Source: Candidatus Aenigmatarchaeota archaeon (GTDB lineage: Archaea > Aenigmatarchaeota > Aenigmatarchaeia > QMZP01). Taken from it: a stretch of 57,683 nucleotides of DNA. The DNA lies in contig WAQT01000059.1 of the NCBI GenBank assembly GCA_015520105.1, positions 1 through 57,683 of the forward strand, given 5' to 3'. Both the position numbers and the translations under genes were made by a program. The notes beneath the pieces were generated by a model. It was not told where the DNA came from. It searched no databases and saw nothing but the letters and a program-made list of their open reading frames with translations. This document shows, piece by piece, positions 1-57,683 of this stretch. How positions within the stretch are numbered: position 1 is the first letter of the stretch; each line of letters opens with the position of its first letter.

Positions 1-2349
1 GGCGTATATAACGAACTGGAGGTTAGCGCTATGGTGGTTGAGGATACATCAAAGAAAGATTCCTATTTGCTTCCCGAGCTTAACGTGGCCTCTCCCCCTC
101 CGCCTCCTGTTCCCAAGGGGGAGATATGGATCGATAACGCGGAGGTCTATCCTTCCGGCATCAATGTGGGCGAGTCCGCGACGCTGTCCGCCGACATACG
201 TTGCATGGGAGAGGAAAGCGCGTACTGCGGGAACATCACTGCCGCCGCGCGGTTGGGGACGGACACCCTTCCTGAAGGGAGCGGGGATCTCTACGCTGAC
301 GCGAATCCCAAGGATTCAGGGAACTTCTCCTGCCTGGGGAATATGGCGTATGGGGACTCCTGCCATGTCCAGTGGACGCTCACAGGAACTGTTGCGAACA
401 CATACACAAACCTCAACGTGCTTGCGGAGTCGGACAATCCTGACGTTGATAGCAATTATTCTGACAGTAGAGTGCTTGATGTCCAGAATCCCGAATTTCA
501 GCAGACCCCTAAACTGGTTATCGGCGCTATGAATAACCTTTCCAATGAACTCGGAACCCCCTTCAGCGTGTCCGCAACCGTCTACTGCTATTACGGTGAG
601 TGCGGGAGCGTGAGCGCTTGGCTTGAGTACAGGAGGCAGGGAGGCCAGTGGGAAACTATGGAAGCGTCCGGCCCCATCTCCACAGAACAGAACACCCAGA
701 GCTTTTCTCTTGCCGAGGGAGAAAGCAGAACATTGTCATGGAATGTGAACTCGTCCGAGACAGGGAGCTATGAGATAAGGGTGGTCGCGGACGCGGCAAG
801 CGGGGACGTGTCCGACTCCGACATGGTATTCGGAGCAGAGATATACCTCAGCTCGAACATAGAGATAGAGATTCTCTCTCCGGCAGCGCACTCGATATTT
901 TCAAGAGGAGAAGAAATCCTTCTGAAGGCGAGGGTAACGGACAACGGCGAGCCGAAGCCGGGGATGGGCGTCATGGTTTCCTCGCTGTTATTTGGTCAGG
1001 CGCTGCTGGACGATAACGGAGACGGAACGTACTCGTCCACGGTCTCGGCCGGGAGAGATGACGCGGACGGAAGCTATGTCCTGACGTTCTCCGCGCAGGA
1101 CAAGGAGAAGATGGTTGAGATTAACATAGACTCCTCGCTCGGGGTTCAGCTCTCGACAGACAGGCAGGAATACGAACTCTCGGACACGGTCTCCCTGTCC
1201 GGAAGCGTGAGCAGGAAAGGTTCCGGGGCGCAGGCAACCGTTGAGCTGAGCATGGAATGCGGAGGATGGTCTGAGAACATTGGCAGCGTGAACACGGATT
1301 CCGGAGGCAGCTTCTCCTATACCTTTCCCCTCTCCGATATAGTGCCCTCCGGAACATGCGCGGTGATAGCGGACGCCTCCGACAGCAACGGAAACTCTGG
1401 CAGGGGCGTCGCTCAGATAACTGTGCGGAAGTCGGAGTTTGACATATACGTTGTCAAAATCCTTTCACCAGTGAGCGGTCAGACGTTCCTGGAGGGGGAA
1501 AGTTTCGGAATAGAGGCGAGGGTTATGGATGGAGCAACCCCCCTCGAGGGATCGGAGGTCACGTGCACGTTCCAGGGAAAGGAGGTAACGCTCTCGGAGG
1601 AAGGGAACGGTGATTATTTCCTGAATACGTCATTGAATACACTCAGCGGTTCGGTCATTAAACCCGGGGAATACAACCACACGCTCTCCTGCATCGCAAG
1701 GAAGGGGGAGTTCTTCGGAAGGGGTTTCACCAGCGTGAGGATAAAGCCGAAACTCCTTGTATCCCTTATCCAGCCGAAGGGGAACGTGACAGAAACCGGA
1801 AAGAGCGTGCATTTCGTGGTGAGCGCCTTCTATTCGGACGGCATCCCGCTCGAGAACGGAAGCGTTGCGCTTGAGGTGAACGGCGAGGATATCATGCTCA
1901 ACAGCACGGGGAAGGGAATATACGAAGGAGACTATACGTTCAGGTCTTCCGGAGACAACCTTCTCAGCTTTGTGGCAAGGGATAATGAAGGTTACATGAA
2001 TGTCTATCAGGCAACCATATCCTCCATAGCAATGGTAGGAGTGAACTGGCCCGGCATAGGCATGATAATCGCAGGCCTCTCGGTTCTTCTCTCCATCGGC
2101 GCGATGAAGAAGGAGATGAAGAAGAAACAACCTGACAGGGCCTCCCTTCTGAAGGACAGAATAAAGGACCTCCAGAACGAGAAGAAGGCAGTGGAGAAGG
2201 CGAAGGAAGACGCGGAGATGGAATATTACCAGAGGAAGATAAACGAGAACGAGTTCAGGAGGATGATGGAGGAATACGAGAGGGAGCTTCTGGAGATAAA
2301 GGCAAGGATAAAGGAGTTCGAGTCCGAACTCAAATCTGCAAAGAAGTGA
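1..2349 (+). CDS. Large surface protein with Ig-like/CARDB-type beta-sandwich repeats, a C-terminal TM helix and a cytoplasmic K/E-rich coiled coil. Probably 5'-truncated by the window edge.
   Basis: ORF track 31..2349. The frame stays open back to nt 1 (GVYNELEVSA precedes M31), and the M31 product has no signal peptide although the bulk should be extracellular. Hydrophobic span VNWPGIGMIIAGLSVLLSIGA is followed by KKEMKKKQ and a heptad-like tail. GGAGGT 8 nt before ATG31 keeps 31 as an alternative start. Confidence 0.55.
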   Translation, partial: GVYNELEVSAMVVEDTSKKDSYLLPELNVASPPPPPVPKGEIWIDNAEVYPSGINVGESATLSADIRCMGEESAYCGNITAAARLGTDTLPEGSGDLYADANPKDSGNFSCLGNMAYGDSCHVQWTLTGTVANTYTNLNVLAESDNPDVDSNYSDSRVLDVQNPEFQQTPKLVIGAMNNLSNELGTPFSVSATVYCYYGECGSVSAWLEYRRQGGQWETMEASGPISTEQNTQSFSLAEGESRTLSWNVNSSETGSYEIRVVADAASGDVSDSDMVFGAEIYLSSNIEIEILSPAAHSIFSRGEEILLKARVTDNGEPKPGMGVMVSSLLFGQALLDDNGDGTYSSTVSAGRDDADGSYVLTFSAQDKEKMVEINIDSSLGVQLSTDRQEYELSDTVSLSGSVSRKGSGAQATVELSMECGGWSENIGSVNTDSGGSFSYTFPLSDIVPSGTCAVIADASDSNGNSGRGVAQITVRKSEFDIYVVKILSPVSGQTFLEGESFGIEARVMDGATPLEGSEVTCTFQGKEVTLSEEGNGDYFLNTSLNTLSGSVIKPGEYNHTLSCIARKGEFFGRGFTSVRIKPKLLVSLIQPKGNVTETGKSVHFVVSAFYSDGIPLENGSVALEVNGEDIMLNSTGKGIYEGDYTFRSSGDNLLSFVARDNEGYMNVYQATISSIAMVGVNWPGIGMIIAGLSVLLSIGAMKKEMKKKQPDRASLLKDRIKDLQNEKKAVEKAKEDAEMEYYQRKINENEFRRMMEEYERELLEIKARIKEFESELKSAKK

Positions 2350-2392
2350 TAGTTTTATTAGAAACAGCAGACAAATATTCCATAGGGATGGC

Positions 2393-3064
2393 ATGAGGGT
2401 TCCAACAGGAATACCGGGGCTTGACGAGCTTATAGAGGGAGGAATAGAGGAAGGAACCACGAACCTGATCACAGGAAAGACAGGAACGTGCAAATCCATA
2501 TTCTGCATGCAGTTTCTCTACAACGGCATAATGAAGCACAGGCAGAAGGGCCTCTACATAACCACTGAAGAGACAGCAACAAACATAAAGAGGCAGGCTG
2601 CGAGGTTCGGGTGGGACTTCGAGACCCTTGAAAAGAAGGGATGGCTGATAATCCTTGAGTTCCAGCCGTTCGACGTGCAGACGCTCACAACGAAGATGGT
2701 AGAGGCGGTGAACAAGATAGACGCGAAAAGGATTGTGATAGACTCCGTTAGCATGCTCGAACTCTACATACACGACACATTCGAGATAAGGAAGGGTCTG
2801 TTCAAGGTGGTGCAGAAGATAAGGGACATGGGAAAGGTCGGACTGTTCACGTCTGAAGTTCAGGAGGAAAGCAACAACCTGTCGAGATTCGGCCTGATAG
2901 AGTTTATGGTGGACGGCGTCATAGTCCTGCAGTACATGGGGCTTGCGAAGTACAAGAGGAGTCTCATGGTCAGGAAGATGAGGATGACCAACCACTCGTC
3001 CAACATACACCCCTTTGAGATAGGAAATGACGGGATGAGGGTATTGCCCATAAGAGGCGGATAA
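2393..3064 (+). CDS. KaiC-like RecA-superfamily ATPase (single domain)
   Basis: N-terminus MRVPTGIPGLDELIEGGIEEGTTNLITGKTGTCKS is typical of KaiC/RadB-type ATPases. Walker B-like RIVIDSVS is present. Walker A reads GKTGTCKS, with Cys where the conserved Gly precedes Lys. Confidence 0.75.
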   Translation: MRVPTGIPGLDELIEGGIEEGTTNLITGKTGTCKSIFCMQFLYNGIMKHRQKGLYITTEETATNIKRQAARFGWDFETLEKKGWLIILEFQPFDVQTLTTKMVEAVNKIDAKRIVIDSVSMLELYIHDTFEIRKGLFKVVQKIRDMGKVGLFTSEVQEESNNLSRFGLIEFMVDGVIVLQYMGLAKYKRSLMVRKMRMTNHSSNIHPFEIGNDGMRVLPIRGG

Positions 3065-3133
3065 CACCGGAATACCGGAATCCTCCTCCCGAAAACGTTT
3101 TATTGCAGAAAGGAAAAGAATCATGGGATAGGA

Positions 3134-4330
3134 ATGTCTATGTTTTCTCATTCCCGGCTCCTGACGTTCGAGCAGTGCGGTCTCAGATACAAATTCAGGT
3201 ACATAGACAAGCTTGAGACAGAGGTTGAGAGGAGCGTGGAGGCGTTTCTCGGTTCCATGGTTCACGAAACGCTCGAGAAGCTTTACAAAGACCTGATGTT
3301 CCAGAAGCTCAACACCGAGGAGGAGATTCTGGAATGGTACAACGAGAGATGGAGGAAGATGTGGAATGACGGTATACTGATAGTGAGGAACGAATACGGG
3401 CCCGAGAATTACAGGATGATGGGAGAAAGATTCATCCGGGACTACTACAGGAGGTATCATCCCTTCGACAGACCGAGAACAATAGGTCTGGAGATTCCGG
3501 TGAAGATAAGACTGGACAATGAGGGAAGATATTTGATGAGGGGTTATATAGACAGGCTCGCCTATGCAGGAAACGGGGTGTACGAGATTCACGACTACAA
3601 GACGAACGGTTCCCTTCCCGTAAACGAGTATCTCGAGAAGGACAGGCAGCTCGCACTGTACGCAATAGCTGTGAAGCAGAACTACAGCGATGCGAAGAGA
3701 GTGAAGCTGGTGTGGCATTTCCTCGCGCACGACAAGGAAATTGTTATGGAGAAGAGCGACGAGCAGCTTGAGAAGCTCAGGAAAGAGACGATAGAGCTGA
3801 TAGACAGGATAAACTCTGCTAAGGAATTCAGGCCGAGGGAATCCGCGATATGCGACTGGTGCGAGTTCAGGTCTCACTGCCCCCTATGGTCGCACATAAG
3901 CAGGGTTGAGAATCTTGAACCGAACGAGTATCTGAACGACCCCGGAGTAAAGCTTGTTAACAGGTACGCTGAACTTGTGGTAAAGAAGAAGGAGCTCACG
4001 GACGAGATAGAGAAGGTCAGGGAGGCGATAGTGAAATTCTCGGACAGGACAGGAAGCAGCGTGATAGCAGGCTCAGACGTCGTGGTGAAGGTCTGGAAGG
4101 GCGAGAGGATAAAGCTTCCCGGAAAGAATGAGAGTGAGAGAGTTGCCGTGGAGGAGATACTCAGGGATGCCGGCCTCCTTGAGGAATTCTCCACAATAGA
4201 CGCGTACGGCCTGTCAAGAGCGATATCCTCTGGAATGGTTCCGGAAGATGTGGTGAAGAGGCTGGAGAGGTTCGTGTCCCGTGAAAGGATAGAGAGACTC
4301 TACCTGAGAGACGTTCAGAAGGAAGAGTAG
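3134..4330 (+). CDS. PD-(D/E)XK nuclease, Cas4/RecB-like, with a 4-Cys Fe-S motif and a ~140 aa C-terminal extension
   Basis: N-terminal Cys (FEQCGLRY) plus CDWCEFRSHC (CX2CX5C). Nuclease core is IDRL...YEIHDYKT. No CRISPR array or other cas genes are in the window. Confidence 0.7.
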   Translation: MSMFSHSRLLTFEQCGLRYKFRYIDKLETEVERSVEAFLGSMVHETLEKLYKDLMFQKLNTEEEILEWYNERWRKMWNDGILIVRNEYGPENYRMMGERFIRDYYRRYHPFDRPRTIGLEIPVKIRLDNEGRYLMRGYIDRLAYAGNGVYEIHDYKTNGSLPVNEYLEKDRQLALYAIAVKQNYSDAKRVKLVWHFLAHDKEIVMEKSDEQLEKLRKETIELIDRINSAKEFRPRESAICDWCEFRSHCPLWSHISRVENLEPNEYLNDPGVKLVNRYAELVVKKKELTDEIEKVREAIVKFSDRTGSSVIAGSDVVVKVWKGERIKLPGKNESERVAVEEILRDAGLLEEFSTIDAYGLSRAISSGMVPEDVVKRLERFVSRERIERLYLRDVQKEE

Positions 4331-4419
4331 CGGTTTTTGCGGTCTATAGAAGGGTCCTGATACCAATTGGGAGAAAAAATACGGCAAACAATATGCGATA
4401 TTTATCAGCCCCAGCGTGT

Positions 4420-4725
4420 TCAGAAGAACTTCAGGCCTTCCGCGGCATCGTCCTCGCTGCTGTTTTGAGTGTTTGACGTGTTCTGGTAGTTGTAGGGGTT
4501 CGGGGCCTGCGTGGCAGTCTGCGCAGGAGCAAAGGAAGCGGTCTGGACGTGGGGTTGTTTCTTCCTGCTGTTCAGGTCGTCCACAACGAGCCGGGAGAAC
4601 CTCTCGCTGCACGCCCTGCAGGTGTATATCGCCTTGAGAAGTATGCTTGCGGGCTCGGAAGATATGAGCTGCACAAGCTCCTCGTCCGAGAGATAGGAAC
4701 CGCCGCCGCACTTCGGGCATTCCAT
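4420..4725 (-). CDS. Small zinc-ribbon protein with a Q/N/T-rich linker and an acidic C-terminal tail ending in FF
   Basis: CPKCG...CRAC four-Cys ribbon, a low-complexity middle and the tail SSEDDAAEGLKFF. Other overlapping ORFs in 4214..4841 look like frame shadows. Confidence 0.5.
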   Translation of the reverse strand: MECPKCGGGSYLSDEELVQLISSEPASILLKAIYTCRACSERFSRLVVDDLNSRKKQPHVQTASFAPAQTATQAPNPYNYQNTSNTQNSSEDDAAEGLKFF

Positions 4726-4771
4726 GCTAATATTTGGGTTTCAAAGAATTTAAAAGGATTTGGGATCCACA

Positions 4772-5929
4772 CTACCTGTAGTTGAAATTTCCGTGCGCGG
4801 TCTCCAGACGGACCTTGTTTTTTCCTCTGGCCCTTCTGCACTCGCCTATTCTTGACGCTTCTATACAGAAATCCTCCTTGACGTATTCTGTTATCTCCGA
4901 AGAAGCGGCCGGGTCGGCGTATATCTCTGCTCCTGTTCCCATATTGAAATCAATGTACATCTCCCTCCATGGGACGTTTCCGTGCTCCTGAATAAGCCCG
5001 AATATTGCAGGCGGCTCTGGAAGATTATCCTTCACGTAATGTATGCCTCTGCCCACCCTCAGGCATTTGGTGTGACCTCCTCCTGTGTTGAAGACGATGC
5101 CGTGAACAGCATCTCCGAATGTTTCGATTATTCCTTTGAATACAGGCGCGAATATTCTTGTAGGCCTTGTCAGTTCCTCGCCCACTGTTCCTTCAATATC
5201 ATCAACACGGTCTGTCGGAGAGAACGGGCCGTAGTATTCCTTTCCCGGTTCCCTTATCTCAGGATACTTCTCGCCAAACTCCGGTTTCATGAGACAGTGT
5301 CTTGCAAGAGTAAGCCCGTTGCTCATGATTGCGCCGGCGGGTTTCCTCTCGTATATTGCCTGTCCGCCGCTTTCAATCCCGATGATGACGTCTCCCGGTC
5401 GGACATCATCTCCGGTGATAACCGAATCCAGCCTGTATCTGGCATAGATTGCACCGGAGACATCGAATGTTTTTAGCTGGTCCGGGAGGTCGGCAGTCTC
5501 GCCTCCTGCAAATCTTATGTTGATTCCGTAATCATTCATCATGTCAAAGAGTTCTTTCCACTCTTCCGCAAGTATCTCGAGAACATCCTTCTTGGGAACG
5601 TGCAGTCCGTTTATCGCAACATAATCTACAAAGCTGCCTGATACAGGCACGCCGACAGCGAATGAGTCTCCGATGTTCATTGCCAGGGTGTCCTGAGCCA
5701 CTCCTCTGAAGGCCTCTATGTCCCCGGTCTCTTTCCAGTTCAGGTAGTTCTGGACAGGTTTGCTTCCGGCTCCGTCGGAATGATGCACGAATCCGTATCC
5801 CGGCATGCCCGGCTCGGGATGAATGTCGCAGAAGGCATGCTCATAAAGTCCTGAAACAGCCTCCTTGAATGCTTCTATGCCGGACTTGTGGACGTCAACT
5901 CCCAGGTCACCGTATCTCGACCTTGACAT
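4772..5929 (-). CDS. purM: PurM-family AIR synthase-related protein (phosphoribosylformylglycinamidine cyclo-ligase-like)
   Basis: N-terminal LGVDVHKSG and HHSDGAGSKP resemble the PurM GVDI and DGVGTK motifs. The length and two-domain layout fit the PurM/AIRS fold. Confidence 0.6.
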   Translation of the reverse strand: MSRSRYGDLGVDVHKSGIEAFKEAVSGLYEHAFCDIHPEPGMPGYGFVHHSDGAGSKPVQNYLNWKETGDIEAFRGVAQDTLAMNIGDSFAVGVPVSGSFVDYVAINGLHVPKKDVLEILAEEWKELFDMMNDYGINIRFAGGETADLPDQLKTFDVSGAIYARYRLDSVITGDDVRPGDVIIGIESGGQAIYERKPAGAIMSNGLTLARHCLMKPEFGEKYPEIREPGKEYYGPFSPTDRVDDIEGTVGEELTRPTRIFAPVFKGIIETFGDAVHGIVFNTGGGHTKCLRVGRGIHYVKDNLPEPPAIFGLIQEHGNVPWREMYIDFNMGTGAEIYADPAASSEITEYVKEDFCIEASRIGECRRARGKNKVRLETAHGNFNYR

Positions 5930-5997
5930 AAACCTCGGTTATCTATTGACAGAAAGATTTTAATAAGGAACTTTTCATGTTAAGAAGAAATACTTGA

Positions 5998-6225
5998 TTA
6001 CTGCTTCTCCTTCTCAATCACTGTATAGCCGCACTTTCCGCAGTACTCCCTGTTTCTGTGCTGCGAGAGCCATGTTCCATCCCCGCATCTCGGGCAGGGC
6101 TTCCTCTTCCTTTTCACGGAGTCTCCGCTGACCTCGTACATCTCGTGAGCCTTCACTGTGCTGTGCTTCTTTCCTGTCCTCTGCTTCTTCGGCTTCCTCT
6201 TCGCTTCCTTTCCTTTCTTGGCCAT
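5998..6225 (-). CDS. rps27ae: Ribosomal protein eS31 (S27ae)
   Basis: Basic N-terminus plus the zinc ribbon CPRCGDGTWLSQHRNREYCGKCG. Lies in the conserved rpoE'-spt4-S24e-S27ae cluster. Confidence 0.9.
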   Translation of the reverse strand: MAKKGKEAKRKPKKQRTGKKHSTVKAHEMYEVSGDSVKRKRKPCPRCGDGTWLSQHRNREYCGKCGYTVIEKEKQ

Positions 6226-6242
6226 AATATATCACGTGCTGT

Positions 6243-6716
6243 TTATCCTTCCTTTTTCTCTTCCTTGCCTTCCTCCTGTGGTTGCTCCGAAGACGATGAA
6301 TCCCCGGTTCCGGACTCCTGCTCTCCCTGAGCATTCCCGGGCGTTTCTGCCTCTGTTTTCTCGCCCGCGTTTTTCTCTCCTGCTCCCTCAGAGGCTCCGG
6401 CTTCTGATTTCTCCGCCTCGGGCTTCTCCTCTTCCTTGGGCGGCTTTGTTCTTCTCTTCATCATTTCTGCCTTGTGCTTCGGCACGTCCTCCGGTTTCGC
6501 GTACACCCTTGCTTTTGCTTCGGAGAGGTTTCCTCCGGCCTTGGTGATTATCCTCTCTATCACTATCACGTCCTCCTTTGCCTTGAGGAGCTTCGAAAGC
6601 TCCTGAAGAAGGGAGTGCCTCGATGGAGTCGGGGCTCCGGGATGTTGTATTGAGAGGGAGACCTCTTCCCTGTTCATGAGAGGGTTCTTCTTCCTTGATA
6701 GAACATCGATTTTCAC
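6243..6716 (-). CDS. rps24e: Ribosomal protein eS24 with a ~55 aa acidic low-complexity C-terminal extension
   Basis: MKIDVLSRKKNPLMNREEVSLSIQHPGAPTPSR... is typical of S24e. The tail KEEEKPEAEKSEAGASEG... is additional. Confidence 0.9.
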   Translation of the reverse strand: MKIDVLSRKKNPLMNREEVSLSIQHPGAPTPSRHSLLQELSKLLKAKEDVIVIERIITKAGGNLSEAKARVYAKPEDVPKHKAEMMKRRTKPPKEEEKPEAEKSEAGASEGAGEKNAGEKTEAETPGNAQGEQESGTGDSSSSEQPQEEGKEEKKEG

Positions 6717-6732
6717 ACAATCACCTTCTCAG

Positions 6733-6921
6733 CTATTTCACCCATATAGTGTATTTCCCCGGAACCGTTATTCCGAGAGTCTTTGCCACCTCGCTCTCCT
6801 TTGGGTCATTTATCACAATCACGCCCTTCCAGCTCCTTGAGAAACTGGACTGGCCGCACACAGGGCACTTGTTTCCTTCAACGAACCTTCTGCAGTTCCT
6901 GCACACCTTTCCCTTCACCAT
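6733..6921 (-). CDS. spt4: Transcription elongation factor Spt4 / RNA polymerase subunit E''
   Basis: 62 aa with zinc ribbon CRNCRRFVEGNKCPVCG. Sits immediately downstream of rpoE'. Confidence 0.85.
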   Translation of the reverse strand: MVKGKVCRNCRRFVEGNKCPVCGQSSFSRSWKGVIVINDPKESEVAKTLGITVPGKYTIWVK

Positions 6922-6925
6922 GAAA

Positions 6926-7537
6926 TCACTTCTTCAGGTCTGACTTTTTCTCTTCCTGGGGCTGCTTGGCCTCTGTCTTCGGCTGGGACTTTGCTTTCTC
7001 CTTTGCCTTCTCTTTGTACCAGTGGATGCATCCAAGACCGGGCTGCCTTGTGGTTAAGCCTATCTTGTACTGGTTCTTTCCCATTGAAAGGGAGATAACC
7101 CTTGCGAGGACATCGTCTCCTTCCTTCATTGTCCTTTTCGTATCCCTTCCGAGGAAAACCCTGTTTTTCGCATCGTAAGAGACAAAATCGTCCATTATCT
7201 GGGAGACGTGAACCATGCCGTCTACAGGGCCTATCCTCACGAATACCCCGAACTCCGTGACGTCTATCACATAGCCCTTCGCGAGGTCATGAAGCTCCGG
7301 ATAGAACACAAGAAGCTCGAATTCCACAGGATAATGTATCGCTCCGTCTCCGGGAAGTATCTTACCCTCTCCTATCTCTCCCACGGACGTGACCGAGAGT
7401 ATCACTCCGAGATTCCGGTCTATCATTCCCTCCCACACGTCCTCGAGACTGGATTTGACAGCATCCTTGACGCTCATCCCGAACTTCGAGGGAGGAACCC
7501 TTACCCTGTCAGCAACAGTGAGTATCTTGTACATCAT
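6926..7537 (-). CDS. rpoE: RNA polymerase subunit Rpo7 (E') with S1 domain
   Basis: N-terminus MYKILTVADRVRVPPSKFG and the S1-like segment GYVIDVTEFGVFVRIGPVDGMVHVSQI. Confidence 0.9.
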   Translation of the reverse strand: MMYKILTVADRVRVPPSKFGMSVKDAVKSSLEDVWEGMIDRNLGVILSVTSVGEIGEGKILPGDGAIHYPVEFELLVFYPELHDLAKGYVIDVTEFGVFVRIGPVDGMVHVSQIMDDFVSYDAKNRVFLGRDTKRTMKEGDDVLARVISLSMGKNQYKIGLTTRQPGLGCIHWYKEKAKEKAKSQPKTEAKQPQEEKKSDLKK

Positions 7538-7566
7538 TCCACAAGCTGAATATTGTTCACAAAGAG

Positions 7567-7580
7567 ATATAAAATATTAT
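7567..7580 (-). promoter_or_regulatory. TATA-like box for the rpoE'-spt4-S24e-S27ae operon
   Basis: ATAATATTTTATAT on the minus strand, about 30 nt upstream of the rpoE' ATG. Confidence 0.4.
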
Positions 7581-7587
7581 GGGTGCT

Positions 7588-7603
7588 CTTTAAATATTTA
7601 AAG
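7588..7603 (+). promoter_or_regulatory. Perfectly palindromic TATA box (CTTTAAATATTTAAAG) for sufS
   Basis: 16-bp perfect palindrome ending 25 nt upstream of ATG 7628. This argues against the longer track start at 7553. Confidence 0.45.
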
Positions 7604-7627
7604 ACAATGTTTACAGAAGGCGGTTTC

Positions 7628-8830
7628 ATGGACGCGGAAAAGATAAGAGGCGATTTCCCAATTCTGCAGAGGAGAGTCGGAGGGAAACCAATCGTTTATT
7701 TTGACAATGCCTGCATGACGCTGAAGCCTGTCCATGTTATGGAGGCGATGAACAGATATTACATGGAGTTCAGCGCATGCGTGGGAAGGAGCGGTCACAG
7801 GCTGAGTTCCGAGGCTGAGGAGGCATGGGCGGAGTCGAGAAAGACTATAGGGAAGCACGTAGGCGCGAAAAAGAGCGAGGAGATAGTGTTCACGAGGAAC
7901 ACGACTGAGGGAATAAACATCGTGGCCCGCTGCCTCGGCCTACGGAAGGGAGATGTTGTGGTCACAAGCGACAGGGAGCACAACTCCAACCTAGTTCCAT
8001 GGCAGACTCTCTCTAAAGAAGGGGTGGAGCACAGGATATTCAAGGCAGGAGATTCTTTTGATATCGCGGAATTCGAAGAGGTTATGGACAGGAACGTTAA
8101 GCTGGTTTCGGTCGTGCATACCTCAAATCTCGACGGCGTCACACTTCCCCTGAAGGAGATAAGCAGGCTGGCCCATGATTATGGAGCTCTGGTTCTCGCG
8201 GACGGCGCGCAGGCTGTTCCCCACAAGGATGTGAACGTCCGGAAACTCGGCGTGGATTTCTATGCATTCTCCGGCCACAAGATGCTCGGTCCGACTGGGA
8301 CTGGGGCGCTTTACGGCAGGTATGAGCTTCTCGAGAGAATGGAGCCGCTTATCTCAGGAGGGGACACCGTGGAGTACAGCACATACAGTGGACATAAATT
8401 CCTCAAACCCCCCGAGAGGTTCGAGGCGGGCCTGCAGGACTATGCGGGAATGATAGGCTTCGCCGAGGCTGCGAGGTACCTCGACAGGGTCGGGAAGGAG
8501 AGAGTAGAGAAGCACGTGGTTTATCTCAACAGGATTATAACAGAGGGTCTGTCCGGGATTGACGGATTGAGGATTCTGGGACCCGAGGAGGCGGAGCAGC
8601 GCTCCGGGATATTCTCCTTCGTTCTTGAGGGAATGGGCTATCACGACGTGGCAATGCTTCTTGACAACAATGCAAACATAATGGTCAGGTCGGGACAGCA
8701 CTGCGTGCACTCGTGGTTCAGGGCGCACGGAATAGAGGGTTCTGTCAGGGCGTCCCTCTACCTCTATAACACCGAGGAAGAGGCTGAAAGCTTCGTGGAC
8801 GAGGTCCGGAAGATAGCGAAACTGAGGTAG
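7628..8830 (+). CDS. sufS: Cysteine desulfurase, class-V aminotransferase (SufS/CsdA-like)
   Basis: FPILQRRVGGKPIVYFDNACMTLKP, HTSNLDG, PLP-lysine motif FSGHKMLGPTGTGALYG and active-site loop RSGQHC. Start moved to MDAEKIRGDF because of the TATA position. Confidence 0.85.
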   Translation: MDAEKIRGDFPILQRRVGGKPIVYFDNACMTLKPVHVMEAMNRYYMEFSACVGRSGHRLSSEAEEAWAESRKTIGKHVGAKKSEEIVFTRNTTEGINIVARCLGLRKGDVVVTSDREHNSNLVPWQTLSKEGVEHRIFKAGDSFDIAEFEEVMDRNVKLVSVVHTSNLDGVTLPLKEISRLAHDYGALVLADGAQAVPHKDVNVRKLGVDFYAFSGHKMLGPTGTGALYGRYELLERMEPLISGGDTVEYSTYSGHKFLKPPERFEAGLQDYAGMIGFAEAARYLDRVGKERVEKHVVYLNRIITEGLSGIDGLRILGPEEAEQRSGIFSFVLEGMGYHDVAMLLDNNANIMVRSGQHCVHSWFRAHGIEGSVRASLYLYNTEEEAESFVDEVRKIAKLR

Positions 8831-8875
8831 GAACATTTTTATTGATGTTATGCAAAATAATGCACAGCGTTTAAA

Positions 8876-9364
8876 GTGATGTTCATGTCAGTATGCGTTG
8901 CTGCTCTTGTGGTGCTGGCTTTCCTGGGCATATTCTCCGCGAAGTACAGGAGATGGGCAAGGGAGGCTTTCGATTGCGTTACGAGAAGGCTCACGCTCAG
9001 GCCATGCAGGACAGGCTTTAACACCAAGGTCAAGGCAAAGATAACCTCAAAGCTTATGAAGAGGCATCCCGGGATTGCGAGGTTCACGCTGAGGCATTTC
9101 GAGGCAATATCATGGGCGTTCACTGCATTGCTTTTTGTCTCGCTTTTGCTTACAATAACAAGCGCGTTCAATCTTGCAGTCTACGGGACGTGCGACCCTC
9201 AGAATCCGGACCAATGCGTGTTCAATCCGCAAAACTATAAGATAGAGTGCCCTGACAACTGCACTCCATGCACATGCGCTAACGAAACGCTGTGCGAAAA
9301 AGGAATTGCTCCTCCCTGCCCGGAATGCGAGGGAGGGCTTGAAAGGAATGTGATGAGAGGGTAG
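8876..9364 (+). CDS. Hypothetical membrane protein with a Cys-rich C-terminal domain
   Basis: Two hydrophobic helices, then CDPQNPDQCVFNPQNYKIECPDNCTPCTCANETLCEKGIAPPCPECEG. Confidence 0.5.
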   Translation: MMFMSVCVAALVVLAFLGIFSAKYRRWAREAFDCVTRRLTLRPCRTGFNTKVKAKITSKLMKRHPGIARFTLRHFEAISWAFTALLFVSLLLTITSAFNLAVYGTCDPQNPDQCVFNPQNYKIECPDNCTPCTCANETLCEKGIAPPCPECEGGLERNVMRG

Positions 9365-9544
9365 TCAGGCCCACTCGTCCTCATCTTCTTCATCAAAATC
9401 AGGCTCTTCGTCCTCTTCATCAAAGTCCTCATCGTCTTCCTCATCAAGCTTTGTTATCCATTCCTCTTCGCGAAGCACGGAGACACCTCCTTGATTGATG
9501 CTTTTGTATATTCCGGTTGGCTTAAAAAGGTATCGGATTTTCAT
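9365..9544 (-). CDS. Candidate 59-aa protein with an extremely acidic tail (below the track cutoff)
   Basis: Hand translation: MKIRYLFKPTGIYKSINQGGVSVLREEEWITKLDEEDDEDFDEEDEEPDFDEEDEDEWA. It starts 35 nt downstream of hypA on the same strand. An internal GTG at 9478 is preceded by GGAGGTG, giving a 37-aa alternative. Confidence 0.35.
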   Translation of the reverse strand: MKIRYLFKPTGIYKSINQGGVSVLREEEWITKLDEEDDEDFDEEDEEPDFDEEDEDEWA

Positions 9545-9579
9545 TGACCATCTCTGGAATATGACATCACGAATAGATT

Positions 9580-9912
9580 TTATCTCTCGGTCGCGACCGG
9601 TTCTACAACGAGTTCGTTGCCCTTTGTTATGTCAGCTACCTTTCCGCACAGCGGGCATCTCGCGAAGTGGACGTGGTCAGGAAGCCGCACGGTTCCTGAG
9701 AAGCCGCACGCGCATGAAACCTCGACAGGCACGCTCACTATTTCTATAGCCATTCCCTCTGCTTCAGTTCCTCTCAGATGCTCCATAAGCATCTCCCTGA
9801 ACGTCTTTGGGTTTGCCCTCATCCTTCCGAGAGTTATCCTGACTCCGGGAGGTTTCGGATTTATCGAGAGCATGAGCGAGAGCGCCTCCCTTACAGAAGA
9901 GAACTCGTGCAT
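9580..9912 (-). CDS. hypA: [NiFe]-hydrogenase nickel insertion protein HypA
   Basis: N-terminal MHE nickel motif and zinc site CACG...CPLCG. 110 aa. Confidence 0.85.
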   Translation of the reverse strand: MHEFSSVREALSLMLSINPKPPGVRITLGRMRANPKTFREMLMEHLRGTEAEGMAIEIVSVPVEVSCACGFSGTVRLPDHVHFARCPLCGKVADITKGNELVVEPVATER

Positions 9913-9993
9913 GCAAATAATTGCCGGGGATAATTAAAAAGTTGACATGTGCTACGAGCTTTATTAACCGGAAAGACAATTATTACCGGGAGA

Positions 9994-10443
9994 ATGGCCG
10001 AGAGGGTTGTGGTGTGCGGCATAGGCAACAGGCTCAGGGGAGACGATGCCACCGGGGTTGAGGCAGTGGAGTCCCTGATGAGAGAGGTCGAGGATGAGAA
10101 CGTTCTCTTCCTGTTATGCGAAAGTTCTCCCGAGAACTTCATTGGAAGCATAGAGAGGTTTGCTCCGGACAAGGTTGTGATAGTGGACGCGGTAGATTTT
10201 GGAAAAGCTCCTGGATACGTCTCGCATATCGACCTGCACACTGTAAGGGGCCTCAACCTCTCAACTCACAAGCTTCCTCTCACGCTGTTTCTTGATTACC
10301 TGCAGAAGAAGCGCAGCTTCGACACTGTGTTCATAGGAGTGCAGCCCAAAAGAACAGGTCTTGGCGAGCCCATGAGCATGGAATGCATGGAAAGCATGGA
10401 TTACCTGAAGGAGCTTATTCTGAAGGAGATAGGAAAGGCGTAG
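9994..10443 (+). CDS. hycI: Hydrogenase maturation endopeptidase (HycI/HybD family)
   Basis: VVVCGIGNRLRGDDATG, SSPENF and IVDAVDFGKAPG motifs. Start taken at MAERVVV. Confidence 0.8.
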   Translation: MAERVVVCGIGNRLRGDDATGVEAVESLMREVEDENVLFLLCESSPENFIGSIERFAPDKVVIVDAVDFGKAPGYVSHIDLHTVRGLNLSTHKLPLTLFLDYLQKKRSFDTVFIGVQPKRTGLGEPMSMECMESMDYLKELILKEIGKA

Positions 10444-10444
10444 T

Positions 10445-10813
10445 TCATCTCCTTGCCGCAAAGCTTCCAGGCCTTCCTCTGTGCGTGCGGGTGAAAGCTT
10501 TTCTGTACGAGGCGAGCTCAAAAGCGGGAGTCATCTTTATCGCGTTCTTTCTTGCCATGTCCCTGCACACATCCTCGCACTGGCCGCAGAAGAGGCATTT
10601 TCCGAGGTCGTGTGTCCAGACCTTGTTCTTCACGTCAACCTCTATCGCGTCCGATGGGCAGTATCTGTCGCACAGCCCGCAGTACACGCACTTCTCCCTG
10701 GAGTGCTCGAGCTTTCCCCTCAGCCCCGGAGGCACTGAAGGCCTTTCCTTTGGATACCTCTGCGTGAAAGGTTTTCTGAAAAGAGTCCTGAGCGCTTCTT
10801 CCACGAGCTTCAT
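10445..10813 (-). CDS. 2x[4Fe-4S] ferredoxin subunit, NuoI/HycF/MbhN-like
   Basis: N-terminal FTQRYPKERP..LRG, then CVYCGLCDRYCP and CLFCGQCEDVC. This is typical of complex-I or group-4 hydrogenase ferredoxin subunits. Confidence 0.75.
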   Translation of the reverse strand: MKLVEEALRTLFRKPFTQRYPKERPSVPPGLRGKLEHSREKCVYCGLCDRYCPSDAIEVDVKNKVWTHDLGKCLFCGQCEDVCRDMARKNAIKMTPAFELASYRKAFTRTHRGRPGSFAARR

Positions 10814-10856
10814 AACAATAATAGAAACTGACGGCTTAAATTACAATATCCGGCAT

Positions 10857-13040
10857 TTACTTCCTGAAGAGAAGAATGAACCTTATCGCGAGTATGATTA
10901 TTATAAGAAGAACTATCACAGCTATTGCGGTTATTCTGAGTCCCTTGTCAGGCGAGGTTTCCTCTCCGGAAGCTATTCCCGTTATTGGAGTTCCCTCTCC
11001 GCTCTCATTCCCTGTTTCAGTGGTTACGTTAAGCGTTACGTTGGTCTCATTCTTTTCCTCGCCTATGGTCACGACAGCCTCGTTCTCTCCTTCCTCTCCG
11101 GGAACGGTTACAGTGATTGGAAGCTCTCCTTCAGAATATTTCGAACCGGCAACAACGCTGAACCTGTACTCTCCGGGTTCTGTTCCAAAAGGCGGGGAAA
11201 CGTAAAGATAAACCTTTCCTTCCTCTCCTGTCTCAAGCTCAAGCGTCTGGGGTTCAAGATAGACCCACTCAGGAGCCCCGGAAAGGGATACCGAAAGAGA
11301 CTGCGGAAGCTTTCCCGTGTTCTTTACTGTTATTGCTTTTCCTGTAGCCTCTCCTGTCCTTATTGTCCCGTTCCCGTCTGAAAGCAGGACGGAGTAGCAC
11401 TCCTCTTTCGGAAGGACGTTAAGGCTTGCTGCCCTGCTGATATTCACGCCGTTCTGGGAAGAGATTGTTATTTGAAGAGCGTAGATGCCGGGTTCTTCAT
11501 ACACCACAGGTATAACAACAGGAACGCTTCCAGACTGCCCGGAACCGAGAAACATGCTCTCCGAACCGATGCCGTAATCAACCGTGAATACATCCGCTAT
11601 GCTTCCGGTGTTGTTCACGAAAACAGAATAGTTCGCGTTCTCTCCTGCGCATGCATACACTGATTCAGGCCTCACCTCCGCTTCCGCGGAATAGCATCTC
11701 TCGCTCACAAGCGTCATCTCTTCGGTGCGGGTGTTTACGCCGTCTGTTGCCGTGAGCGTTATTCTTGTCCTTCCCTCCTCTGCCGGGCTGACCACCTTTA
11801 CGTGAACCTCCTTTGTCTCTCCCGGAGAGAGTGTTATCTCGTCTTGGTCAAGCTCGCCGAATGTTGTTGAGAGCGATATCGTGTTCTCAACCTTTCCCGT
11901 GTTTTTTATCTGCACAGTGAACTGATCCGAGAAGAGACCGGAACATACGGTCTTCTCAATGTCTATCTGAGCTATCTCGAATGATTTGCACTGTTCCGCG
12001 ATGACTGTGGAGGAGAGGGTTGCCTCGTTGCCGTGCCCCGGAGTTATCTTCACATCGAAACCAGACACCCCGGCCGCTTCAGGCGAGGCCGCAAGCTTTA
12101 TTTCCCTTTCTTCAGAAGGAAGAAGCGTTACGCTCCTGTTCGAGACGCTCACCCACTCGGGAGTTGATAGTGTGTAGATGTCAGGGAAAATGCCCGTGTT
12201 CCTGAGAAAGAGTGTGAAACCAGCGCTCTCTCCGGAACATATCCTGCTCTCCTCTGGCTCAAGCGAGGCGTTGAAGTTGTAGCAGTCTTTTAGTTCAAGG
12301 GAGACTGTTGAGCTGTCCTTCACGTAGGAGAATCTCTGGTCTTCTGGAGTTGCTGCGAAGGTTATTGAGAGCGTTCCGGGAGACGTTCTTGGAGGGTTTG
12401 CGGTTGCGGTGACGGTCTTGGTCTCTCCGGGCGAGAGCGTGACCGTGTCCTCCGGGAAACTTACCCAGTCGGCATCGGATGAGATAACGAACGTCTCATC
12501 CCATTTTCCGTTATTTGTCACATTTAGCTCGTATTCTGCGCCTTTCTCTGTTTCGAGGCAGAGGTCTGACGAAGACGGGTTTGCAGAGAGTTTGACTGCC
12601 CTGCACTGCATCACCTCCACCTGAATCTCAGAGGAGGAGATATCTCCAGTGACTGTGGATTTTGCTGTGACAGTGGCCGTATATATTCCTGGCGCGGCAT
12701 CATAAGGCACAGTGAGCCAGAAGGGCTCGATCTTCCTGGACTCTCCTGAAGCAAGGGTTATCTCAGGAACGATGAATCCGGAATTCTCGAACCAGTCGAG
12801 GGAAAGAAGGAACGTGTCTGTATTCTCTCCGTTATTGGTGACCACAACATTGAGTTCATCGGATGTTATCACGCTGTCCGGGCAGGCAGAGACAGAGGCC
12901 GAAGGAAGCTGGTTGCTGAAGACGCTGAGTTCTACGTTCGAGAGCGCATAAGCAGAATGCGGGAAGTACGCAATTGCGAGAAGCGTCGGGAGCAGAATGC
13001 CAACAACCTGCACAAGACTTCCTTTTCTTTGCGCGACCAT
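10857..13040 (-). CDS. Large secreted repeat-domain surface protein (COG1470/NEW3-like beta-sandwich repeats) with an N-terminal signal/TM and a C-terminal TM anchor
   Basis: N-terminal hydrophobic LVQVVGILLPTLLAIAY. Repeated ~90-aa modules (...YxLxVTNNG...D.F.LS...). C-terminal helix ITAIAVIVLLIIIILAIRFILLF. Confidence 0.6.
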   Translation of the reverse strand: MVAQRKGSLVQVVGILLPTLLAIAYFPHSAYALSNVELSVFSNQLPSASVSACPDSVITSDELNVVVTNNGENTDTFLLSLDWFENSGFIVPEITLASGESRKIEPFWLTVPYDAAPGIYTATVTAKSTVTGDISSSEIQVEVMQCRAVKLSANPSSSDLCLETEKGAEYELNVTNNGKWDETFVISSDADWVSFPEDTVTLSPGETKTVTATANPPRTSPGTLSITFAATPEDQRFSYVKDSSTVSLELKDCYNFNASLEPEESRICSGESAGFTLFLRNTGIFPDIYTLSTPEWVSVSNRSVTLLPSEEREIKLAASPEAAGVSGFDVKITPGHGNEATLSSTVIAEQCKSFEIAQIDIEKTVCSGLFSDQFTVQIKNTGKVENTISLSTTFGELDQDEITLSPGETKEVHVKVVSPAEEGRTRITLTATDGVNTRTEEMTLVSERCYSAEAEVRPESVYACAGENANYSVFVNNTGSIADVFTVDYGIGSESMFLGSGQSGSVPVVIPVVYEEPGIYALQITISSQNGVNISRAASLNVLPKEECYSVLLSDGNGTIRTGEATGKAITVKNTGKLPQSLSVSLSGAPEWVYLEPQTLELETGEEGKVYLYVSPPFGTEPGEYRFSVVAGSKYSEGELPITVTVPGEEGENEAVVTIGEEKNETNVTLNVTTETGNESGEGTPITGIASGEETSPDKGLRITAIAVIVLLIIIILAIRFILLFRK

Positions 13041-13109
13041 AGCATAAAATAGGCAATTAATTTTTTAAGCGTATAAGCAAAAAGCTTTTAAATCTTACAC
13101 GGTCACGAA

Positions 13110-13628
13110 TCAGGACTCGGACAGGAGTTTCTCTATCACTGCCCTGAACTCTGCGGCCTCAAGGTCAAGCCTTCCTTGCTTCTCATAGCCGTTGCCTATT
13201 CTGTAGTATTTGCATCCGAACACGAACGTTGGTATGCTTCCGCGGGGATTGAATCTCGTGTACACCGCCATGTCTTCAGCTGGTATTACTCCTTCGGTTC
13301 CGATTGTGAGCGTGTCGTCCTTTGTGTCAAGTTCCCAGTGATGCGCAACTATCTTTCCCTCGCTGACGTATTCGCTGACAACGCTGTCAAACGTTGATTT
13401 AATCCATCTGCAATGCGGGCACCATGTGGTGGAGAAGAGGTATATGACCGGCTTGCCGTCCTCTGTGCATGCCTCTCCGTCAAAATATCTGAATGTCTTT
13501 ATTTCTCCAACTGTCCTGTCTCCCTGGCCAGCGTCCGATGCGAACTGCCCAGTGAGAGCGAACGAGCCGAGAAAGAGTATGAGTGCCGCGAGAGCGACCA
13601 TGAGGTACTTTCCTGATATTCCCGGCAT
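13110..13628 (-). CDS. Membrane-anchored thioredoxin-fold thiol-disulfide oxidoreductase
   Basis: N-terminal TM helix plus the WCPHC active site (FSTTWCPHCRWIK). Confidence 0.7.
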   Translation of the reverse strand: MPGISGKYLMVALAALILFLGSFALTGQFASDAGQGDRTVGEIKTFRYFDGEACTEDGKPVIYLFSTTWCPHCRWIKSTFDSVVSEYVSEGKIVAHHWELDTKDDTLTIGTEGVIPAEDMAVYTRFNPRGSIPTFVFGCKYYRIGNGYEKQGRLDLEAAEFRAVIEKLLSES

Positions 13629-13688
13629 GCTATCTGTGGGAGATAAGATAATAATACTTATAAAACTTGGCTTTGTGGTTTTGTCCCG

Positions 13689-14390
13689 CTAATTCAGAAT
13701 GCGTATCCATTCCCTGGCAATTCTTCTTGCCTCCTCCGCACTTATGCCGAACCTCTCGTAAAGCGGCGGAGGTATTCCTATATCCACCACATAAATCCTG
13801 CCTGAGAGCTTCCTGCCGTCGTTTCTGAGGAGGCCGGATTTCGGGAAGCCCAGAGTCGCAGTGGCCGACGCCTTTATGCATGGTTTCATCGCCTTTCCTG
13901 TAGTTGGGTCGAGCCCCGATGGAATATCTACTGAAAGTATATGCCCGTGCGCGTTTGCAAGCTCTATAATGGAAGACACGGGTTTCCTCGGATTTCCGGA
14001 AACACCGTAGCCGAGGAGAGAGTCTATCACAAGGTCGGCGTCCTTTAACTCTTCCTTAATGCTTTCATTGAAGATAAGAACCGGAACTCCTATTCTTTCA
14101 AGAACGCTTTTCTGTCTACGGATAATGACGCTTTCCGGCAGTTTGGAGAGAACAGCTTTCACGGAATATCCCATGTTCGAGAGGTATCTCGCGGTAACGA
14201 GACCGTCGCCTCCGTTGTTTCCTGTTCCGGCGAGAACCAGAACCCTTGCGTCTGCGCGACTGAGAAGCATCGATGCGACACGCGCCACGCCCGAACCCGC
14301 TGACTCCATCATCTGCAGGGTATCCACTCCTATCTCTTCTGACATTACCCTGTCTATCTCCCTCATCTCTCCCGCAGTGAGCGCTTTCAT
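13689..14390 (-). CDS. NAD(P)H-hydrate epimerase (YjeF N-terminal domain)
   Basis: MREIDRVM...LAGTGNNGGDGLV is characteristic of YjeF_N/AIBP. Confidence 0.8.
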   Translation of the reverse strand: MKALTAGEMREIDRVMSEEIGVDTLQMMESAGSGVARVASMLLSRADARVLVLAGTGNNGGDGLVTARYLSNMGYSVKAVLSKLPESVIIRRQKSVLERIGVPVLIFNESIKEELKDADLVIDSLLGYGVSGNPRKPVSSIIELANAHGHILSVDIPSGLDPTTGKAMKPCIKASATATLGFPKSGLLRNDGRKLSGRIYVVDIGIPPPLYERFGISAEEARRIAREWIRILN

Positions 14391-14405
14391 GCAGCCTTGA
14401 CCGAG

Positions 14406-14648
14406 TTACTCTTTTATTCCCAGAAGGCCCTTTATCCTTTCCACGTCGAACCCGACCACTATGTTTCCGTCTATGTCCAGAACAGGAACACCCATCTGGC
14501 CGGATTTCTCTATCATCTCCTGCGCTCTTGCATGGTCAGCAGAGACGTCCACATCCTCGAACTCCACTCCGTGCTCCTTGAGGAACTGCTTCGCCCTGAA
14601 GCACCAGGGGCAGGTGGGAGTGGAATACACTATTACCTTGTGCGCCAT
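14406..14648 (-). CDS. Glutaredoxin-like protein (NrdH/YruB type)
   Basis: 80 aa with VIVYSTPTCPWCFRAKQFL and GVPVLDIDG. Confidence 0.85.
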   Translation of the reverse strand: MAHKVIVYSTPTCPWCFRAKQFLKEHGVEFEDVDVSADHARAQEMIEKSGQMGVPVLDIDGNIVVGFDVERIKGLLGIKE

Positions 14649-14724
14649 GATTTCACCAAGAATGATTGAAGAGGTGATATAAATATCTTTTCAGGACTCG
14701 AGTGCTGTTCTGAGTTGCTGGATG

Positions 14725-15123
14725 TTAAAACCGGTTCCTGGTTTCGTACAGTGACACCAGTTCGTGAAGGAGACTGCAGGGGTCGGTTCTTCCCTTGATA
14801 AAGAAAGGGGACGAGTATTCCTTTGCTATTTCCCTGATAAGAGGGTTTCCAGAATAGAACACTATACTGGATTCAGGATATTTGTTCTTTATAATTCTGG
14901 CAGCATCGCCGGCAAGCAGCTCTGCCGGGTATCCTTCTTCCCTCGGGAAGTTGCCATCAAGGATAAAGAGGCATGGTTCTTTATATAACGAGTCCAGATT
15001 CTCCTCCAGCTCTCTCAATGTCTTCAAGTTCTTATAATCAACATTCTCCTTATCGCATTTAATGGACATTATAAATGATATAATATTGTCATCCTCGAGG
15101 TGTATGATGGCCGGGTTTTCCAT
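14725..15123 (-). CDS. Orphan CheY-like receiver domain protein (divergent)
   Basis: Receiver key residues appear in order: IIHLEDD (acidic pair), LFILDGNFP (phospho-Asp position), IVFYSGN (Ser/Thr) and FFIKG (Lys). No histidine kinase is nearby. Confidence 0.45.
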   Translation of the reverse strand: MENPAIIHLEDDNIISFIMSIKCDKENVDYKNLKTLRELEENLDSLYKEPCLFILDGNFPREEGYPAELLAGDAARIIKNKYPESSIVFYSGNPLIREIAKEYSSPFFIKGRTDPCSLLHELVSLYETRNRF

Positions 15124-15174
15124 GAGAATGGATTGCAGTTTAGTTTTTTAAGCGTTTGCTATCATGCGCAGACG

Positions 15175-15519
15175 CTATACCGCCCTTATAAAGTTGCATG
15201 ACGGGTCAACCTCTATGAAATGGGTTGCGTTCCTCCCGTAGGCCGGGCATTGGTTTTCGGGCTTGTTGTCCACAGGCTGCCTTGGATTATGCGCGACATC
15301 GCACACCCAGCCCGGTATTATCTCGTTCGAGATGCATGGCCCGGTGGAGAGGTCCTTCCCGTTCTGGAGTTCGACAGCGCACATCAGGACGCATGCGTTC
15401 GCAGCCCTCTGGGCGTCCGAGATTCTGGGGGTGAATATTGCAGGATACACTATGTAGTAGAAAGAGAGGAAGGTGGCAATGAAAACGGCTGCTACAGCGA
15501 GAGCGAACTTTGAGTCCAT
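15175..15519 (-). CDS. Small membrane-anchored, Cys-containing hypothetical protein
   Basis: Start taken at MDSKFALAVAAVFIATFLSFYY (TM helix), followed by a domain with six Cys. Confidence 0.45.
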   Translation of the reverse strand: MDSKFALAVAAVFIATFLSFYYIVYPAIFTPRISDAQRAANACVLMCAVELQNGKDLSTGPCISNEIIPGWVCDVAHNPRQPVDNKPENQCPAYGRNATHFIEVDPSCNFIRAV

Positions 15520-15580
15520 AGCATTATTTTGCGTCAGGGGGTTAAAAACATATTTGCACGCATGCAAGAATCCGCTAACC

Positions 15581-15588
15581 TATAAAAA
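15581..15588 (+). promoter_or_regulatory. TATA box for rpa
   Basis: TATAAAAA lies 25 nt upstream of ATG 15614 and 37 nt upstream of ATG 15626. Confidence 0.45.
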
Positions 15589-15625
15589 CACTGCCTCCAT
15601 ATTTATTCAGTTCATGGGGGATTGC

Positions 15626-16699
15626 ATGTTCTCTGTCGAGGAAATAGTGAAAAAGATTCGCGAGCACTCTGAGGCAAGCGAAGAAGAGATAAGGAAGCTT
15701 ATAGCCGAGAAACAGGAGGAGCTTTCCGGTCTCGTGTCTGAGGAGGGAGCCGCCTATATAGTGGCGAGAGAGTTGGGAGTGAACCTTCTGAAGGAGACAA
15801 AAAGGCAGCTCAAAATAAAGAATCTCGTTCCCGGCCTCAGGTCAGTCGAGCTTGTCGCAAGGGTTGTTAGGATACAGGAGCCGAGGGAATTCGAAAGGAA
15901 CGGGAAACAGGGGAAGGTGGTGAATATAGTTCTTGGCGATGAGACAGGCACGGTCAGGCTTTCCCTCTGGAACGATGAGTGCGAGATTGCGGAAAGGATT
16001 AATGAAGGCGGGAGTGTAAGGATATTCCGGGCGTACACAAAGGAGGACAGCATGGGGAATCCGGAGCTGAGAATTGGGAGAGGAAGCATAGAAAAGATTG
16101 ACCAGGTTGTGAACCTTCCTCCGCCGGAAAGCATAGAAGAGAGGTTCGGAAAGCCTGTCAGGAGGGAGATAGCGGAATTCGGAGAGGGGCAGTTCAACGA
16201 GACAAGGGCCGCTCTTGTGCAGGCGTTCAACAGGAATCCGTTTTATGAGGTGTGCCCGGTGTGCGGCTCAAGGGTTAAGGAGAATGAAGGAAAATGGAGA
16301 TGCGAGGAGCATGGAGAGGTCACACCGGAAAAGAATCTGGTGCTTTCGGGCGTGATAGATGACGGGACCGGAAACATAAGGGCAGTGATGTTCAGGAGCG
16401 CTGCCGAGAAGGTGTTTGGAAAAGACGTAAACGAGATAGAGGACGCATTAAGAGGGAAGGGAGAGGATTTCCAGCTTTCCTCCATAGTGGAGGGTCTCGG
16501 AAGGGAGTTTATATTCAGGGGAAGGGTAAAAAGGAACTCTTACAGCGGGAATCTCGAATTCGTGGTGAACGAGGTCGAGGATGTCGACGCCAAGAGGGAA
16601 GCGGAGAATTTAATTCAAAAGATTGAAAGTATGGATGGTGAAGGAAAGGGCGAACATCGGAACATAGGAACAGCGGAATCGTCCTCCCGGCAGGTTTAA
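15626..16699 (+). CDS. rpa: Replication protein A (OB folds plus zinc finger)
   Basis: N-terminal helical domain, OB-fold segments (VNIVLGDETGTVRLSLW; LSGVIDDGTGNIRAVMF) and C4 finger CPVCGSRVKENEGKWRCEEHG. The start is 15614 or 15626; the track start 15473 overlaps the neighbouring gene and precedes the TATA box. Confidence 0.8.
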   Translation: MFSVEEIVKKIREHSEASEEEIRKLIAEKQEELSGLVSEEGAAYIVARELGVNLLKETKRQLKIKNLVPGLRSVELVARVVRIQEPREFERNGKQGKVVNIVLGDETGTVRLSLWNDECEIAERINEGGSVRIFRAYTKEDSMGNPELRIGRGSIEKIDQVVNLPPPESIEERFGKPVRREIAEFGEGQFNETRAALVQAFNRNPFYEVCPVCGSRVKENEGKWRCEEHGEVTPEKNLVLSGVIDDGTGNIRAVMFRSAAEKVFGKDVNEIEDALRGKGEDFQLSSIVEGLGREFIFRGRVKRNSYSGNLEFVVNEVEDVDAKREAENLIQKIESMDGEGKGEHRNIGTAESSSRQV

Positions 16700-16704
16700 A
16701 TATA
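16695..16704 (+). promoter_or_regulatory. TATA box (TTTAAATATA) overlapping the rpa stop codon
   Basis: Ends 24 nt upstream of ATG 16728 and about 165 nt upstream of the radA ATG. Confidence 0.4.
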
Positions 16705-16727
16705 GCCAGGAAGAAGCATAAGTATAG

Positions 16728-16880
16728 ATGGACTGGAACGCTCAATCAAGGGAGAAGATTCAGAGAAGGGTTGAGCTTCACATCCAGAGGATACAGGAAA
16801 GGTTTGAGCACGTGTTTGGAGAAAAACAGACGGGAATCAAGGATTTTATGTTCAGCAGGAGGAGAATAAATGTCAGATGA
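16728..16880 (+). CDS. Candidate 50-aa basic leader ORF upstream of and overlapping radA
   Basis: Hand translation: [50 protein letters not shown]. It starts at leaderless distance from the TATA box, and its stop overlaps the radA start (ATGTCAGATGA). It could equally be a non-coding 5' UTR. Confidence 0.25.
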
Positions 16881-17808
16881 GATATCCAGCCTCTCCGGGG
16901 TGGGAGAGAAGACTGCTGAGAAGCTGAAGGAAGCGGGATATACCGACCTTATGGCAATAGCAGCTTCTTCCTCAGGAGAGCTTTCAGCAGCGGTTGGAAT
17001 AGGAGAGGACACAGCATCGAGGATAATAGCTTCTGCAAGGGAAAAGCTGAACATGGGTTTCGAGACAGGGGCTTCTGTTCTGAAAAAAAGGGAGCAGGTC
17101 GGAAAAATAAGCACGGGTTCGAAATCGTTGGACTCCCTTCTTGGAGGAGGAGTGGAGACGCAGGCGATAACAGAGGCTCACGGAGCGTTCGGTTCCGGAA
17201 AGTCCCAGCTTGCCCACCAGCTTGCTGTAAACGTTCAGCTTCCGAAAGACAAGGGAGGTCTTGAAGGAAAAGCTATATTCATTGACACCGAGCAGACGTT
17301 CCGCCCCGAAAGGATAGTGGATATGGCCAAGGGGGTGGGGCTTGACCCCAAGAAGGCGCTTGAGAACGTTCTTGTGGCGAGGGCGTATAATTCTGACCAT
17401 CAGGTTCTTCTTGCAGAGAAGGCGGAGGAGTTCATAAAGAACAACAACGTGAAGGTTGTGATTGTGGACTCCCTCACCAGCGCGTTCAGGAGCGATTATA
17501 CCGGAAGGGGAACTCTCGCGAACAGGCAGCAGAAGCTCAACAGGCACCTCCACCAGCTACAGAGGCTTGCCGACGTGTACAATCTTGCTGTGTATGTCAC
17601 GAATCAGGTGATGTCAAGGCCGGACATACTTTTTGGAGACCCCACGGCACCGATTGGAGGCCACGTCCTCGGGCATCAGGCAACGTTCAGAATCTATCTC
17701 AGGAAAAGCAAGGATGTCAAGAGGATTGCAAAGCTTATAGACTCTCCCTGCCTTCCGGAAGGGGAGACCATATTCAAGGTCGTGACCGAAGGAATAAGGG
17801 ACGCATAG
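16870..17808 (+). CDS. radA: DNA repair and recombination protein RadA
   Basis: HhH N-domain [17 protein letters not shown], Walker [10 protein letters not shown], Walker B VVIVDSL. AGGAGGAG lies 6 nt upstream of the ATG. Confidence 0.95.
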
Positions 17809-17896
17809 GCGACTGATTCAAGAATTGTCGCAAGCTGTTGTTTCCGGATAACAGGTTAATTCTGGGACCGGTTTCCCGACTTTGCATGCTTAGCGT

Positions 17897-18070
17897 TTAT
17901 TTGCTTACAGGACATCTCGATGAGTGGACGCAGCTCTCGCATGATGACTGGCAATCCCTTGCGTGCTCCTCGCAGAAAGTGACGCTTATGTCCTTTATGG
18001 TTCCTATGAACCCGTTCTCTCCAACCTGCTTCCCGCATATTATGCATACAGGGCTGGAATCCATAGTCAT
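17897..18070 (-). CDS. Small Cys-rich (zinc-binding?) hypothetical protein
   Basis: MTMDSSPVCIICGK...FCEEHARDCQSSCESCVHSSRC. Start chosen at leaderless distance from the palindromic TATA at 18090..18108. Confidence 0.4.
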   Translation of the reverse strand: MTMDSSPVCIICGKQVGENGFIGTIKDISVTFCEEHARDCQSSCESCVHSSRCPVSK

Positions 18071-18089
18071 CAAGGAATTATTTGCGTCA

Positions 18090-18108
18090 GGATTTAAATA
18101 TAAAATCC
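18090..18108. promoter_or_regulatory. Palindromic bidirectional TATA element GGATTTAAATATAAAATCC
   Basis: 6-bp inverted arms around AAATATA. The element ends 11 nt before ATG 18120 (+) and 19 nt before ATG 18070 (-). Confidence 0.45.
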
Positions 18109-18119
18109 AATAGTGAGGC

Positions 18120-18395
18120 ATGGACTATCCGGAATCCGTCATAACGATTAATCGAAAGGGCGAGAGAGAGGTAAGAAGGCTTTTGAGAAGGGGGGAGTTC
18201 GTGGAGTACGATTACATTGACCCGGAAACAGGAAATCCCGTTGAGAAGGGAAAGAGAAGCATAGTGCTGAAAACACCGGAGGGCGAGGAGCACTACTTTC
18301 TCATTCCGTTGAAGGATGGGCGGTTTCTGGCTGTATTGGATAAGGACAGCAAGGAAAGGAAGGTCTGGAACGGCAGCAAGGCCGTGGACGTCTAG
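18120..18395 (+). CDS. Hypothetical protein (91 aa)
   Basis: Clean ORF with the promoter above. No family recognised. Confidence 0.5.
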   Translation: MDYPESVITINRKGEREVRRLLRRGEFVEYDYIDPETGNPVEKGKRSIVLKTPEGEEHYFLIPLKDGRFLAVLDKDSKERKVWNGSKAVDV

Positions 18396-19769
18396 TCAGA
18401 AATATATATCCCTTTCGCCGTTCTCTATCCTTTCAAGCCGTATGCGCGTCTCTTTCCTTGCAGAGGGGTCCTCTATCATTGAGAGATATTTCTTTATAAT
18501 CTCCTCTCCCAGCCTCCTGGTTTCGGGAGAGGCGTAGTCCTCAAGGTATTCTTTGAACGTCAGTATTGCGTTCGGTCTGCAGAGATTGTGTATCTCTCCA
18601 GGCTTGGCGAGATCCATGAACGCCTGGCCCGTTCTTCCCTTTCTGTAGCAGGCAGTGCAGAAGCTCGGGAGGAGTCCCTGGCGAAGGACATCCCTTACAA
18701 CCTCGTCCACGCTTCTTTCGTCGTGGATGCTGAATTGGGAAACACCCTGCTTCTTTCCGTATCCTCCGGGGGAGGTTCTGGATGCAGCGGATGTCTGCGA
18801 TATGCCTATCTCGAACGCTTTTTTCCGTATCTCAGGCCTCTCCCGCGTGGATATTATCATCCCGGTGTAGGGAACTGCCATCCGCAGTATCGCTATTATC
18901 CTGAGAAGTTCATTCTCTGATACGGGGTGAGGAGGCTCTTTCCATGCAACCCCGTCAGCAGGCTGCCATCTCGGTACAGAGAATGTATGCGGCCCGACTC
19001 CGTATTTCCTGTCAAGATAGTGCGCATGCGAGACAAGCGCAAGCACCTCGAACCTGTAGTCATACAACCCGAACAGAACGCCAAGACCAAGGTCATCTAT
19101 ACCTCCCCTGAACGCCCTGTCATGGGCGAACAGCTGCCTCTCATAATCGGCTTTCGGGCCGTTGTGGAGGGACTCAAAGCTCTTCCTGTGATAGGTCTCC
19201 TGAAAAAGCTGGTATGTCCCGATTCCCGCCTCCTTGAGCTTTCTGTAGTTCTCTGTCGTGGTCGCGGCTATGTTCACGTTTACCCTGCGTATCTCTCCGC
19301 GTCCCGATTTTGTATTGTATATCGTCCTGATTACGTCAACAACATAGTCTATGTCATTGAGTTCCGGATGCTCCCCGAATTCCAGAAGGAGACGCTTGTG
19401 CCCCATTGCCTCCAGAATTCTGGTCTGCTCCCTCACCTCCTCGAGGGAGAGTCTTTTCCTCCGCTTCCTGTTGCTTCTCCTGAACCCGCAGTATTCGCAG
19501 TCATTGACGCAGTGGCTCGAGACGTAAAGGGGTGCGAACAGAACGAGCCTCTCGCCGTATATGTCACGTTTTATCTTGCCCGCTGTCCTGAACATCCTGC
19601 TTTCGTATTTTCTGTCCGCATTGAGGAGAATGGAGACGTCCTGAAGGGAGAGACCCTTCTTCTGTCCCGCTTTTTTAAGGACATTCTCGATGTCCCTTTT
19701 TGAAGGGCTTCCCGTGTCTGCAAGAATCCCTTCTATCTCTTTCTCGTTAACTATCCTTTTCGCATCCAT
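18396..19769 (-). CDS. hydG: [FeFe]-hydrogenase H-cluster radical-SAM maturase HydG
   Basis: FAPLYVSSHCVNDCEYCGFRRSN (CX3CX2C), MGHKRLLLEFGEHP, and the HydG-specific C-terminal CX2CX22C (CTACYRKGRTGQAFMDLAKPGEIHNLC). Confidence 0.9.
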   Translation of the reverse strand: MDAKRIVNEKEIEGILADTGSPSKRDIENVLKKAGQKKGLSLQDVSILLNADRKYESRMFRTAGKIKRDIYGERLVLFAPLYVSSHCVNDCEYCGFRRSNRKRRKRLSLEEVREQTRILEAMGHKRLLLEFGEHPELNDIDYVVDVIRTIYNTKSGRGEIRRVNVNIAATTTENYRKLKEAGIGTYQLFQETYHRKSFESLHNGPKADYERQLFAHDRAFRGGIDDLGLGVLFGLYDYRFEVLALVSHAHYLDRKYGVGPHTFSVPRWQPADGVAWKEPPHPVSENELLRIIAILRMAVPYTGMIISTRERPEIRKKAFEIGISQTSAASRTSPGGYGKKQGVSQFSIHDERSVDEVVRDVLRQGLLPSFCTACYRKGRTGQAFMDLAKPGEIHNLCRPNAILTFKEYLEDYASPETRRLGEEIIKKYLSMIEDPSARKETRIRLERIENGERDIYF

Positions 19770-21050
19770 CTAAACACCAAGGTCTGTCGGGGCTCTCCCT
19801 ATTGAATGGAGAAGCTCCACTGTCTCGCTTATGTTCCTTTCTATTTCCTTGTCCCTGTCCGGCCTTCCCGGATATATGGTGTAATTCTCCCTGTATCTTC
19901 TGGGGGTAACGTTTATCATCAGGGAGTTGGCACCGGCAAGGAGGCCTTTCCTCTTTCCGTCCCTGTGAAGAGTCTCAAGAGCTGTGGTGACGAGTATCTT
20001 GGCATTCCTGTCGGCGAATCTCGATGCCGCGATAACCTTGAGAGCAAGGTTCAGGTCCGGAGGCGAACAGGACGCCAGAGGCGTCTGGGGGTGCTGTATG
20101 AATGGACCGAAGGACCACATGTCTGCCCTCAGCTCCCTTGTAAGGAGTATGTCATCGGCCAGGTCCTCCAGTGTCTGGCCAGGAAGGCCTATCATGAATC
20201 CCGTGGCAACTATGTAGCCAATCTCCTTGCAATGTCTTATGAGGGAGAGCCTCTCGTCAAAGTCCGCCTTCCTTCCATGGTGGAGGGAGGAGTAGAGCCT
20301 CCTGTTTGATGTCTCGAAACGGAGAAGTATCCCCCTCGCCCCTGCATTGTACATCCTTTCATACGTCTCCCTGCTTCTTGTTCCCACGCTCATGAACAGG
20401 AGGGCGTCGCATCTCTCCCTTATCTTACTTATGGTTTCCTCGAGAATCTGGGGGGTGTAGAAGGGGTCCTCTCCGGACTGGAGGACCAGCGCCCTGAAAC
20501 CGAGGTCGTTCACCGCATGCTCAGCGGCATTGGCTATCTCTTCAACTGTCATCCTGTACCTGCTCATCCGGGCATTGCTCTTCCTCAGCCCGCAGTAGAA
20601 GCAGTCGTTCCTGCAGTGGTTGGAGAACTCTATAATCCCGTGCACGCAGCAGGCATTCTCAAGGCTTTCCTTCCTCAGGGAGTTCGCGGTGCTGAACAGG
20701 TTGTTGAGATCCCTGTCAGGAGTCTTGAGTATGGAGAGTATTTCCTTCCTGGCTATGTTTCCGTTCTCAGCCTTCCTGACAAACTTTTCCAGCTTAGCTT
20801 CTTCAGGAGCGCGGGAGAAGGAATCGTCCCTCTTCTTCAGCTCGAAGAACAGCTCCTTCCAGGCATCGAGCGTCTGCCTGGCTTCCTCCTCAGGAACCTT
20901 GGCTATCACGAAGCCGCCTTGGGCATAGGCATAGTCTCCGACAGAAAGATTCTTAATCTCGTTGATGGCCCTCCTTCTTTCCCCGAAATAGTCTATTACA
21001 GCCCTGTTTCCCTCGAAAGCAACAACCCTTCCGGGTATGGCGTAGCACAT
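19770..21050 (-). CDS. hydE: HypC-domain / HydE fusion: an N-terminal HypC/HupF-like chaperone domain joined to the [FeFe]-hydrogenase radical-SAM maturase HydE
   Basis: Residues 1-72 (MCYAIPGRVVAFEGNRAVIDYFGERRRAINEIKNLSVGDYAYAQGGFVIAKVPEEEARQTLDAWKELF) follow the HypC pattern, including Cys2. The remainder matches HydE along its length: IIEFSNHCRNDCFYCGLRKSN, RYRMTVEEI, VLQSGEDP, LLRFETSN, GFMIGLPGQT, GPFIQHPQTPLA, TPRRYRENYTIYPGR. Confidence 0.88.
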   Translation of the reverse strand: MCYAIPGRVVAFEGNRAVIDYFGERRRAINEIKNLSVGDYAYAQGGFVIAKVPEEEARQTLDAWKELFFELKKRDDSFSRAPEEAKLEKFVRKAENGNIARKEILSILKTPDRDLNNLFSTANSLRKESLENACCVHGIIEFSNHCRNDCFYCGLRKSNARMSRYRMTVEEIANAAEHAVNDLGFRALVLQSGEDPFYTPQILEETISKIRERCDALLFMSVGTRSRETYERMYNAGARGILLRFETSNRRLYSSLHHGRKADFDERLSLIRHCKEIGYIVATGFMIGLPGQTLEDLADDILLTRELRADMWSFGPFIQHPQTPLASCSPPDLNLALKVIAASRFADRNAKILVTTALETLHRDGKRKGLLAGANSLMINVTPRRYRENYTIYPGRPDRDKEIERNISETVELLHSIGRAPTDLGV

Positions 21051-21068
21051 GGAATAATCTTGCCGGGA

Positions 21069-21080
21069 CGTATAATAAGG
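21069..21080 (-). promoter_or_regulatory. TATA-like box for hypC-hydE/hydG
   Basis: CCTTATTATACG on the minus strand, centred about 25 nt upstream of ATG 21050. Confidence 0.4.
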
Positions 21081-21089
21081 TTTTGTGAG

Positions 21090-21377
21090 TTAAGCGACCC
21101 TCGGACCCCTGAAGAACCCGTTCTCCTTGTTCTTCGTGTTGGAGAGCGCCTCTTCCTGCGGGAGCGAGGATTCGATTCTGTCATTCCTGAGTTTCTCGCT
21201 GATTTCTATGGGATGGAAGGAGGGTTTCACGTTCCTTGTGTCAGCCTTCGCTATCTTCCCGAAGGCTCGGAGTATCTCCTTCATGTCCCTTGAGAATTCC
21301 TCCTCCTCTTCAGGAGAGAGGATTATCCTCGCAAGCTTTGCCACCTTTCTTACAGTCTCCCTCCCAATCTCCGTCAT
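21090..21377 (-). CDS. gatC: Asp/Glu-tRNA amidotransferase subunit C
   Basis: VRKVAKLARIILSPEEEEEF...ADTRNVKP...LRNDR pattern. 95 aa. ATGA overlap with the mre11 stop. Confidence 0.8.
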   Translation of the reverse strand: MTEIGRETVRKVAKLARIILSPEEEEEFSRDMKEILRAFGKIAKADTRNVKPSFHPIEISEKLRNDRIESSLPQEEALSNTKNKENGFFRGPRVA

Positions 21378-22558
21378 TTTTCCTCCTTCGCGAATAATTC
21401 TTTGACAGAGCTCCTTAAAAAGGAGAGGCCGTCATCCTGCCTTCCGGAGCGCATGATGTCAAAGAGACTCTCAAACACTCGGCTGTTCAGGCCCATGGAT
21501 GAAAGATTCTCTTCCAGCAGCTTCCTTCCCAGTTCCTCCACAGAGAGTCTGTGCTCCTCTATGCTCCTTACAGGCTGCGCCTCGTCTCCTGTCCCTATAA
21601 GGCGGAAAGAGACCAGAGCGCTGCCGTGGAATTTCCTTGCTATCCCTGAAGCGTCGAGGACCTCACGATTCCGCGTCCTGAACCTTATTATCGGTTTCTT
21701 CTTATGCCTCTCCGAGAGTATCTCCTTTATTCTGGACTCTATTTTCTCTGCAGAGCCCTCTATGTCCTCGACATAGATCTTTCTCTGGTTCTCGAGCTCG
21801 TGAAACTCAAGCGCGGCTTTTTCCGTGTCCAGGGTCCAGAAGCCCCTCGGGCTGGCGGACTCTTTTGTTATCTGGGTGGTTATCAGCGAGCCGGGAATAA
21901 GCAGGGGGGAGCCGGAACAGGAGGCCTTTTTTGAGTCGTGCGCATGGCCGCACACGTAGAGGTCGAATCCCTTTGGGAGGACGGACAGGTCTATGGAATG
22001 GCTCGAGAACACGAACGGCTTCAGGGACTGGTGAAGCATGAGTATGTTGAAGCAACCCGCGAGCGGCTCTGGTTTCCAGTTCCTCAGAACGGCCTCGCTG
22101 TACTGGTCCGGGACTCCGGACATCCCGTGGATGCACACGCTTTCGTCCCCTTTCCTGAGAACCACGGAGTTGCAGTGGAGGTGTATCAGAAACCCGGCTT
22201 TTTCGAGGGCCTGCACGGGATTTATCAACCCCTTCGCCCTTCTTTCGTGAGTCCCGTGTATCGCTATGACAGGGATTCCGGAATGGTGCACGGGCGAAAG
22301 GCCTGTCACGTCCTTTCCGTCTCCGTTGAGTATGGAAACGTCAGAAGGAGAAGCAAGCGGTTCTATCAGTATCTCCATCGCCCTCGCAAGAACGTCTGTT
22401 CCCGGGTTTCTTGAGTCGAAGAGGTCGCCTGCAATAAGAATGGCGTCGCAGTCAATCGACTTTTTTATGGCCTCAGAGAACGCTTCGAAGCTGTCCTCCT
22501 CCCTCTCGGTCCCCCTCGCATAGCCTAGATGCACGTCCGAGATGACGGATATCTTCAT
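21374..22558 (-). CDS. mre11: DNA double-strand break repair nuclease Mre11 (calcineurin-like phosphoesterase)
   Basis: Motif I ISDVHLG, II IAGDLFD, III IHGTHER (Thr where GNH[DE] usually has Asn), IV MLHQS, V CGHAHD. Confidence 0.8.
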   Translation of the reverse strand: MKISVISDVHLGYARGTEREEDSFEAFSEAIKKSIDCDAILIAGDLFDSRNPGTDVLARAMEILIEPLASPSDVSILNGDGKDVTGLSPVHHSGIPVIAIHGTHERRAKGLINPVQALEKAGFLIHLHCNSVVLRKGDESVCIHGMSGVPDQYSEAVLRNWKPEPLAGCFNILMLHQSLKPFVFSSHSIDLSVLPKGFDLYVCGHAHDSKKASCSGSPLLIPGSLITTQITKESASPRGFWTLDTEKAALEFHELENQRKIYVEDIEGSAEKIESRIKEILSERHKKKPIIRFRTRNREVLDASGIARKFHGSALVSFRLIGTGDEAQPVRSIEEHRLSVEELGRKLLEENLSSMGLNSRVFESLFDIMRSGRQDDGLSFLRSSVKELFAKEEK

Positions 22559-22618
22559 GCAATTGCTTTGCAGGAGGGATTTATATTGGTTCTGAAATAG
22601 CGGAACCGTACGAGAACC

Positions 22619-23014
22619 CTAACAACATATCGGCGTAAATAACGTTCCAAAAAACCAGAGAAGGAAGAAGAAAACGCATATCATGAAATAAAGGAAAACC
22701 AGCATCTTTATTATGTTTCTCCGCCTGCTGTTTATTCCGTCGTAAGTGTAGATACATGCAACAAGATAAGCGATTACCAGATTTATGAAGAGTGCGACTA
22801 GAACAGGAAACGAGAAATAACTCAGAACGGAAACCGGTGAAGGAAACAAAACGCTCAAGGCCATTACCAGAATCATATACCCACCAAAGAACGGAAATAT
22901 TATTGGGTAGTGAGGAGTAGGGTCTATGAGAGGCAGAATCAGGAACAATGTCGCAAAAATCATAAGCCTCTTTTTGTTCGGCCTCAGTAATTCCTTAACT
23001 CTCATGTTATTCAT
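22619..23014 (-). CDS. Hypothetical integral membrane protein (4 TM)
   Basis: Hydrophobic throughout. 4-nt overlap with the upstream hemerythrin-like gene. Confidence 0.5.
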   Translation of the reverse strand: MNNMRVKELLRPNKKRLMIFATLFLILPLIDPTPHYPIIFPFFGGYMILVMALSVLFPSPVSVLSYFSFPVLVALFINLVIAYLVACIYTYDGINSRRRNIIKMLVFLYFMICVFFFLLWFFGTLFTPICC

Positions 23015-23448
23015 TTTTCTCGCTTCTTTTTATTTATGTACTCCGCGTATTTGCGGTCTTCCACTTCTATGTGATTCACCCAGGAGGAGAGGTAGTTCTT
23101 CGCTTCCTCAAGAAGCTCCCTGATGTCAACGGAGGAGAAGTTCGGGGAAGACGATTTCTCTATGAGCCGTTTCTGGAGCGAGAGGTAGAACCTGACAAAG
23201 CCCTGATGGATTTTTCTGTGGCTTTCGAGGCCCGGATAGCTGTTCCTCTCCATGTAATCCTCCTCGTATGCAAAATGTTCCTTTATATAGGTGTGGAGGA
23301 AATGAAGCGTTTCCCTCAATTGGCCTATGTTCACATCAAGCGAGGAGAGTATGGAAACGAGCCTGTCGAGATGCTCAAGAAGGCTTTTGTGCTGCTTGTC
23401 TATCATCCTCTCTCCCACAGACAGCTCAGAGCGCCAAGATGCCTCCAT
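23011..23448 (-). CDS. Hemerythrin-like metal-binding protein
   Basis: W.SELSVGERMIDKQHKSLL, HFAYEEDYM and HRKIHQGF match the bacteriohemerythrin His/Glu ligand pattern. Confidence 0.8.
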   Translation of the reverse strand: MEASWRSELSVGERMIDKQHKSLLEHLDRLVSILSSLDVNIGQLRETLHFLHTYIKEHFAYEEDYMERNSYPGLESHRKIHQGFVRFYLSLQKRLIEKSSSPNFSSVDIRELLEEAKNYLSSWVNHIEVEDRKYAEYINKKKREK

Positions 23449-23525
23449 GCTATAGAATTGGTCCCGCTTATTAATTAATCAGCACGGCTCTGAGAATCAA
23501 TTCCGTGAAAACGCGAAAATAATAT

Positions 23526-23549
23526 CGCTTTTGAGGTTTCAAAAAAGCG
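23526..23549 (-). terminator. Hairpin plus oligo-T terminator after aSUI1
   Basis: The minus strand reads CGCTTTTTTGAAACCTCAAAAGCG: 7-bp stem CGCTTTT/AAAAGCG with a T6 run. Confidence 0.4.
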
Positions 23550-23615
23550 GTATCAGAACGCAGAGAGAACCGATATTTTGGATATTCAAGTCCATGGAGC
23601 AATCAGCATGAGCGC

Positions 23616-23921
23616 TCATGCGATTTCGATGAGCTTCTCGTCGAATCCCAGCTTCACCAGAATCTGCTTCACCCTCTCTCCGTGGTTGCCCTGAAGTTCT
23701 ATATTTCCGTCCCTTATTATGCCTCCGCACGCCAGCCTGGTTTTAAGTTCCTTGAGAACCTTCTTTGGGTCGGCGTCCTTGCTTATGCCGCCGATTACAG
23801 TCACGTTCTTTCCGTACCTCTTCTTCTCAACAGATATCCTTATCTTCTCGCTTTCCTTCGCTATGGTCTCGCATACGCAGAGGTCCTTCGGCAGACCGCA
23901 CTTGTCGCAGATGTTATCCAT
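23616..23921 (-). CDS. Translation initiation factor aSUI1 (eIF1)
   Basis: N-terminal CDKCGLPKDLCVC followed by a SUI1 domain (VTVIGGISKD...LKTRLACGG...IELQGNH). Confidence 0.9.
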   Translation of the reverse strand: MDNICDKCGLPKDLCVCETIAKESEKIRISVEKKRYGKNVTVIGGISKDADPKKVLKELKTRLACGGIIRDGNIELQGNHGERVKQILVKLGFDEKLIEIA

Positions 23922-24145
23922 CAGCCAGCTTCCTCCTTTGCTTTCTTTCCCTGCATCTCCGCAAGAACAGTGTTTATTCTCGCTATAGACCTTCGTATCT
24001 CCTTTATTCTTCCCGGAGAAGTAACGTTCGCTCCCACATAGGCGTTCGCCTTTTCCTTCGAGAGTTCAAGCTTCAGCTCTGACATCTTCTTCTGGAGGGT
24101 GGGCATGTCCTGCTTCCTCAATTCAGACGCTTTCTCTCTTGCCAT
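23921..24145 (-). CDS. rpl29: Ribosomal protein uL29
   Basis: Helical 74-aa protein, LRKQDMPTLQKKMSELKLEL. Positioned after uS3. Confidence 0.85.
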   Translation of the reverse strand: MAREKASELRKQDMPTLQKKMSELKLELSKEKANAYVGANVTSPGRIKEIRRSIARINTVLAEMQGKKAKEEAG

Positions 24146-24192
24146 CCTTCACCTTTATTTTGTATTCGCGAATATAAAAATGAGGCTGAAAC

Positions 24193-24924
24193 TCATTTCG
24201 CTTTCTTCTGGTCTTTCTCCTCAAACTCCTCAAGCTTCTCCTCTTCGGGAAGCACTTCCTCAGCAATCTTGCTAATCTCGTCATCTGCATCCTGCCTCTT
24301 GGCTGGGGCACTCTCCTCTCCTTTTCTCTTCTTTGTTATCTCTCCTGTTATCTCCTGAAACTCCTTCATTATCTTCACTTTCACCCCTATCTTTCCGAGT
24401 TTGACAAGGGCCTCCTCAAAACCGTAATCCACAAGCGTCTTGGCCGGCTCTCCGCAGTGCTTGAGGTAGCCCTCCACAAACTTGGAGGACATGCTCTTTC
24501 CTCCTCCCATCTTTCCTGATATTATTATCTCAGCACCCACTGCCCCGGCATCCATTATCCTCTTTATCGTGAGATTCCCTATCTTCTTGAAGTTATAGCC
24601 TCTCTCAAGTGCGGAGGCTATCTGCTTTGCCACTATCTTTGCGTTGAGGTTGGGATTCCTTATCACCTTGACATCGAGCTGGGGGTTGTCGAGGCCGAAC
24701 CTCTGCTTTATGGCATCTGTCATCTCGTTTATGGTCTTTCCTCCCCTTCCTATTATCCTTCCAGGCTTGTGCGTGTATATCAATATCTTCACACCGAGGG
24801 GGGTTCTTTTTATCTCAGTGCCGGCATAATCTCCCTGAGGGAAGTGCTTTCTTATGAACTCCTCTATCTCAACCTCCTTTATTCCCTGTTTGACGAAGTA
24901 TTCCTTGAGCAGCATGCTATCCAC
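24193..24924 (-). CDS. rps3: Ribosomal protein uS3
   Basis: KH domain GRIIGRGGKTINEMT. The track start is a GTG; ATG at 24915 preceded by GGTGGA is an alternative. Confidence 0.9.
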   Translation of the reverse strand: MDSMLLKEYFVKQGIKEVEIEEFIRKHFPQGDYAGTEIKRTPLGVKILIYTHKPGRIIGRGGKTINEMTDAIKQRFGLDNPQLDVKVIRNPNLNAKIVAKQIASALERGYNFKKIGNLTIKRIMDAGAVGAEIIISGKMGGGKSMSSKFVEGYLKHCGEPAKTLVDYGFEEALVKLGKIGVKVKIMKEFQEITGEITKKRKGEESAPAKRQDADDEISKIAEEVLPEEEKLEEFEEKDQKKAK

Positions 24925-25141
24925 CGCACCCCCTCTCGCAGGTCTTTACTATATCAACCCTGTTCCTGTTATGCACAGCCACATCCGGAACTTCATATCC
25001 CGGAACTCCGAAGAACCTGTACACCCCATCCTCTTCCGACGGCTCTATGCCCAGCCGCGCGGCTATTCCCTGAGCGAGAATCTCGTCTCTCGTGATTATG
25101 TCATACTTCTTGAACGGGTTTATGTCATGCTCTCCTGTCAT
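24917..25141 (-). CDS. Unrecognised 74-aa ORF inserted between uL22 and uS3
   Basis: MTGEHDINPFKKYDIITRDEILAQGIAARLGIEPSEEDGVYRFFGVPGYEVPDVAVHNRNRVDIVKTCERGCGG. GAGGTGA lies 5 nt before its ATG, directly after the uL22 stop. Its own stop overlaps or abuts the uS3 start. Confidence 0.55.
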   Translation of the reverse strand: MTGEHDINPFKKYDIITRDEILAQGIAARLGIEPSEEDGVYRFFGVPGYEVPDVAVHNRNRVDIVKTCERGCGG

Positions 25142-25153
25142 TCTCTCACCTCG

Positions 25154-25537
25154 TCATCTCTGCTCCAGCACCACCTGAAGGTTCGTGACCTTCTTTTTCT
25201 CCCTCCTTCTCTTCATTCCTCTTGGCCTGTAATACGTGAATCCCTTATGAGCGGAAACATGAACAACCATTCTCGCAGGGTCGAGGCCCTTGAACTCGGC
25301 ATTGCTCTCCGCGCTTGCAAGCAGCCTCAGGATTTCCCCGGCAACACCGGTGTAGTGCTTTCCGGATATGCTGGTCTTCTGCTCTATGAGTTCTTCAAGG
25401 AATCTCTTTGCTTTCTGCAGGCTCATGCCGGTGACATGCCGGCATACAAGAGCGGAGGACTTTGTGGAGACAGCGAGTCCCCTGCCATACGCTCTGACGA
25501 CATTCCTGTTCTCCGGATTGTAAGCGTATGATGGCAT
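25154..25537 (-). CDS. rpl22: Ribosomal protein uL22
   Basis: AYGRGLAVSTKSSALVCRHVTGMSLQKAKRFLE is typical of archaeal L22. Confidence 0.9.
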   Translation of the reverse strand: MPSYAYNPENRNVVRAYGRGLAVSTKSSALVCRHVTGMSLQKAKRFLEELIEQKTSISGKHYTGVAGEILRLLASAESNAEFKGLDPARMVVHVSAHKGFTYYRPRGMKRRREKKKVTNLQVVLEQR

Positions 25538-25549
25538 GTTATCACAACC

Positions 25550-25933
25550 TTACTTGAGCGGAACATATTTGGATGACTTGGTCGCTCCGAATCCCGGTGC
25601 AGAGTGTCTGACCTGCTTTCTCGTGAGCGCATAGTCCCCGAGCCTGTCGCCGAGCATCTCAGGCTTTATCTGCACAGGCACGTATTCCTTTCCGTTGTAC
25701 ACGCCTATCTTCACCCCTATCATCTCCGGGATTATGACCATGTCCCTCGCATGGGTCTTATGAAAAGCGTTGGGATTCTTTCTTATGTCGAGGAGAAGCT
25801 TTTTCTGCAACTCTGTCAGGCCTCTCTTCAGGGCTCTCCTGCTTCTCGAGGGGATGAGCTGGGAAAATTCCTCCATGCTCATCTTCCTGAGCTCTTCCAG
25901 CGGTTTTCCCTTGTAGGTGAATTCTCTTGCCAT
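25550..25933 (-). CDS. rps19: Ribosomal protein uS19
   Basis: HARDMVIIPEMIGVKIGVYNGKEYVPVQIKPEMLGDRLGDYALTRK is typical of S19. Confidence 0.9.
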   Translation of the reverse strand: MAREFTYKGKPLEELRKMSMEEFSQLIPSRSRRALKRGLTELQKKLLLDIRKNPNAFHKTHARDMVIIPEMIGVKIGVYNGKEYVPVQIKPEMLGDRLGDYALTRKQVRHSAPGFGATKSSKYVPLK

Positions 25934-25937
25934 TCTC

Positions 25938-26035
25938 TTCGCCTTGTGACTTTAACTACGACTTTATGACTATCACTCAGTCCAACATATTGCTGCTGCC
26001 TGTTCGATCGATGTTAGCAGCCCAGCTCTCCTGTG
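25938..26035. repeat. Repeat copy A (diverged, ~80% identical to copies B and C) in the uL2-uS19 spacer
   Basis: Starts TTCGCCTTGTGACTT and ends CTCCTGTG. Retains the internal hairpin GCTG-CTGC / GCAG-cc-CAGC with a 17-nt loop. Confidence 0.85.
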
Positions 26036-26048
26036 CGACAGTTACGGA

Positions 26049-26078
26049 GACTGCACAGGCAATCGGTTCGGTGCAGTC
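26049..26078. repeat. Hairpin module H1 (stem GACTGCAC/GTGCAGTC, 14-nt loop AGGCAATCGGTTCG)
   Basis: Flanked by the conserved GACAGTTACGGA...CCAG. Covaries with H2 and H3. Confidence 0.85.
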
Positions 26079-26089
26079 CAGCTCACCAA

Positions 26090-26113
26090 CGCCTTGTGAC
26101 TTTCACTCCATGT
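26090..26113. repeat. Internally deleted mini-copy of the repeat (CGCCTTGTGACTT...)
   Basis: Shares the first 13 nt of the repeat, then jumps to the pre-hairpin GTGACAGTGACGGAG segment. Confidence 0.7.
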
Positions 26114-26125
26114 GACAGTGACGGA

Positions 26126-26155
26126 GACACGACGTGAAAACGGTTCGGTCGTGTC
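26126..26155. repeat. Hairpin module H2 (stem GACACGAC/GTCGTGTC, 14-nt loop GTGAAAACGGTTCG)
   Basis: Same flanks and geometry as H1 and H3. Confidence 0.85.
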
Positions 26156-26255
26156 CAACTGACTTCGCCTTCCGACTTGCAATGCACATTTTCTTTGCGC
26201 ATGCGAGCGTGAGCGCATGGTTTCAGTGAGTTATGCGTTCCGTGCTATATAAGCT

Positions 26256-26927
26256 TTACTTCTTCCTCCTTCCGGAACGCCTCGGTGATATCGAGCCGAC
26301 CTTTCTTCCGGGCGGCGCGTTCCTGGAGACGCTCTTGTGTTTTCCAAGACCGCTGTACCCAGCTCCGAACGGGTGGTCGACAGCGTTCATCGCGACTCCG
26401 GACGTTCTTGGATAGAGCTTTCCTCTCCTGTGCATAGCTATCCATTTCTTTCCTGCCTTGAGCATCGGTTTCTCCTTCCTTCCCTCCCCCGCAGGCACGC
26501 CAACCGTAACCCTGCAATCTGGATGAAGCTTCTTGGTTTTCTTTGACGGAAGCTGGATTATGCACTCCTTCTCGCTTCTTGCGACAACTATCGCGGCGGA
26601 GCCCGAGGTTCTGCACAGTTTCGGACCGGAATTCGGATATGTTTCTATCGAAAAGACTTTTGTTCCTTCGGGGACCTGCGAAACAGGCATTACGTAACTC
26701 TTAAGGTTCTCTCCCACCTTCATGCCCTCCGGGGCTATTATATATCCTTTGTTCCCATCAGCGTACTCCACCACAGCAAGGGGAGCGTTCATGAGAGGAT
26801 AGCTTATTATATCAACGACCTTCCCGCCGACCGGCCTGTAGGCTACCAACGGCTTGAACTTCCTCTCCGGCACCCTGTACGTGAGGGTGCCTCTTCCCCT
26901 TCTCTGCTGTATTATTCTTTTTCCCAT
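26256..26927 (-). CDS. rpl2: Ribosomal protein uL2
   Basis: MGKRIIQQRRGRG..., GVAMNAVDHPFGAG. Start moved to MGKR; the track's upstream extension runs into the repeat. Confidence 0.9.
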   Translation of the reverse strand: MGKRIIQQRRGRGTLTYRVPERKFKPLVAYRPVGGKVVDIISYPLMNAPLAVVEYADGNKGYIIAPEGMKVGENLKSYVMPVSQVPEGTKVFSIETYPNSGPKLCRTSGSAAIVVARSEKECIIQLPSKKTKKLHPDCRVTVGVPAGEGRKEKPMLKAGKKWIAMHRRGKLYPRTSGVAMNAVDHPFGAGYSGLGKHKSVSRNAPPGRKVGSISPRRSGRRKK

Positions 26928-26928
26928 C

Positions 26929-27029
26929 CTTTCGCCTTGTGACTTGAACCTACGACCTTGCAACTACCACACTACGCAACATGCTGCGACTGCCTGTTCA
27001 TCCTGTGTTAGCAGTCCAGCTTTCCTGTG
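26929..27029. repeat. Repeat copy B (101 nt, identical to copy C), ending 1 nt from the uL2 start codon
   Basis: Character-by-character identity with 27080..27180. Internal hairpin GCTG-c-GACTGC / GCAGTC-CAGC (26983..27020) with a 17-nt loop. Confidence 0.95.
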
Positions 27030-27042
27030 TGACAGTGACGGA

Positions 27043-27072
27043 GACGTGACGTGCAATCGGTTCGGTCACGTC
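27043..27072. repeat. Hairpin module H3 (stem GACGTGAC/GTCACGTC, 14-nt loop GTGCAATCGGTTCG)
   Basis: Lies in the 50-nt spacer between copies B and C. Same flanks as H1 and H2. Confidence 0.9.
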
Positions 27073-27079
27073 CAGTTTT

Positions 27080-27180
27080 CTTTCGCCTTGTGACTTGAAC
27101 CTACGACCTTGCAACTACCACACTACGCAACATGCTGCGACTGCCTGTTCATCCTGTGTTAGCAGTCCAGCTTTCCTGTG
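27080..27180. repeat. Repeat copy C (101 nt, identical to copy B)
   Basis: Period 151 nt relative to copy B. Begins 4 nt after the stop of the 27185..27373 ORF in minus-strand orientation. Confidence 0.95.
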
Positions 27181-27184
27181 CGAG

Positions 27185-27373
27185 TTATCTTATCTCTTCC
27201 ACTATTCTGACCTTTGCCATGTATTCGTCCAGAGCGGTTATCTGGAACCAGTACAGCGTTCCATCGTCCGCCCTGACGAGATAGTGCTCCCCAACCACGG
27301 GATTGTGGAATTTCTCCTTTCTTATGTAGAGGTTTCCCACTGGTTGTATCGGATAGGGATTATGAGCGTCCAT
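27185..27373 (-). CDS. Unrecognised 62-aa ORF inserted between uL23 and uL2
   Basis: MDAHNPYPIQPVGNLYIRKEKFHNPVVGEHYLVRADDGTLYWFQITALDEYMAKVRIVEEIR. The context TGAGGCTGATATG places a GAGG SD 6 nt before the ATG, overlapping the uL23 stop. The track start 27394 would overlap uL23. Confidence 0.45.
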   Translation of the reverse strand: MDAHNPYPIQPVGNLYIRKEKFHNPVVGEHYLVRADDGTLYWFQITALDEYMAKVRIVEEIR

Positions 27374-27380
27374 ATCAGCC

Positions 27381-27662
27381 TCACAGCATTCCAAGCCTTG
27401 AAGCGATGTCAGCTGCAGAGTAGTCGGGATGCAGCCTGACGTACGCCTTCTTCTCGCCCTTTCTCGTTATCTCAAGATTCACCTTGCTGACCCTGACATC
27501 GAATATTCCTTCAACCTCTCTCTTCACATCCTTCTTTGTAGCATTTCTTCTGACTATGAACACCAGCTTGTTCTCCATTTCTACAAGGTTCATGGATTTC
27601 TCTGCAAGATGGGGATGCATCAGGAATTTCCACTGCGCCGACTGGGTATTCTTCTCTGCCAT
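27381..27662 (-). CDS. rpl23: Ribosomal protein uL23
   Basis: KLVFIVRRNATKKDVKREVEGIFDVRVSKVN is typical of L23. Confidence 0.9.
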   Translation of the reverse strand: MAEKNTQSAQWKFLMHPHLAEKSMNLVEMENKLVFIVRRNATKKDVKREVEGIFDVRVSKVNLEITRKGEKKAYVRLHPDYSAADIASRLGML

Positions 27663-27663
27663 A

Positions 27664-28497
27664 TCACTCGCCTGCCTTCTTCTTTGCAGGAGCGTTCGCT
27701 TCCTTTTCTGAAAGTCTGGCCAGCTGACTCACCGCGGACTCTGTAATTATGCAAAGCCTGCCCGCCATGCTTCCCGGGGCCAGAGCTTCCACAGAGAGCG
27801 TTCCTGCCTCTGCCACGTCCACGCCCGGTATGTTTCTCGCTGCTCTTGATATTCCTTTGTCCTCTGCAACTATTATGAGAGGACCCTTCTTCTTCCTGTA
27901 TCTCCTTCCCCTTGAGGTTCCCTTTCCCGGCCTCACCTTCTTCTCCTTGGCCCTGCTTATCTCCTCGGAAAGGCCGACCTTCTCGAGAAATTCCATAACA
28001 TCCTTTGTCTTCCTGAGTTCCTGAAGCCTGTCCTCAACTATTAATGGAACATGCTTGAGCGAGTCTATCCTGTGGCCCCTTGACGCCACAATCTCCTTTA
28101 CAGCGGATGCGGAGACAGCGGAGAGAATGGCCGCTATCCTTTCCTTCTTGTTGAGCTTCCTCTCCCATGATTTCTCAGGCTTCGGCGGATGGGCCTTTCT
28201 TCCTTTCACCGCCTGCGGGACCACCCTCGCTGTCATGTGAAGATAACCTGAACCGTGAATCCTTTTCATTCTTGCCATCTCGCGGTTCATCATGCTGTGC
28301 CTTATTCCTCTCCTTCCGTGATAATGAGCGGAGGAGCGCATTCCGGCAAGCGCATCTGTCCCGTACGGTTGCCTTCTTGCTGCCTGTTCTGCAACAACCG
28401 CCCTCCACACGAGGTCTTCCCTCACGGGATGAGAAAAAACAGCTGAGCTAATGCTTCCTTTGACTTCTCCTTTCAGGCTATAGACCGGTATTTTCAT
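27664..28497 (-). CDS. rpl4: Ribosomal protein uL4
   Basis: YGTDALAGMRSSAHYHGRRG and PGKGTSRGRRYRKKKGPLIIV. GGAGG lies 6 nt upstream of the ATG. Confidence 0.9.
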   Translation of the reverse strand: MKIPVYSLKGEVKGSISSAVFSHPVREDLVWRAVVAEQAARRQPYGTDALAGMRSSAHYHGRRGIRHSMMNREMARMKRIHGSGYLHMTARVVPQAVKGRKAHPPKPEKSWERKLNKKERIAAILSAVSASAVKEIVASRGHRIDSLKHVPLIVEDRLQELRKTKDVMEFLEKVGLSEEISRAKEKKVRPGKGTSRGRRYRKKKGPLIIVAEDKGISRAARNIPGVDVAEAGTLSVEALAPGSMAGRLCIITESAVSQLARLSEKEANAPAKKKAGE

Positions 28498-28570
28498 ATC
28501 AGCCCTCCAATGATTGCGATTCCGAATCGACGCCCTTAACTCGGCGTTAGGTATGGAATAGATATGTTAA

Positions 28571-28587
28571 CTATATATATTTAAAGG
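28571..28587 (-). promoter_or_regulatory. TATA box of the uL4 operon (CCTTTAAATATATATAG on the minus strand)
   Basis: About 75-90 nt upstream of the uL4 ATG. The leader contains a small hairpin ACGCC-GAGTTAA-GGCGT. No uL3 gene lies upstream. Confidence 0.45.
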
Positions 28588-28613
28588 TATTTCACTCTTC
28601 GCTCATGGCATGT

Positions 28614-29594
28614 TCACTTAAGCCATAGCACATCGACATCATCTGTCCTCTCGTTCGGGTATATATCAGGTTTCACTGTTCTATTGCCTGAGGAGTATGA
28701 GAGAATTCCTGTCCATGCAATCATCGCGCCGTTGTCTCCTGAGAACTCCTTCGGAACGGAATGGAATCTCGCTCCCCTCTCCCTGCACATCGTTTCAAGC
28801 ATTTCCCTGAGCCGGGAATTGGCAGCCACGCCTCCCGTGACTATGACCTCGTCCTTTCCTGTATGCGAAAGGGCTCTCTCTGTCACCTCGGTCAGCATCG
28901 CAAAAAGCGTCTCCTGGAGGGAGAAGCACACATCCTCAAGTTTCTCTCCTGATTTGAGTTTTCTGAGCGCCTCTGTAACTATGCCTGAGAAGGAGAGGTC
29001 CATTCCCTTCACCGTGTAGGGAAGTTCTATGTATTTTCTCGACTCCCGAGCGAGCCTCTCTATCTCCGGGCCAGCCGGAAAGCCAATGCCAGCGCTTCTC
29101 CCGAACTTGTCGAGGGCGTTGCCTATGCCTATGTCCATTGTCTCGCCGAACGTCCTGTAGCGGCCTTCCGAGAAGGACAGGACCTGCGTGTTTCCTCCGG
29201 AGACGTAGAGCACAACCGGGTCCCTTGCTTTTGTGAAGAGTTTTGCTATCTCTATATGCGCTATGCAGTGGTTCACTCCAACAACAGGTATTCCATTCTC
29301 TTTCGAGAACCGGAGAGCGGCGTCCAGGCCTTTTCTCAGGCAGGGAGGAAGTCCCGGACCATGCGAATATGCGACGAGGGATATGTCTTTGGAAGACAGG
29401 CCAGCCTTCAGGAGGCCGGACTCCACGATTTGGGAGGAGACCCTTTCATGATGCGCGGCAGCGTCTGCAGGCTTTATTCCCCAGCCCTTCGGCGGGACAT
29501 ACGTATCCGAAACATTGGAAAGAACCTTTCCGTCAGAGGACACGATGCCTGCGCCGAACGTGTGCGCAGTGCTCTCTATTCCAAGGCATATCAT
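28614..29594 (-). CDS. kae1: tRNA N6-adenosine threonylcarbamoyltransferase Kae1
   Basis: MICLGIESTAHTFGAGIV, VNHCIAHIE, VTGGVAANSRLREM, FSGDNGAMIA. Start set at MICLGIEST. The 168 upstream codons of the track ORF run into the start of the opposite-strand antiporter gene (29670..31358). Confidence 0.9.
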   Translation of the reverse strand: MICLGIESTAHTFGAGIVSSDGKVLSNVSDTYVPPKGWGIKPADAAAHHERVSSQIVESGLLKAGLSSKDISLVAYSHGPGLPPCLRKGLDAALRFSKENGIPVVGVNHCIAHIEIAKLFTKARDPVVLYVSGGNTQVLSFSEGRYRTFGETMDIGIGNALDKFGRSAGIGFPAGPEIERLARESRKYIELPYTVKGMDLSFSGIVTEALRKLKSGEKLEDVCFSLQETLFAMLTEVTERALSHTGKDEVIVTGGVAANSRLREMLETMCRERGARFHSVPKEFSGDNGAMIAWTGILSYSSGNRTVKPDIYPNERTDDVDVLWLK

Positions 29595-29669
29595 GCAATC
29601 ACTTCCTTCCTTTTGACAAGTTTCCAATTTATTTAACCCGGCGCGCGCATAAATATATAAACAGATAGA

Positions 29670-31358
29670 ATGACGAACGCTCTTCTTGTTGACATAGGGA
29701 TTATAATAGTATTTGCCACTCTCCTTGCTTATGCTGCAAGGTATCTCAGGCAACCGCTTCTCGTGGCCTACATCGCAACAGGCATTATTCTGGGAAACAT
29801 CACCGGATTCATTGGAAACCTCTCTGAGATAAGCATGCTCGCTGATTTCGGAATAGCGCTTCTTTTGTTCACGATAGGGCTCGAGATAGACGTGCAGAAG
29901 CTCAAGAGCGTTGGGAGGGCATCGTTTATAGGCGGTGTCGTGCAGATAGCAGCCACCTTCTCGCTTGGTTATATAATCTCCCTGGTTCTTGGCCTTGACG
30001 GAGTGACAGGACTCTATATAGGCGCTCTGGTTGCATTCAGCAGCACCATGATAGTGGCAAAGCTCCTCGTGGACAGGAACGAGATAAACACCCTTCACGG
30101 AAGGATAATGATAGGAGTCCTCCTCCTGCAGGACCTTCTTGTGATAATGATGATTCCCGTGCTGAAGAGCATAGACGGCGCCTTTGCTTTCGACGTCTTC
30201 ACGGACTCCATGATAAACGGACTCGGTCTCTTTGCCATCGCAATTGTGCTGAACAGGTTTGTGTTCAGGCCTGTGCTTGACAGGGTGTCCCGTTCCAGCG
30301 AGCTTCTCTTCCTCACCACAGTGTCAGTCGCCTTCGCGTTCATCTCCGTGTCAGCCATATTGAACTTCCCGATAGCGATAGGGGCGTTCTTTGGAGGAAT
30401 AGCGCTTGCGCGGAGCCCCTATAACATAGAGATATACAACAAGATGAGGAGCCTCAGGGACTTCTTCCTCGTGATATTCTTCTCCACGCTCGGGCTTCAG
30501 CTCGATTTCTCCGCTCTTGGAGGAATGTTAAACGAGTTTGTTGTCATTCTTCTCCTTGTGGTTATTGTGAAACCGGTCATCCTCTCGCTTATATACCTGA
30601 TCATGGGTTATGGGGGGAGAACGTCCTCTATAATAGGGCTCGGGATGGGTCAGGCGAGTGAGTTTTCATTCATACTCGCTTCGCTCGGTCTGGCTTTCGG
30701 CCACATCTCGAACGGCGTGTTCTCCCTTATCATAAGCGTGATGATAGTCTCAGCGATACTAACTCCCTACTTCATGAAGTTCAGGAAGCGGATATATGCT
30801 TTTTTTGCCGGGAGGCGTCTTCCGGGAAAGAGATTTTTTGGAAGCCCGAGATACGTGGAAAGGATACAGAGGAAACCCGGCGACGGCTTGAGCAACCATG
30901 TGGTGGTGTTCGGATGCGATGTGATGGGACGGAGGCTTGTGAACTATCTGAAAGGGCTGGGCGTAAAGTTCATAGTGGTGGAGCACAATCCTGAGGTGAT
31001 AAAGGAGCTTGCCGGAGAGGATGTATACGCTCTTTATGGAGATGCGGACAATGAGGAGATTCTGAGGGAGGCAGGAGTGTACAGGGCAAAGATAGCTATA
31101 GTGACTATACCTGATACAGATGTTTCAGGTTTCATCACAGCAAAGGCCAAGAGGCACAATCCCGGAATAAAGGTTTACGCCAGAGCGCATTCAGAGGAGG
31201 ATGCAAGGCTTCTCTACTCCACTGGCGCAGACTTTGTGGTTGTTCCGGACTTCGTGAGCGGCGGAACGATAATAAGGAAGCTCGAAAGCGTGTTCGGGAA
31301 CAGGAGGGCAAGGAACCATTTCAGGCATCTTGATATAAGAAAAAAGAATCATGGATGA
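29670..31358 (+). CDS. Kef-type monovalent cation:proton antiporter (CPA2) with a C-terminal RCK/TrkA-N domain
   Basis: About 12 TM helices (LLVAYIATGIILG...), then a Rossmann segment VVVFGCDVMGRRL...VVEHN. Confidence 0.85.
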   Translation: MTNALLVDIGIIIVFATLLAYAARYLRQPLLVAYIATGIILGNITGFIGNLSEISMLADFGIALLLFTIGLEIDVQKLKSVGRASFIGGVVQIAATFSLGYIISLVLGLDGVTGLYIGALVAFSSTMIVAKLLVDRNEINTLHGRIMIGVLLLQDLLVIMMIPVLKSIDGAFAFDVFTDSMINGLGLFAIAIVLNRFVFRPVLDRVSRSSELLFLTTVSVAFAFISVSAILNFPIAIGAFFGGIALARSPYNIEIYNKMRSLRDFFLVIFFSTLGLQLDFSALGGMLNEFVVILLLVVIVKPVILSLIYLIMGYGGRTSSIIGLGMGQASEFSFILASLGLAFGHISNGVFSLIISVMIVSAILTPYFMKFRKRIYAFFAGRRLPGKRFFGSPRYVERIQRKPGDGLSNHVVVFGCDVMGRRLVNYLKGLGVKFIVVEHNPEVIKELAGEDVYALYGDADNEEILREAGVYRAKIAIVTIPDTDVSGFITAKAKRHNPGIKVYARAHSEEDARLLYSTGADFVVVPDFVSGGTIIRKLESVFGNRRARNHFRHLDIRKKNHG

Positions 31359-32021
31359 TTATATTTTCTTTATTTTTCCCGGAACCGGCTCATAGCATAT
31401 ACCTTCCTCAAGAAGCTCTGTAACAGCGGCGTCAATGGAGTTTTCATCAGCGCTGATGCTGTTCATTATGGCCGAGAATTCAACTCCGTCAGGATTTGAT
31501 TCTATTATTTTCAGAATCTCCCTTTTCAGCTCGCCTCTGTCTGCAGAGCTCTTCATGACATCACCGTCTGGTTTTTCAACATCCTGCGGGACGCTGCCAA
31601 AGGCCCTAAGATATTTCGCTATCTCCAGCCTTCTCAGAATCTCGAAGTTGGGGTCGCGAATTATAGCAGCTGTCTCAGGCATTATGTATATCTCTCCGTT
31701 ATATTCCCTGAGCTTTCCTGTGACATCCACTATATCTCCTGCATTCACGTTTTCCAGAGGGAAGAGCGACTTGAATGTTTTTGCCCTTATTGTTCCTGTG
31801 AAATCATCAAGAGTGATGCTCGCAAATCCTGAATCTTCAGCAACAAATTTTCCGACAACTGTTCCAAGAACCCTTACGCGGGAGAGCTTGTCCCCATATG
31901 CTGTAGCAACAAAACTCGGCTCGAAACCCTCTCTTTTTATCCATTCTCCCTGGAGAATATCCTTTATCCTTACCTTTTTTGCGGTCATCCTTTCCATTGG
32001 CATAGAGAATATTTGCATCAA
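31359..32021 (-). CDS. OB-fold DNA-binding protein with a C-terminal winged helix (RPA32/Stn1-like architecture)
   Basis: OB segment VRVLGTVVGKFVAEDSGFASITLDDFTGTIRAKTF...VDVTGKLREYNGEIYI. C-terminal ILKIIESNPDGVEFSAIMNS...LLEEGICYE. Confidence 0.5.
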   Translation of the reverse strand: MMQIFSMPMERMTAKKVRIKDILQGEWIKREGFEPSFVATAYGDKLSRVRVLGTVVGKFVAEDSGFASITLDDFTGTIRAKTFKSLFPLENVNAGDIVDVTGKLREYNGEIYIMPETAAIIRDPNFEILRRLEIAKYLRAFGSVPQDVEKPDGDVMKSSADRGELKREILKIIESNPDGVEFSAIMNSISADENSIDAAVTELLEEGICYEPVPGKIKKI

Positions 32022-32247
32022 TCATTTATAAGCGCTGGTGCGCATCCAGAGACAGCGGAAATCCGCATTTTATGTTTCAAACGATGACATTATTCCCGAA
32101 GGCGGAACAGGAAGTGTAGTGGATGTTTCTGTGGCAGGCAATCGCGCATTAAATCACTATATTGGAATATAGAAATGTTTAAAAGAAGACTGTTACAAGA
32201 ATGCTACAAAGTCTTTTCTACCGGACGTGCGGAAGGTGCTATAACTA

Positions 32248-32388
32248 ATGACATGCCACGACTGCAATCGGAAAAAGATATTGAGGGTGTGCGAGACTCA
32301 CAACCCCAAGGGAGCAAGAATCTGTAAGGACTGCTGCATAGACAAGATGCGCGGTCACGGATGTAAATGGTTCGATGTGTGCTGGTAA
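32248..32388 (+). CDS. Candidate 46-aa Cys-rich microprotein (below the track cutoff)
   Basis: Hand translation: MTCHDCNRKKILRVCETHNPKGARICKDCCIDKMRGHGCKWFDVCW (8 Cys, 3 His; CxxC...CxxC ribbon spacing). AGGTG lies 10 nt upstream. Preferred over the antisense 89-aa track ORF 32204..32473. Confidence 0.4.
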   Translation: MTCHDCNRKKILRVCETHNPKGARICKDCCIDKMRGHGCKWFDVCW

Positions 32389-32519
32389 TAGATAACCCTT
32401 CTCTATTATAACAACGAGTAGATATGTAAATTCGGTTCTCGCTGCCTCCTGATATCACAAAAATCGCTACCATTCCGCGGTTTCAGGGAATTGAGTTCTG
32501 AGAACAGATGGTGTTTCGA

Positions 32520-32528
32520 TTTATATAT
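32520..32528 (+). promoter_or_regulatory. TATA box (TTTATATAT) for the E1-like gene
   Basis: Ends 19 nt upstream of ATG 32548, suggesting a leaderless transcript. The TTG track start at 32491 precedes the TATA. Confidence 0.45.
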
Positions 32529-32547
32529 CATCAGCAACATTATTGTT

Positions 32548-33264
32548 ATGGACTATGAGAGGTATTCAAGGCAGATAGGCGTTCTGGGAGAGGAAGGCCA
32601 GGCAGCGCTTGAGAGAGCAAAAGTCGTGGTGGTGGGTGCCGGAGGGCTTGGGAACACAGTGGCTTCCCTGCTCGCAAGAATGAATGTCTCGAGGATAAGG
32701 ATAATAGATTCCGACCTTGTGGAGGTCTCAAACCTCCCGAGATGCATGATTTTTGACGAAAGCGATGTGGGACGCTCAAAAGCGGAGATTCTGAAGAACA
32801 CGATAGCAAAGATAAACTCGAGCATCAAGGTCGGAATGATAGACGAGGACCTTAACGAGTCCAGCCTTCACCTTCTTGACGGCTTTGACATCATAATGGA
32901 CTGCACGGACAACATGAACGCAAGGCATCTCATAAACAGGTACAGCATCGCAAACCGGGTTCCATGGGTTTACGGCTCTGTCTCAAGAGACGTGGGGTTT
33001 GTCGGAACGTTCAGCGGAAGGAGTCCGTGCTTCGCGTGCGCGTTCCCCGAAGAAAAGAATCCTCCTGAGGACATGATTCCGCAGAAAGGCCTTCATTCCG
33101 CAATACCAAACATAATAGGAAGCATTCAGGTTTCAGAGGCCGTGAGAGTGCTGACAGGAAACCCCTCTTTCGGAAAGCTTGTTCACTTCTCCCTCAACGG
33201 GCCTTCGCTCTCTGTATCTGTGATAAGAAAGAATCCGCGCTGCGGAGTGTGCAAGGGAGAATGA
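32548..33264 (+). CDS. ThiF/MoeB/HesA-family E1-like adenylyltransferase
   Basis: YSRQIGVLGEEGQ, VVVVGAGGLGN, DLVEVSNLPR, and zinc Cys pairs CFAC and CGVC. Confidence 0.8.
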   Translation: MDYERYSRQIGVLGEEGQAALERAKVVVVGAGGLGNTVASLLARMNVSRIRIIDSDLVEVSNLPRCMIFDESDVGRSKAEILKNTIAKINSSIKVGMIDEDLNESSLHLLDGFDIIMDCTDNMNARHLINRYSIANRVPWVYGSVSRDVGFVGTFSGRSPCFACAFPEEKNPPEDMIPQKGLHSAIPNIIGSIQVSEAVRVLTGNPSFGKLVHFSLNGPSLSVSVIRKNPRCGVCKGE

Positions 33265-33373
33265 TTGCGGCGCAGGATAGAAATATATTGATTCTGACCA
33301 AGGGTTAGAAAAGAGCACGGTCTGAAGAAGCAGTGGAAGATTGCAGACTGGACAAGAGAAATAAGTTGCAGGG

Positions 33374-34639
33374 ATGATGTGTATGAATGTATCAGTGAAG
33401 AATGTGCTTCTGGACGGGAAAAAGACAAACGTGTATATAGAAGACGGAAGGATAGCTGAAATAGGAGGCTTTGTTGAGGCCGACAGGGTGATAGACGGTT
33501 CCGGGAAGGCAGTCATTCCGGGGCTCGTGAATGCGCACACGCATGCTGCGATGACTCTCATGCGCGGATACGCTGACGACCTCCCCCTGCAGGAGTGGCT
33601 TGAGAACAAGATATGGCCAATGGAATCGAGACTTAACGAGGAGCTTGTTTATTGGGGAACGCGGCTCGCGTGCATAGAGATGATAAGGTCAGGGACAGTT
33701 GCGTTCAATGACATGTATCACTTCCAGGAAGGCGCCCTGAGGGCGGTCTCGGACAGCGGGATTAAAGCGGTTATGGGGCCTGTTCTCATAGACCTCCATG
33801 ACCCGGCGATGCTTGAAAGAGGGATAAGGGTTCAGAAGAGGTTCTTCAGTACTCTCAGGAGTTTCTCGAATCCAAGAATAAGGGGATGCGTCAACCCCCA
33901 TGCGGTGTATTCTCTCTCCCGCGAGGGGCTTGAGTGGTGCAGAGACTACGCGGAGGAGAACGGCTTTCTCCTGCACATACATCTTTCCGAGACGAAAAGG
34001 GAGAATGACGAGTTCTTCAGGAAGGAGGGAAAGAGCCCGGCGGAATATCTGGACGGCATTGGCATCCTGACAGAAAGAACGATTGCAGCTCATTGCGTGT
34101 GGCTTTCGCATAAGGATATAGATATCCTCTCTAAGAGGGGGGTGAGCGTTGCGCACTGCCCGGCATCCAACATGAAGCTCTCTACCGGGAGAGCGATGCC
34201 GTACGGACTGATGTCAAGATTTGGTGTGAACATAGCTCTCGGAACAGACGGCTGCGCCTCGAACAACAATCTTGACATGTTCGAGGAGATGAAAATCGCT
34301 GCGCTGCTCCATAAGCACGCATCCGGAGAGGCTTCTATAAGAGCCGCTGACGCGTTCAGGATGGCTACGGAGAACGGAGCGAAGGCGCTGGGAACAGGGA
34401 CAGGAAGGATAGAAGAGGGATCCCCTGCCGACATGGTTCTGGTCTCCGTCAGGAGGCCTGAGATGACGCCATTGCATGACCTTGTATCCAATCTGGTTTA
34501 CTCCGCAAGCGGTTCCTGTGTGGACACAGTCATAGTGGACGGCAGGATACTTATGGAGAAGGGGGTTGTTGATGGCGAGACGGAAGTTCTGAAGAAGGCA
34601 AGCGAAGCTGCAGAGAAGCTTGCAGAAAACTCTTTGTGA
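33374..34639 (+). CDS. mtaD: Amidohydrolase, 5'-methylthioadenosine/S-adenosylhomocysteine deaminase-like
   Basis: PGLVNAHTHAAMTLMRG, HIHLSETKRE, HCVWL, ALGTDGCASNN. Confidence 0.8.
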   Translation: MMCMNVSVKNVLLDGKKTNVYIEDGRIAEIGGFVEADRVIDGSGKAVIPGLVNAHTHAAMTLMRGYADDLPLQEWLENKIWPMESRLNEELVYWGTRLACIEMIRSGTVAFNDMYHFQEGALRAVSDSGIKAVMGPVLIDLHDPAMLERGIRVQKRFFSTLRSFSNPRIRGCVNPHAVYSLSREGLEWCRDYAEENGFLLHIHLSETKRENDEFFRKEGKSPAEYLDGIGILTERTIAAHCVWLSHKDIDILSKRGVSVAHCPASNMKLSTGRAMPYGLMSRFGVNIALGTDGCASNNNLDMFEEMKIAALLHKHASGEASIRAADAFRMATENGAKALGTGTGRIEEGSPADMVLVSVRRPEMTPLHDLVSNLVYSASGSCVDTVIVDGRILMEKGVVDGETEVLKKASEAAEKLAENSL

Positions 34640-34647
34640 TAAGAATG

Positions 34648-34920
34648 AGCAGGGCGCTGCCTTGGTGGGCAGTTCCGGAAAAGGCGGTTTACCGCTGACT
34701 CTCCTCCACTCCGCGACCCTTCAAGCACCGCCATTGCGGCTTAGGGCTGCTCGCTTCCGCGCCTGACCCGGTTCACCGCGATAACGGTCCTGAAGGACGG
34801 AGCTTCTCAGTCAAGACAGCGGTTCCGCAATCCCCGTTGCTGCCGCCCTTGGCATTCGGCCCCGCCATAAAGGCGGTTTGCGGTCACAGGGAACGCCTAA
34901 CTCCCCGGCCTAGCCCTGCC
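34648..34920 (-). ncRNA. SRP_RNA: Signal recognition particle (7S) RNA
   Basis: The minus strand begins GGCAGGGCUAGGCCGGGGAGUUAGGCG and ends ...GCGCCCUGCUC, so the termini pair. It contains the helix-8 signature GGUGAACCGGGUCAGGCGCGGAAGCGAGCAGCCCUAAG and a helix-6-like GGCAGCAACGG. The region is GC-rich and non-coding. Ends are approximate. Confidence 0.88.
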
Positions 34921-34940
34921 CGAATATTCTAAAGCGTTAA

Positions 34941-34952
34941 TTATTTAAATAG
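34941..34952 (-). promoter_or_regulatory. TATA box for SRP RNA (CTATTTAAATAA on the minus strand)
   Basis: About 21-32 nt upstream of the predicted 5' end at 34920. Confidence 0.5.
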
Positions 34953-35021
34953 CGGAACACAAGTAATTCATACGCAATTTGTATATTAACTACAGTATAG
35001 TGGTAATTATGTCGTGATATT

Positions 35022-36014
35022 ATGCGCTATCCGAAATATATTGTCGAGAGGGACGAGGAAGGGAGAATCTCGGGTCTGAGGGAGATAGAGGAGGGTTTTG
35101 ATAGCCCTTACGGCTCTCAGACGAATAACAGGTGCTCAGAGAACGGAATCGGAAGAAGGGAGTTTCTGAAGCTTGCAGCAAGCGCTCTTGTTCTCGGAAT
35201 GGCGGGCAGCATGGCCTCATCACTCTTTGGCAAAGGAAGCGATGCGATAGAGAAGAGCGACGGAGTGCGGGATGATTATGAAATTGTTTTTGTAACAGAA
35301 CACCCTGACAGAAGGGAGATGTACAGGATACTCACCAGCAGGTTGGGAGAAGAGGATGATGTTCCTCTTCTCGACAAAGAAGATGCGCTGACCTACATAA
35401 AGATAAGAACATCAGAATACGCCCCTGTAGTAAGAGAAGCCGCAAGGGATCTTGGCTGGGATGCGGACGATGCGATCTATACAGCTTTTATAGAGTCCAG
35501 CCTTGAGCATTTCGACAAGAAAGGGGTGCCGAAAAGGTCTGCAAGCGGGGCTTACGGTCTCATGGGAGTAAAGCCAGAGGCGTTCCGGGATGTTCTGGGT
35601 GTGATTGACATAGATTATGCCCGCGACAGACTGAGCAAGGGAAAGGGGTTTCGTAGATGGGTAAACTTCGCGAACGAGATTCCATCAATACCGAGGGAAC
35701 TTGGATATCTGAAAGAAAAGGGAGAGAAAGACGGATGGGAGATAGTGAAACAAGACCCTGCAACGAATGCCAGGGTCGGGATTGCCTACAGGATGATGCA
35801 CTTTCATGAGTCTGGAGGGAATATAGAAGAAGCGAGGAAGAGATACTATGCAGGTCCGGGAAATATCATGAAGAATGGTGGCATTGCGAGAATCGCAGAG
35901 AGGTACAGCATGCTGCACAAGGAGTTGGAAAGGATATGCGAGGCAGGGGACAGCAGGATGATGCTCTATTATGACATTTACGGAGAAAGGCTGGCAGAAC
36001 TGTCCAGAGAATGA
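35022..36014 (+). CDS. Tat-signal protein with a lytic transglycosylase (SLT/goose-lysozyme-like) domain
   Basis: Twin-arginine motif GRREFLKLAASALVLGMAG at about aa 45-63. SLT-like motifs FIESS (catalytic Glu-Ser), SASGAYGLMGV, DPATNARVGIAYRM and RYYAGPGN. Confidence 0.6.
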   Translation: MRYPKYIVERDEEGRISGLREIEEGFDSPYGSQTNNRCSENGIGRREFLKLAASALVLGMAGSMASSLFGKGSDAIEKSDGVRDDYEIVFVTEHPDRREMYRILTSRLGEEDDVPLLDKEDALTYIKIRTSEYAPVVREAARDLGWDADDAIYTAFIESSLEHFDKKGVPKRSASGAYGLMGVKPEAFRDVLGVIDIDYARDRLSKGKGFRRWVNFANEIPSIPRELGYLKEKGEKDGWEIVKQDPATNARVGIAYRMMHFHESGGNIEEARKRYYAGPGNIMKNGGIARIAERYSMLHKELERICEAGDSRMMLYYDIYGERLAELSRE

Positions 36015-36022
36015 CTGCCCGG

Positions 36023-38065
36023 TTACAAGAGAGTGCTGATGGCTCTCCGCGCCTTTTCATCCTTTGTTCCAAAAACAGCGTCCACAACCTCATTAGTTTC
36101 ATGGTTTTCAGTGACCCAGTATGGGTAGTGCACAAGCTCCACGCCGGATATCTCGATGTCCCAGAGCTCGGATACTTTTTTCGCGAAGTCCGGCGATATC
36201 ATGAAGCCGAGGATGATTCCTTCCGGTTTTGCCTTTTCAGGGGTTTCGGTTATCTGAACATTCTGTGGGTTTGGCGGAACGTTCTGAAGGACAAGGTTTC
36301 CCCTGAGCATGTGACCTTCCATTGATACGAGACCTTTCGAGCGCAGCTCTTCTATATTAGATTTCACGCTGCTGAGCGGTATCTTCAGCTCTCCGGATAT
36401 CCTCTCAGGGGTCGAAAGCCCGCTCTTGAGGAGGTAGAGGATGATAAGACGGCTTGATGGCGGGAGTTCGAGAAGTTCTCTTATGCCCGTGCTTCTTTCA
36501 AGACTCTCTCCCTTCCTGAACACCACTTCTCCTGTTATTCCGTCCACATAGAAGTTGAGAGTTCTGCTTCCGTATCTCGACCTGACCTTCCAGAGCGGGT
36601 AGTGAAGGAGGAAGGCCTTTCCGTATTTCCTCTCAATCTCGGCAAGAGGGATTCTGACAGGGAAGGATATTATCTCGCTTTCTGTCTGTTGTTTCGGTCT
36701 TGCAGGTTCAAGTTTTACATTCTCTCCGCCATGCTGTGTCCTTCTCACTCTTACGTCAACTACAAGGGGATGCTCGGTTGCGCCGACAATCATCGCGGCT
36801 CCAACCGGAAGGTCCTTTATCTCCTCCTTCATTCCCGCGCTCACTCCCTCCACAGAATCCGTGATTGCCTTCAGGTCATTGGGATTTGTGACCTTGAGTA
36901 TGATCTGCGTGTTGCACTGGGAAAGGACGGACTTGTCTATCCTAGCTGGCCTCTGGGTGACCACGCAGAGACCGAAGCCGAACTTTCTTCCCTCGCTTGC
37001 AACAGTTCTTATTATTCTCGAACTCGCGACCTCTCCGAAACCCCTCTCCGGGCAGAAGTTGTGCGCCTCCTCAATAACCATGAGGAATGGGGGTATCACT
37101 CCGTGCTTCCTCGCCCTGAAAAGCTCCTCCACGAGTCTCATCACAACAATGCTCTGGGTCTCCTGTTTGGCCTCCTTGAGGTCTATCACAGTCACCTTTC
37201 CCTTCCTCACGAGCGCTGAAGGGAGCGTGGGGTTCTCGGAGAACAGGCCTGTCCCCTTCAGGAACTCCAGCATGGAGAGAAGGTTCCATTTGGCGTTCGA
37301 CTTGGCTGCGGAGACCTGCTCTATTATGTCATTGAGATTGTAGTCCCGACCCTCGAGGTCCCTGAGCGCGGAGTAGAGGAGACCTTTCTGGGAGGAGGAG
37401 AGCTTTGCAGGAAGCATCTGGAATATTTCCTGAGCGGACAGTTTGGAGCTGAGTGATATCCTCCTCGTTCCCGAGACGCCGAATACCGATACCTGATTCC
37501 TGTAGGACTTCGGCTCCACCCCGAACCTTGCGGCGTGTTTTATTTCCTCTTTGTTCCTGTTCTCCCTCCTCAGGCTCGCGTACTCCCCGTGCGGGTCTAT
37601 CACAACCACCGGAATCCCGTGCTCAGCCAGTTCCTCGAGAAGCACACCAACCACGTAACTCTTTCCCGCGCCGGTCTTTGCGAGAACAGCGATGTGCTTC
37701 CTTATCATGTGCTCTATGTCCAGCATCACCCGGATGTCGTAGCCTTCAAGAAGGCCTATGTACGCTCCGGAGCGGGAGAGGCCCAGCGTCTCGGAGATAA
37801 ACTCCTTCTCCGCAGCGTACACCGGGGTTCCGGGAGCTATCGGAACCCTAGGGGACTGGAGGAATCCCCTGCTGTCCCTGTAGCCAATCACCCTCGCGCT
37901 CACTTTTGTGGAGTCGTGATATTGCACGACAGAGTCAACAATAGCGAGAACCCATTTGCCCTCCGGGTCTTTGGCCGAGACGTAGTCGAGTTTGTTCACC
38001 CTCGCCTCTGCCTCGAACCCGAACCTCTTGGTGGTCGCGCTTCCGGAGACCTTACCGAGAATCAT
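36023..38065 (-). CDS. HerA-like (DUF87) FtsK/HerA-superfamily ATPase with a ~230-aa C-terminal extension containing a winged helix
   Basis: HAS-barrel-like N-terminus, Walker A VLAKTGAGKSY and Walker B FLMVIEEAHNF. The C-terminus has wHTH LIILYLLKSGLSTPERISGELKIPLSSVKSNIEELRSKGLV flanked by two HYP[LY]W...VD..[TF]G modules. Confidence 0.75.
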   Translation of the reverse strand: MILGKVSGSATTKRFGFEAEARVNKLDYVSAKDPEGKWVLAIVDSVVQYHDSTKVSARVIGYRDSRGFLQSPRVPIAPGTPVYAAEKEFISETLGLSRSGAYIGLLEGYDIRVMLDIEHMIRKHIAVLAKTGAGKSYVVGVLLEELAEHGIPVVVIDPHGEYASLRRENRNKEEIKHAARFGVEPKSYRNQVSVFGVSGTRRISLSSKLSAQEIFQMLPAKLSSSQKGLLYSALRDLEGRDYNLNDIIEQVSAAKSNAKWNLLSMLEFLKGTGLFSENPTLPSALVRKGKVTVIDLKEAKQETQSIVVMRLVEELFRARKHGVIPPFLMVIEEAHNFCPERGFGEVASSRIIRTVASEGRKFGFGLCVVTQRPARIDKSVLSQCNTQIILKVTNPNDLKAITDSVEGVSAGMKEEIKDLPVGAAMIVGATEHPLVVDVRVRRTQHGGENVKLEPARPKQQTESEIISFPVRIPLAEIERKYGKAFLLHYPLWKVRSRYGSRTLNFYVDGITGEVVFRKGESLERSTGIRELLELPPSSRLIILYLLKSGLSTPERISGELKIPLSSVKSNIEELRSKGLVSMEGHMLRGNLVLQNVPPNPQNVQITETPEKAKPEGIILGFMISPDFAKKVSELWDIEISGVELVHYPYWVTENHETNEVVDAVFGTKDEKARRAISTLL

Positions 38066-38205
38066 GAGAACACAGAATATATTTGCATCGCGTTATTTTA
38101 TCCTTTTGGTGGGAATAGAAACGTTAAAATTCATTGTCATAGATACTATGAATGATGACTTTTACTAAAATGAATTTTAACTATATAATGGTAGTTAATC
38201 AAATG

Positions 38206-38218
38206 TTTATAAATATAT
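38206..38218 (+). promoter_or_regulatory. TATA box (TTTATAAATATAT) for the methyltransferase gene
   Basis: Ends 16 nt upstream of ATG 38235. Confidence 0.4.
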
Positions 38219-38234
38219 CTTCTTATTTGATGCT

Positions 38235-39140
38235 ATGGACGATAACATCCAAACAGGAATAAAAGAGAACAATAGAATCAGTCCTACCGCCAAGCTTGTT
38301 GCATACTGGAGAGCGATGTCAGGAATTCATTATGCTGATGAGATTGCAGAGACCGCTAACACAAAAGAGACTGCAGAGGGTTTCTTTGATAAAGAAACAT
38401 TTGATATGATATCTGGGTTTGTAATGCCATATATAGAAGCAAGATTCAGGACTATTAATTATCATCTGGATAACGAAGGAACAAACAATATTCTGGAACT
38501 GGCGATGGGTCTGTCTCCAAGAGGTCTGGAATATGCATCAAAAGGCAGCGTCTATGTAGGAACCGATCTGCCTGATATATTGAAAGAAAGCTCCAATATT
38601 ATCCTGATGATTGCAGAAAGGGATGAAGTTCCTTCCGAGAATCTCAATCTGACACCTGCTAATGTTCTGAAAAAGGAGGAACTGGAAAAAGCGGCCGAAT
38701 ATTTCGGCAATGGGGAAATCGGCATATGCAATGAAGGCTTATTATTGTATCTGAACGAAGAGGAAAAGGCAATTATGGCAGAGAATGTAAGGGACGTTCT
38801 TCTCAAACACGGCGGTGTATGGATAACACCCGACATTGACACGCTTGACAAGATGGAAGAAAGGTCCAGAAAATATCCTGACCCTGTTTTCAGGAAGATA
38901 AGGGAAAAGGCGTTTGAAATATTATATGAGAAGACTGGATGCAATGTACTGGAAAACTTTTTCAGGACGGATGAAGAAGCGTTGAGGTTTTACAGGGAGA
39001 TTGGATTCTCCGTGGAAATGCGCCCGTTTTATAATATCAACGAACTAACTTCTTTTCGTAATGTTCCTGAGATGATGAGGAATTATGTTGCAGAATGGAT
39101 AAACGACAAGAAGACATGGGTAATGAGACCAAAAGAATAA
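38235..39140 (+). CDS. Class I SAM-dependent methyltransferase (leucine carboxyl/TcmP-like O-methyltransferase family)
   Basis: N-terminal ISPTAKLVAYWRA and SAM-loop-like ILELAMGLSPRG. The gene is AT-rich with AAA/GAA-biased codons. Confidence 0.55.
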   Translation: MDDNIQTGIKENNRISPTAKLVAYWRAMSGIHYADEIAETANTKETAEGFFDKETFDMISGFVMPYIEARFRTINYHLDNEGTNNILELAMGLSPRGLEYASKGSVYVGTDLPDILKESSNIILMIAERDEVPSENLNLTPANVLKKEELEKAAEYFGNGEIGICNEGLLLYLNEEEKAIMAENVRDVLLKHGGVWITPDIDTLDKMEERSRKYPDPVFRKIREKAFEILYEKTGCNVLENFFRTDEEALRFYREIGFSVEMRPFYNINELTSFRNVPEMMRNYVAEWINDKKTWVMRPKE

Positions 39141-39329
39141 CCTTTAACGATATTGACAAATATTTTTGTTTATGACAACGCGACAGAATGCATAATCGAA
39201 GGTGTATACAGAAGTTTTATAAGCCATACGATGGTATGATACATTACGTCGACAAAGGAATGGAGAAAATTCAGAGGATGGCATGTTCTGGTATAGTGAA
39301 AGAATTTTCAAGGCATGTATTTGAGTTGT

Positions 39330-41786
39330 TCATTTCCCCTTCAGGAATCCCCTCAGGCTTGACTGGCCTTCCTCTCCTTCAATGAAATCGCTCTCGGAGT
39401 AGCCGAGGCCGGAGAGTATCCTGAGGGCCGCGGGAACTATCTGGTTGCGGATGTAGTACTCCTCGTCATAGTCCTCCGCTCCCTCCGCAGGCTCGGCACG
39501 GGAGGATATGGAACCAGAGCCCTTGACTATGACATAGGCTATCGTGGAACCGGCAGAGACCTTGACTCCCCTCTCAGCGAGCTTTCTCGCCGCAACCACG
39601 TGAGGCCCGACCTGCTCGTAACTCTCGAGGGGCCTTGTTATCTGGGTGTATATCACGAGGTCGTCAATGCCGACCTTATGCTTCCTCACCTTTTCTATTA
39701 CTTCTCTCACTATCCTTGCAGCTTTTTCCGGAGAGCGGTCCTTCAGGACAGCGAGAAGGACTCTTTCCTGTGTGAGCTTCGCTATTCTCGACCAGTCCCT
39801 TCTCACCCTCTCGAATCCCCTTATAGTGATGTTCCCCCTGTAATCAAGGAGGGCGTATCTTTTCTTCGCCCCGCCTCCTGTCTTTGCAGAGACGAATATG
39901 CCCGACCTGTAGAAACCCTGGAAATCCAGCTCTATTATTCCGGGAAGAGCGGAGTTTACCTTATCCAGAAACACCGTCGCCTCCTTCGAGCTTTTCATTT
40001 TTATGAAAAGGGAATCGGTGTCTCCGTATATGGGGGTATACCCTTCCGCCTTGGCCTTGTCTATCACCTGCCTTATGTAATGCCGGCCCCAGAGAGCAGC
40101 GGACTGCGCGCACACCCTGGAATACCACCTCGAGCCTGGATAGCCGTAGTAGCCGTAAGAGGCGTTGGCCATTATCTTGAGCACGTGCTGCCTCACCTCA
40201 AGCCTCCTGTATCTCTCGCTCTCCCTTCTCAGACCTTTCATTCTCCTCTTTATCTCCTGCCTCTCCTCTATGAGCTCCCTCACCATGGAAGGAACTATTC
40301 CGGGCTTGTTTGCGCAGTAGTAATGTTCCCCTCCGGGGTCCATGTTCTTCCTGTGGCCTCCCTTGCACTCCTCGCAGCTCATGCAGTCCAGCGTTTCGGG
40401 AGAGATGTTGTGCGTGACTATTATGGACGGATACAGGGAACGGAAGTCGAACAGCGCTATTCCTGTATGAATTCCCTCGACCGGCTCTAGGACATAGCCG
40501 CCGGTGTATGGGGGGTACATTCTCCTCTTCTGTATCTCATCGTAAGGAGGCCTTCTCGGAACAACCTCCCCAAGGGAATGGGCCTTCCTGATGAGAAGCC
40601 ACTCCACAAGCTGGGAGTAGCTCATCCTCGAGACATCGAACGGAGTCTGGCCCACCACCCTGCACAGCTCGAATATCTGCGGGAGGACAGCGGAGGCCAC
40701 GTCAAGAGCGAGTTTAGCGTCATTGAGGCAGTATTTCGCGAGGTCTTCTATGTCACCTGAAAACCAAGACCTCTCGATGTCCTTCCATGCCATGCTTCTC
40801 TTTGATTTCCCGGTAAGTTCTCTCGCAACGTTCTCAAGCGTCAGAACCTCGCTCGAGAGAGAGGGTTCCATTATGCTGCTTATGAAGTTGAAAAGGTCTA
40901 TATGGCATCTTCCGTGAATCCTCGCGGACGCGGTCCTCATCCTCCTCCTGAACCTGAGAGGGGTGAGGCTCCTTCCGAGGTTCAGGCGTATTCCGTGTTT
41001 GTTCGCCCTTTCATGTATTCTCTCGAAATCGAACCTGTCGGTATTGTATCCCAATATTATGTCCGGGTCTCTCTCCCTGACAAGGGAGACGAATCTCTCT
41101 ATCATCTCTCCCTCTCCCTGAAGGGTTTCCGAGCCTTTCGCTCCGCACTTCCTGTACGTGAGAAGCCTGGAGAAGCCCTTCTCTCTGATGGATATCATTA
41201 TTATCCTCTCCTCTCCGTCCTCTTCCACAGTCTCTATATCGAAAGAGAGAATCCTCAGGGGAGGGAAGTCCTCCCTTTCCAAAGGCCTTATGCTTTCGGC
41301 TTCGATTGAAAGGTCGAAATTCCATTCCGTTTCGAACTCCCTCCCCTCGACCTCTATCCACGTCATCGGGAAGAGGTTCCGGTCTATGAGGTACCTCCTG
41401 TAGAAGGATATCGAGTATTCGTATTCGTTCGCCACGTCCTTCCATTCCTTGAGAAGGTCTCTGAGTTTCGGTATGTCGGCAGGGACGCGCGCATAGACCT
41501 TGAGCATATTTCTTTTTCTTCCGAGATAGCTTCTCTCGACTGCCTCTACCTTCACCGGCTTCCTTCCGTCTATCTCAAGTGAGAGGATTCGTGACCTTAA
41601 GTCTGTTATCTCCTTCTTGTTCAGAGACTCCTTCGGCTCCACGTAAAAGTATGGAAGGAAGCTTCTGTCCTTCACTAGGACACTCTTCCCCTCTCCGGTC
41701 TTTCCGAATATAGTTATCACAGGATTTTCTTCCTCCAGCATGTAGTCGAGGTCGAGGATGCATAGCTCCGCTCTCTTTTCAGCCAT
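39330..41786 (-). CDS. polB: Family B DNA polymerase
   Basis: Exo I FDIETV; pol motif A DFRSLYPSIIVTHN; motif B KIMANASYGYYG; motif C IYGDTDSLFI. Confidence 0.95.
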   Translation of the reverse strand: MAEKRAELCILDLDYMLEEENPVITIFGKTGEGKSVLVKDRSFLPYFYVEPKESLNKKEITDLRSRILSLEIDGRKPVKVEAVERSYLGRKRNMLKVYARVPADIPKLRDLLKEWKDVANEYEYSISFYRRYLIDRNLFPMTWIEVEGREFETEWNFDLSIEAESIRPLEREDFPPLRILSFDIETVEEDGEERIIMISIREKGFSRLLTYRKCGAKGSETLQGEGEMIERFVSLVRERDPDIILGYNTDRFDFERIHERANKHGIRLNLGRSLTPLRFRRRMRTASARIHGRCHIDLFNFISSIMEPSLSSEVLTLENVARELTGKSKRSMAWKDIERSWFSGDIEDLAKYCLNDAKLALDVASAVLPQIFELCRVVGQTPFDVSRMSYSQLVEWLLIRKAHSLGEVVPRRPPYDEIQKRRMYPPYTGGYVLEPVEGIHTGIALFDFRSLYPSIIVTHNISPETLDCMSCEECKGGHRKNMDPGGEHYYCANKPGIVPSMVRELIEERQEIKRRMKGLRRESERYRRLEVRQHVLKIMANASYGYYGYPGSRWYSRVCAQSAALWGRHYIRQVIDKAKAEGYTPIYGDTDSLFIKMKSSKEATVFLDKVNSALPGIIELDFQGFYRSGIFVSAKTGGGAKKRYALLDYRGNITIRGFERVRRDWSRIAKLTQERVLLAVLKDRSPEKAARIVREVIEKVRKHKVGIDDLVIYTQITRPLESYEQVGPHVVAARKLAERGVKVSAGSTIAYVIVKGSGSISSRAEPAEGAEDYDEEYYIRNQIVPAALRILSGLGYSESDFIEGEEGQSSLRGFLKGK

Positions 41787-41804
41787 AATTAAGGGTTGGT
41801 TTTT

Positions 41805-41818
41805 CTCTATAAAAATGC
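41805..41818 (-). promoter_or_regulatory. TATA box for polB (GCATTTTTATAGAG on the minus strand)
   Basis: About 20-30 nt upstream of ATG 41786, suggesting a leaderless transcript. Confidence 0.45.
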
Positions 41819-42010
41819 GGTCAGAATGTATACCCTGTCCCGGAGACGCCCGGAAAAATTATATAAATATCGGAAGCATATATTCTATGCAATGACAGAA
41901 CGCGCAGCGCATGAACTGGTTGGTTCAGAACCGGTATGCATCGCTTATTAGAAGCGGTTTTCTTTGTCAGCAGGGCGTTCTGCTATTAGCCGGAAAAATG
42001 CGGAGAGAAC

Positions 42011-43633
42011 ATGCAGAAGACAGCTGAACAGATGGCAAGGGAGCACAGGGAAATCTCCATATCCCAGTTCTTCGAGAAGAACCGCCATCTCCTGGGGTAT
42101 GACAACAAGATAAAGGCACTCCTGACTATAGTGAGGGAGGCTGTGGACAATGCCCTCGACGCTACCGAGGAGGCGAGGATACTTCCGGACATATACGTGA
42201 AGATAGAGGAACTGGAGAAGGAGAAGTACAAGATAGTCGTGAAGGACAACGGTCCCGGAATCACTGTCAAGCAGATACCCAACATATTCGGAAAACTTCT
42301 CTATGGAAGCAAGTTTCACAGACTCAAGCAGAGCCGCGGCCAGCAGGGAATAGGCATTTCAGGCTGCGTCCTTTACTGCCAGATCACCACAGGAGAGCCA
42401 ACCAAGATAATCACGTCAACCGGAAAGGGGAAGACCCACAAAGTGCTGCTCAGCATAGACGTGAAGAAGAACGAACCGAAGATATTGAAAGACGAGGTTA
42501 TCGAAGACGCAGAGAAGTGGCACGGAGTGCAGATAACGTTTGTGGCTGAGGGCATATACAGGGAACACAAACAGTCTGTTCTGGAGTATCTCAAGCAGGT
42601 GGCGATATCAAATCCGTATGCAAACATAGTGTTCGATTCTCCGAACGGGAGGATAGAGTTTGCAAGGGGCGTGGAGGAGCTTCCGAAGGAGCCGAAAGAG
42701 ATTAAGCCCCACCTCTACGGAGTGGAAGTGGGGATAATGACGAGGATGCTCGAGGAGACGAAGGCCCGCTCGCTTGCCGGGTTCCTGACATCCGAGTTCA
42801 GCAGGGTCGGAAAGCAGAGCGCGGAGGAGATATGCAGAAAGGCTGGAGTGGACCCCCAGATAATGCCGAGGAAGCTCGAGCATCAGGATGTAGTGAACAT
42901 AGTGAAGGCGATAAAGGAGGTCAAGCTCACCAGGCCTCCTACAGACTGCCTCTCTCCTCTTGGAAGCGGATTCATAGAAAGCGGTCTCAGGAAGGAACTC
43001 AATCCGGAGTTCGTGGCTGTTGTCTCAAGGTCTCCAGAGGTGTACAGGGGATGGCCCTTCCAGGTCGAGGTAGGAATAGCTTACGGAGGCTCGATAACAG
43101 AGCCGGCGGTTATGAGATTCGCCAACCGGGTGCCGCTGCTCTATCAGGCAGGAGACTGTGCTATAACGAAGGCGGTCACGGAGATAGAGTGGAAGAGATA
43201 CGGGGTTGCGGGCAGCAAGCTTCCGGAGGACCCGGTGGTGATATTCGTCCATCTCGCATCGGTGTGGGTTCCGTTCAATTCCGAGGCAAAGGAGTCTATA
43301 GCGAACTACCCCATTATAATCAAGGAGATAAAGCTCGCGCTACAGGAGTGCGCAAGGAAGCTGGCCTCATACCTTTCCGGAGTGAGGAGGGCTGCGGCGA
43401 TAAAGGAGAAGAAGAGCATATTCGAGAGATACGCAGAGGAGACCGCGACAGCGATAGCCGAACTCACCGGAGAGGACAAGGAAAAGATAAGGAACAAGAT
43501 AATAGAGATAGTGAACGAGAGGTGGAGCGAGGTCACAGACGAGGCGAACGGCGAGGAAGCTCCGCTTGCTGAAACCCCGACAGAAGAGATGAATGGGAAC
43601 GGAGGAGAGGAGAATGGAAGAGAGAATGAGTGA
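42011..43633 (+). CDS. top6B: DNA topoisomerase VI subunit B
   Basis: GHKL ATPase motifs EAVDNALDA, DNGPGI, GQQGIG. Followed by overlapping top6A. Confidence 0.95.
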   Translation: MQKTAEQMAREHREISISQFFEKNRHLLGYDNKIKALLTIVREAVDNALDATEEARILPDIYVKIEELEKEKYKIVVKDNGPGITVKQIPNIFGKLLYGSKFHRLKQSRGQQGIGISGCVLYCQITTGEPTKIITSTGKGKTHKVLLSIDVKKNEPKILKDEVIEDAEKWHGVQITFVAEGIYREHKQSVLEYLKQVAISNPYANIVFDSPNGRIEFARGVEELPKEPKEIKPHLYGVEVGIMTRMLEETKARSLAGFLTSEFSRVGKQSAEEICRKAGVDPQIMPRKLEHQDVVNIVKAIKEVKLTRPPTDCLSPLGSGFIESGLRKELNPEFVAVVSRSPEVYRGWPFQVEVGIAYGGSITEPAVMRFANRVPLLYQAGDCAITKAVTEIEWKRYGVAGSKLPEDPVVIFVHLASVWVPFNSEAKESIANYPIIIKEIKLALQECARKLASYLSGVRRAAAIKEKKSIFERYAEETATAIAELTGEDKEKIRNKIIEIVNERWSEVTDEANGEEAPLAETPTEEMNGNGGEENGRENE

Positions 43634-44708
43634 CCCGAGAAGGGGCCTTGAGGAACTTGGAAGGAAGGTTCTGGAACAGATAATGCAGATGAGGAATCCC
43701 AAGATAGAGCTGCCCATAAGAGCGCTCTCGAACATATACTTCGATGAGAAGAGGAAACTCATCCGGCTGGGAGACAGGAAAAGCGTAAGAACATATCTCA
43801 ATGTGGCTCATACAAGGAAGTTCATGCAGACCATGATGGTCGCATCAGAGTGCAGGAAGATAATAGACCAGGGCGTCACCACATCAATCAGAGATCTGTA
43901 TTACGCTCTCAAGAGGACGATACCTGAGACCAAGGAAAATACATTCGAAGAGCAGAACGAGTCAGACCCCATAATAGAGGATATAGAGGCTGCGCTGAAC
44001 ACGCTCAGGGAGAACCTCAACCTCAAGGCAGACAGGAAGGGTTATCTTGCCGGGAATATGATAATAAGAGACAAGGAGGACGAGATAGACGCAAGCAGGA
44101 TGGGTTCATCGGGATGGGCGATACCATCCAATGTTGAGCCTGACAACATAAAACTCCAGAACAATGGAGCGGAGTTCGTTCTGGTGATAGAGAAAGACGC
44201 TGTGTGGCAGAGGCTCAATGAGGACAAGTTCTGGAAGAAGCAGAACTGCCTGATAGTCACGGGAAAAGGCCAGCCTGACAGGGGAACAAGAAGGATTGTG
44301 AACCGGCTCCACAAGGAGTTCGGGCTTCCTGTATATGTCCTGACAGACGCGGACCCGTGGGGATACTACATATATTCTGTCCTCAAGCAGGGCTCGATAA
44401 ACCTCTCCTTCCTTTCGGACAGGCTCGGAACTCCTGAGGCGAAGTTCATAGGTCTGACCACAAGGGACGTGGATAAGTATGGCATAGCGAAAAACGTTAC
44501 GATAAAGCTGAATCAGGGAGACATCAAAAGAACGAACGAGATGATGAACTACATCTGGTTCAAGCCCAAGGAGTGGCAGGACGAACTCAAGCACATGCTC
44601 TCTGTCGGCTACAAGCTCGAGCTGGAGGCCCTCTCCTCAAAGGGAATAAAGTTCATTTCCGAGAAGTATCTTCCGGAGAAGATAGAGAAGAGGGATTTCC
44701 TGCCGTAA
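43614..44708 (+). CDS. top6A: DNA topoisomerase VI subunit A (Spo11 family)
   Basis: RDLYYAL catalytic-Tyr region; Toprim LVIEKDA and LTDADPWG. Start is uncertain (43593, 43614 or 43626); GGAGGAG precedes 43614. Confidence 0.9.
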   Translation: MEERMSDPRRGLEELGRKVLEQIMQMRNPKIELPIRALSNIYFDEKRKLIRLGDRKSVRTYLNVAHTRKFMQTMMVASECRKIIDQGVTTSIRDLYYALKRTIPETKENTFEEQNESDPIIEDIEAALNTLRENLNLKADRKGYLAGNMIIRDKEDEIDASRMGSSGWAIPSNVEPDNIKLQNNGAEFVLVIEKDAVWQRLNEDKFWKKQNCLIVTGKGQPDRGTRRIVNRLHKEFGLPVYVLTDADPWGYYIYSVLKQGSINLSFLSDRLGTPEAKFIGLTTRDVDKYGIAKNVTIKLNQGDIKRTNEMMNYIWFKPKEWQDELKHMLSVGYKLELEALSSKGIKFISEKYLPEKIEKRDFLP

Positions 44709-44711
44709 GCA

Positions 44712-44722
44712 TTTTATTTTTT
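44712..44722 (+). terminator. Oligo-T tract after top6A
   Basis: TTTTATTTTTT begins 4 nt after the stop codon. Confidence 0.4.
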
Positions 44723-44739
44723 GCAGACAGACTACATGC

Positions 44740-44919
44740 ATGGAAACAGAGGAGCTTTACAAGAAACTGAACAGCATCGATATCATAAAGCTTGACAAAA
44801 TAGATAGAACGTTTCCCTACAGATGGGCGCTGAAGAAGGCCACGCAACTGTTCATGACAGAAAGAACATGGGAAAGGAAAACCGAGAAGGCGAAGGAAAA
44901 GAAGAGCTTCTTCTTATAG
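44740..44919 (+). CDS. Candidate 59-aa ORF (below the track cutoff), possibly the N-terminal part of the next ORF
   Basis: METEELYKKLNSIDIIKLDKIDRTFPYRWALKKATQLFMTERTWERKTEKAKEKKSFFL. Overlaps ORF 44823..45203 in another frame. Confidence 0.35.
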   Translation: METEELYKKLNSIDIIKLDKIDRTFPYRWALKKATQLFMTERTWERKTEKAKEKKSFFL

Positions 44920-45203
44920 ATTTTGAGTACGGATTCCTTCCGTTCGGGATAAAGGCAAGGTTTCATCACGACATTGACATGGACAGCGGAGCGTGTCTGG
45001 ACGCCAGAATGCCTGTATACATAGTCAGTTCAATCAAGAAGGACGGAAGAGTGGCTGCTTCCTATGCCGGAGGCCCTATACCTCCGGAAACGCTTGGTTA
45101 CAAGGCAGCGAACAGGAAGAACTACATAGAGCTTATCGAGGCGGAGTGCGAATCGCTTCACGAGCTGTTCGGAGTGCCCGTGATAATCGAGAGAGCAGAA
45201 TAG
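44823..45203 (+). CDS. Hypothetical protein (126 aa as drawn; N-terminal ~30 aa look like frame-shadow sequence)
   Basis: The well-behaved part starts around LLLIDFEYGFLPFGIKARFHHDIDMD... No convincing start or SD. Confidence 0.45.
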   Translation: MGAEEGHATVHDRKNMGKENREGEGKEELLLIDFEYGFLPFGIKARFHHDIDMDSGACLDARMPVYIVSSIKKDGRVAASYAGGPIPPETLGYKAANRKNYIELIEAECESLHELFGVPVIIERAE

Positions 45204-45219
45204 CATCGGTTCAGTCGGG

Positions 45220-45627
45220 TCATGTTCTGTCCAGCGCGGAGTTTACAAGCCTGTCAGCCATCTGTATGAATTTATTTACCCTTCTGGCATGGGTATAGGA
45301 AACGCGTGCGAAAGCCTTCTCCATCTCCCTGACCTTTCCGGCGAGTTTCCTGAGATGAGGCTGCTTTATCCTGAACTTCCCGGAGAGCTGGCTGGACACA
45401 AGAACGCTGTCTGTGGTGAGGATAACCTCCCCTTTTGTGTGTTTTGAAGCTGCCTCGAGTCCCTTTACGACAGCGCGGTATTCCGCCTCGTTGTTTGTTG
45501 CGAAACCGATGGCTTCTCCGAAGCTCTCGATAACCCTGCCATGGGAGTCAGTGATGACCACTCCTATAGCTGCTGGGCCGGGGTTTCCCCTCGACCCGCC
45601 GTCAGTGTATATCCTTATTTCGTCCAT
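45220..45627 (-). CDS. rnhA: Ribonuclease HI
   Basis: IYTDGGSRGNPGPAAIG, NNEAEYRA and TDSVLV give the catalytic D-E-D layout. Confidence 0.85.
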   Translation of the reverse strand: MDEIRIYTDGGSRGNPGPAAIGVVITDSHGRVIESFGEAIGFATNNEAEYRAVVKGLEAASKHTKGEVILTTDSVLVSSQLSGKFRIKQPHLRKLAGKVREMEKAFARVSYTHARRVNKFIQMADRLVNSALDRT

Positions 45628-45666
45628 GAAGAATTAAATGGGTAGCTTCTATAAATGCGCAGACTC

Positions 45667-45822
45667 TCAGTCTATCACTGCCCTGTCCTTGCAGAACTGG
45701 TTGAGCGCTGTGGCGTCAGATATGCGCTTCTGCCTGAGCTTGCAGAATCCTATTATCACAACTCCTGCCTGATACTTGTTCTCCTTCTCCTTGAGAAAAT
45801 AAGGGCACTTCCTGCACTCCAT
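45667..45822 (-). CDS. Candidate 51-aa CxxC microprotein (below the track cutoff)
   Basis: Hand translation: MECRKCPYFLKEKENKYQAGVVIIGFCKLRQKRISDATALNQFCKDRAVID. Lies between two minus-strand genes. The track ORF 45655..45858 (+) over the same DNA looks spurious. Confidence 0.35.
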   Translation of the reverse strand: MECRKCPYFLKEKENKYQAGVVIIGFCKLRQKRISDATALNQFCKDRAVID

Positions 45823-45888
45823 GCAATAACTTTCGGGCCATGTTTTTTAAAGGTTTGATTTGAAGATTGTCTCTGTGTTGGCTAATGA

Positions 45889-47133
45889 CTATCCATTAAC
45901 TCTTCCAGAAACCACGCCGAACTCTCTCATGGGAAAAGCGCCTCCTTCTTGCTGGTATGACACACCAATACCCAGGGAATACGGCTTTCCCTGCGAAAGG
46001 GGCAGGCATTTCTCGCCGGAGGTTCTGTATTCTGCAAAATCGTTCGGAGCCAGATTTCCGGATTTTGCAGAATAGAGTGTTACAAGTCCGGCAGGATTGC
46101 AGTCTGCAGTCACGTTTGTTATTGTTATCGGGACCGAGAATCCGTTTTTCAGGACTATCCTGAAGCTGCCGTCTGAAGCATACGACCAGCTTAACGGTTT
46201 GCCGAGAGAGGCAAAGCCTGTGGCAATCTGCTTCATTCCTCCGTAATCCGAACCTTCTCCGACAATAGCCGAGGGATTGAATGCGCCAAGCGTGAATGAC
46301 ATGAGCGTCCAGAATGCAAGAAACAGGACTGCCAAACCTATAAGTATTGGAGTCAGGACAGAGGCCAGCGCCCTGCCCAGAGACAGTTCATGAAGAATTT
46401 TCATGCCCTTGACCATAAGCGCAATGACCCAGACGTATAAGAGAAGGTTGATGATTATGTATACTGTGCTAAGGAGGAAGAACAGGCCAAAGGCAAGCGG
46501 AAGAAGGATTATTATGGGTCCGCTTGAGTATACAAAGGCTTTGTATGTGTTCTGGTATCCCTTCTTGGCCCCGAATATCAGTGCGAATATGTGCAGTACT
46601 GCGGCTCCTATAAAGGTTCCTACAATTGCTCCAATGGCTGATACAATCAAAGAGAGCATACCCAGGCCTAACACTATGGCGAAAATGGGCATGCCGGAGA
46701 ATATTCCGTTGGTTGTGGCCGCGGAAGAAGCCGCGGATAACATAGCCCCAACAGCCAGGTAGAAAAGCGCAGTGATAACAAAGTTTATTGCAAGCACAAG
46801 AATGTAGAACTTCAGCGGGCCGATGAATCCTTTCTCTTCCTTCACGCTTTCGAAGAGGGTGTTGGGATGGAGAATGGAGAGCTTGAGTTTCTCAAGCGTT
46901 CCGGGAATAGCAGAATCGCTTCGGGAGGCATCAGCATGAGAGTTCCGGGTTTCCGGATAGGGCAGGGAAACCTGTTCGCTGTTTCCGGAATATAGGGCGC
47001 CTGATTCCCTCAGCGCTTCCTCGATGGCGTCATTGTCCCATCCAGAGTTGAGAAGATTCTGCCTTATGAGGTCAACGGAGTGTCCAAGTTCCATGCACCT
47101 CCGGATATACTCAACGACTCTCTGGTCAGCCAT
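45889..47133 (-). CDS. Yip1-like polytopic membrane protein with an N-terminal helical domain and a C-terminal extracellular domain
   Basis: N-terminus VEYIRRCMELGHSVDLIRQNLLNSGWDNDAIEEAL, five or six TM helices, then a soluble C-terminal domain. Confidence 0.6.
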   Translation of the reverse strand: MADQRVVEYIRRCMELGHSVDLIRQNLLNSGWDNDAIEEALRESGALYSGNSEQVSLPYPETRNSHADASRSDSAIPGTLEKLKLSILHPNTLFESVKEEKGFIGPLKFYILVLAINFVITALFYLAVGAMLSAASSAATTNGIFSGMPIFAIVLGLGMLSLIVSAIGAIVGTFIGAAVLHIFALIFGAKKGYQNTYKAFVYSSGPIIILLPLAFGLFFLLSTVYIIINLLLYVWVIALMVKGMKILHELSLGRALASVLTPILIGLAVLFLAFWTLMSFTLGAFNPSAIVGEGSDYGGMKQIATGFASLGKPLSWSYASDGSFRIVLKNGFSVPITITNVTADCNPAGLVTLYSAKSGNLAPNDFAEYRTSGEKCLPLSQGKPYSLGIGVSYQQEGGAFPMREFGVVSGRVNG

Positions 47134-47238
47134 TATATTTATATTGATAATTTGCGCTTTTATTGTTTGCTTTGCGGAAGATGTTCCTGACCGTCAATAA
47201 CAGGAAAAGCTCATAAAGAATCCCTGCAAGACCATATT

Positions 47239-49599
47239 ATGATAAGAAAGCTAAGGCTGGTGAACTGGAAGTCTCATCTGGAGAGCGAGCTGGATTTCTC
47301 CGAGGGAGTGAACGTGCTTGTGGGCATAATGGGTTCCGGAAAGACCAGCGCGGTGCAGGCGATATCCTTCGCTCTGTACGGAACGTTCCCGCTTCTCCAG
47401 TCAAGAAAGACGTCCCTCGACAACATCATAATGAGGAAGCCGCAGAGGAAGGAGAGGGCCGAGGTCGAGGTCTGGTTCTCTCTTGGAGGGAAGGAGTATT
47501 CTGTGAAGAGAGTCGTGGCAAGAGGAAAAGGGACAGCGGAAGCAGAGATAAGGGAGAACGGAAGGATTCTGAACGTGAACGCGCAGGGCGTGACCGAGGA
47601 AGTGGAAAGGATACTCGGCATGGATTACGAGCTCTTCTCCAAGGCGGTTTACGCTGAGCAGAACAACCTTGATTACTTCCTCAGGATACCGAAAGGCCAG
47701 AGGATGGCGCATATAGACAGGATGCTCCGTCTCGACAGGTTCGAAAAGGTGAGGGAGGCCGCTGTATCTCTCACCAACAGGCTGAGGCATGCGGAGAAGG
47801 AGATTTCAAGGGTTGTTGAGGACATGGAGAAGGAAGGCCTTCCGGAGAAGCGGGATGCGTTGAGGAAGGAGCTGGAAGAGGTTGAGGGAAAGATTTCAGA
47901 GGCAAGGAAAGGTCTTGAGAAGGCCGGCAGAGAGGTTGAGTCCCTCTCCAGCAAGGTGAAAGAGTTTGAGGGAAAGGAGAGGGAACTCGGCCGCGTGTCC
48001 GCATCGCTTTCTGCAACAAGGGAAACGGTCCTGGAGATGGAAGAAAGCATAAGAAAGAGGAAGGAAGCCCTTGGAAGGGAGAAGCCTGACGCAAAGAGCA
48101 TTGAGGCAGCGGAGAAGAGGGTCAGGAAGATAGAGGAGAGGCTCAGCGAACTCAGGGAAGAGGAGAGGAAGAAGAGGGAGCAGGTCGCGTCGATAAACAC
48201 GAGGCTAGGGCTGTTGTCAAAGGAGATTGAAATGCTAAGGGAAGGGATTCCTGAAAAGGAGATTCCGGACCTCAGGAAGATTGTTATCAAGGAGCTGGGG
48301 GAGAGGCCGGAAGAGAGGATAGCGGAAATGGAAAAGGAACTGGAGGAGTTGACAGGGAAAAGATATTCCCTGAGTGCAAGAAAGGAGAGTGTTGAGAAGA
48401 GTCTTGCGGAACTGAAGAGGTCCGGAAGCAAATGCCCGGTGTGCGAGTCCGAGATAAGCGATGACAAAAGGGAAAGGCTGATTTCCGGAAGGGAAAGGGA
48501 GATATCGTCTATCGCAAGGGATATAGAGAAGATAGGAAGGGAGATTGAGGAAAGGCGAAAGACTGTTGAAAGAGCGAGGGAGCTTCTCAGCAAAGCGGAT
48601 GAGAACGAAAGGGAAAGAAGGGAGGTCGAGGAGAAGAAGAAGGAAGCGGCCGAGAAGGAGGAAGAGCTTGCGTCCCTGAGGCAGTATCTTGGGGATAACG
48701 TGAAGGATATAGAGGCGATAAAGGAGGATGCGGAAAGGCTGGAGAGCGAGCGCAAGAAAGCTTTGGAGAGGCTGGAGAGGATGAGAGCGGAGCTTTCGGA
48801 GCGAGCGGCAATAGAGGGGATGGAGAACACGCTCAATGAGAAGAGGCTGGAGATTGAAAGGCTTGAGGAAACTGAGAGGAAGCTGAAGGAGGCTCTCGAA
48901 GGAAAGGACATTGCAGGTATGAAGGAGGAATTGCAGAACATGTTCGGAGAGAAGGGAAGGCTTGAAGCCGAACTCGAGGCCCTGTATGAGAGGAAGAAGG
49001 AAGTCCTGAAATCCCTTTCGGATATTGGGGAGAGGATAGAAAGGATGGAGAGGTACAGGGATGAAGCTGAGGCTAACAGGAGAATAGCGGAGGCTCTTTC
49101 AAGGTTCTCGAAGGCAGTCGTTATGACACAGAACCAGCTCAGGGAGGAGTTCCTGAAGAGCGTGAACAGGATAATGGAGAGCGTGTGGGTTGAGATATAT
49201 CCCTACGAGGACATTGAGGGGGTGAGGCTCGCTGTGGAAGGAAGCGATTACGTGCTTCAGGCAAGGGAGCGCTCCGGCTGGGTGAACGTTGAGGGAATGG
49301 CTTCCGGGGGAGAGAGGTCCATGGCCCTGCTTGCCCTGAGGATATCCTTCTCCCTTGCCTTTGCTCCTAACCTGAGGTGGCTCATTCTCGACGAGCCCAC
49401 ACACAACCTTGACCAGAATGCGATAGCGAAACTGTCTGAGGTGTTCAGGGAGAGCCTTCCCTCTCTTGCAGAGCAGGTGTTTCTGATAACGCACGAGGAG
49501 GGCCTTGCGGAAGCAGGGACTGGAAGCGTGTACTTCTTCAGGAGGAACAAGGATGCCAACGGAGCGACGCTGGTTTCGCGGATGGGAGAAGATACATAA
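47239..49599 (+). CDS. rad50: DNA double-strand break repair ATPase Rad50
   Basis: Walker A GIMGSGKTS, long coiled coil with zinc hook CPVC, signature SGGERS, Walker B LILDEPT and H-loop ITHE. Confidence 0.9.
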   Translation: MIRKLRLVNWKSHLESELDFSEGVNVLVGIMGSGKTSAVQAISFALYGTFPLLQSRKTSLDNIIMRKPQRKERAEVEVWFSLGGKEYSVKRVVARGKGTAEAEIRENGRILNVNAQGVTEEVERILGMDYELFSKAVYAEQNNLDYFLRIPKGQRMAHIDRMLRLDRFEKVREAAVSLTNRLRHAEKEISRVVEDMEKEGLPEKRDALRKELEEVEGKISEARKGLEKAGREVESLSSKVKEFEGKERELGRVSASLSATRETVLEMEESIRKRKEALGREKPDAKSIEAAEKRVRKIEERLSELREEERKKREQVASINTRLGLLSKEIEMLREGIPEKEIPDLRKIVIKELGERPEERIAEMEKELEELTGKRYSLSARKESVEKSLAELKRSGSKCPVCESEISDDKRERLISGREREISSIARDIEKIGREIEERRKTVERARELLSKADENERERREVEEKKKEAAEKEEELASLRQYLGDNVKDIEAIKEDAERLESERKKALERLERMRAELSERAAIEGMENTLNEKRLEIERLEETERKLKEALEGKDIAGMKEELQNMFGEKGRLEAELEALYERKKEVLKSLSDIGERIERMERYRDEAEANRRIAEALSRFSKAVVMTQNQLREEFLKSVNRIMESVWVEIYPYEDIEGVRLAVEGSDYVLQARERSGWVNVEGMASGGERSMALLALRISFSLAFAPNLRWLILDEPTHNLDQNAIAKLSEVFRESLPSLAEQVFLITHEEGLAEAGTGSVYFFRRNKDANGATLVSRMGEDT

Positions 49600-49687
49600 G
49601 GCACTGAACATGTAATGTGCATATGGTACTGTCTATTGACAGGCGGCTATCATCCAACGTTTATAAATTTTATTTTCTATTACCCTC

Positions 49688-50827
49688 ATGGCAGGAGGGG
49701 TAATCGCTGATGCGATTCAGTCATATATATTCTTACCCAAGCAGAAAGCTTTCGTCTATGCAGAATTCAGTGACGGCGACTCGCTTGTAATAGTTCCTGA
49801 TCCGGACTACTCGATTAAAGAACTTGCATCAAGTGGTATAAAATCAAGTAAATGGTTTGTAAGCGAGTATAAGGGCAAAAAGGGTGGCGAGGCGCTATTC
49901 TCTATCTCTTCTGAGTTCTATCGCGGAGATATCAATCCAGATGAGAGCTATGTCTCAAGAAAAGGTATGGAAAGGTATTTGGGAGAAGATGATGACGTGA
50001 ATACATTGCATGAGTCTGTAACTGATGTGGCTCAAGAGATCAGGAATCAGCTCCCGGAAGCACATAAAGACAATCCATACGCTTTAACCGAAGGGGTTAT
50101 CGACTGGATAAGAGGCAACATTGAATATATTGCCGTTCCAAGACGTATAATCAATCATGTTAAGGAAACCGTAGGTTGGCTTTCCGGAGAAGAAAGGACA
50201 GACGCGTATAAGATTCTTAAATACAGTTTTGGATTGAACGAAGAGGTTCTAGAAAAGGTTGCCGGAAACATACAACTGTCAGCATATTGGAGAGAATCCA
50301 GCAATTACGAGATAGCAAAGGAGCTGATGACAAAAGCGAATAATATATGGAAGGGTTTCCAGTTCTTCTGGCTGGACGAGGAATGCTCTGCGCAAAAAAC
50401 CTTGGAGGAGAAAGCAGGAAAATGCGTTGGGATTTCTAACCTCTTTGTTGCATTGAGCAGGAACCTTGGAATTCCAAGCAGGACGGTAAGCGGATATATC
50501 GGAGACAGATATTTTGGCGGAGCCCATACATGGACAGTCTCAGATATACAACCGTATGGATGGGTGGAGGCTGACCCAACTATGCATCGGTTTACAGACT
50601 TCAGGTATGATGCCTATGCATATAGGTTTTCAATAAACAATGACAATCTTCCGAAACTAACAGTGATTGAAGAAAGCTGTAATGTTTCTGGTGAAGAGTT
50701 TGAGAGCGCCATAAGATTACTGGAAGAAGACAGAAACTGGCTGGATAGATTGTTCGGAAGAATCAAACACAGATATGAGATTGATTTTCTTTCATCTTTA
50801 AAAGAACAATCAGAATCTGAGTTATAG
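49688..50827 (+). CDS. Transglutaminase-like cysteine protease superfamily protein
   Basis: Cys-His-Asp core: GKCVGISNLFVALSRNLGIPSRTVSGY, GAHTW, WVEADPT. The gene is AT-rich. Confidence 0.75.
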   Translation: MAGGVIADAIQSYIFLPKQKAFVYAEFSDGDSLVIVPDPDYSIKELASSGIKSSKWFVSEYKGKKGGEALFSISSEFYRGDINPDESYVSRKGMERYLGEDDDVNTLHESVTDVAQEIRNQLPEAHKDNPYALTEGVIDWIRGNIEYIAVPRRIINHVKETVGWLSGEERTDAYKILKYSFGLNEEVLEKVAGNIQLSAYWRESSNYEIAKELMTKANNIWKGFQFFWLDEECSAQKTLEEKAGKCVGISNLFVALSRNLGIPSRTVSGYIGDRYFGGAHTWTVSDIQPYGWVEADPTMHRFTDFRYDAYAYRFSINNDNLPKLTVIEESCNVSGEEFESAIRLLEEDRNWLDRLFGRIKHRYEIDFLSSLKEQSESEL

Positions 50828-50871
50828 AATGATTTTTATAAAATCTCTGCAATATTACATCAGGCGATTCT

Positions 50872-51312
50872 ATGGAGAGGCTTGAGGTGAGAAGCCCGGC
50901 TTTCGGGAACAACGAGAGGATACCGAAGAGATACACATGCGACGGAGAGGACGTGAACCCCCCGCTCGAGATTCTCGGTGTCCCTGAGGGCACGCAGAGC
51001 ATAGTTCTCATCATGGACGACCCGGACGCTCCGGGAGGCACATGGGACCACTGGGTCGTGTGGAACATATCTCCTGACACAAAGATAAGGGAGAACAGCT
51101 CTCCTGGCATAGTGGGAGTGAACAGCTGGGGGCAGAACAGCTACGGAGGACCATGCCCTCCTTCCGGAACGCACAGGTATTTCTTCAGGGCCTACGCTCT
51201 GGACACGAAGCTCGATATCCCATCAAGCTCCAGGAAGAGGGATGTGGAAGAGGCGATGAGAGGCCACGTCCTCGCGAAGGGAGAGCTTGTCGGCCTCTAC
51301 TCGAGGGATTGA
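50872..51312 (+). CDS. YbhB/YbcL-family phosphatidylethanolamine-binding protein (PEBP)
   Basis: DDPDAPGGTWDHW and GPCPPSGTHRYFF. Confidence 0.85.
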   Translation: MERLEVRSPAFGNNERIPKRYTCDGEDVNPPLEILGVPEGTQSIVLIMDDPDAPGGTWDHWVVWNISPDTKIRENSSPGIVGVNSWGQNSYGGPCPPSGTHRYFFRAYALDTKLDIPSSSRKRDVEEAMRGHVLAKGELVGLYSRD

Positions 51313-51330
51313 TTCTTGCAGGAAGGAAGC

Positions 51331-52407
51331 ATGAGCATTGAGGAAGAGATAAGAAGGATTGAGGACGAGATTTCGAGAACCAAATACAACAAGGCCACGC
51401 AGAAGCACATAGGAGAGCTCAAGGCGAAGCTCGCAAGGCTCAGGGAAGGAATGGAAACAGAGGCGAGGAAGAAGAGGGCGGGCGCGGGGTATTCCGTCAG
51501 GAAGCAGGGAGACGCCACAGTCCTTCTTGTCGGCTTCCCGTCCGTGGGGAAGTCCACGCTCCTTAACAGACTGACCAACGCGGAGTCGCGCGTGGGGCAC
51601 TACGACTTCACGACGCTGGAAGTGATACCCGGGGTTCTCGAGTACAACGGAGCAAAGATACAGGTTCTTGACGTTCCCGGCATAGTGGAGGGCGCGGCCG
51701 CGGGAAAGGGAAGGGGAAAGGAGATTCTTTCTGTGGTGAGGAGCGCGGACCTTGTCATGATAGTCGCTGACATCAGGAAACCTGAGCAGGTCGAAAGGAT
51801 AAGGAAAGAACTCCACCTGGCGGGCTTCAGGCTGGACAGGAAGAGGCCTGACATAACGATAAGGAAAAGAGACAGCGGAGGTATAGAGGTCGGCGCTGCA
51901 GTGAAACTTTCCGAACTCACGAAGGAAACAATCGAGGGAATTCTCCATGAATTCAGGATACGCAACGCGGAGGTCGTGATAAGGCAGGACTGCTCCGTGG
52001 ACGACCTGATAGACGCTGTCGCAGGGAACAGGGTGTATGTTCCCTCCATCACGGTGCTGAACAAGGCTGACCTCCTGGAAGGGAAGACCTTTCCTTCGGG
52101 AGGGATACCGGTCTCTGCGGAGAGGGGAGAGGGCCTCGAGAAGCTGAAAGAGGAGATATGGAAGAAGCTCGGCCTCATGAGGATATACCTCAAGAGAATC
52201 GGGAAGGAACCGGACATGAAGGAGCCGTTGATAATGAGAAAGGGCTGCACGGTCAGGGACGTGGCCGGAAGGATACACAGGCACGCCTTCGGGGAGAGGA
52301 TAAGCTACGCGAGGATATGGGGCCCCTCTGCAAGGTTTCCCGGCCAGAAGAAGGGGCCGGACCACGTTCTCAAGGACTGCGACATAGTGGAGCTGCACAC
52401 GGAATGA
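51331..52407 (+). CDS. DRG/Obg-family GTP-binding protein with a TGS domain
   Basis: G1 GFPSVGKST, G3 DVPGI, G4 NKAD and a C-terminal TGS-like end (DCDIVELH). Start at MSIEEEI. Confidence 0.85.
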   Translation: MSIEEEIRRIEDEISRTKYNKATQKHIGELKAKLARLREGMETEARKKRAGAGYSVRKQGDATVLLVGFPSVGKSTLLNRLTNAESRVGHYDFTTLEVIPGVLEYNGAKIQVLDVPGIVEGAAAGKGRGKEILSVVRSADLVMIVADIRKPEQVERIRKELHLAGFRLDRKRPDITIRKRDSGGIEVGAAVKLSELTKETIEGILHEFRIRNAEVVIRQDCSVDDLIDAVAGNRVYVPSITVLNKADLLEGKTFPSGGIPVSAERGEGLEKLKEEIWKKLGLMRIYLKRIGKEPDMKEPLIMRKGCTVRDVAGRIHRHAFGERISYARIWGPSARFPGQKKGPDHVLKDCDIVELHTE

Positions 52408-52411
52408 GAAG

Positions 52412-52822
52412 CTACAGCATCTTGAGATGGCCTGTTATCCTGTCTATGTCCTCCTCCCCAGCAGGACCGATTGCAAGGGCGGTGACTGTTCCGGGAGGAA
52501 TCTCTGTCCTTCCGGCGTCCCTCACCAAAGCGAGGGGAAGCCCCGCCTCTCCTGCCTTCCTCTTTATCTCCAGCATCTCCCTGAGGGAATCCACGCCGAG
52601 TATCACCTTCTTGGAACCGCTTTTCTCCCATTCCTGCCTGTCCCGGGGGCTTGCCTTCCTGTAGGCCTCGAGCGAGGCGTGGGCTGTCTGGGCAGCAATC
52701 TTTCCCTTGCCCATTCCCAGATCCTTCCTTATCAATATGACCTGCTTGTGCACAAAAACCACTGAGAATAATTGGTTCCGGTTATTGTTATTATTTAGGT
52801 TCCTCAGAGAAGAAGGTTTCAT
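52412..52822 (-). CDS. pth2: Peptidyl-tRNA hydrolase, archaeal type (Pth2)
   Basis: GKGKIAAQTAHAS and DAGRTEIPPGTVTALAIGP. Start at MKPSS, which overlaps the upstream stop (TGATG). An internal start closer to VILIRKDL is possible. Confidence 0.85.
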   Translation of the reverse strand: MKPSSLRNLNNNNNRNQLFSVVFVHKQVILIRKDLGMGKGKIAAQTAHASLEAYRKASPRDRQEWEKSGSKKVILGVDSLREMLEIKRKAGEAGLPLALVRDAGRTEIPPGTVTALAIGPAGEEDIDRITGHLKML

Positions 52823-53553
52823 CAGAGAAGGCCGAGAAGAAGAAGGGTAGCAATGAGAAGGGGCTGGTGGAGGAAGTAGATAATCAGGGAGTTCCTTCCG
52901 AGGAAGCAGAGGGGGGAGAAAGGCCGAGGCCTCCTCATCGCGAAGGAGAACTTCCTTCTTCCGGAAGGGTAAAGGGTGTTGCCGAGGAATATGCCCACCA
53001 GAACGAGACCGAACCAGGGAAAAAGAGGGAAGTAGTCGAAGGTGTAGAAGCTGTACGGAGGGAGGCCGAGCCACAGAAGCCAGGGGAAGGGGAACCTCAT
53101 TCCCTGCAGCCAGAGGCCGGAGAGGATTATGACAAGGCCCGCAGCAAGGCTCAGCCTCTTCCTGTCAAGGAAAGGCCTCGAGAGGATTATGGAGAGGCCT
53201 ATGAGGTGCAGCACGCCGAAGAGTATCGTCCCTTCCGGAACGAGGAGCCAGGTCGCGAGGGTTATGAGCATTCCGTAGGAGAATATCTTTATTCCCCTCC
53301 TTATGTATTTCAGCCATATCATCTTTCCGCTTCTTCCCCTCACTCTCGAGTAGCTCAGCGTGAGGGAGAGGCCCACAAGAAGCAGGAACGTCGCGGCAGT
53401 CAGCCTTGCCAGTAGAAGCCAGAAGCCGGAATCCACATTGATAGGAAGTGATGAGAAGTAGCTGAGGTCGAAGGCGAAATGGAACGCTATCATAGAGATT
53501 ACTGCCGCCCCCCTTACAGCGTCTATCTCCCAGTGCCTGCGTTCGCGCGCCAT
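52822..53553 (-). CDS. DUF1624/heparan-alpha-glucosaminide N-acetyltransferase-like membrane protein
   Basis: N-terminal RHWEIDAVRGAAVISMIAFHF and multiple TM helices. Confidence 0.7.
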   Translation of the reverse strand: MARERRHWEIDAVRGAAVISMIAFHFAFDLSYFSSLPINVDSGFWLLLARLTAATFLLLVGLSLTLSYSRVRGRSGKMIWLKYIRRGIKIFSYGMLITLATWLLVPEGTILFGVLHLIGLSIILSRPFLDRKRLSLAAGLVIILSGLWLQGMRFPFPWLLWLGLPPYSFYTFDYFPLFPWFGLVLVGIFLGNTLYPSGRRKFSFAMRRPRPFSPLCFLGRNSLIIYFLHQPLLIATLLLLGLL

Positions 53554-53581
53554 TAATAATACTCGGGATACAATAATATAT

Positions 53582-54982
53582 ATGGAGTTCAGGAGCGTTC
53601 TCTCCTATACAGGAACGATGCTGGAGATTCTCGGAGTGCTTATGCTTGTTCCTGTCCTCCTCTCCTGGTTTCTCGGAGAGAAGAGCTATGCGGGATTCTT
53701 CGCGGGAGCTGTCCTCTCCTTCTCTATAGGAACGCTTCTCGACAGGAGATTCAGGAAGGGAGAGCTGGATCTGAGTTCCGCCATAGGAGTGGCCGGCCTG
53801 ACGTTCGCGTGCGTCTCATTTCTCGGAGCTTTCCCCTATCTGGGATATCTGAACCCACTGGATTCCTTATTCGAGTCTGTTTCTGGCTTCACCACCACAG
53901 GCCTGACCGTTGCGGTTCCGGAGAGCCTTCCTTTATCCGTCCTGTTCTGGAGGTCGATGACGCAGTGGATAGGCGGGATAGGGATCATAATGATATTCAT
54001 TCTCCTCTCTGGCTCTCCGGGAATGTCCTCGCACTACCTCTACAAGGCGGAAGGGTTCCAGGACAAGCTGGAGGCCAGCGTGAGGCACGCCGCGAGGAAG
54101 CTCTTCATGATATACGGGGCGTACACGCTTGCCGGCGTGGTTCTCCTGAGCGCCGCGGGCATGAGCCTTTTCGATGCCGTGAACCATGCGCTTACAGGGA
54201 TAGCGACAGGCGGCTTCTCCACGCACTCCCTCTCTGTGGGTTATTACCAGAACGTCGCGGTGGAGGCCGTGATGATGCTGCTCATGGTTCTCGGCGCGAC
54301 CTCGTTCGCTGTGCACGGAAAGCTCTTCGGCAGGAGGTTCAAAGAATACCTCTCCAATCCAGAGACAAGGATGTTCTGGCCCCTCCTGCTCGTCTTTTCT
54401 ATCCTTGTTTCCCTCTCCCTCTACGGCAGCGGGGAAGCGATAAGGAAGGGTCTGTTCTTTTCAGTGAGCGCGCTCACCGGGTCGGGCTTCTCCACAAACC
54501 CGGAGGTTCCCGGGGGCTTCGCGTTCCTCCTCCTGATAATCCTTATGATAGTTGGAGGTTATGCAGGCTCAACCGCAGGAGGCATAAAGCTCATAAGGTT
54601 CGGGATTCTCGTGAAGTCCATACCCTGGTTCGCAAGGAAGATGTCCCTTCCCCAGGAGGCGGTGGTTCCGCTCAAGCTCGGAAGCAGGGTGATAAAGAGC
54701 CACGAGATAGCGATAGTCACTGTGTTCGCGACCATGTATTTCATAATGCTCGCGGGAAGCACGTTCGCTCTGATGGCGCTGGGCTATCCTCTTTCAGCCT
54801 CCTTCTTCCAGTCCGCGTCTGCAGGGGGAACCGTGGGCCTTTCCGTGCTGGACGTCTCCGGGATGCATCCTGCAGGAAAGATTGTCCTGATGCTTGACAT
54901 GCTTCTCGGCAGGCTGGAGATATTCCCCTTCCTTGTCCTCACATACGCGGCCTGGTCCTCGCTCTTGGGTAGGTTCAGATGA
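53582..54982 (+). CDS. trkH: TrkH/KtrB-family potassium transporter
   Basis: Four pore-loop-like motifs: GFTTTGLTV, IATGGFST, LTGSGFST, SAGGTVGLS. Confidence 0.85.
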   Translation: MEFRSVLSYTGTMLEILGVLMLVPVLLSWFLGEKSYAGFFAGAVLSFSIGTLLDRRFRKGELDLSSAIGVAGLTFACVSFLGAFPYLGYLNPLDSLFESVSGFTTTGLTVAVPESLPLSVLFWRSMTQWIGGIGIIMIFILLSGSPGMSSHYLYKAEGFQDKLEASVRHAARKLFMIYGAYTLAGVVLLSAAGMSLFDAVNHALTGIATGGFSTHSLSVGYYQNVAVEAVMMLLMVLGATSFAVHGKLFGRRFKEYLSNPETRMFWPLLLVFSILVSLSLYGSGEAIRKGLFFSVSALTGSGFSTNPEVPGGFAFLLLIILMIVGGYAGSTAGGIKLIRFGILVKSIPWFARKMSLPQEAVVPLKLGSRVIKSHEIAIVTVFATMYFIMLAGSTFALMALGYPLSASFFQSASAGGTVGLSVLDVSGMHPAGKIVLMLDMLLGRLEIFPFLVLTYAAWSSLLGRFR

Positions 54983-56060
54983 GCATACTAATACTGTATC
55001 CGAATTTGTCCCTTAATGTTCTGTATATTTTGGACGAATCCAGAATCGCTGTTGCCTGAGAAAGCGTCTTTCTTCTTTCCTTGGAGAATGTCTCTCTCAA
55101 GAGCGGCTTGCATATCTTCTTTCGCATCTCTCTGGTGATTTTCATAGGAATATCAAATGCACGAGTTTTTATCATAACGTCAAATAACTCTTCCTTCTCT
55201 TCTTTGCTCAATTCTCTGCCCACGTAATCCAGAAACTCTGGCTTCTTTCTGATAAGCGAATATACGGGAAGCGTAATCAGACCGTTCTCTATATCAGAGA
55301 ACTGGTCCTGATATGCCCTTTCAACCGAAGAGGTTTTCTCAAGCGGTATATTGTCTGCCACATCATTGACTATCTGAATACCTGTTCCCAGTGCTGTGGC
55401 GAACCTGTCGAGTGCTTCTATCTCCCTTCTGCTCCCGTCTCCCAGATAAGCGCCAATTCTTGCCACAAACCCAAGAAAATAGCCGCATTTTCTTTTGCAG
55501 GTTTCTATGTATGCCTTCTTGTATTCTTCAAGAGGCATGTTCTGCGCATTCTCTCTTACATTAAGAGCATCTATGTCATCGCCCTGACCAATATAAAGCA
55601 GGTTATTCACTATCTCAAGCTCTTCGATTATCCTCTGTTTCTTATGTTCCGGGATTCCTGTTTCCCTTATAACAGCTTTTGCCTTGTCATAAAGCCTTAT
55701 GCCTTCTATAATAGCTCTCTGCTCATCCGACTTTGTTTTTATCTCTCCTTTCTTGTCAAGCACCCAGTTTATAAGGTAAGTGGACAGATTGTAAATCTCA
55801 ATTGCTGCTGCTATTTTGTAGATATCTTCTGTAACAATTTTGTTGCATACGGCCTTGTATGATTCAATAAGCAGATGTTCTCTTAATCTCGGAGAGTCTC
55901 CCCTTTTTCTGTGTATTGCCCATACTATTTCCCTGCTCCTTTCGCTTCTGTTGCCTTCATCAAGCATCTCTCTTATGGCCTTCTCTATGTATGGTTTTAC
56001 CTTTATTGAGTGTTCCATCATTTTCTTATGATATTCATCGAGGACGTTTTCCCTGAGCAT
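54975..56060 (-). CDS. Polyprenyl synthase (trans-IPPS) fold protein lacking both canonical DDxxD motifs
   Basis: Colinear with GGPP/FPP synthases, but with altered motifs. PRLRE stands for GGKRxRP. AAAIEIYNLSTYLINWVLD replaces the first DDxx(xx)D. GQGDDI and ETCKRKCGYF follow. LGTGIQIVNDVADN replaces FQIxDDxLD. DIENGLITLPV closes the alignment. Confidence 0.6.
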   Translation of the reverse strand: MLRENVLDEYHKKMMEHSIKVKPYIEKAIREMLDEGNRSERSREIVWAIHRKRGDSPRLREHLLIESYKAVCNKIVTEDIYKIAAAIEIYNLSTYLINWVLDKKGEIKTKSDEQRAIIEGIRLYDKAKAVIRETGIPEHKKQRIIEELEIVNNLLYIGQGDDIDALNVRENAQNMPLEEYKKAYIETCKRKCGYFLGFVARIGAYLGDGSRREIEALDRFATALGTGIQIVNDVADNIPLEKTSSVERAYQDQFSDIENGLITLPVYSLIRKKPEFLDYVGRELSKEEKEELFDVMIKTRAFDIPMKITREMRKKICKPLLRETFSKERRKTLSQATAILDSSKIYRTLRDKFGYSISMLI

Positions 56061-56135
56061 GCAATCATCATTCTTTACTAGATGGTAGTTATAGAATTAC
56101 TTAAACATAGCAGACGGAAATCTGGAATATATGAC

Positions 56136-56152
56136 AATATTTATAAAATATT
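56136..56152. promoter_or_regulatory. Near-palindromic TATA element AATATTTATAAAATATT in the divergent spacer
   Basis: 7-bp inverted arms. Ends 17 nt before ATG 56170 (+) and lies 76 nt from ATG 56060 (-). Confidence 0.4.
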
Positions 56153-56169
56153 ATTGACATTATTTCTAT

Positions 56170-57132
56170 ATGGATGTGAAATTAGGAAATATAGACAAGA
56201 AATTGCTTTACGAACTGAGCACAAACTCGCGCATCTCGAAGAAAGAGCTTTCATCGAGATTCAGAATAAGCATTCAGACTGTGTCAAGAAAAATTGACTA
56301 TCTGATTAAGCAAGGGATTCTCGTGAACACGCATCCTATAATAGACCATTCGCGCCTTGGATTCATAGGCTATCGGATATATTTCAACTTTTTCGGGACT
56401 ACTCCCAGAGAAGAGGTTGAGATATTAGAATGGCTAAAGAATCACAGGTTCGTTTCAGTGCTTGCGCAAGCAATAGGCTCTGTGGATGTTGTTGTGATGT
56501 CGTGGGTAAGAGAGAAGGAGAGTTTCTTCTCTCTGGTTAAGGAGTTGAAGGAGAGGTTCAGAGACAGGATATCGAATATAGAGACGTTCTCGTACGTCAG
56601 GACGCACCATTTCTCCAGAGACTATCTTGTTGATGACAGAAACATCCTAAGAAAGAGAATCGTCACCGGTGATGCTAAAGAGAGGATAAAAATCGATGAC
56701 GTGGACGTTAAAATACTGGAATGTATAAAAGAGAATGCAAGAAAGACAACCAAGGAAATATCGTTTGAGATTGGGGAGCCTGTGACAACAGTGGCCTATC
56801 GCCTGAAAAGGATGGAAAGGGAAAAACTAATAGTGGGTTATGGAGCGAACATAGACATAGGCAAACTTGGATTTGAATATTATAAACTCAACATCATTTT
56901 CAACAAGCCTGTTGAATACGAGAAGCTTCTGTCCTTCTCTTATGAAATAAGAAACAGCGTATACGTTGATGAAACAATAGGCAAATACGATTTCGAGCTT
57001 AATGTGGAAGTAAGAAACAGAGAAGAGGTTGATAACATAATAAATAATCTGAAGGAGCTGGTGGGCGGTTTCAGAAGACTGGACATATTCCAAGTAAAAG
57101 GTTATAACAAGCTTTCATACTTCTCTGCATGA
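56170..57132 (+). CDS. Tandem Lrp/AsnC-type transcription regulator (two HTH plus RAM-like modules in one chain)
   Basis: Module 1: IDKKLLYELSTNSRISKKELSSRFRISIQTVSRKIDYLIKQGIL. Module 2: VDVKILECIKENARKTTKEISFEIGEPVTTVAYRLKRMEREKLIV. Each is followed by an ~80-aa alpha/beta domain. Confidence 0.7.
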   Translation: MDVKLGNIDKKLLYELSTNSRISKKELSSRFRISIQTVSRKIDYLIKQGILVNTHPIIDHSRLGFIGYRIYFNFFGTTPREEVEILEWLKNHRFVSVLAQAIGSVDVVVMSWVREKESFFSLVKELKERFRDRISNIETFSYVRTHHFSRDYLVDDRNILRKRIVTGDAKERIKIDDVDVKILECIKENARKTTKEISFEIGEPVTTVAYRLKRMEREKLIVGYGANIDIGKLGFEYYKLNIIFNKPVEYEKLLSFSYEIRNSVYVDETIGKYDFELNVEVRNREEVDNIINNLKELVGGFRRLDIFQVKGYNKLSYFSA

Positions 57133-57165
57133 TTTGTATTTTTATCTTTCTTTCACAATATTTCC

Positions 57166-57683
57166 ATGCTTCTCAGAATCTACAAAACCCTTCTTGAGGC
57201 ATTCGGTCCGCAGAACTGGTGGCCGGCAGGGAACGGCCTCGAGCCGGAGGAGTGGGAGATATCGGTCGGTGCTGTCCTCACGCAGAACACGAACTGGAGG
57301 AATGTGGAGAGGGCGCTGGCCAGGATGGCCGGGATGGGATTGAGGACAAGGGAGGACGTCCTGAACGCGTCTGAGAAGAGGATTGCGGAAGCTATAAGGC
57401 CTGCCGGATACTACAACCAGAAGGCGAGGAAGCTCAAGATTCTGGCCTCGCTCTCCGGGGAGGCATCAAGGGAGAGGCTCCTGTCTTTGTGGGGAATCGG
57501 GCCGGAGACAGCGGACTCGATACTCCTCTACGCGCACGGGAAGCCCTATTTCGTCGTGGATGCGTACACGAAGAGGGTGTTCTCGAGGCTGGGGGTTCTG
57601 GAAGGGAATGAGGGTTACGAGGAGATAAGGAGGATGTTCGAGGAGAAGCTTCCGAGGGACGTCGGGCTGTACAGGGAGTATCA
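57166..57683 (+). CDS. HhH-GPD superfamily protein related to endonuclease III (COG2231-like), 3'-truncated by the window edge
   Basis: Hand translation has no stop to the window end: MLLRIYKTLLEAFGPQNWWPA...GAVLTQNTNWRNVERAL...IRPAGYYNQKARKL...LWGIGPETADSILLYA...VVDAYTKRV. Absent from the track because it has no stop. Replaces the Arg-rich track ORF 57134..57343. Confidence 0.75.
   Translation, partial: MLLRIYKTLLEAFGPQNWWPAGNGLEPEEWEISVGAVLTQNTNWRNVERALARMAGMGLRTREDVLNASEKRIAEAIRPAGYYNQKARKLKILASLSGEASRERLLSLWGIGPETADSILLYAHGKPYFVVDAYTKRVFSRLGVLEGNEGYEEIRRMFEEKLPRDVGLYREY

Follow-up and report, generated by a model that had tools for sequence, protein, structure and literature searches.

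Hairpin arrays with covarying stems and an orphan reading frame in a ribosomal-protein operon of an Aenigmarchaeota archaeon

We identified two arrays of hairpin repeats in neighbouring spacers of a core ribosomal-protein operon (uL4-uL23-uL2-uS19) of an Aenigmarchaeota (DPANN) archaeon, one directly upstream of uL2 and one between uL2 and uS19, within the 57.7-kb stretch of DNA analysed (the window). The hairpins are genuine, with stems that covary and a loop and flank that are conserved. Comparison with relatives shows the arrays and an orphan 62-aa open reading frame (ORF) to be a lineage-specific insertion and not an ancestral feature. We tentatively favour, with somewhat less than even confidence, the reading that they form a cis-acting array of RNA hairpins on the operon sense strand, recognized via loop and flank and having a putative function. 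Few known stretches of DNA are as compact and conserved as the ribosomal-protein operons of reduced DPANN genomes, so that a young insertion of about 0.75 kb under selection there is unusual. It joins an orphan gene with only synonymous changes to hairpins with covarying stems and frozen loops.

The operon genes lie on the minus strand of the window, with gene order and orientation established, and the genes flanking both arrays are co-oriented with each other. The 2 array-bearing spacers measure 322 nt (uL2-uS19, with H1 and H2) and 257 nt (before uL2, with H3), against -8 to 47 nt at the other operon junctions; a preliminary description had the uL2-uS19 length right but, omitting the H3 spacer, gave 0-47 nt for all the others. 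In both spacers, a hairpin module (H) alternates with a repeat of ~104 nt (R) in the layout R-(H-R)n, and the tandem R+H unit comprises 151 nt, made up of ~104 nt of R with its own hairpin inside and ~47 nt of H. Three copies of R are present, plus 2 truncated ones, and H1, H2, and H3 are 3 copies of one 47-53 nt module. The hairpins, earlier presented as free-standing modules, are real but constitute the H half of this unit in the 2 adjacent spacers. The 104-nt R repeats, the 151-nt R+H unit, the 62-aa ORF, and the absence of the whole insertion from close relatives had not been listed before. The annotated features are as follows.

25934..26038, minus strand: R1, a diverged R, 65% identical to R2, with its hairpin at 26026-25989 and its end AAGUCACAAGGCGAAGAGA abutting the uS19 ATG (25933)
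26031..26083, minus strand: H1 module, central stem triplet UGC/GCA
26042..26218, minus strand: 58-aa ORF, probably not coding, starting 27 nt 3' of the TATA-like box and reading through H2 and part of H1
26087..26110, minus strand: r, an R with an internal deletion, between H2 and H1 (CAUGGAGUGAAAGUCACAAGGCG; 16-nt repeat family)
26108..26160, minus strand: H2 module, central stem triplet ACG/CGU
26163..26245, minus strand: R0, a degenerate R-like leader segment with a 9-bp hairpin (GCAUGCGCA..UGUGCAUUGC) and the 16-nt repeat family at 26163-26178
26246..26253, minus strand: TATA-box-like CTTATATA, directly 3' of the uL2 stop codon, proposed by sequence comparison
26928..27032, minus strand: R2, repeat of ~104 nt with its own hairpin at 27020-26983 (GCUGGACUGCU..AGGCAGUCGCAGC) and its end AAGUCACAAGGCGAAAGG abutting the uL2 ATG (26927)
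27025..27077, minus strand: H3 module, in sense orientation CUGGACGUGAC [CGAACCGAUUGCAC] GUCACGUCU then flank CCGUCACUGUCACACAG
27080..27184, minus strand: R3, a tandem copy of R2, 99-100% identical to it, beginning directly 3' of the stop of the 62-aa ORF
27185..27373, minus strand: orphan 62-aa ORF, 7 nt 3' of the uL23 stop and upstream of the uL2 array

A repeat search recovered the 3 hairpins as one 47-nt family (26034-26080, 26111-26157, and 27028-27074), in agreement with the positions given in the preliminary description. On the plus strand, the stems read GAC-NNN-AC / GT-NNN-GTC at 26049-26078 (H1), 26126-26155 (H2), and 27043-27072 (H3). The pairing reported earlier was reproduced, but the helix is 9 bp and not 8 bp on the operon sense (minus) strand because a conserved G.U closes its base. 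The 3 central stem pairs are different in each copy with pairing kept in all, and the compensatory change claimed for them was borne out: 100% of the cells of the stem alignment are paired, 3 pairs are changed on both sides, the observed covariation score was reached by 0 of 500 shuffles, and sliding the register of the stem lowered pairing to 25-61%. All copies agree at 9 positions of the loop and 13 of the flank, and the stems are uninterrupted, with no internal loop. A covariance model, built from the copies themselves (only 3 or 4, all within 1 kb), scored 78 bits for H1 (E = 2e-24), 77.6 bits for H2 (E = 2.8e-24), and 83.4 bits for H3 (E = 2.9e-26); run with filters off, it detected no further copy with E better than 0.18 in the 57.7-kb window.

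A dimeric DNA-binding protein requires half-sites that each fit a consensus, not one another. Here, the central triplets vary between copies and match their own partner arm only, which is the signature of intramolecular pairing, either in RNA or in single-stranded DNA. This arm-to-arm covariation argues against a double-stranded DNA operator, and the earlier suggestion that a DNA inverted-repeat binding site would fit equally well is thus unsupported for double-stranded DNA. Nor is the signal symmetrical between strands, as had been supposed, because the sense strand alone gains G.U pairs that lengthen the helices of H and R, and R ends at the ribosome-binding region of uL2 and uS19, both of which favour the operon sense strand. 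The G.U at the base of H is found in 4 of 4 sequences and would be an A.C mismatch on the opposite strand, and the G.U pairs of the R hairpin likewise become A.C mismatches if read on the other strand.

The 3' end of R in both spacers carries the Shine-Dalgarno-like AAGGCGAA, 4-5 nt before the ATG of uL2 or uS19, and other operon genes have GGTGA-type Shine-Dalgarno sequences with equal spacing. The R-end motif AAGUCACAAGGCG occurs 5 times, each time before a start codon or an H hairpin, with the 3' end of R0 (UUGCAAGUCGGAAGGCGAAG) as the fifth copy. The R hairpin was the sole helix in the RNAalifold consensus, and in R1 it shows one compensatory change (A-U to G-C). For the whole spacers, predicted folding was not stronger than that of shuffles (z = -0.25 and +0.61). 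The idea that structure hides the Shine-Dalgarno sequence or the AUG was rejected on account of their unremarkable predicted accessibilities, and so was a pairing at long range between GAACC in the H loop and GGUUC in R, which spans only 5 bp and is not kept in R1. The notion of R as a tRNA fragment was likewise dropped, the D-arm-like and T-loop-like features of R2 being absent from R1; the T-loop-like GGUUCAAGUC in R2 has no complementary T-stem. The recurrence of GTGAC-like pentamers around the hairpins, noted earlier, was confirmed, with 9 copies of GTGAC in the 579 nt of the 2 spacers versus 0.39 expected, although their location within repeats means that the 9 do not count as independent occurrences. 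The TATA-like box CTTATATA is a candidate internal promoter, and relatives share this motif at the equivalent place, 22-23 nt before their own uS19 ATG. If it acts as a promoter, the uL2-uS19 (B) array would become a leader of ~285 nt. Apart from this box, common to relatives, no terminator or second promoter was noted around the arrays.

The orphan 62-aa ORF sits at the ancestral uL2 initiation site. Compared with the related strain L009, 9 of its 9 differences are synonymous and none is non-synonymous (pS = 0.23), which shows that purifying selection acts on it. Its predicted fold is a small beta-barrel (pLDDT 79), for which Foldseek returned generic small beta-barrels as best matches (E 0.03 or worse). 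The ORF had no Pfam match, was its own only match among 5.8e9 proteins, and retrieved short beta-hairpin repeat matches only in a HMMER search of 1.8e9 representatives; a PDB sequence search gave LSm6 only, at a non-significant E of about 0.8, and no viral relatives were found. The 58-aa ORF is probably not coding. Its reading of H2 is in a different frame from that of H1, gene calling in L007 and L022 did not predict it, and it has no Pfam match.

We searched for known RNA families and for further copies of the element. At gathering thresholds, Rfam 15 identified only the archaeal SRP RNA (34648-34920) in the window and nothing at the arrays, and with permissive filters, the sole match in 25850-27450 was a chance hit to atpB inside the uL2 coding sequence (16 bits versus a threshold of 37.4, E = 1). 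ARAGORN predicted 0 tRNA genes, and there was no tRNA-clan match at an E of 10 or better. No RUGAUGA C box was present on either strand of either spacer, the nearest match being AGGAUGA in the variable loop of R2 and R3, which has no D box partner. H/ACA features were absent, and the H stems contain no internal pseudouridylation pocket. The absence of resemblance to tRNA, C/D, H/ACA, or known riboswitches reported before therefore holds, as does the absence at the arrays of an Rfam family; a match to such a family was an outcome that the preliminary description had named as counting against its proposal.

That description had also proposed to look for further copies. Orthologous H and R copies were found in the related strains L007, L009, L022, and L023, but none at any other locus, whether in the window, in the compared strain loci, or in 3 public collections (GTDB species representatives, JGI metagenomes, and IMG/VR). 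When both spacers were searched by blastn-short, the window and all loci yielded self, paralogous, and orthologous matches and nothing else, and blastn against plasmids and phages gave nothing. A strict H pattern had 0 matches in GTDB representatives, IMG/VR, and JGI metagenomes, and an R 3' pattern likewise had none in GTDB representatives or in IMG/VR; relaxing the H pattern gave 9 matches in JGI metagenomes, all high-GC chance matches with no stem complementarity. A peptide query from the antisense frame of R/H, run for mis-called ORFs, retrieved no protein homologue. None of the ~50 largest ORFs in the window had a transposase, integrase, or Cas domain, and no inverted repeats of at least 12 nt were present in 25800-27500, the array units being direct repeats.

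Several known classes were rejected on anatomy. A MITE would have terminal inverted repeats, and the borders of both insertions share just ATG or ATGG. In a CRISPR array, R and H would not both be repeated, as they are here in only 2-3 units and with no Cas domains. An integron attC site does not fit a single 30-nt hairpin, with no tyrosine recombinase in the window (the core-site consensus was checked by eye), and replication origin (ORB) boxes, a type III toxin-antitoxin RNA, and a diversity-generating retroelement do not match the anatomy either. An autoregulatory ribosomal-protein leader conserved across the clade was discarded, the element being absent from relatives with uL2 75-79% identical.

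In 5 such relatives, the 2 junctions are compact (8-10 nt and 2-45 nt) and the 62-aa ORF is missing, and it is on this basis that the arrays and the ORF are taken as a lineage-specific insertion. The element is known from one species-level lineage, within which copy number varies, L009 having no R3 (the ORF stop is followed by H3 and then by R2 only). The H3 hairpin is identical in L009 although adjacent synonymous sites are 23% diverged. Across H3 and R2, 11 of 139 nt differ from L009 (P about 2e-6 versus synonymous sites), with identity over 38 nt in H3 and 47 nt in R2; this test would lose force if the L009 scaffold, which has an N-gap, were chimeric, as it may be. At the level of sequence, the comparison demonstrates constraint between lineages on H3 and part of R2. 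R1 in L023 is about 20% diverged, and its flanking genes differ by just 0.26%; this divergence suggests that parts of the array are weakly constrained or are being turned over by recombination. The L023 hairpin lacks its 5' arm in the assembly, and its 3' arm, ..UCUUGUC, predicts GACAAGA for the missing one. The H3 flank of L009 carries H1-type bases, a visible trace of gene conversion between copies, and the 99-100% identity of R2 and R3 shows a recent duplication.

The arrays share features with several known systems. Like the REP/BIME elements of bacterial operons, they are short GC-rich hairpins clustered with other repeats in intercistronic spacers, vary in copy number between strains, and would be transcribed with the operon; H is a short imperfect palindrome in a presumably transcribed intergenic region. 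REP/BIME elements are known determinants of mRNA stability and processing. They differ in having tens to hundreds of dispersed copies, many with RAYT transposases, whereas 2 adjacent loci are known here and the window has no transposase, and the long (14 nt), sequence-conserved H loop is atypical of REPs. The 0 further copies in 57.7 kb, about 5% of the genome, exclude only more than about 50 dispersed copies. Iron-responsive elements and other protein-bound RNA hairpin operators also combine a conserved loop and flank with stems that vary yet pair, in several copies per untranslated region beside regulated ORFs; the likeness is one of logic only, with no sequence or structural homology and an archaeal setting here. 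Autoregulatory ribosomal-protein leaders (the bacterial S10/L4 leader, the archaeal L1 operator) similarly occupy untranslated regions directly upstream of ribosomal-protein starts with a structured, here predicted, RNA, but the known ones occur singly, show conservation at the level of phyla or orders, and mimic a site in rRNA, whereas the present element is repeated and confined to one species-level lineage. Hairpin elements of organelles, for example sponge mitochondria (PMC2800124), are likewise short, lineage-specific repeats with rapid turnover in intergenic regions of compact genomes, but they are numerous and dispersed, against 2 known junctions here.

Read as a cis-acting RNA, the arrays would be transcribed within the operon mRNA, from the minus strand of the window, as a string of hairpins with the common stem base CUGGAC..GUC and a ~14-nt loop. 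The stem of H would need only to pair, and sequence specificity would lie in CGAACCG, the 5' half of the loop, and in the 3' flank UCUCCGUNACUGUC. By analogy with hairpin operators, a trans-acting factor, most simply a protein, may read H; placing the product of the 62-aa ORF in that role is a guess. The ancestral initiation regions of uL2 and uS19 were presumably displaced, and the 3' end of R may supply a replacement Shine-Dalgarno-like sequence for both genes; the expected effect would be tuned translation and/or segmental stability or processing of the mRNA for uL2, uS19, and the genes after uS19. Speaking against this reading, it would be surprising for all relatives to do without a regulator of essential genes, and the element occurs in a single species-level lineage only. 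The shuffled-like folding of whole spacers and the unremarkable Shine-Dalgarno and AUG accessibility count against it too, as do the variation in R3 copy number and the divergence of R1 in L023, and template-switch correction of quasi-palindromes can also give perfect stems without selection. A more ambitious version, in which a new self-contained post-transcriptional module has its 62-aa beta-barrel bind H (loop CGAACCG and 3' flank) and gate the translation or stability of uL2 and uS19, strikes us as improbable. Equally open is a variant in which a hairpin element targets translation-start regions and brings its own ribosome-binding site. Were the hairpins operators, they would show how new post-transcriptional control arises on essential archaeal genes; to our knowledge, very few cis-regulatory RNAs are known in archaea.

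A selfish or neutral hairpin repeat maintained at the DNA level (REP/BIME-, MITE/PATE-, or mitochondrial-hairpin-like) that landed in 2 initiation regions is an unlikely source of the arrays, though one that carries real weight. It would survive only because its 3' end gives a usable ribosome-binding site and would turn over by unequal crossing-over, its single-stranded DNA hairpins serving as targets for a transposase whose gene lies elsewhere or going unrecognized. Its presence in one lineage and absence from all close relatives, the tandem structure with copy number differing among strains, the mosaic and hyper-divergent R1 of L023 beside nearly identical genes, the independent assembly breaks within R, and the ATG(G) at both insertion flanks would all follow, and REP-like palindromes are reported to be widespread in archaea (PMC12306157). 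Against such an origin, the 57.7 kb hold no copy beyond the 2 adjacent spacers and no transposase or integrase, terminal inverted repeats are missing, and the H and R motif patterns match nothing real in the public collections scanned. A decaying insert would not conserve H3 and part of R2 above synonymous sites unless recently exchanged, and 3 stem variants with identical loop and flank in one genome are unlike recent copies of a single master. Should the repeat be selfish, it would show that elements of this type are able to insert precisely at start codons by carrying a ribosome-binding site of their own. That the arrays have no function at all, being quasi-palindromes kept perfect by template switching or gene conversion, with loops and flanks alike through recent duplication, we hold to be doubtful. 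The small number of copies (3 or 4, all within 1 kb), the near-identity of R2 and R3, and the visible gene conversion in the L009 H3 flank agree with it, but the differences are uneven, with all 3 central pairs varying and the 9 loop and 13 flank positions invariant, and conservation between lineages exceeds that of synonymous sites. Template switching accounts for the match between arms, not for the total difference of the triplets between copies.

Small RNAs with genes of their own on either strand, processed from the spacers and acting in trans, would suit discrete structured modules whose conserved single-stranded loop could pair with a target, and on the plus strand H3 is followed by TTTTCTTT. 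We regard this as very unlikely: no archaeal promoter motif precedes any unit save the shared TATA-like box 3' of uL2, a T-run occurs at H3 only, C/D and H/ACA features and Rfam matches are lacking, and the G.U pairs favour the mRNA-sense strand. Least credible to us is translation of the H modules, from AAGGCGAA before CTG/TTG, into micro-peptides of 25-41 aa (LDxTEP(I/F)(A/S)xxVSVTV..) or leader peptides that melt the hairpin. The 3 H copies are open in the same relative frame, with the variable triplets exactly at codons 3 and 10, each H has a Shine-Dalgarno-like motif 5-8 nt upstream, and some differences outside the stem are synonymous in frame (GCA/GCC, GTC/GTA, GAA/GAG). CTG, however, is a poor start codon, H1 has no canonical in-frame start upstream, the peptide tails and stop positions are wholly different, the 58-aa ORF crosses H2 and H1 in different frames, and coding gives no reason for codons 3 and 10 to be reverse complements. 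The likeness of the peptides is an automatic result of nucleotide conservation, and neither a gene-caller prediction in L007 or L022 nor a protein homologue was obtained.

The repeat also has a practical effect, in that it breaks metagenome assemblies of the lineage at a phylogenetic marker locus; those of L007, L008, L010, L022, and L009 break inside R independently.

We identified two arrays of a repeated hairpin element in the ribosomal-protein operon on the minus strand of the window, a contig from the chromosome of an Aenigmarchaeota (DPANN) archaeon. The name Aenigmarchaeota is that of the best uL2 homologs, and the approximately 50 largest ORFs of the window were housekeeping genes (e.g., RadA, PolB, Topo VI, Rad50, HerA, RPA, and class-V aminotransferase), with no transposase, integrase, or Cas domain identified among them. 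The features concerned were as follows.

34648-34920, minus strand: archaeal SRP RNA (RF01857), 176 bits; no other Rfam family passed the threshold in the window
28497-27664, minus strand: uL4
27662-27381, minus strand: uL23
27373-27185, minus strand: ORF62, an unannotated 62-aa ORF between uL23 and uL2
27080-27183, minus strand: R3, a repeat of approximately 104 nt, 99-100% identical to R2
26928-27032, minus strand: R2, a repeat of approximately 104 nt, 99-100% identical to R3
26927-26256, minus strand: uL2
25934-26038, minus strand: R1, a repeat of approximately 104 nt, 65% identical to R2 and R3
25933-25550, minus strand: uS19

Downstream of uS19, the operon continues with uL22, a 74-aa ORF, uS3, uL29, and SUI1. 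Its junctions measure -8 to 47 nt with 2 exceptions, the ORF62-uL2 spacer (257 nt), which holds hairpin H3, and the uL2-uS19 spacer (322 nt), which holds H1 and H2. The preliminary description had the latter length right, and its statement that other junctions are short holds for most of them but not for the ORF62-uL2 spacer. The 74-aa ORF (24917-25141, minus strand), lying between uL22 and uS3 and overlapping the uS3 start by 8 nt, had no Pfam match; a 68-aa homolog with a shared KYDI..LGIEP stands at the corresponding position of the relative L004 (4650-4856) and is missing from L001 and L006. In this clade, it is the second small gene to have been squeezed into the operon.

The 3 hairpins were confirmed far beyond chance. 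Their positions were right, a repeat search placed them in one 47-nt family, and the stem covariation proposed for them was recovered in a sense-strand alignment of the 3 window copies and the H3 ortholog of a related strain, in which all helix cells paired and 3 pairs were changed on both sides. The stem has 9 bp (G.U, G-C, A-U, C-G, NNN, A-U, C-G) around a 14-nt loop, and the 5' loop half CGAACCG and the 3' flank UCUCCGUNACUGUC were invariant. The observed covariation score was reached by 0 of 500 column shuffles, and a register shift of 1-3 nt in the 3' arm lowered pairing to 25-61%. A covariance model built from the aligned H sequences recovered the 3 copies at 78-83 bits, whereas every other match in the window had an E value of 0.18 or more.

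The larger repeat had gone unseen: H is half of a 151-nt tandem unit, R + H. The recurrence of GTGAC noted earlier is real (approximately 23-fold enrichment in the 2 spacers), but the pentamers are parts of the repeated units and not independent events. In sense order, the array at uL2 (locus A) reads ORF62 stop, R3, H3, R2, uL2 ATG, and the array at uS19 (locus B) reads uL2 stop, CTTATATA, R0, H2, r, H1, R1, uS19 ATG, where R0 is a degenerate R and r is an R with its middle deleted. The 3'-terminal 16 nt of R (AAGUCACAAGGCGAAG) occur 5 times, each directly before a start codon or an H hairpin. R contains a hairpin of its own (GCUGGACUGCU, a loop of 14-15 nt, AGGCAGUCGCAGC), the sole helix that RNAalifold placed in the consensus of the R copies, with one compensatory change (A-U to G-C) among them; since it shares the CUGGAC start and a loop of approximately 14 nt with H, the arrays are strings of related hairpins. 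Whole-spacer folding energies were no better than shuffled controls and SD/AUG accessibility was uninformative, so the case rests on local hairpins and not on a global fold. The R hairpin loops (27008-26994 and 26014-26001; also in L009, L010, and L023) were the fastest-changing part between strains and often held short perfect palindromes (TCGATCGA in R1, GATGCATC in L009), with GGATG retained in R2-type loops.

The arrays in the 2 spacers, together with ORF62, are an insertion. In the 5 closest relatives recovered (L001, L004, L005, L006, and L025; uL2 75-79% identical), the uL23-uL2 spacer is 8-10 nt and the uL2-uS19 spacer 2-45 nt, and ORF62 was missing from all 5 loci compared. At locus A, the ORF62 ATG stands at the place of the relatives' uL2 ATG (the ancestral start site of uL2), 7-10 nt past the uL23 stop, and uL2 of the window is now served by the R2 end. 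AAGGCGAA lies 4-5 nt ahead of each displaced ATG, the same spacing as that of the GGTGA-type Shine-Dalgarno motifs of neighboring genes. A TATA-like (C/T)TTATATA was also observed directly after the uL2 stop (window 26246-26253, minus strand; L004 approximately 3836-3843; L001 approximately 4699-4706). It lies 22-23 nt upstream of the uS19 ATG in the relatives and is retained in the window, with approximately 285 nt of R/H array between box and uS19; its conservation suggests a candidate internal promoter and, for the compact relatives, uS19 mRNAs that are nearly leaderless.

Loci from related strains differed in the arrays as follows.

L007 (NCBI MAG): locus B array as in the window, 1 spacer substitution
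L022 (ENA): locus B array as in the window, 0 spacer substitutions
L008 (ENA): contig end inside R3
L010 (Logan): contig start within the loop of the R1 hairpin, with one SNP in that loop
L009 (ENA, another sample): ORF62, then H3 + R2, without R3
L023 (ENA): strongly different R1; ahead of it, at the contig cut, an H-like hairpin represented by its 3' arm

The absence of R3 from L009 means that the copy number of the 151-nt unit varies, and the H-like 3' arm of L023 carries a fourth stem triplet (..UCUUGUCUCC). In independent assemblies (NCBI MAG, ENA, Logan), contigs of L007, L008, L009, L010, L022, and L024 ended within R or just past uL23. The repeated breaks in R are due to the identity of R2 and R3 plus strain variation, and R fragments a phylogenetic-marker locus in metagenome assemblies.

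Between the window and L009, 9 of 189 nt of ORF62 differed, all 9 at third codon positions and synonymous (pS = 0.23), which marks ORF62 as a genuine gene that purifying selection strongly maintains. The adjacent noncoding H3 + R2 differed at 11 of 139 nt, significantly below the number expected from the synonymous rate (P about 2e-6); 5 of the 11 sit in the R hairpin loop, and identity was complete over 38 nt spanning the H3 hairpin and over the 3'-most 47 nt of the assembled R2 part. This comparison favors constraint at the sequence level on H and part of R, with the caveat that L009 is a short scaffold with an N-gap and that its uL23 part shares only 83% identity with the window. L023 had the reverse pattern, with approximately 24 differences in 121 nt of R1 (about 20%; L023 1-125 vs. 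window 25934-26051) and 3 in 1164 nt across uS19, uL22, and ORF74, which indicates a local hot spot of replacement by recombination, a chimeric metagenome contig, or weak R1 constraint. Functionless quasi-palindromes, their perfection maintained by template switching, are an improbable account of the arrays.

The preliminary description had given an RNA element and a DNA inverted-repeat site equal weight. The stem triplets pair arm-to-arm but differ between copies, the signature of intramolecular pairing, and a double-stranded DNA operator, which would need each half-site to fit a consensus, is disfavored; the hairpins may alternatively form in single-stranded DNA. G.U pairs at the H base and in the R hairpin form on the operon sense strand only and R 3' ends fall in ribosome-binding regions, both of which favor an mRNA-sense RNA as the probable molecule. 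The best-supported of the readings considered, a tentative one, is that the arrays act in cis as structured RNA within the operon transcript: the H hairpins would be operators recognized via loop and flank, with the stem needing pairing only, and R would supply a replacement ribosome-binding site. The likely output would be tuned translation, or segmental mRNA stability or processing, of uL2 and of uS19 with the following genes. A low-copy selfish hairpin repeat, tolerated thanks to the ribosome-binding site it brings along, is rather unlikely; no terminal inverted repeats were found, and nothing similar was identified in plasmids, phages, or viral contigs. Exact-pattern scans of conserved H/R positions likewise returned nothing real from GTDB species representatives, JGI metagenomes, and IMG/VR; the organism's own genome lies outside these collections, as its own copies were not returned, so copies on its other contigs are possible. 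Trans-acting small RNAs seem a poor prospect. As previously noted, the element matches no tRNA (none returned by ARAGORN), C/D sRNA (neither C nor D boxes), or H/ACA guide (H without internal pocket), and Rfam holds no family for it. Translated micro-ORFs are the most improbable; the H modules share one open frame downstream of a Shine-Dalgarno-like motif, but their starts are CTG or TTG, and coding leaves the reverse-complementary codons without reason.

The R/H arrays are real, selected, and oddly placed, and we class them with repeated intercistronic hairpin elements, restricted to one species-level lineage and with function and mechanism only proposed; intercistronic hairpins of the REP/BIME type come closest to them, as do hairpin operators present in several copies per UTR, and no named family was wholly matched.

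No relatives of ORF62 were found in 5.8 billion proteins, and HMMER matches among 1.8 billion representatives were limited to short beta-hairpin repeats within large proteins. Its AlphaFold2 model (single sequence) was a four-stranded small beta-barrel (pLDDT 79), for which Foldseek returned generic barrels only (E of 0.03 or worse), and phmmer against the PDB returned three LSm6 chains (E = 0.8-1); RNA binding is at this point no more than a lead.

Elsewhere in the window, a Kae1/TsaD homolog (28614-30098, minus strand) has a mechanical ORF of 494 aa, of which residues 192-462 form the TsaD domain. Contig L008, from the same species, has a called gene of 326 aa; the long N-terminal extension of the window ORF therefore probably arose artifactually, through choice of the most upstream GTG. 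Two adjoining radical-SAM/BATS proteins, HydE/HydG- or BioB-like, were identified at 19770-21050 and 18396-19769 (both minus strand); fused to the N terminus of the first is a HupF/HypC domain, an arrangement unusual for a DPANN genome.

Follow-up and report, generated by a model that had tools for sequence, protein, structure and literature searches.

In bacteria, interspersed repeats composed of mosaic hairpin modules are a familiar feature. BOX elements of Streptococcus pneumoniae are modular repeats of the form boxA-boxB(n)-boxC, the REP sequences and BIME mosaics of enterobacteria and pseudomonads have a known effect on mRNA stability, and MITEs of the Correia type can supply expression signals. 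To our knowledge, mosaic hairpin repeats are hardly documented in archaea and, as far as we know, not at all in the streamlined genomes of DPANN symbionts. Here a family of such repeats is described in a member of Candidatus Aenigmatarchaeota, where its modules are located within the spacers of essential operons and end at the start codons of genes such as those for ribosomal proteins uL2 and uS19.

The window, meaning the whole stretch of 57,683 nt that was analysed, is contig C59 of the source genome (hereafter G000), a short-read metagenome-assembled genome (MAG) of 797 kb in 66 contigs, 88% complete and with 50% G+C. A ribosomal-protein operon is located on its minus strand in the order uL4 (28497-27664), uL23 (27662-27381), orf62, uL2, uS19, uL22, orf74, and uS3, and the closest relatives of its uL2 are found in Aenigmatarchaeota MAGs. 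The orf62 gene is absent from the same operon of two relatives, G001 of the same genus and G055 of genus g13, and orf62, orf74, and orf68 of genome G013 showed no Pfam match, no paralogues, and no mutual similarity. ARAGORN identified no tRNA in the window, and cmscan of positions 20000-33000 with E up to 1 detected no Rfam family, with only an irrelevant weak match. Between orf62 and uL2 lies a spacer of 257 nt, including in this order B+C copy A, an H hairpin module, and B+C copy B (modules H, B, and C are described below), and between uL2 and uS19 a spacer of 322 nt, including a TATA-like box, a fragment of a tail, two H modules of which one is full and one lacks the tail, and the third B+C copy (Table 1).

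Table 1. Repeat modules, predicted hairpins, and neighbouring genes within the ribosomal-protein operon (positions of the window)
Feature	Position	Strand	Remarks
orf62, orphan 62-aa gene	27185..27373	-	between uL23 and array
B+C copy A, 104 nt	27080..27183	-	starts 1 nt past orf62 stop codon
B hairpin of copy A	27134-27171	-	predicted fold
H module without its own tail	27033..27079	-	nhmmer 27078-27023; covariance model 27006-27080, 58 bits
H-module hairpin in uL2 spacer	27042-27073	-	9 bp, 14-nt loop, followed by GUCUCCGUCACUGUCACA and then directly by copy B
B+C copy B	26929..27032	-	identical to copy A over 101 nt; end 1 nt from uL2 ATG
B hairpin of copy B	26983-27020	-	predicted fold
uL2, 223 aa	26256..26927	-	Pfam Ribosomal_L2_N/C
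TATA-like box TTATATA	26246..26252	-	immediately past uL2 stop
Full H unit (hairpin + tail), uL2-uS19 spacer	26086..26163	-	covariance model 88.4 bits; nhmmer; fold
Second H module, uL2-uS19 spacer	26029..26086	-	tail-less; continues into third B+C copy; nhmmer, covariance model, fold
Third, diverged B+C copy (77%)	25936..26038	-	end 2 nt from uS19 ATG
uS19, 127 aa	25550..25933	-	Pfam Ribosomal_S19; downstream of second array

A sequence-only reading of this DNA had reported a perfect 101-nt direct duplication before uL2 and a third, ~80% identical copy at 25938-26035 in the following spacer. Repeat search and blastn agreed with this base for base: 26929-27029 is 100% identical to 27080-27180 over 101 nt with a period of 151 nt, the match can be extended to 104 nt at 99% (26929-27032 versus 27080-27183), and the diverged copy was measured by blastn at ~77% identity with small indels. 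The copies had also been noted to end 3-4 nt before two start codons, and the same distances were read here: the terminal ...GTCACAAGGCGAA is 3 nt from the uL2 ATG (26927-26925) and 4 nt from the uS19 ATG (25933-25931), and the module tail stands in place of the native Shine-Dalgarno (SD) region of uL2. Allowing two mismatches, AAGTCACAAGGCG gave five matches in the window, against 1.15 expected. As judged from the TATA-like box, a putative internal promoter likely follows the uL2 stop codon, at which position G001 carries tttttataatacttatataa, and such a promoter would make the second array probably the 5' leader of uS19.

The duplicated sequence belongs to a family that is dispersed over the genome. 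The genome-wide blastn search for further copies, as suggested along with the duplication, identified 33 matching places when the 151-nt period was used as the query, and H units were counted at 33 by HMM (nhmmer) and at 33-35 by a covariance model built from 21 full H units. All the 33 H units are located outside ORFs. Modules B and C are present in the genome in ~10 copies each. A total of 13 arrays were identified on 11 contigs, together making up ~4.0 kb or ~0.5% of the assembly, and each is composed of 1 to ~6 units, all head to tail and on a single strand within an array. The modules abut without spacers, the units themselves vary, and the left ends of arrays consist of ragged, truncated modules. 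A CRISPR array was considered and rejected, since there are no unique spacers between the units and the units are not identical.

The H module, ~78 nt in length, is composed of ..GUGAGUUGGAC, a stem, a loop, the returning stem, GUCUCCGUMACUGUCRCAYAGGAUGG, and the tail AAGUCAYAAGGCGAAAG; its stem is 9 bp long, with variable and covarying middle pairs. Module B (~53 nt; CAGGAAAGCUGGACUGCUAACACAGGAUGAACAGGCAGUCGCAGCAUGUUGMAC) is a second hairpin with the conserved loop CUAACA..GAACAGG, and module C (~48 nt; ..GAUAGU..AAAGUCGUAGNUNAAGUCAYAAGGCGAAAG) ends in the same tail as H. Besides this tail, the head CAGGAAAGCUGGAC (..AGGAAAGYUGGAC) is common to all module types. The 101-mer corresponds to B+C, and its composite nature had been overlooked by the sequence-only reading, as had the fact that the hairpin module between copies A and B is the main and most abundant unit of the family.

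Co-orientation with the downstream gene was observed for all 12 arrays that have a same-strand gene or tRNA gene downstream. In 9 of the 13 arrays the last module ends, as defined by the last base of the model, only 1-2 nt before an ATG, and the nine abutted genes, all supported by Pfam, encode uL2, uS19, aEF-2, aEF-1beta, IscU (for which an exact-protein look-up returned no record), an NrdG-like radical-SAM activase, a DUF373 protein, a metallophosphoesterase, and a 631-aa TIM-barrel protein. After the tenth array, C7b, come a canonical AAGGAGGUGA and the ATG of a 57-aa ORF encoding the glycyl-radical C-terminus of NrdD (positions 526-562 of 562 in Pfam NRDD). tRNA genes adjoin two arrays, on C6 and C12, the latter of which ends 4 nt before the 5' end of the tRNA gene. 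The arrays C31 and C40b, which are near-identical to each other, abut no start codon. With ~900 genes in 0.8 Mb, the chance for a random site to lie 1-2 nt before a start is ~0.001 per array, and the placement of nine abutting arrays is thus far from random. Canonical TATA boxes TTTATAAA and TTATATAG were found upstream of several arrays, which would make the arrays transcribed leaders; transcription, as well as RNA folding and the copy number at 26.9-27.2 kb, is what we infer from the sequence. The units as promoters were also considered, for a YAUAGR motif lies ~25 nt before the ATG, but this was judged unlikely because the TATA boxes of this genome are located upstream of the arrays.

The bulged hairpin assigned to each copy by the sequence-only reading is present, although its dimensions differ: on the minus strand of copies A and B, a stem of 11 bp, interrupted by a single bulged G and closed by a loop of 15 nt, was computed instead of 10 bp with a 17-nt loop, and in the third copy, for which a 4+4 bp hairpin had been proposed, the hairpin is kept but is down to 6 bp in the fold. 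The folds of B+C and H and of both whole spacers are no more stable than those of shuffled sequences (z of -0.06 to -0.47 for B+C), and the case for structure must therefore rest on covariation. Among the 21 seed H units, compensatory double changes were found in four of the nine stem pairs. The set was then widened to 44 units of the source genome and genus g13, for which the alignment was made by the covariance model and thus favours the modelled structure; in this fitted alignment 98.6% of stem cells are paired, compensatory double changes extend to seven of the nine stem pairs, and double-change cells number 109 against 36 +/- 4 in shuffles. In the control with the 3' partner slid, pairing was 39-57%. 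The units of g13 have a very different stem sequence and a loop of 3-5 nt (GGAAGUYGGC-GAA-GCCGACUUCUCC), so that it is the shape of the hairpin that is conserved. Wobble pairs are G-U or U-G in the sense orientation only, no A-C cells occur in the eight inner pairs, and one pair of the B stem takes A-U, G-U, and G-C states among the copies. These observations speak slightly more for a fold of the sense RNA than for a DNA cruciform, while the covariation itself also fits a DNA-level cruciform or a single-stranded-DNA substrate.

Some resemblances to known RNAs were noted. Strings such as AUGAUAG and CUGA recall C/D-box or K-turn sRNAs, but only partial ones were recognized by eye, at no place forming a complete C/D set, and this reading was rejected. 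A pseudo-tRNA origin of module C, with GGTTCAAGTC looking like a T-arm, was likewise rejected with blast E of 0.05-0.7 and the loss of the motif in diverged copies. The combination CCGUCAC...GAAGUC-ACAAGG resembles the strands of the 16S decoding site (1402-1408, 1491-1505), with no supporting covariation in the alignment.

The element had been supposed to supply an AAGG at SD distance for both uL2 and uS19. The canonical GAUCACCUCCU was assumed as the anti-SD for all duplex energies, for the 16S 3' end of the source organism is not in the MAG and was absent as well from five relatives. With this assumed anti-SD, the AAGGCGAA tail before uL2 and uS19 gave -4.6 kcal/mol, compared with a mean of -5.2 kcal/mol for shuffles of the tail (53% at least as good), -9.5 and -10.3 kcal/mol for the native leaders of G001, and -15.9 kcal/mol for the SD retained before nrdD-C; these values do not support the supposed role. 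The internal module junction GGCGAAGGUGAG gave -9.8 kcal/mol with the same anti-SD. The 5-mers enriched upstream of 837 long ORFs are GGAGG, GGUGA, GUGAU, and GAGGU, indicating that the organism uses the canonical anti-SD; GGCGA was found 13 times upstream of long ORFs, mostly from the arrays. The array tail occupies the SD place, yet appears to be a poor SD in the source genome. In G013, the tail AAGGUGAU is a good SD.

The same operon was compared in related genomes, as had been proposed for the detection of empty sites, and the sites were found compact and empty. In G001, of which uL2 is 75% identical, the operon runs uL4-uL23-uL2-uS19-uL22-uS3 with gaps of 10 nt (uL23-uL2) and 45 nt (uL2-uS19), and GAGGUG is located 7 nt before the uL2 ATG. 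Among 25 further Aenigmatarchaeota the two uL2 gaps range from 1 to 107 nt, with the exception of two loci without uS19 within ~390 nt, and no H unit was found beside uL2 in these genomes. The same holds for the nrd genes: the nrdD-N/nrdD-C and nrdD-C/nrdG spacers are ~14 and ~6 nt in G001 versus 281 and 450 nt in the source genome, where both are filled with modules, indicating that the arrays were inserted into tight junctions. The nrdD gene is split into two ORFs in G001 too, separated only by UAAGAGGUGAUAAU.

The family is narrowly distributed. The covariance model detected it in only 1 of 40 relatives, and the tail motif was found at least twice in only 5 of the 371 genomes of the class (18 in G000, 10 in G055, 3 in G054, 2 in G013, and 2 in G303). 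The main carriers other than the source genome are those of genus g13, and no H unit was detected in G303 or in four genomes with a single match. In genus g13, all five genomes gave matches with E of at most 0.1, of which G055 has 14; the units again share the orientation of the gene, and several stop 3-4 nt short of a start, for instance, those of eS8 and eS27a. They are located at other genes, however, and the ribosomal operon junctions of G055 are compact. The occupation of non-orthologous sites in two genera argues for movement rather than for the inheritance of a fixed leader. In a metagenome scan, the BC-to-H junction specific to the window gave 0 matches and the 15-nt tail single chance matches only, and an H unit was found in 0 of 80 loci.

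Turnover of the arrays can be seen both between strains and within the genome. In JOHN19-1 scaffold_881265, representing a strain of ~95% identity, the spacer reads stop-UGUUGCG-[H]-[B+C], and copy A is absent. The junction from C tail to H recurs on C40 upstream of the DUF373 gene with 96% identity over 80 nt, and multi-module blocks are common to C31 and C40b at 96-98% identity. The EF-1beta and nrd arrays are unchanged in near-identical assemblies. The two local B+C copies are the sole pair with 100% identity in the family, indicating that their duplication is its most recent event. The best explanation of the 101-nt duplication is therefore that it represents the youngest event of a lineage-specific mosaic hairpin-repeat family. 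The sequence-only reading had seen in it the recent duplication of a small repeat colonising an essential operon, and to this extent the dispersed copies and the empty sites of sister genomes agree with it.

As to the nature of the family, we consider it rather probable that it is a lineage-specific mosaic repeat of transcribed leader modules, folding as RNA, which recombine via head and tail and are kept where expression allowed. The shared head and tail would provide the homology needed for unequal crossing-over or gene conversion, and such recombination could duplicate modules (giving the 151-nt period), delete modules (as in JOHN19-1), and copy multi-module blocks between leaders. Arrays would persist only where they lie between a promoter or an upstream stop codon and the next start without breaking expression, and they would be transcribed and folded together with the mRNA. 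Within this mechanism the modules, which diverge more slowly than synonymous sites (see below) and are thus probably not inert, would most likely be structured leaders, with a putative role in insulating or stabilising the downstream cistron. Against it, the spacing of 1-2 nt to the ATG seems too precise for a simple tolerated insertion, and suggests targeting or some specific function outside this mechanism.

The main rival, and a more interesting one, starts from this spacing and regards the arrays as dedicated cis-regulatory leaders, carrying sites where a trans-acting factor, for example an RNA-binding protein or endoribonuclease, would bind or process the RNA and so co-regulate a number of housekeeping genes; changes in copy number would then represent fine-tuning but not selfish spread, and the conserved tail by the AUG might, for instance, be cleaved to give leaderless mRNAs. 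The tail lies next to the ATG in nine arrays and, in another, 4 nt from a tRNA 5' end; being a poor SD, it calls for another route of initiation; conservation across the two genera concerns the single-stranded motifs, the hairpin being free in sequence; and the genes involved are mostly those for translation and core metabolism. The comparison with JOHN19-1 is also in line with a function. Between the window and this strain, orf62 shows 9 synonymous and 0 non-synonymous differences (pS of 0.23 over 38.7 sites), whereas the H+B+C segment differs at 8 of 126 alignable bases (0.063), none of them in either stem and five in the B loop, and the array diverges more slowly than the synonymous sites (8/126 versus 9/38.7; Fisher p = 0.0055, for one strain pair), suggesting that the modules are probably not inert. 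This result is suggestive for one strain pair, in which gene conversion among the copies would look alike; even so, the arrays do not seem to drift freely. Against a regulatory system, the absence of the family from the genome of the same genus and from nearly the whole class leaves no conserved regulon, the genes served differ between the two genera, the array length varies from 1 to ~6 units without pattern, the near-identical arrays C31 and C40b abut no start codon, and no candidate factor was found. Taken together, a regulatory or processing role is regarded as possible but clearly less probable than the mosaic repeat.

A combination of both readings, which we put forward as a speculation, is that the modules are portable cistron starters, that is, RNA cassettes of which the GUCAYAAGGCGAA junction is recognised by a lineage-specific factor cutting or remodelling at the AUG, with the DNA copies spreading via recombination at the same junction or at the hairpin. 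This is rather improbable. If true, the messages would be leaderless or otherwise SD-independent, and the modules would represent an archaeal counterpart of recombination sites of the attC or REP type that double as a device for translation initiation. More generally, should abutment on the start codon be the outcome of a mechanism and not of selection, a so far undescribed way of processing RNA or initiating translation would be indicated.

The perfect duplication might alternatively be an artefact of assembly, in which the repeat was expanded or mis-joined, with the path through H taken from another locus or strain. The source genome is a short-read MAG, a similar junction from C tail to H exists on C40, the related strain JOHN19-1 has a single B+C copy, and two other assemblies of the same population break inside the repeat. 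One of the latter, GCA_027054295.1, carries the segment from uL2 and uS19 onward with 3 mismatches in 3258 nt, its contig starting at 27013 inside copy B. The other, the independent assembly ENA REYS20-1 (scaffold_1559), matches the window without a difference over uL4 to orf62 and has its end at 27126, where 55 nt of copy A's perfect repeat have been covered. This break is as expected for a k=55 graph, which stops where a 55-mer has two left contexts, and the junction from the orf62 stop to B is confirmed in the same assembly. At diagnostic bases the junction in the window is also unlike that of the C40 copy (TCACAAGG versus TCATAAGG; GTCGTAGG versus GTCGCAGG) and thus was not borrowed from there, and stop-BC-H-BC-ATG is the only path that uses each junction once. 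An artefact is accordingly regarded as quite unlikely.

Still less probable is a non-autonomous transposon in the strict sense, such as a MITE, a REP moved by an enzyme of the RAYT or IS200/IS605 type, or a substrate for an integrase acting on the folded hairpin, even though the high copy number is confined to one lineage, the orthologous sites of relatives are empty, and hairpin structure is conserved but not sequence, as in REP and attC sites. The sequence-only reading had considered the element to be MITE- or REP-like. MITE is contradicted by the lack of terminal inverted repeats and target-site duplications at the ends of arrays and modules: the repeat search detected no inverted repeats bounding them, but only unrelated 14-nt arms more than 600 nt apart, the sole palindromes in the arrays are the internal hairpins, and no target-site duplication was seen when filled sites were compared with the empty sites of G001. 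REP in the strict sense is contradicted by the single orientation of all units and disfavoured by the search of the 88%-complete G000, in which PF01797 (Y1/RAYT) gave no match and PF07282 (TnpB) a sub-threshold match only; no mobility enzyme or mechanism was identified for the family. The ragged, truncated modules at the left array ends also argue against transposition, and viral contigs contained 0 copies.

The last reading, that the arrays are escaped tRNA-intron material to be removed by the splicing endonuclease at bulge-helix-bulge motifs, is very improbable and only a minor rival because, although the T-loop introns of the source genome are built of hairpin + ..UGUCGUA..CAGGAUAACAAGGCAA modules with the same motif order (hairpin-UGUCGYA-CAGGAU-ACAAGGCRA) and two arrays adjoin tRNA genes (C6, C12), the H-unit HMM gave no match in four intron regions with filters off and E up to 100, the covariance model found none in the introns, no bulge-helix-bulge was seen in minimum-energy or consensus folds, and the match of module C to the tRNA T-arm was not significant (E 0.05-0.7).

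That as much as 0.5% of the DNA consists of repeats inside essential operons is unexpected for the streamlined genome of a DPANN symbiont. The arrays offer a natural experiment in which archaeal cistrons have had their ribosome-binding region exchanged for a structured leader of poor SD quality, a change that they either tolerate or exploit; at the same time the arrays represent a case of rapid repeat turnover without a recognisable transposase. As a practical warning, repeats of this type break short-read assemblies at ribosomal-protein and nrd operons.

In comparison with known systems, the arrays are similar to BOX elements in that short modules, one of them in varying number, follow one another in a set order and without an encoded transposase or other protein, are located in intergenic regions near gene starts, are predicted to form stable RNA hairpins, and are confined to one lineage. 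BOX elements are, however, bacterial and unrelated in sequence, so that the likeness to the archaeal arrays is in organisation only; the arrays are all co-oriented with the downstream gene, and we know of no report that BOX elements abut start codons within 1-2 nt or replace the SD. With REP and BIME the arrays share many extragenic imperfect palindromes inside operons, clustered mosaics, and conservation of structure over sequence, but BIMEs alternate the orientation of REP while the arrays run head to tail throughout, most REPs lie behind genes while the arrays precede them, and neither a RAYT (Y1) gene nor a conserved head of the GTAG type was found here. The Correia elements of Neisseria, MITEs with expression signals, are likewise small non-coding repeats beside genes, co-transcribed with them and polymorphic between strains, but MITEs have terminal inverted repeats and target-site duplications, whereas the arrays have neither and are tandem and modular. 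The T-loop tRNA introns of the same genome are similar in consisting of tandem modules of a hairpin and a single-stranded tail ending in ..ACAAGGCRA within discardable RNA, but the arrays are outside tRNA genes, with no detectable homology of the H unit to the introns and no bulge-helix-bulge in the folds. By this comparison, the family appears closest in organisation to the bacterial BOX and BIME mosaics, and differs from them in being archaeal, without a known mobilising enzyme, in a single orientation, and fused to start codons.

The orphan open reading frame orf62 of the ribosomal protein operon has no match in Pfam and no paralogue, and comparison with the strain of approximately 95% identity (JOHN19-1) identified nine synonymous and zero non-synonymous differences within it, and this substitution pattern marks orf62 as a genuine gene under constraint. 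It is absent from the corresponding operon of the same-genus relative G001 and of G055, a genome of another genus (g13) with related repeat units. A second orphan reading frame is located further downstream in the operon, and in g13 genomes different and unrelated small ORFs (68-80 aa) are present at the uS19/uL22 and uL22/uS3 junctions. Small orphan genes seem to accumulate in the ribosomal operon of these lineages.

Locations of orphan reading frames, hairpin-module features and split nrdD in the window and in contigs of the source genome (G000)
Feature	Location	Strand	Remark
orf62, orphan ORF, 62 aa	window 27185-27373	-	between uL23 and uL2
Orphan ORF, 74 aa	window 24917-25141	-	between uL22 and uS3; C-terminal ..CERGCGG
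Module tail, example of every tail	window 26931-26947	-	carries 16S decoding-site look-alike
tRNA genes with T-loop introns	C6 10780-11200; C10 5080-5700; C12 4320-4580; C27 8350-8560		
Two module arrays	C31 3800-4280; C40 6445-6895		
Split nrdD	C7 3198-7166; relative's locus L161 1600-1900	- (C7)	

In the source genome, tRNA genes contain introns that are composed of repeated hairpin modules, are 130-180 nt in length and are inserted within the T-loop, 3' of GGTTCAAA or TTCGA. Only eight tRNAs were detected by ARAGORN in the entire genome, because tRNA genes carry these module-built introns. The two arrays on C31 and C40, neither of which adjoins a start codon, share blocks of 165 nt and 161 nt with 96-98% identity and differ in the middle; contig C31, 4.8 kb in length, may derive from a variant strain or may be a genuine additional locus. 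Arrays are more varied in G055 than in the source genome, and its loci L143-L154 include additional module types with a common CUGUCACAAGGCGAA tail, for example UUGACGACCUUAACCAACAUAACAAAGUCGUCUUUCCAAA.

The string CCGUCAC ... GAAGUC-ACAAGG, present in each H unit, is similar to the pair of strands that form the decoding site in 16S rRNA (E. coli positions 1402-1408 and 1491-1505, GAAGUCGUAACAAGG). Since no covariation for decoding-site-like pairing was seen among H units, the resemblance may be due to chance.

In the source genome, nrdD is divided into two ORFs, one of 656 aa and a separate one of 57 aa, the latter bearing the glycyl-radical motif (SRIVGYFRPV) together with the second Cys pair of the zinc site. 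The gene is split likewise in G001 and is a single ORF in genus g13; the split form may represent an anaerobic ribonucleotide reductase that naturally consists of two pieces.
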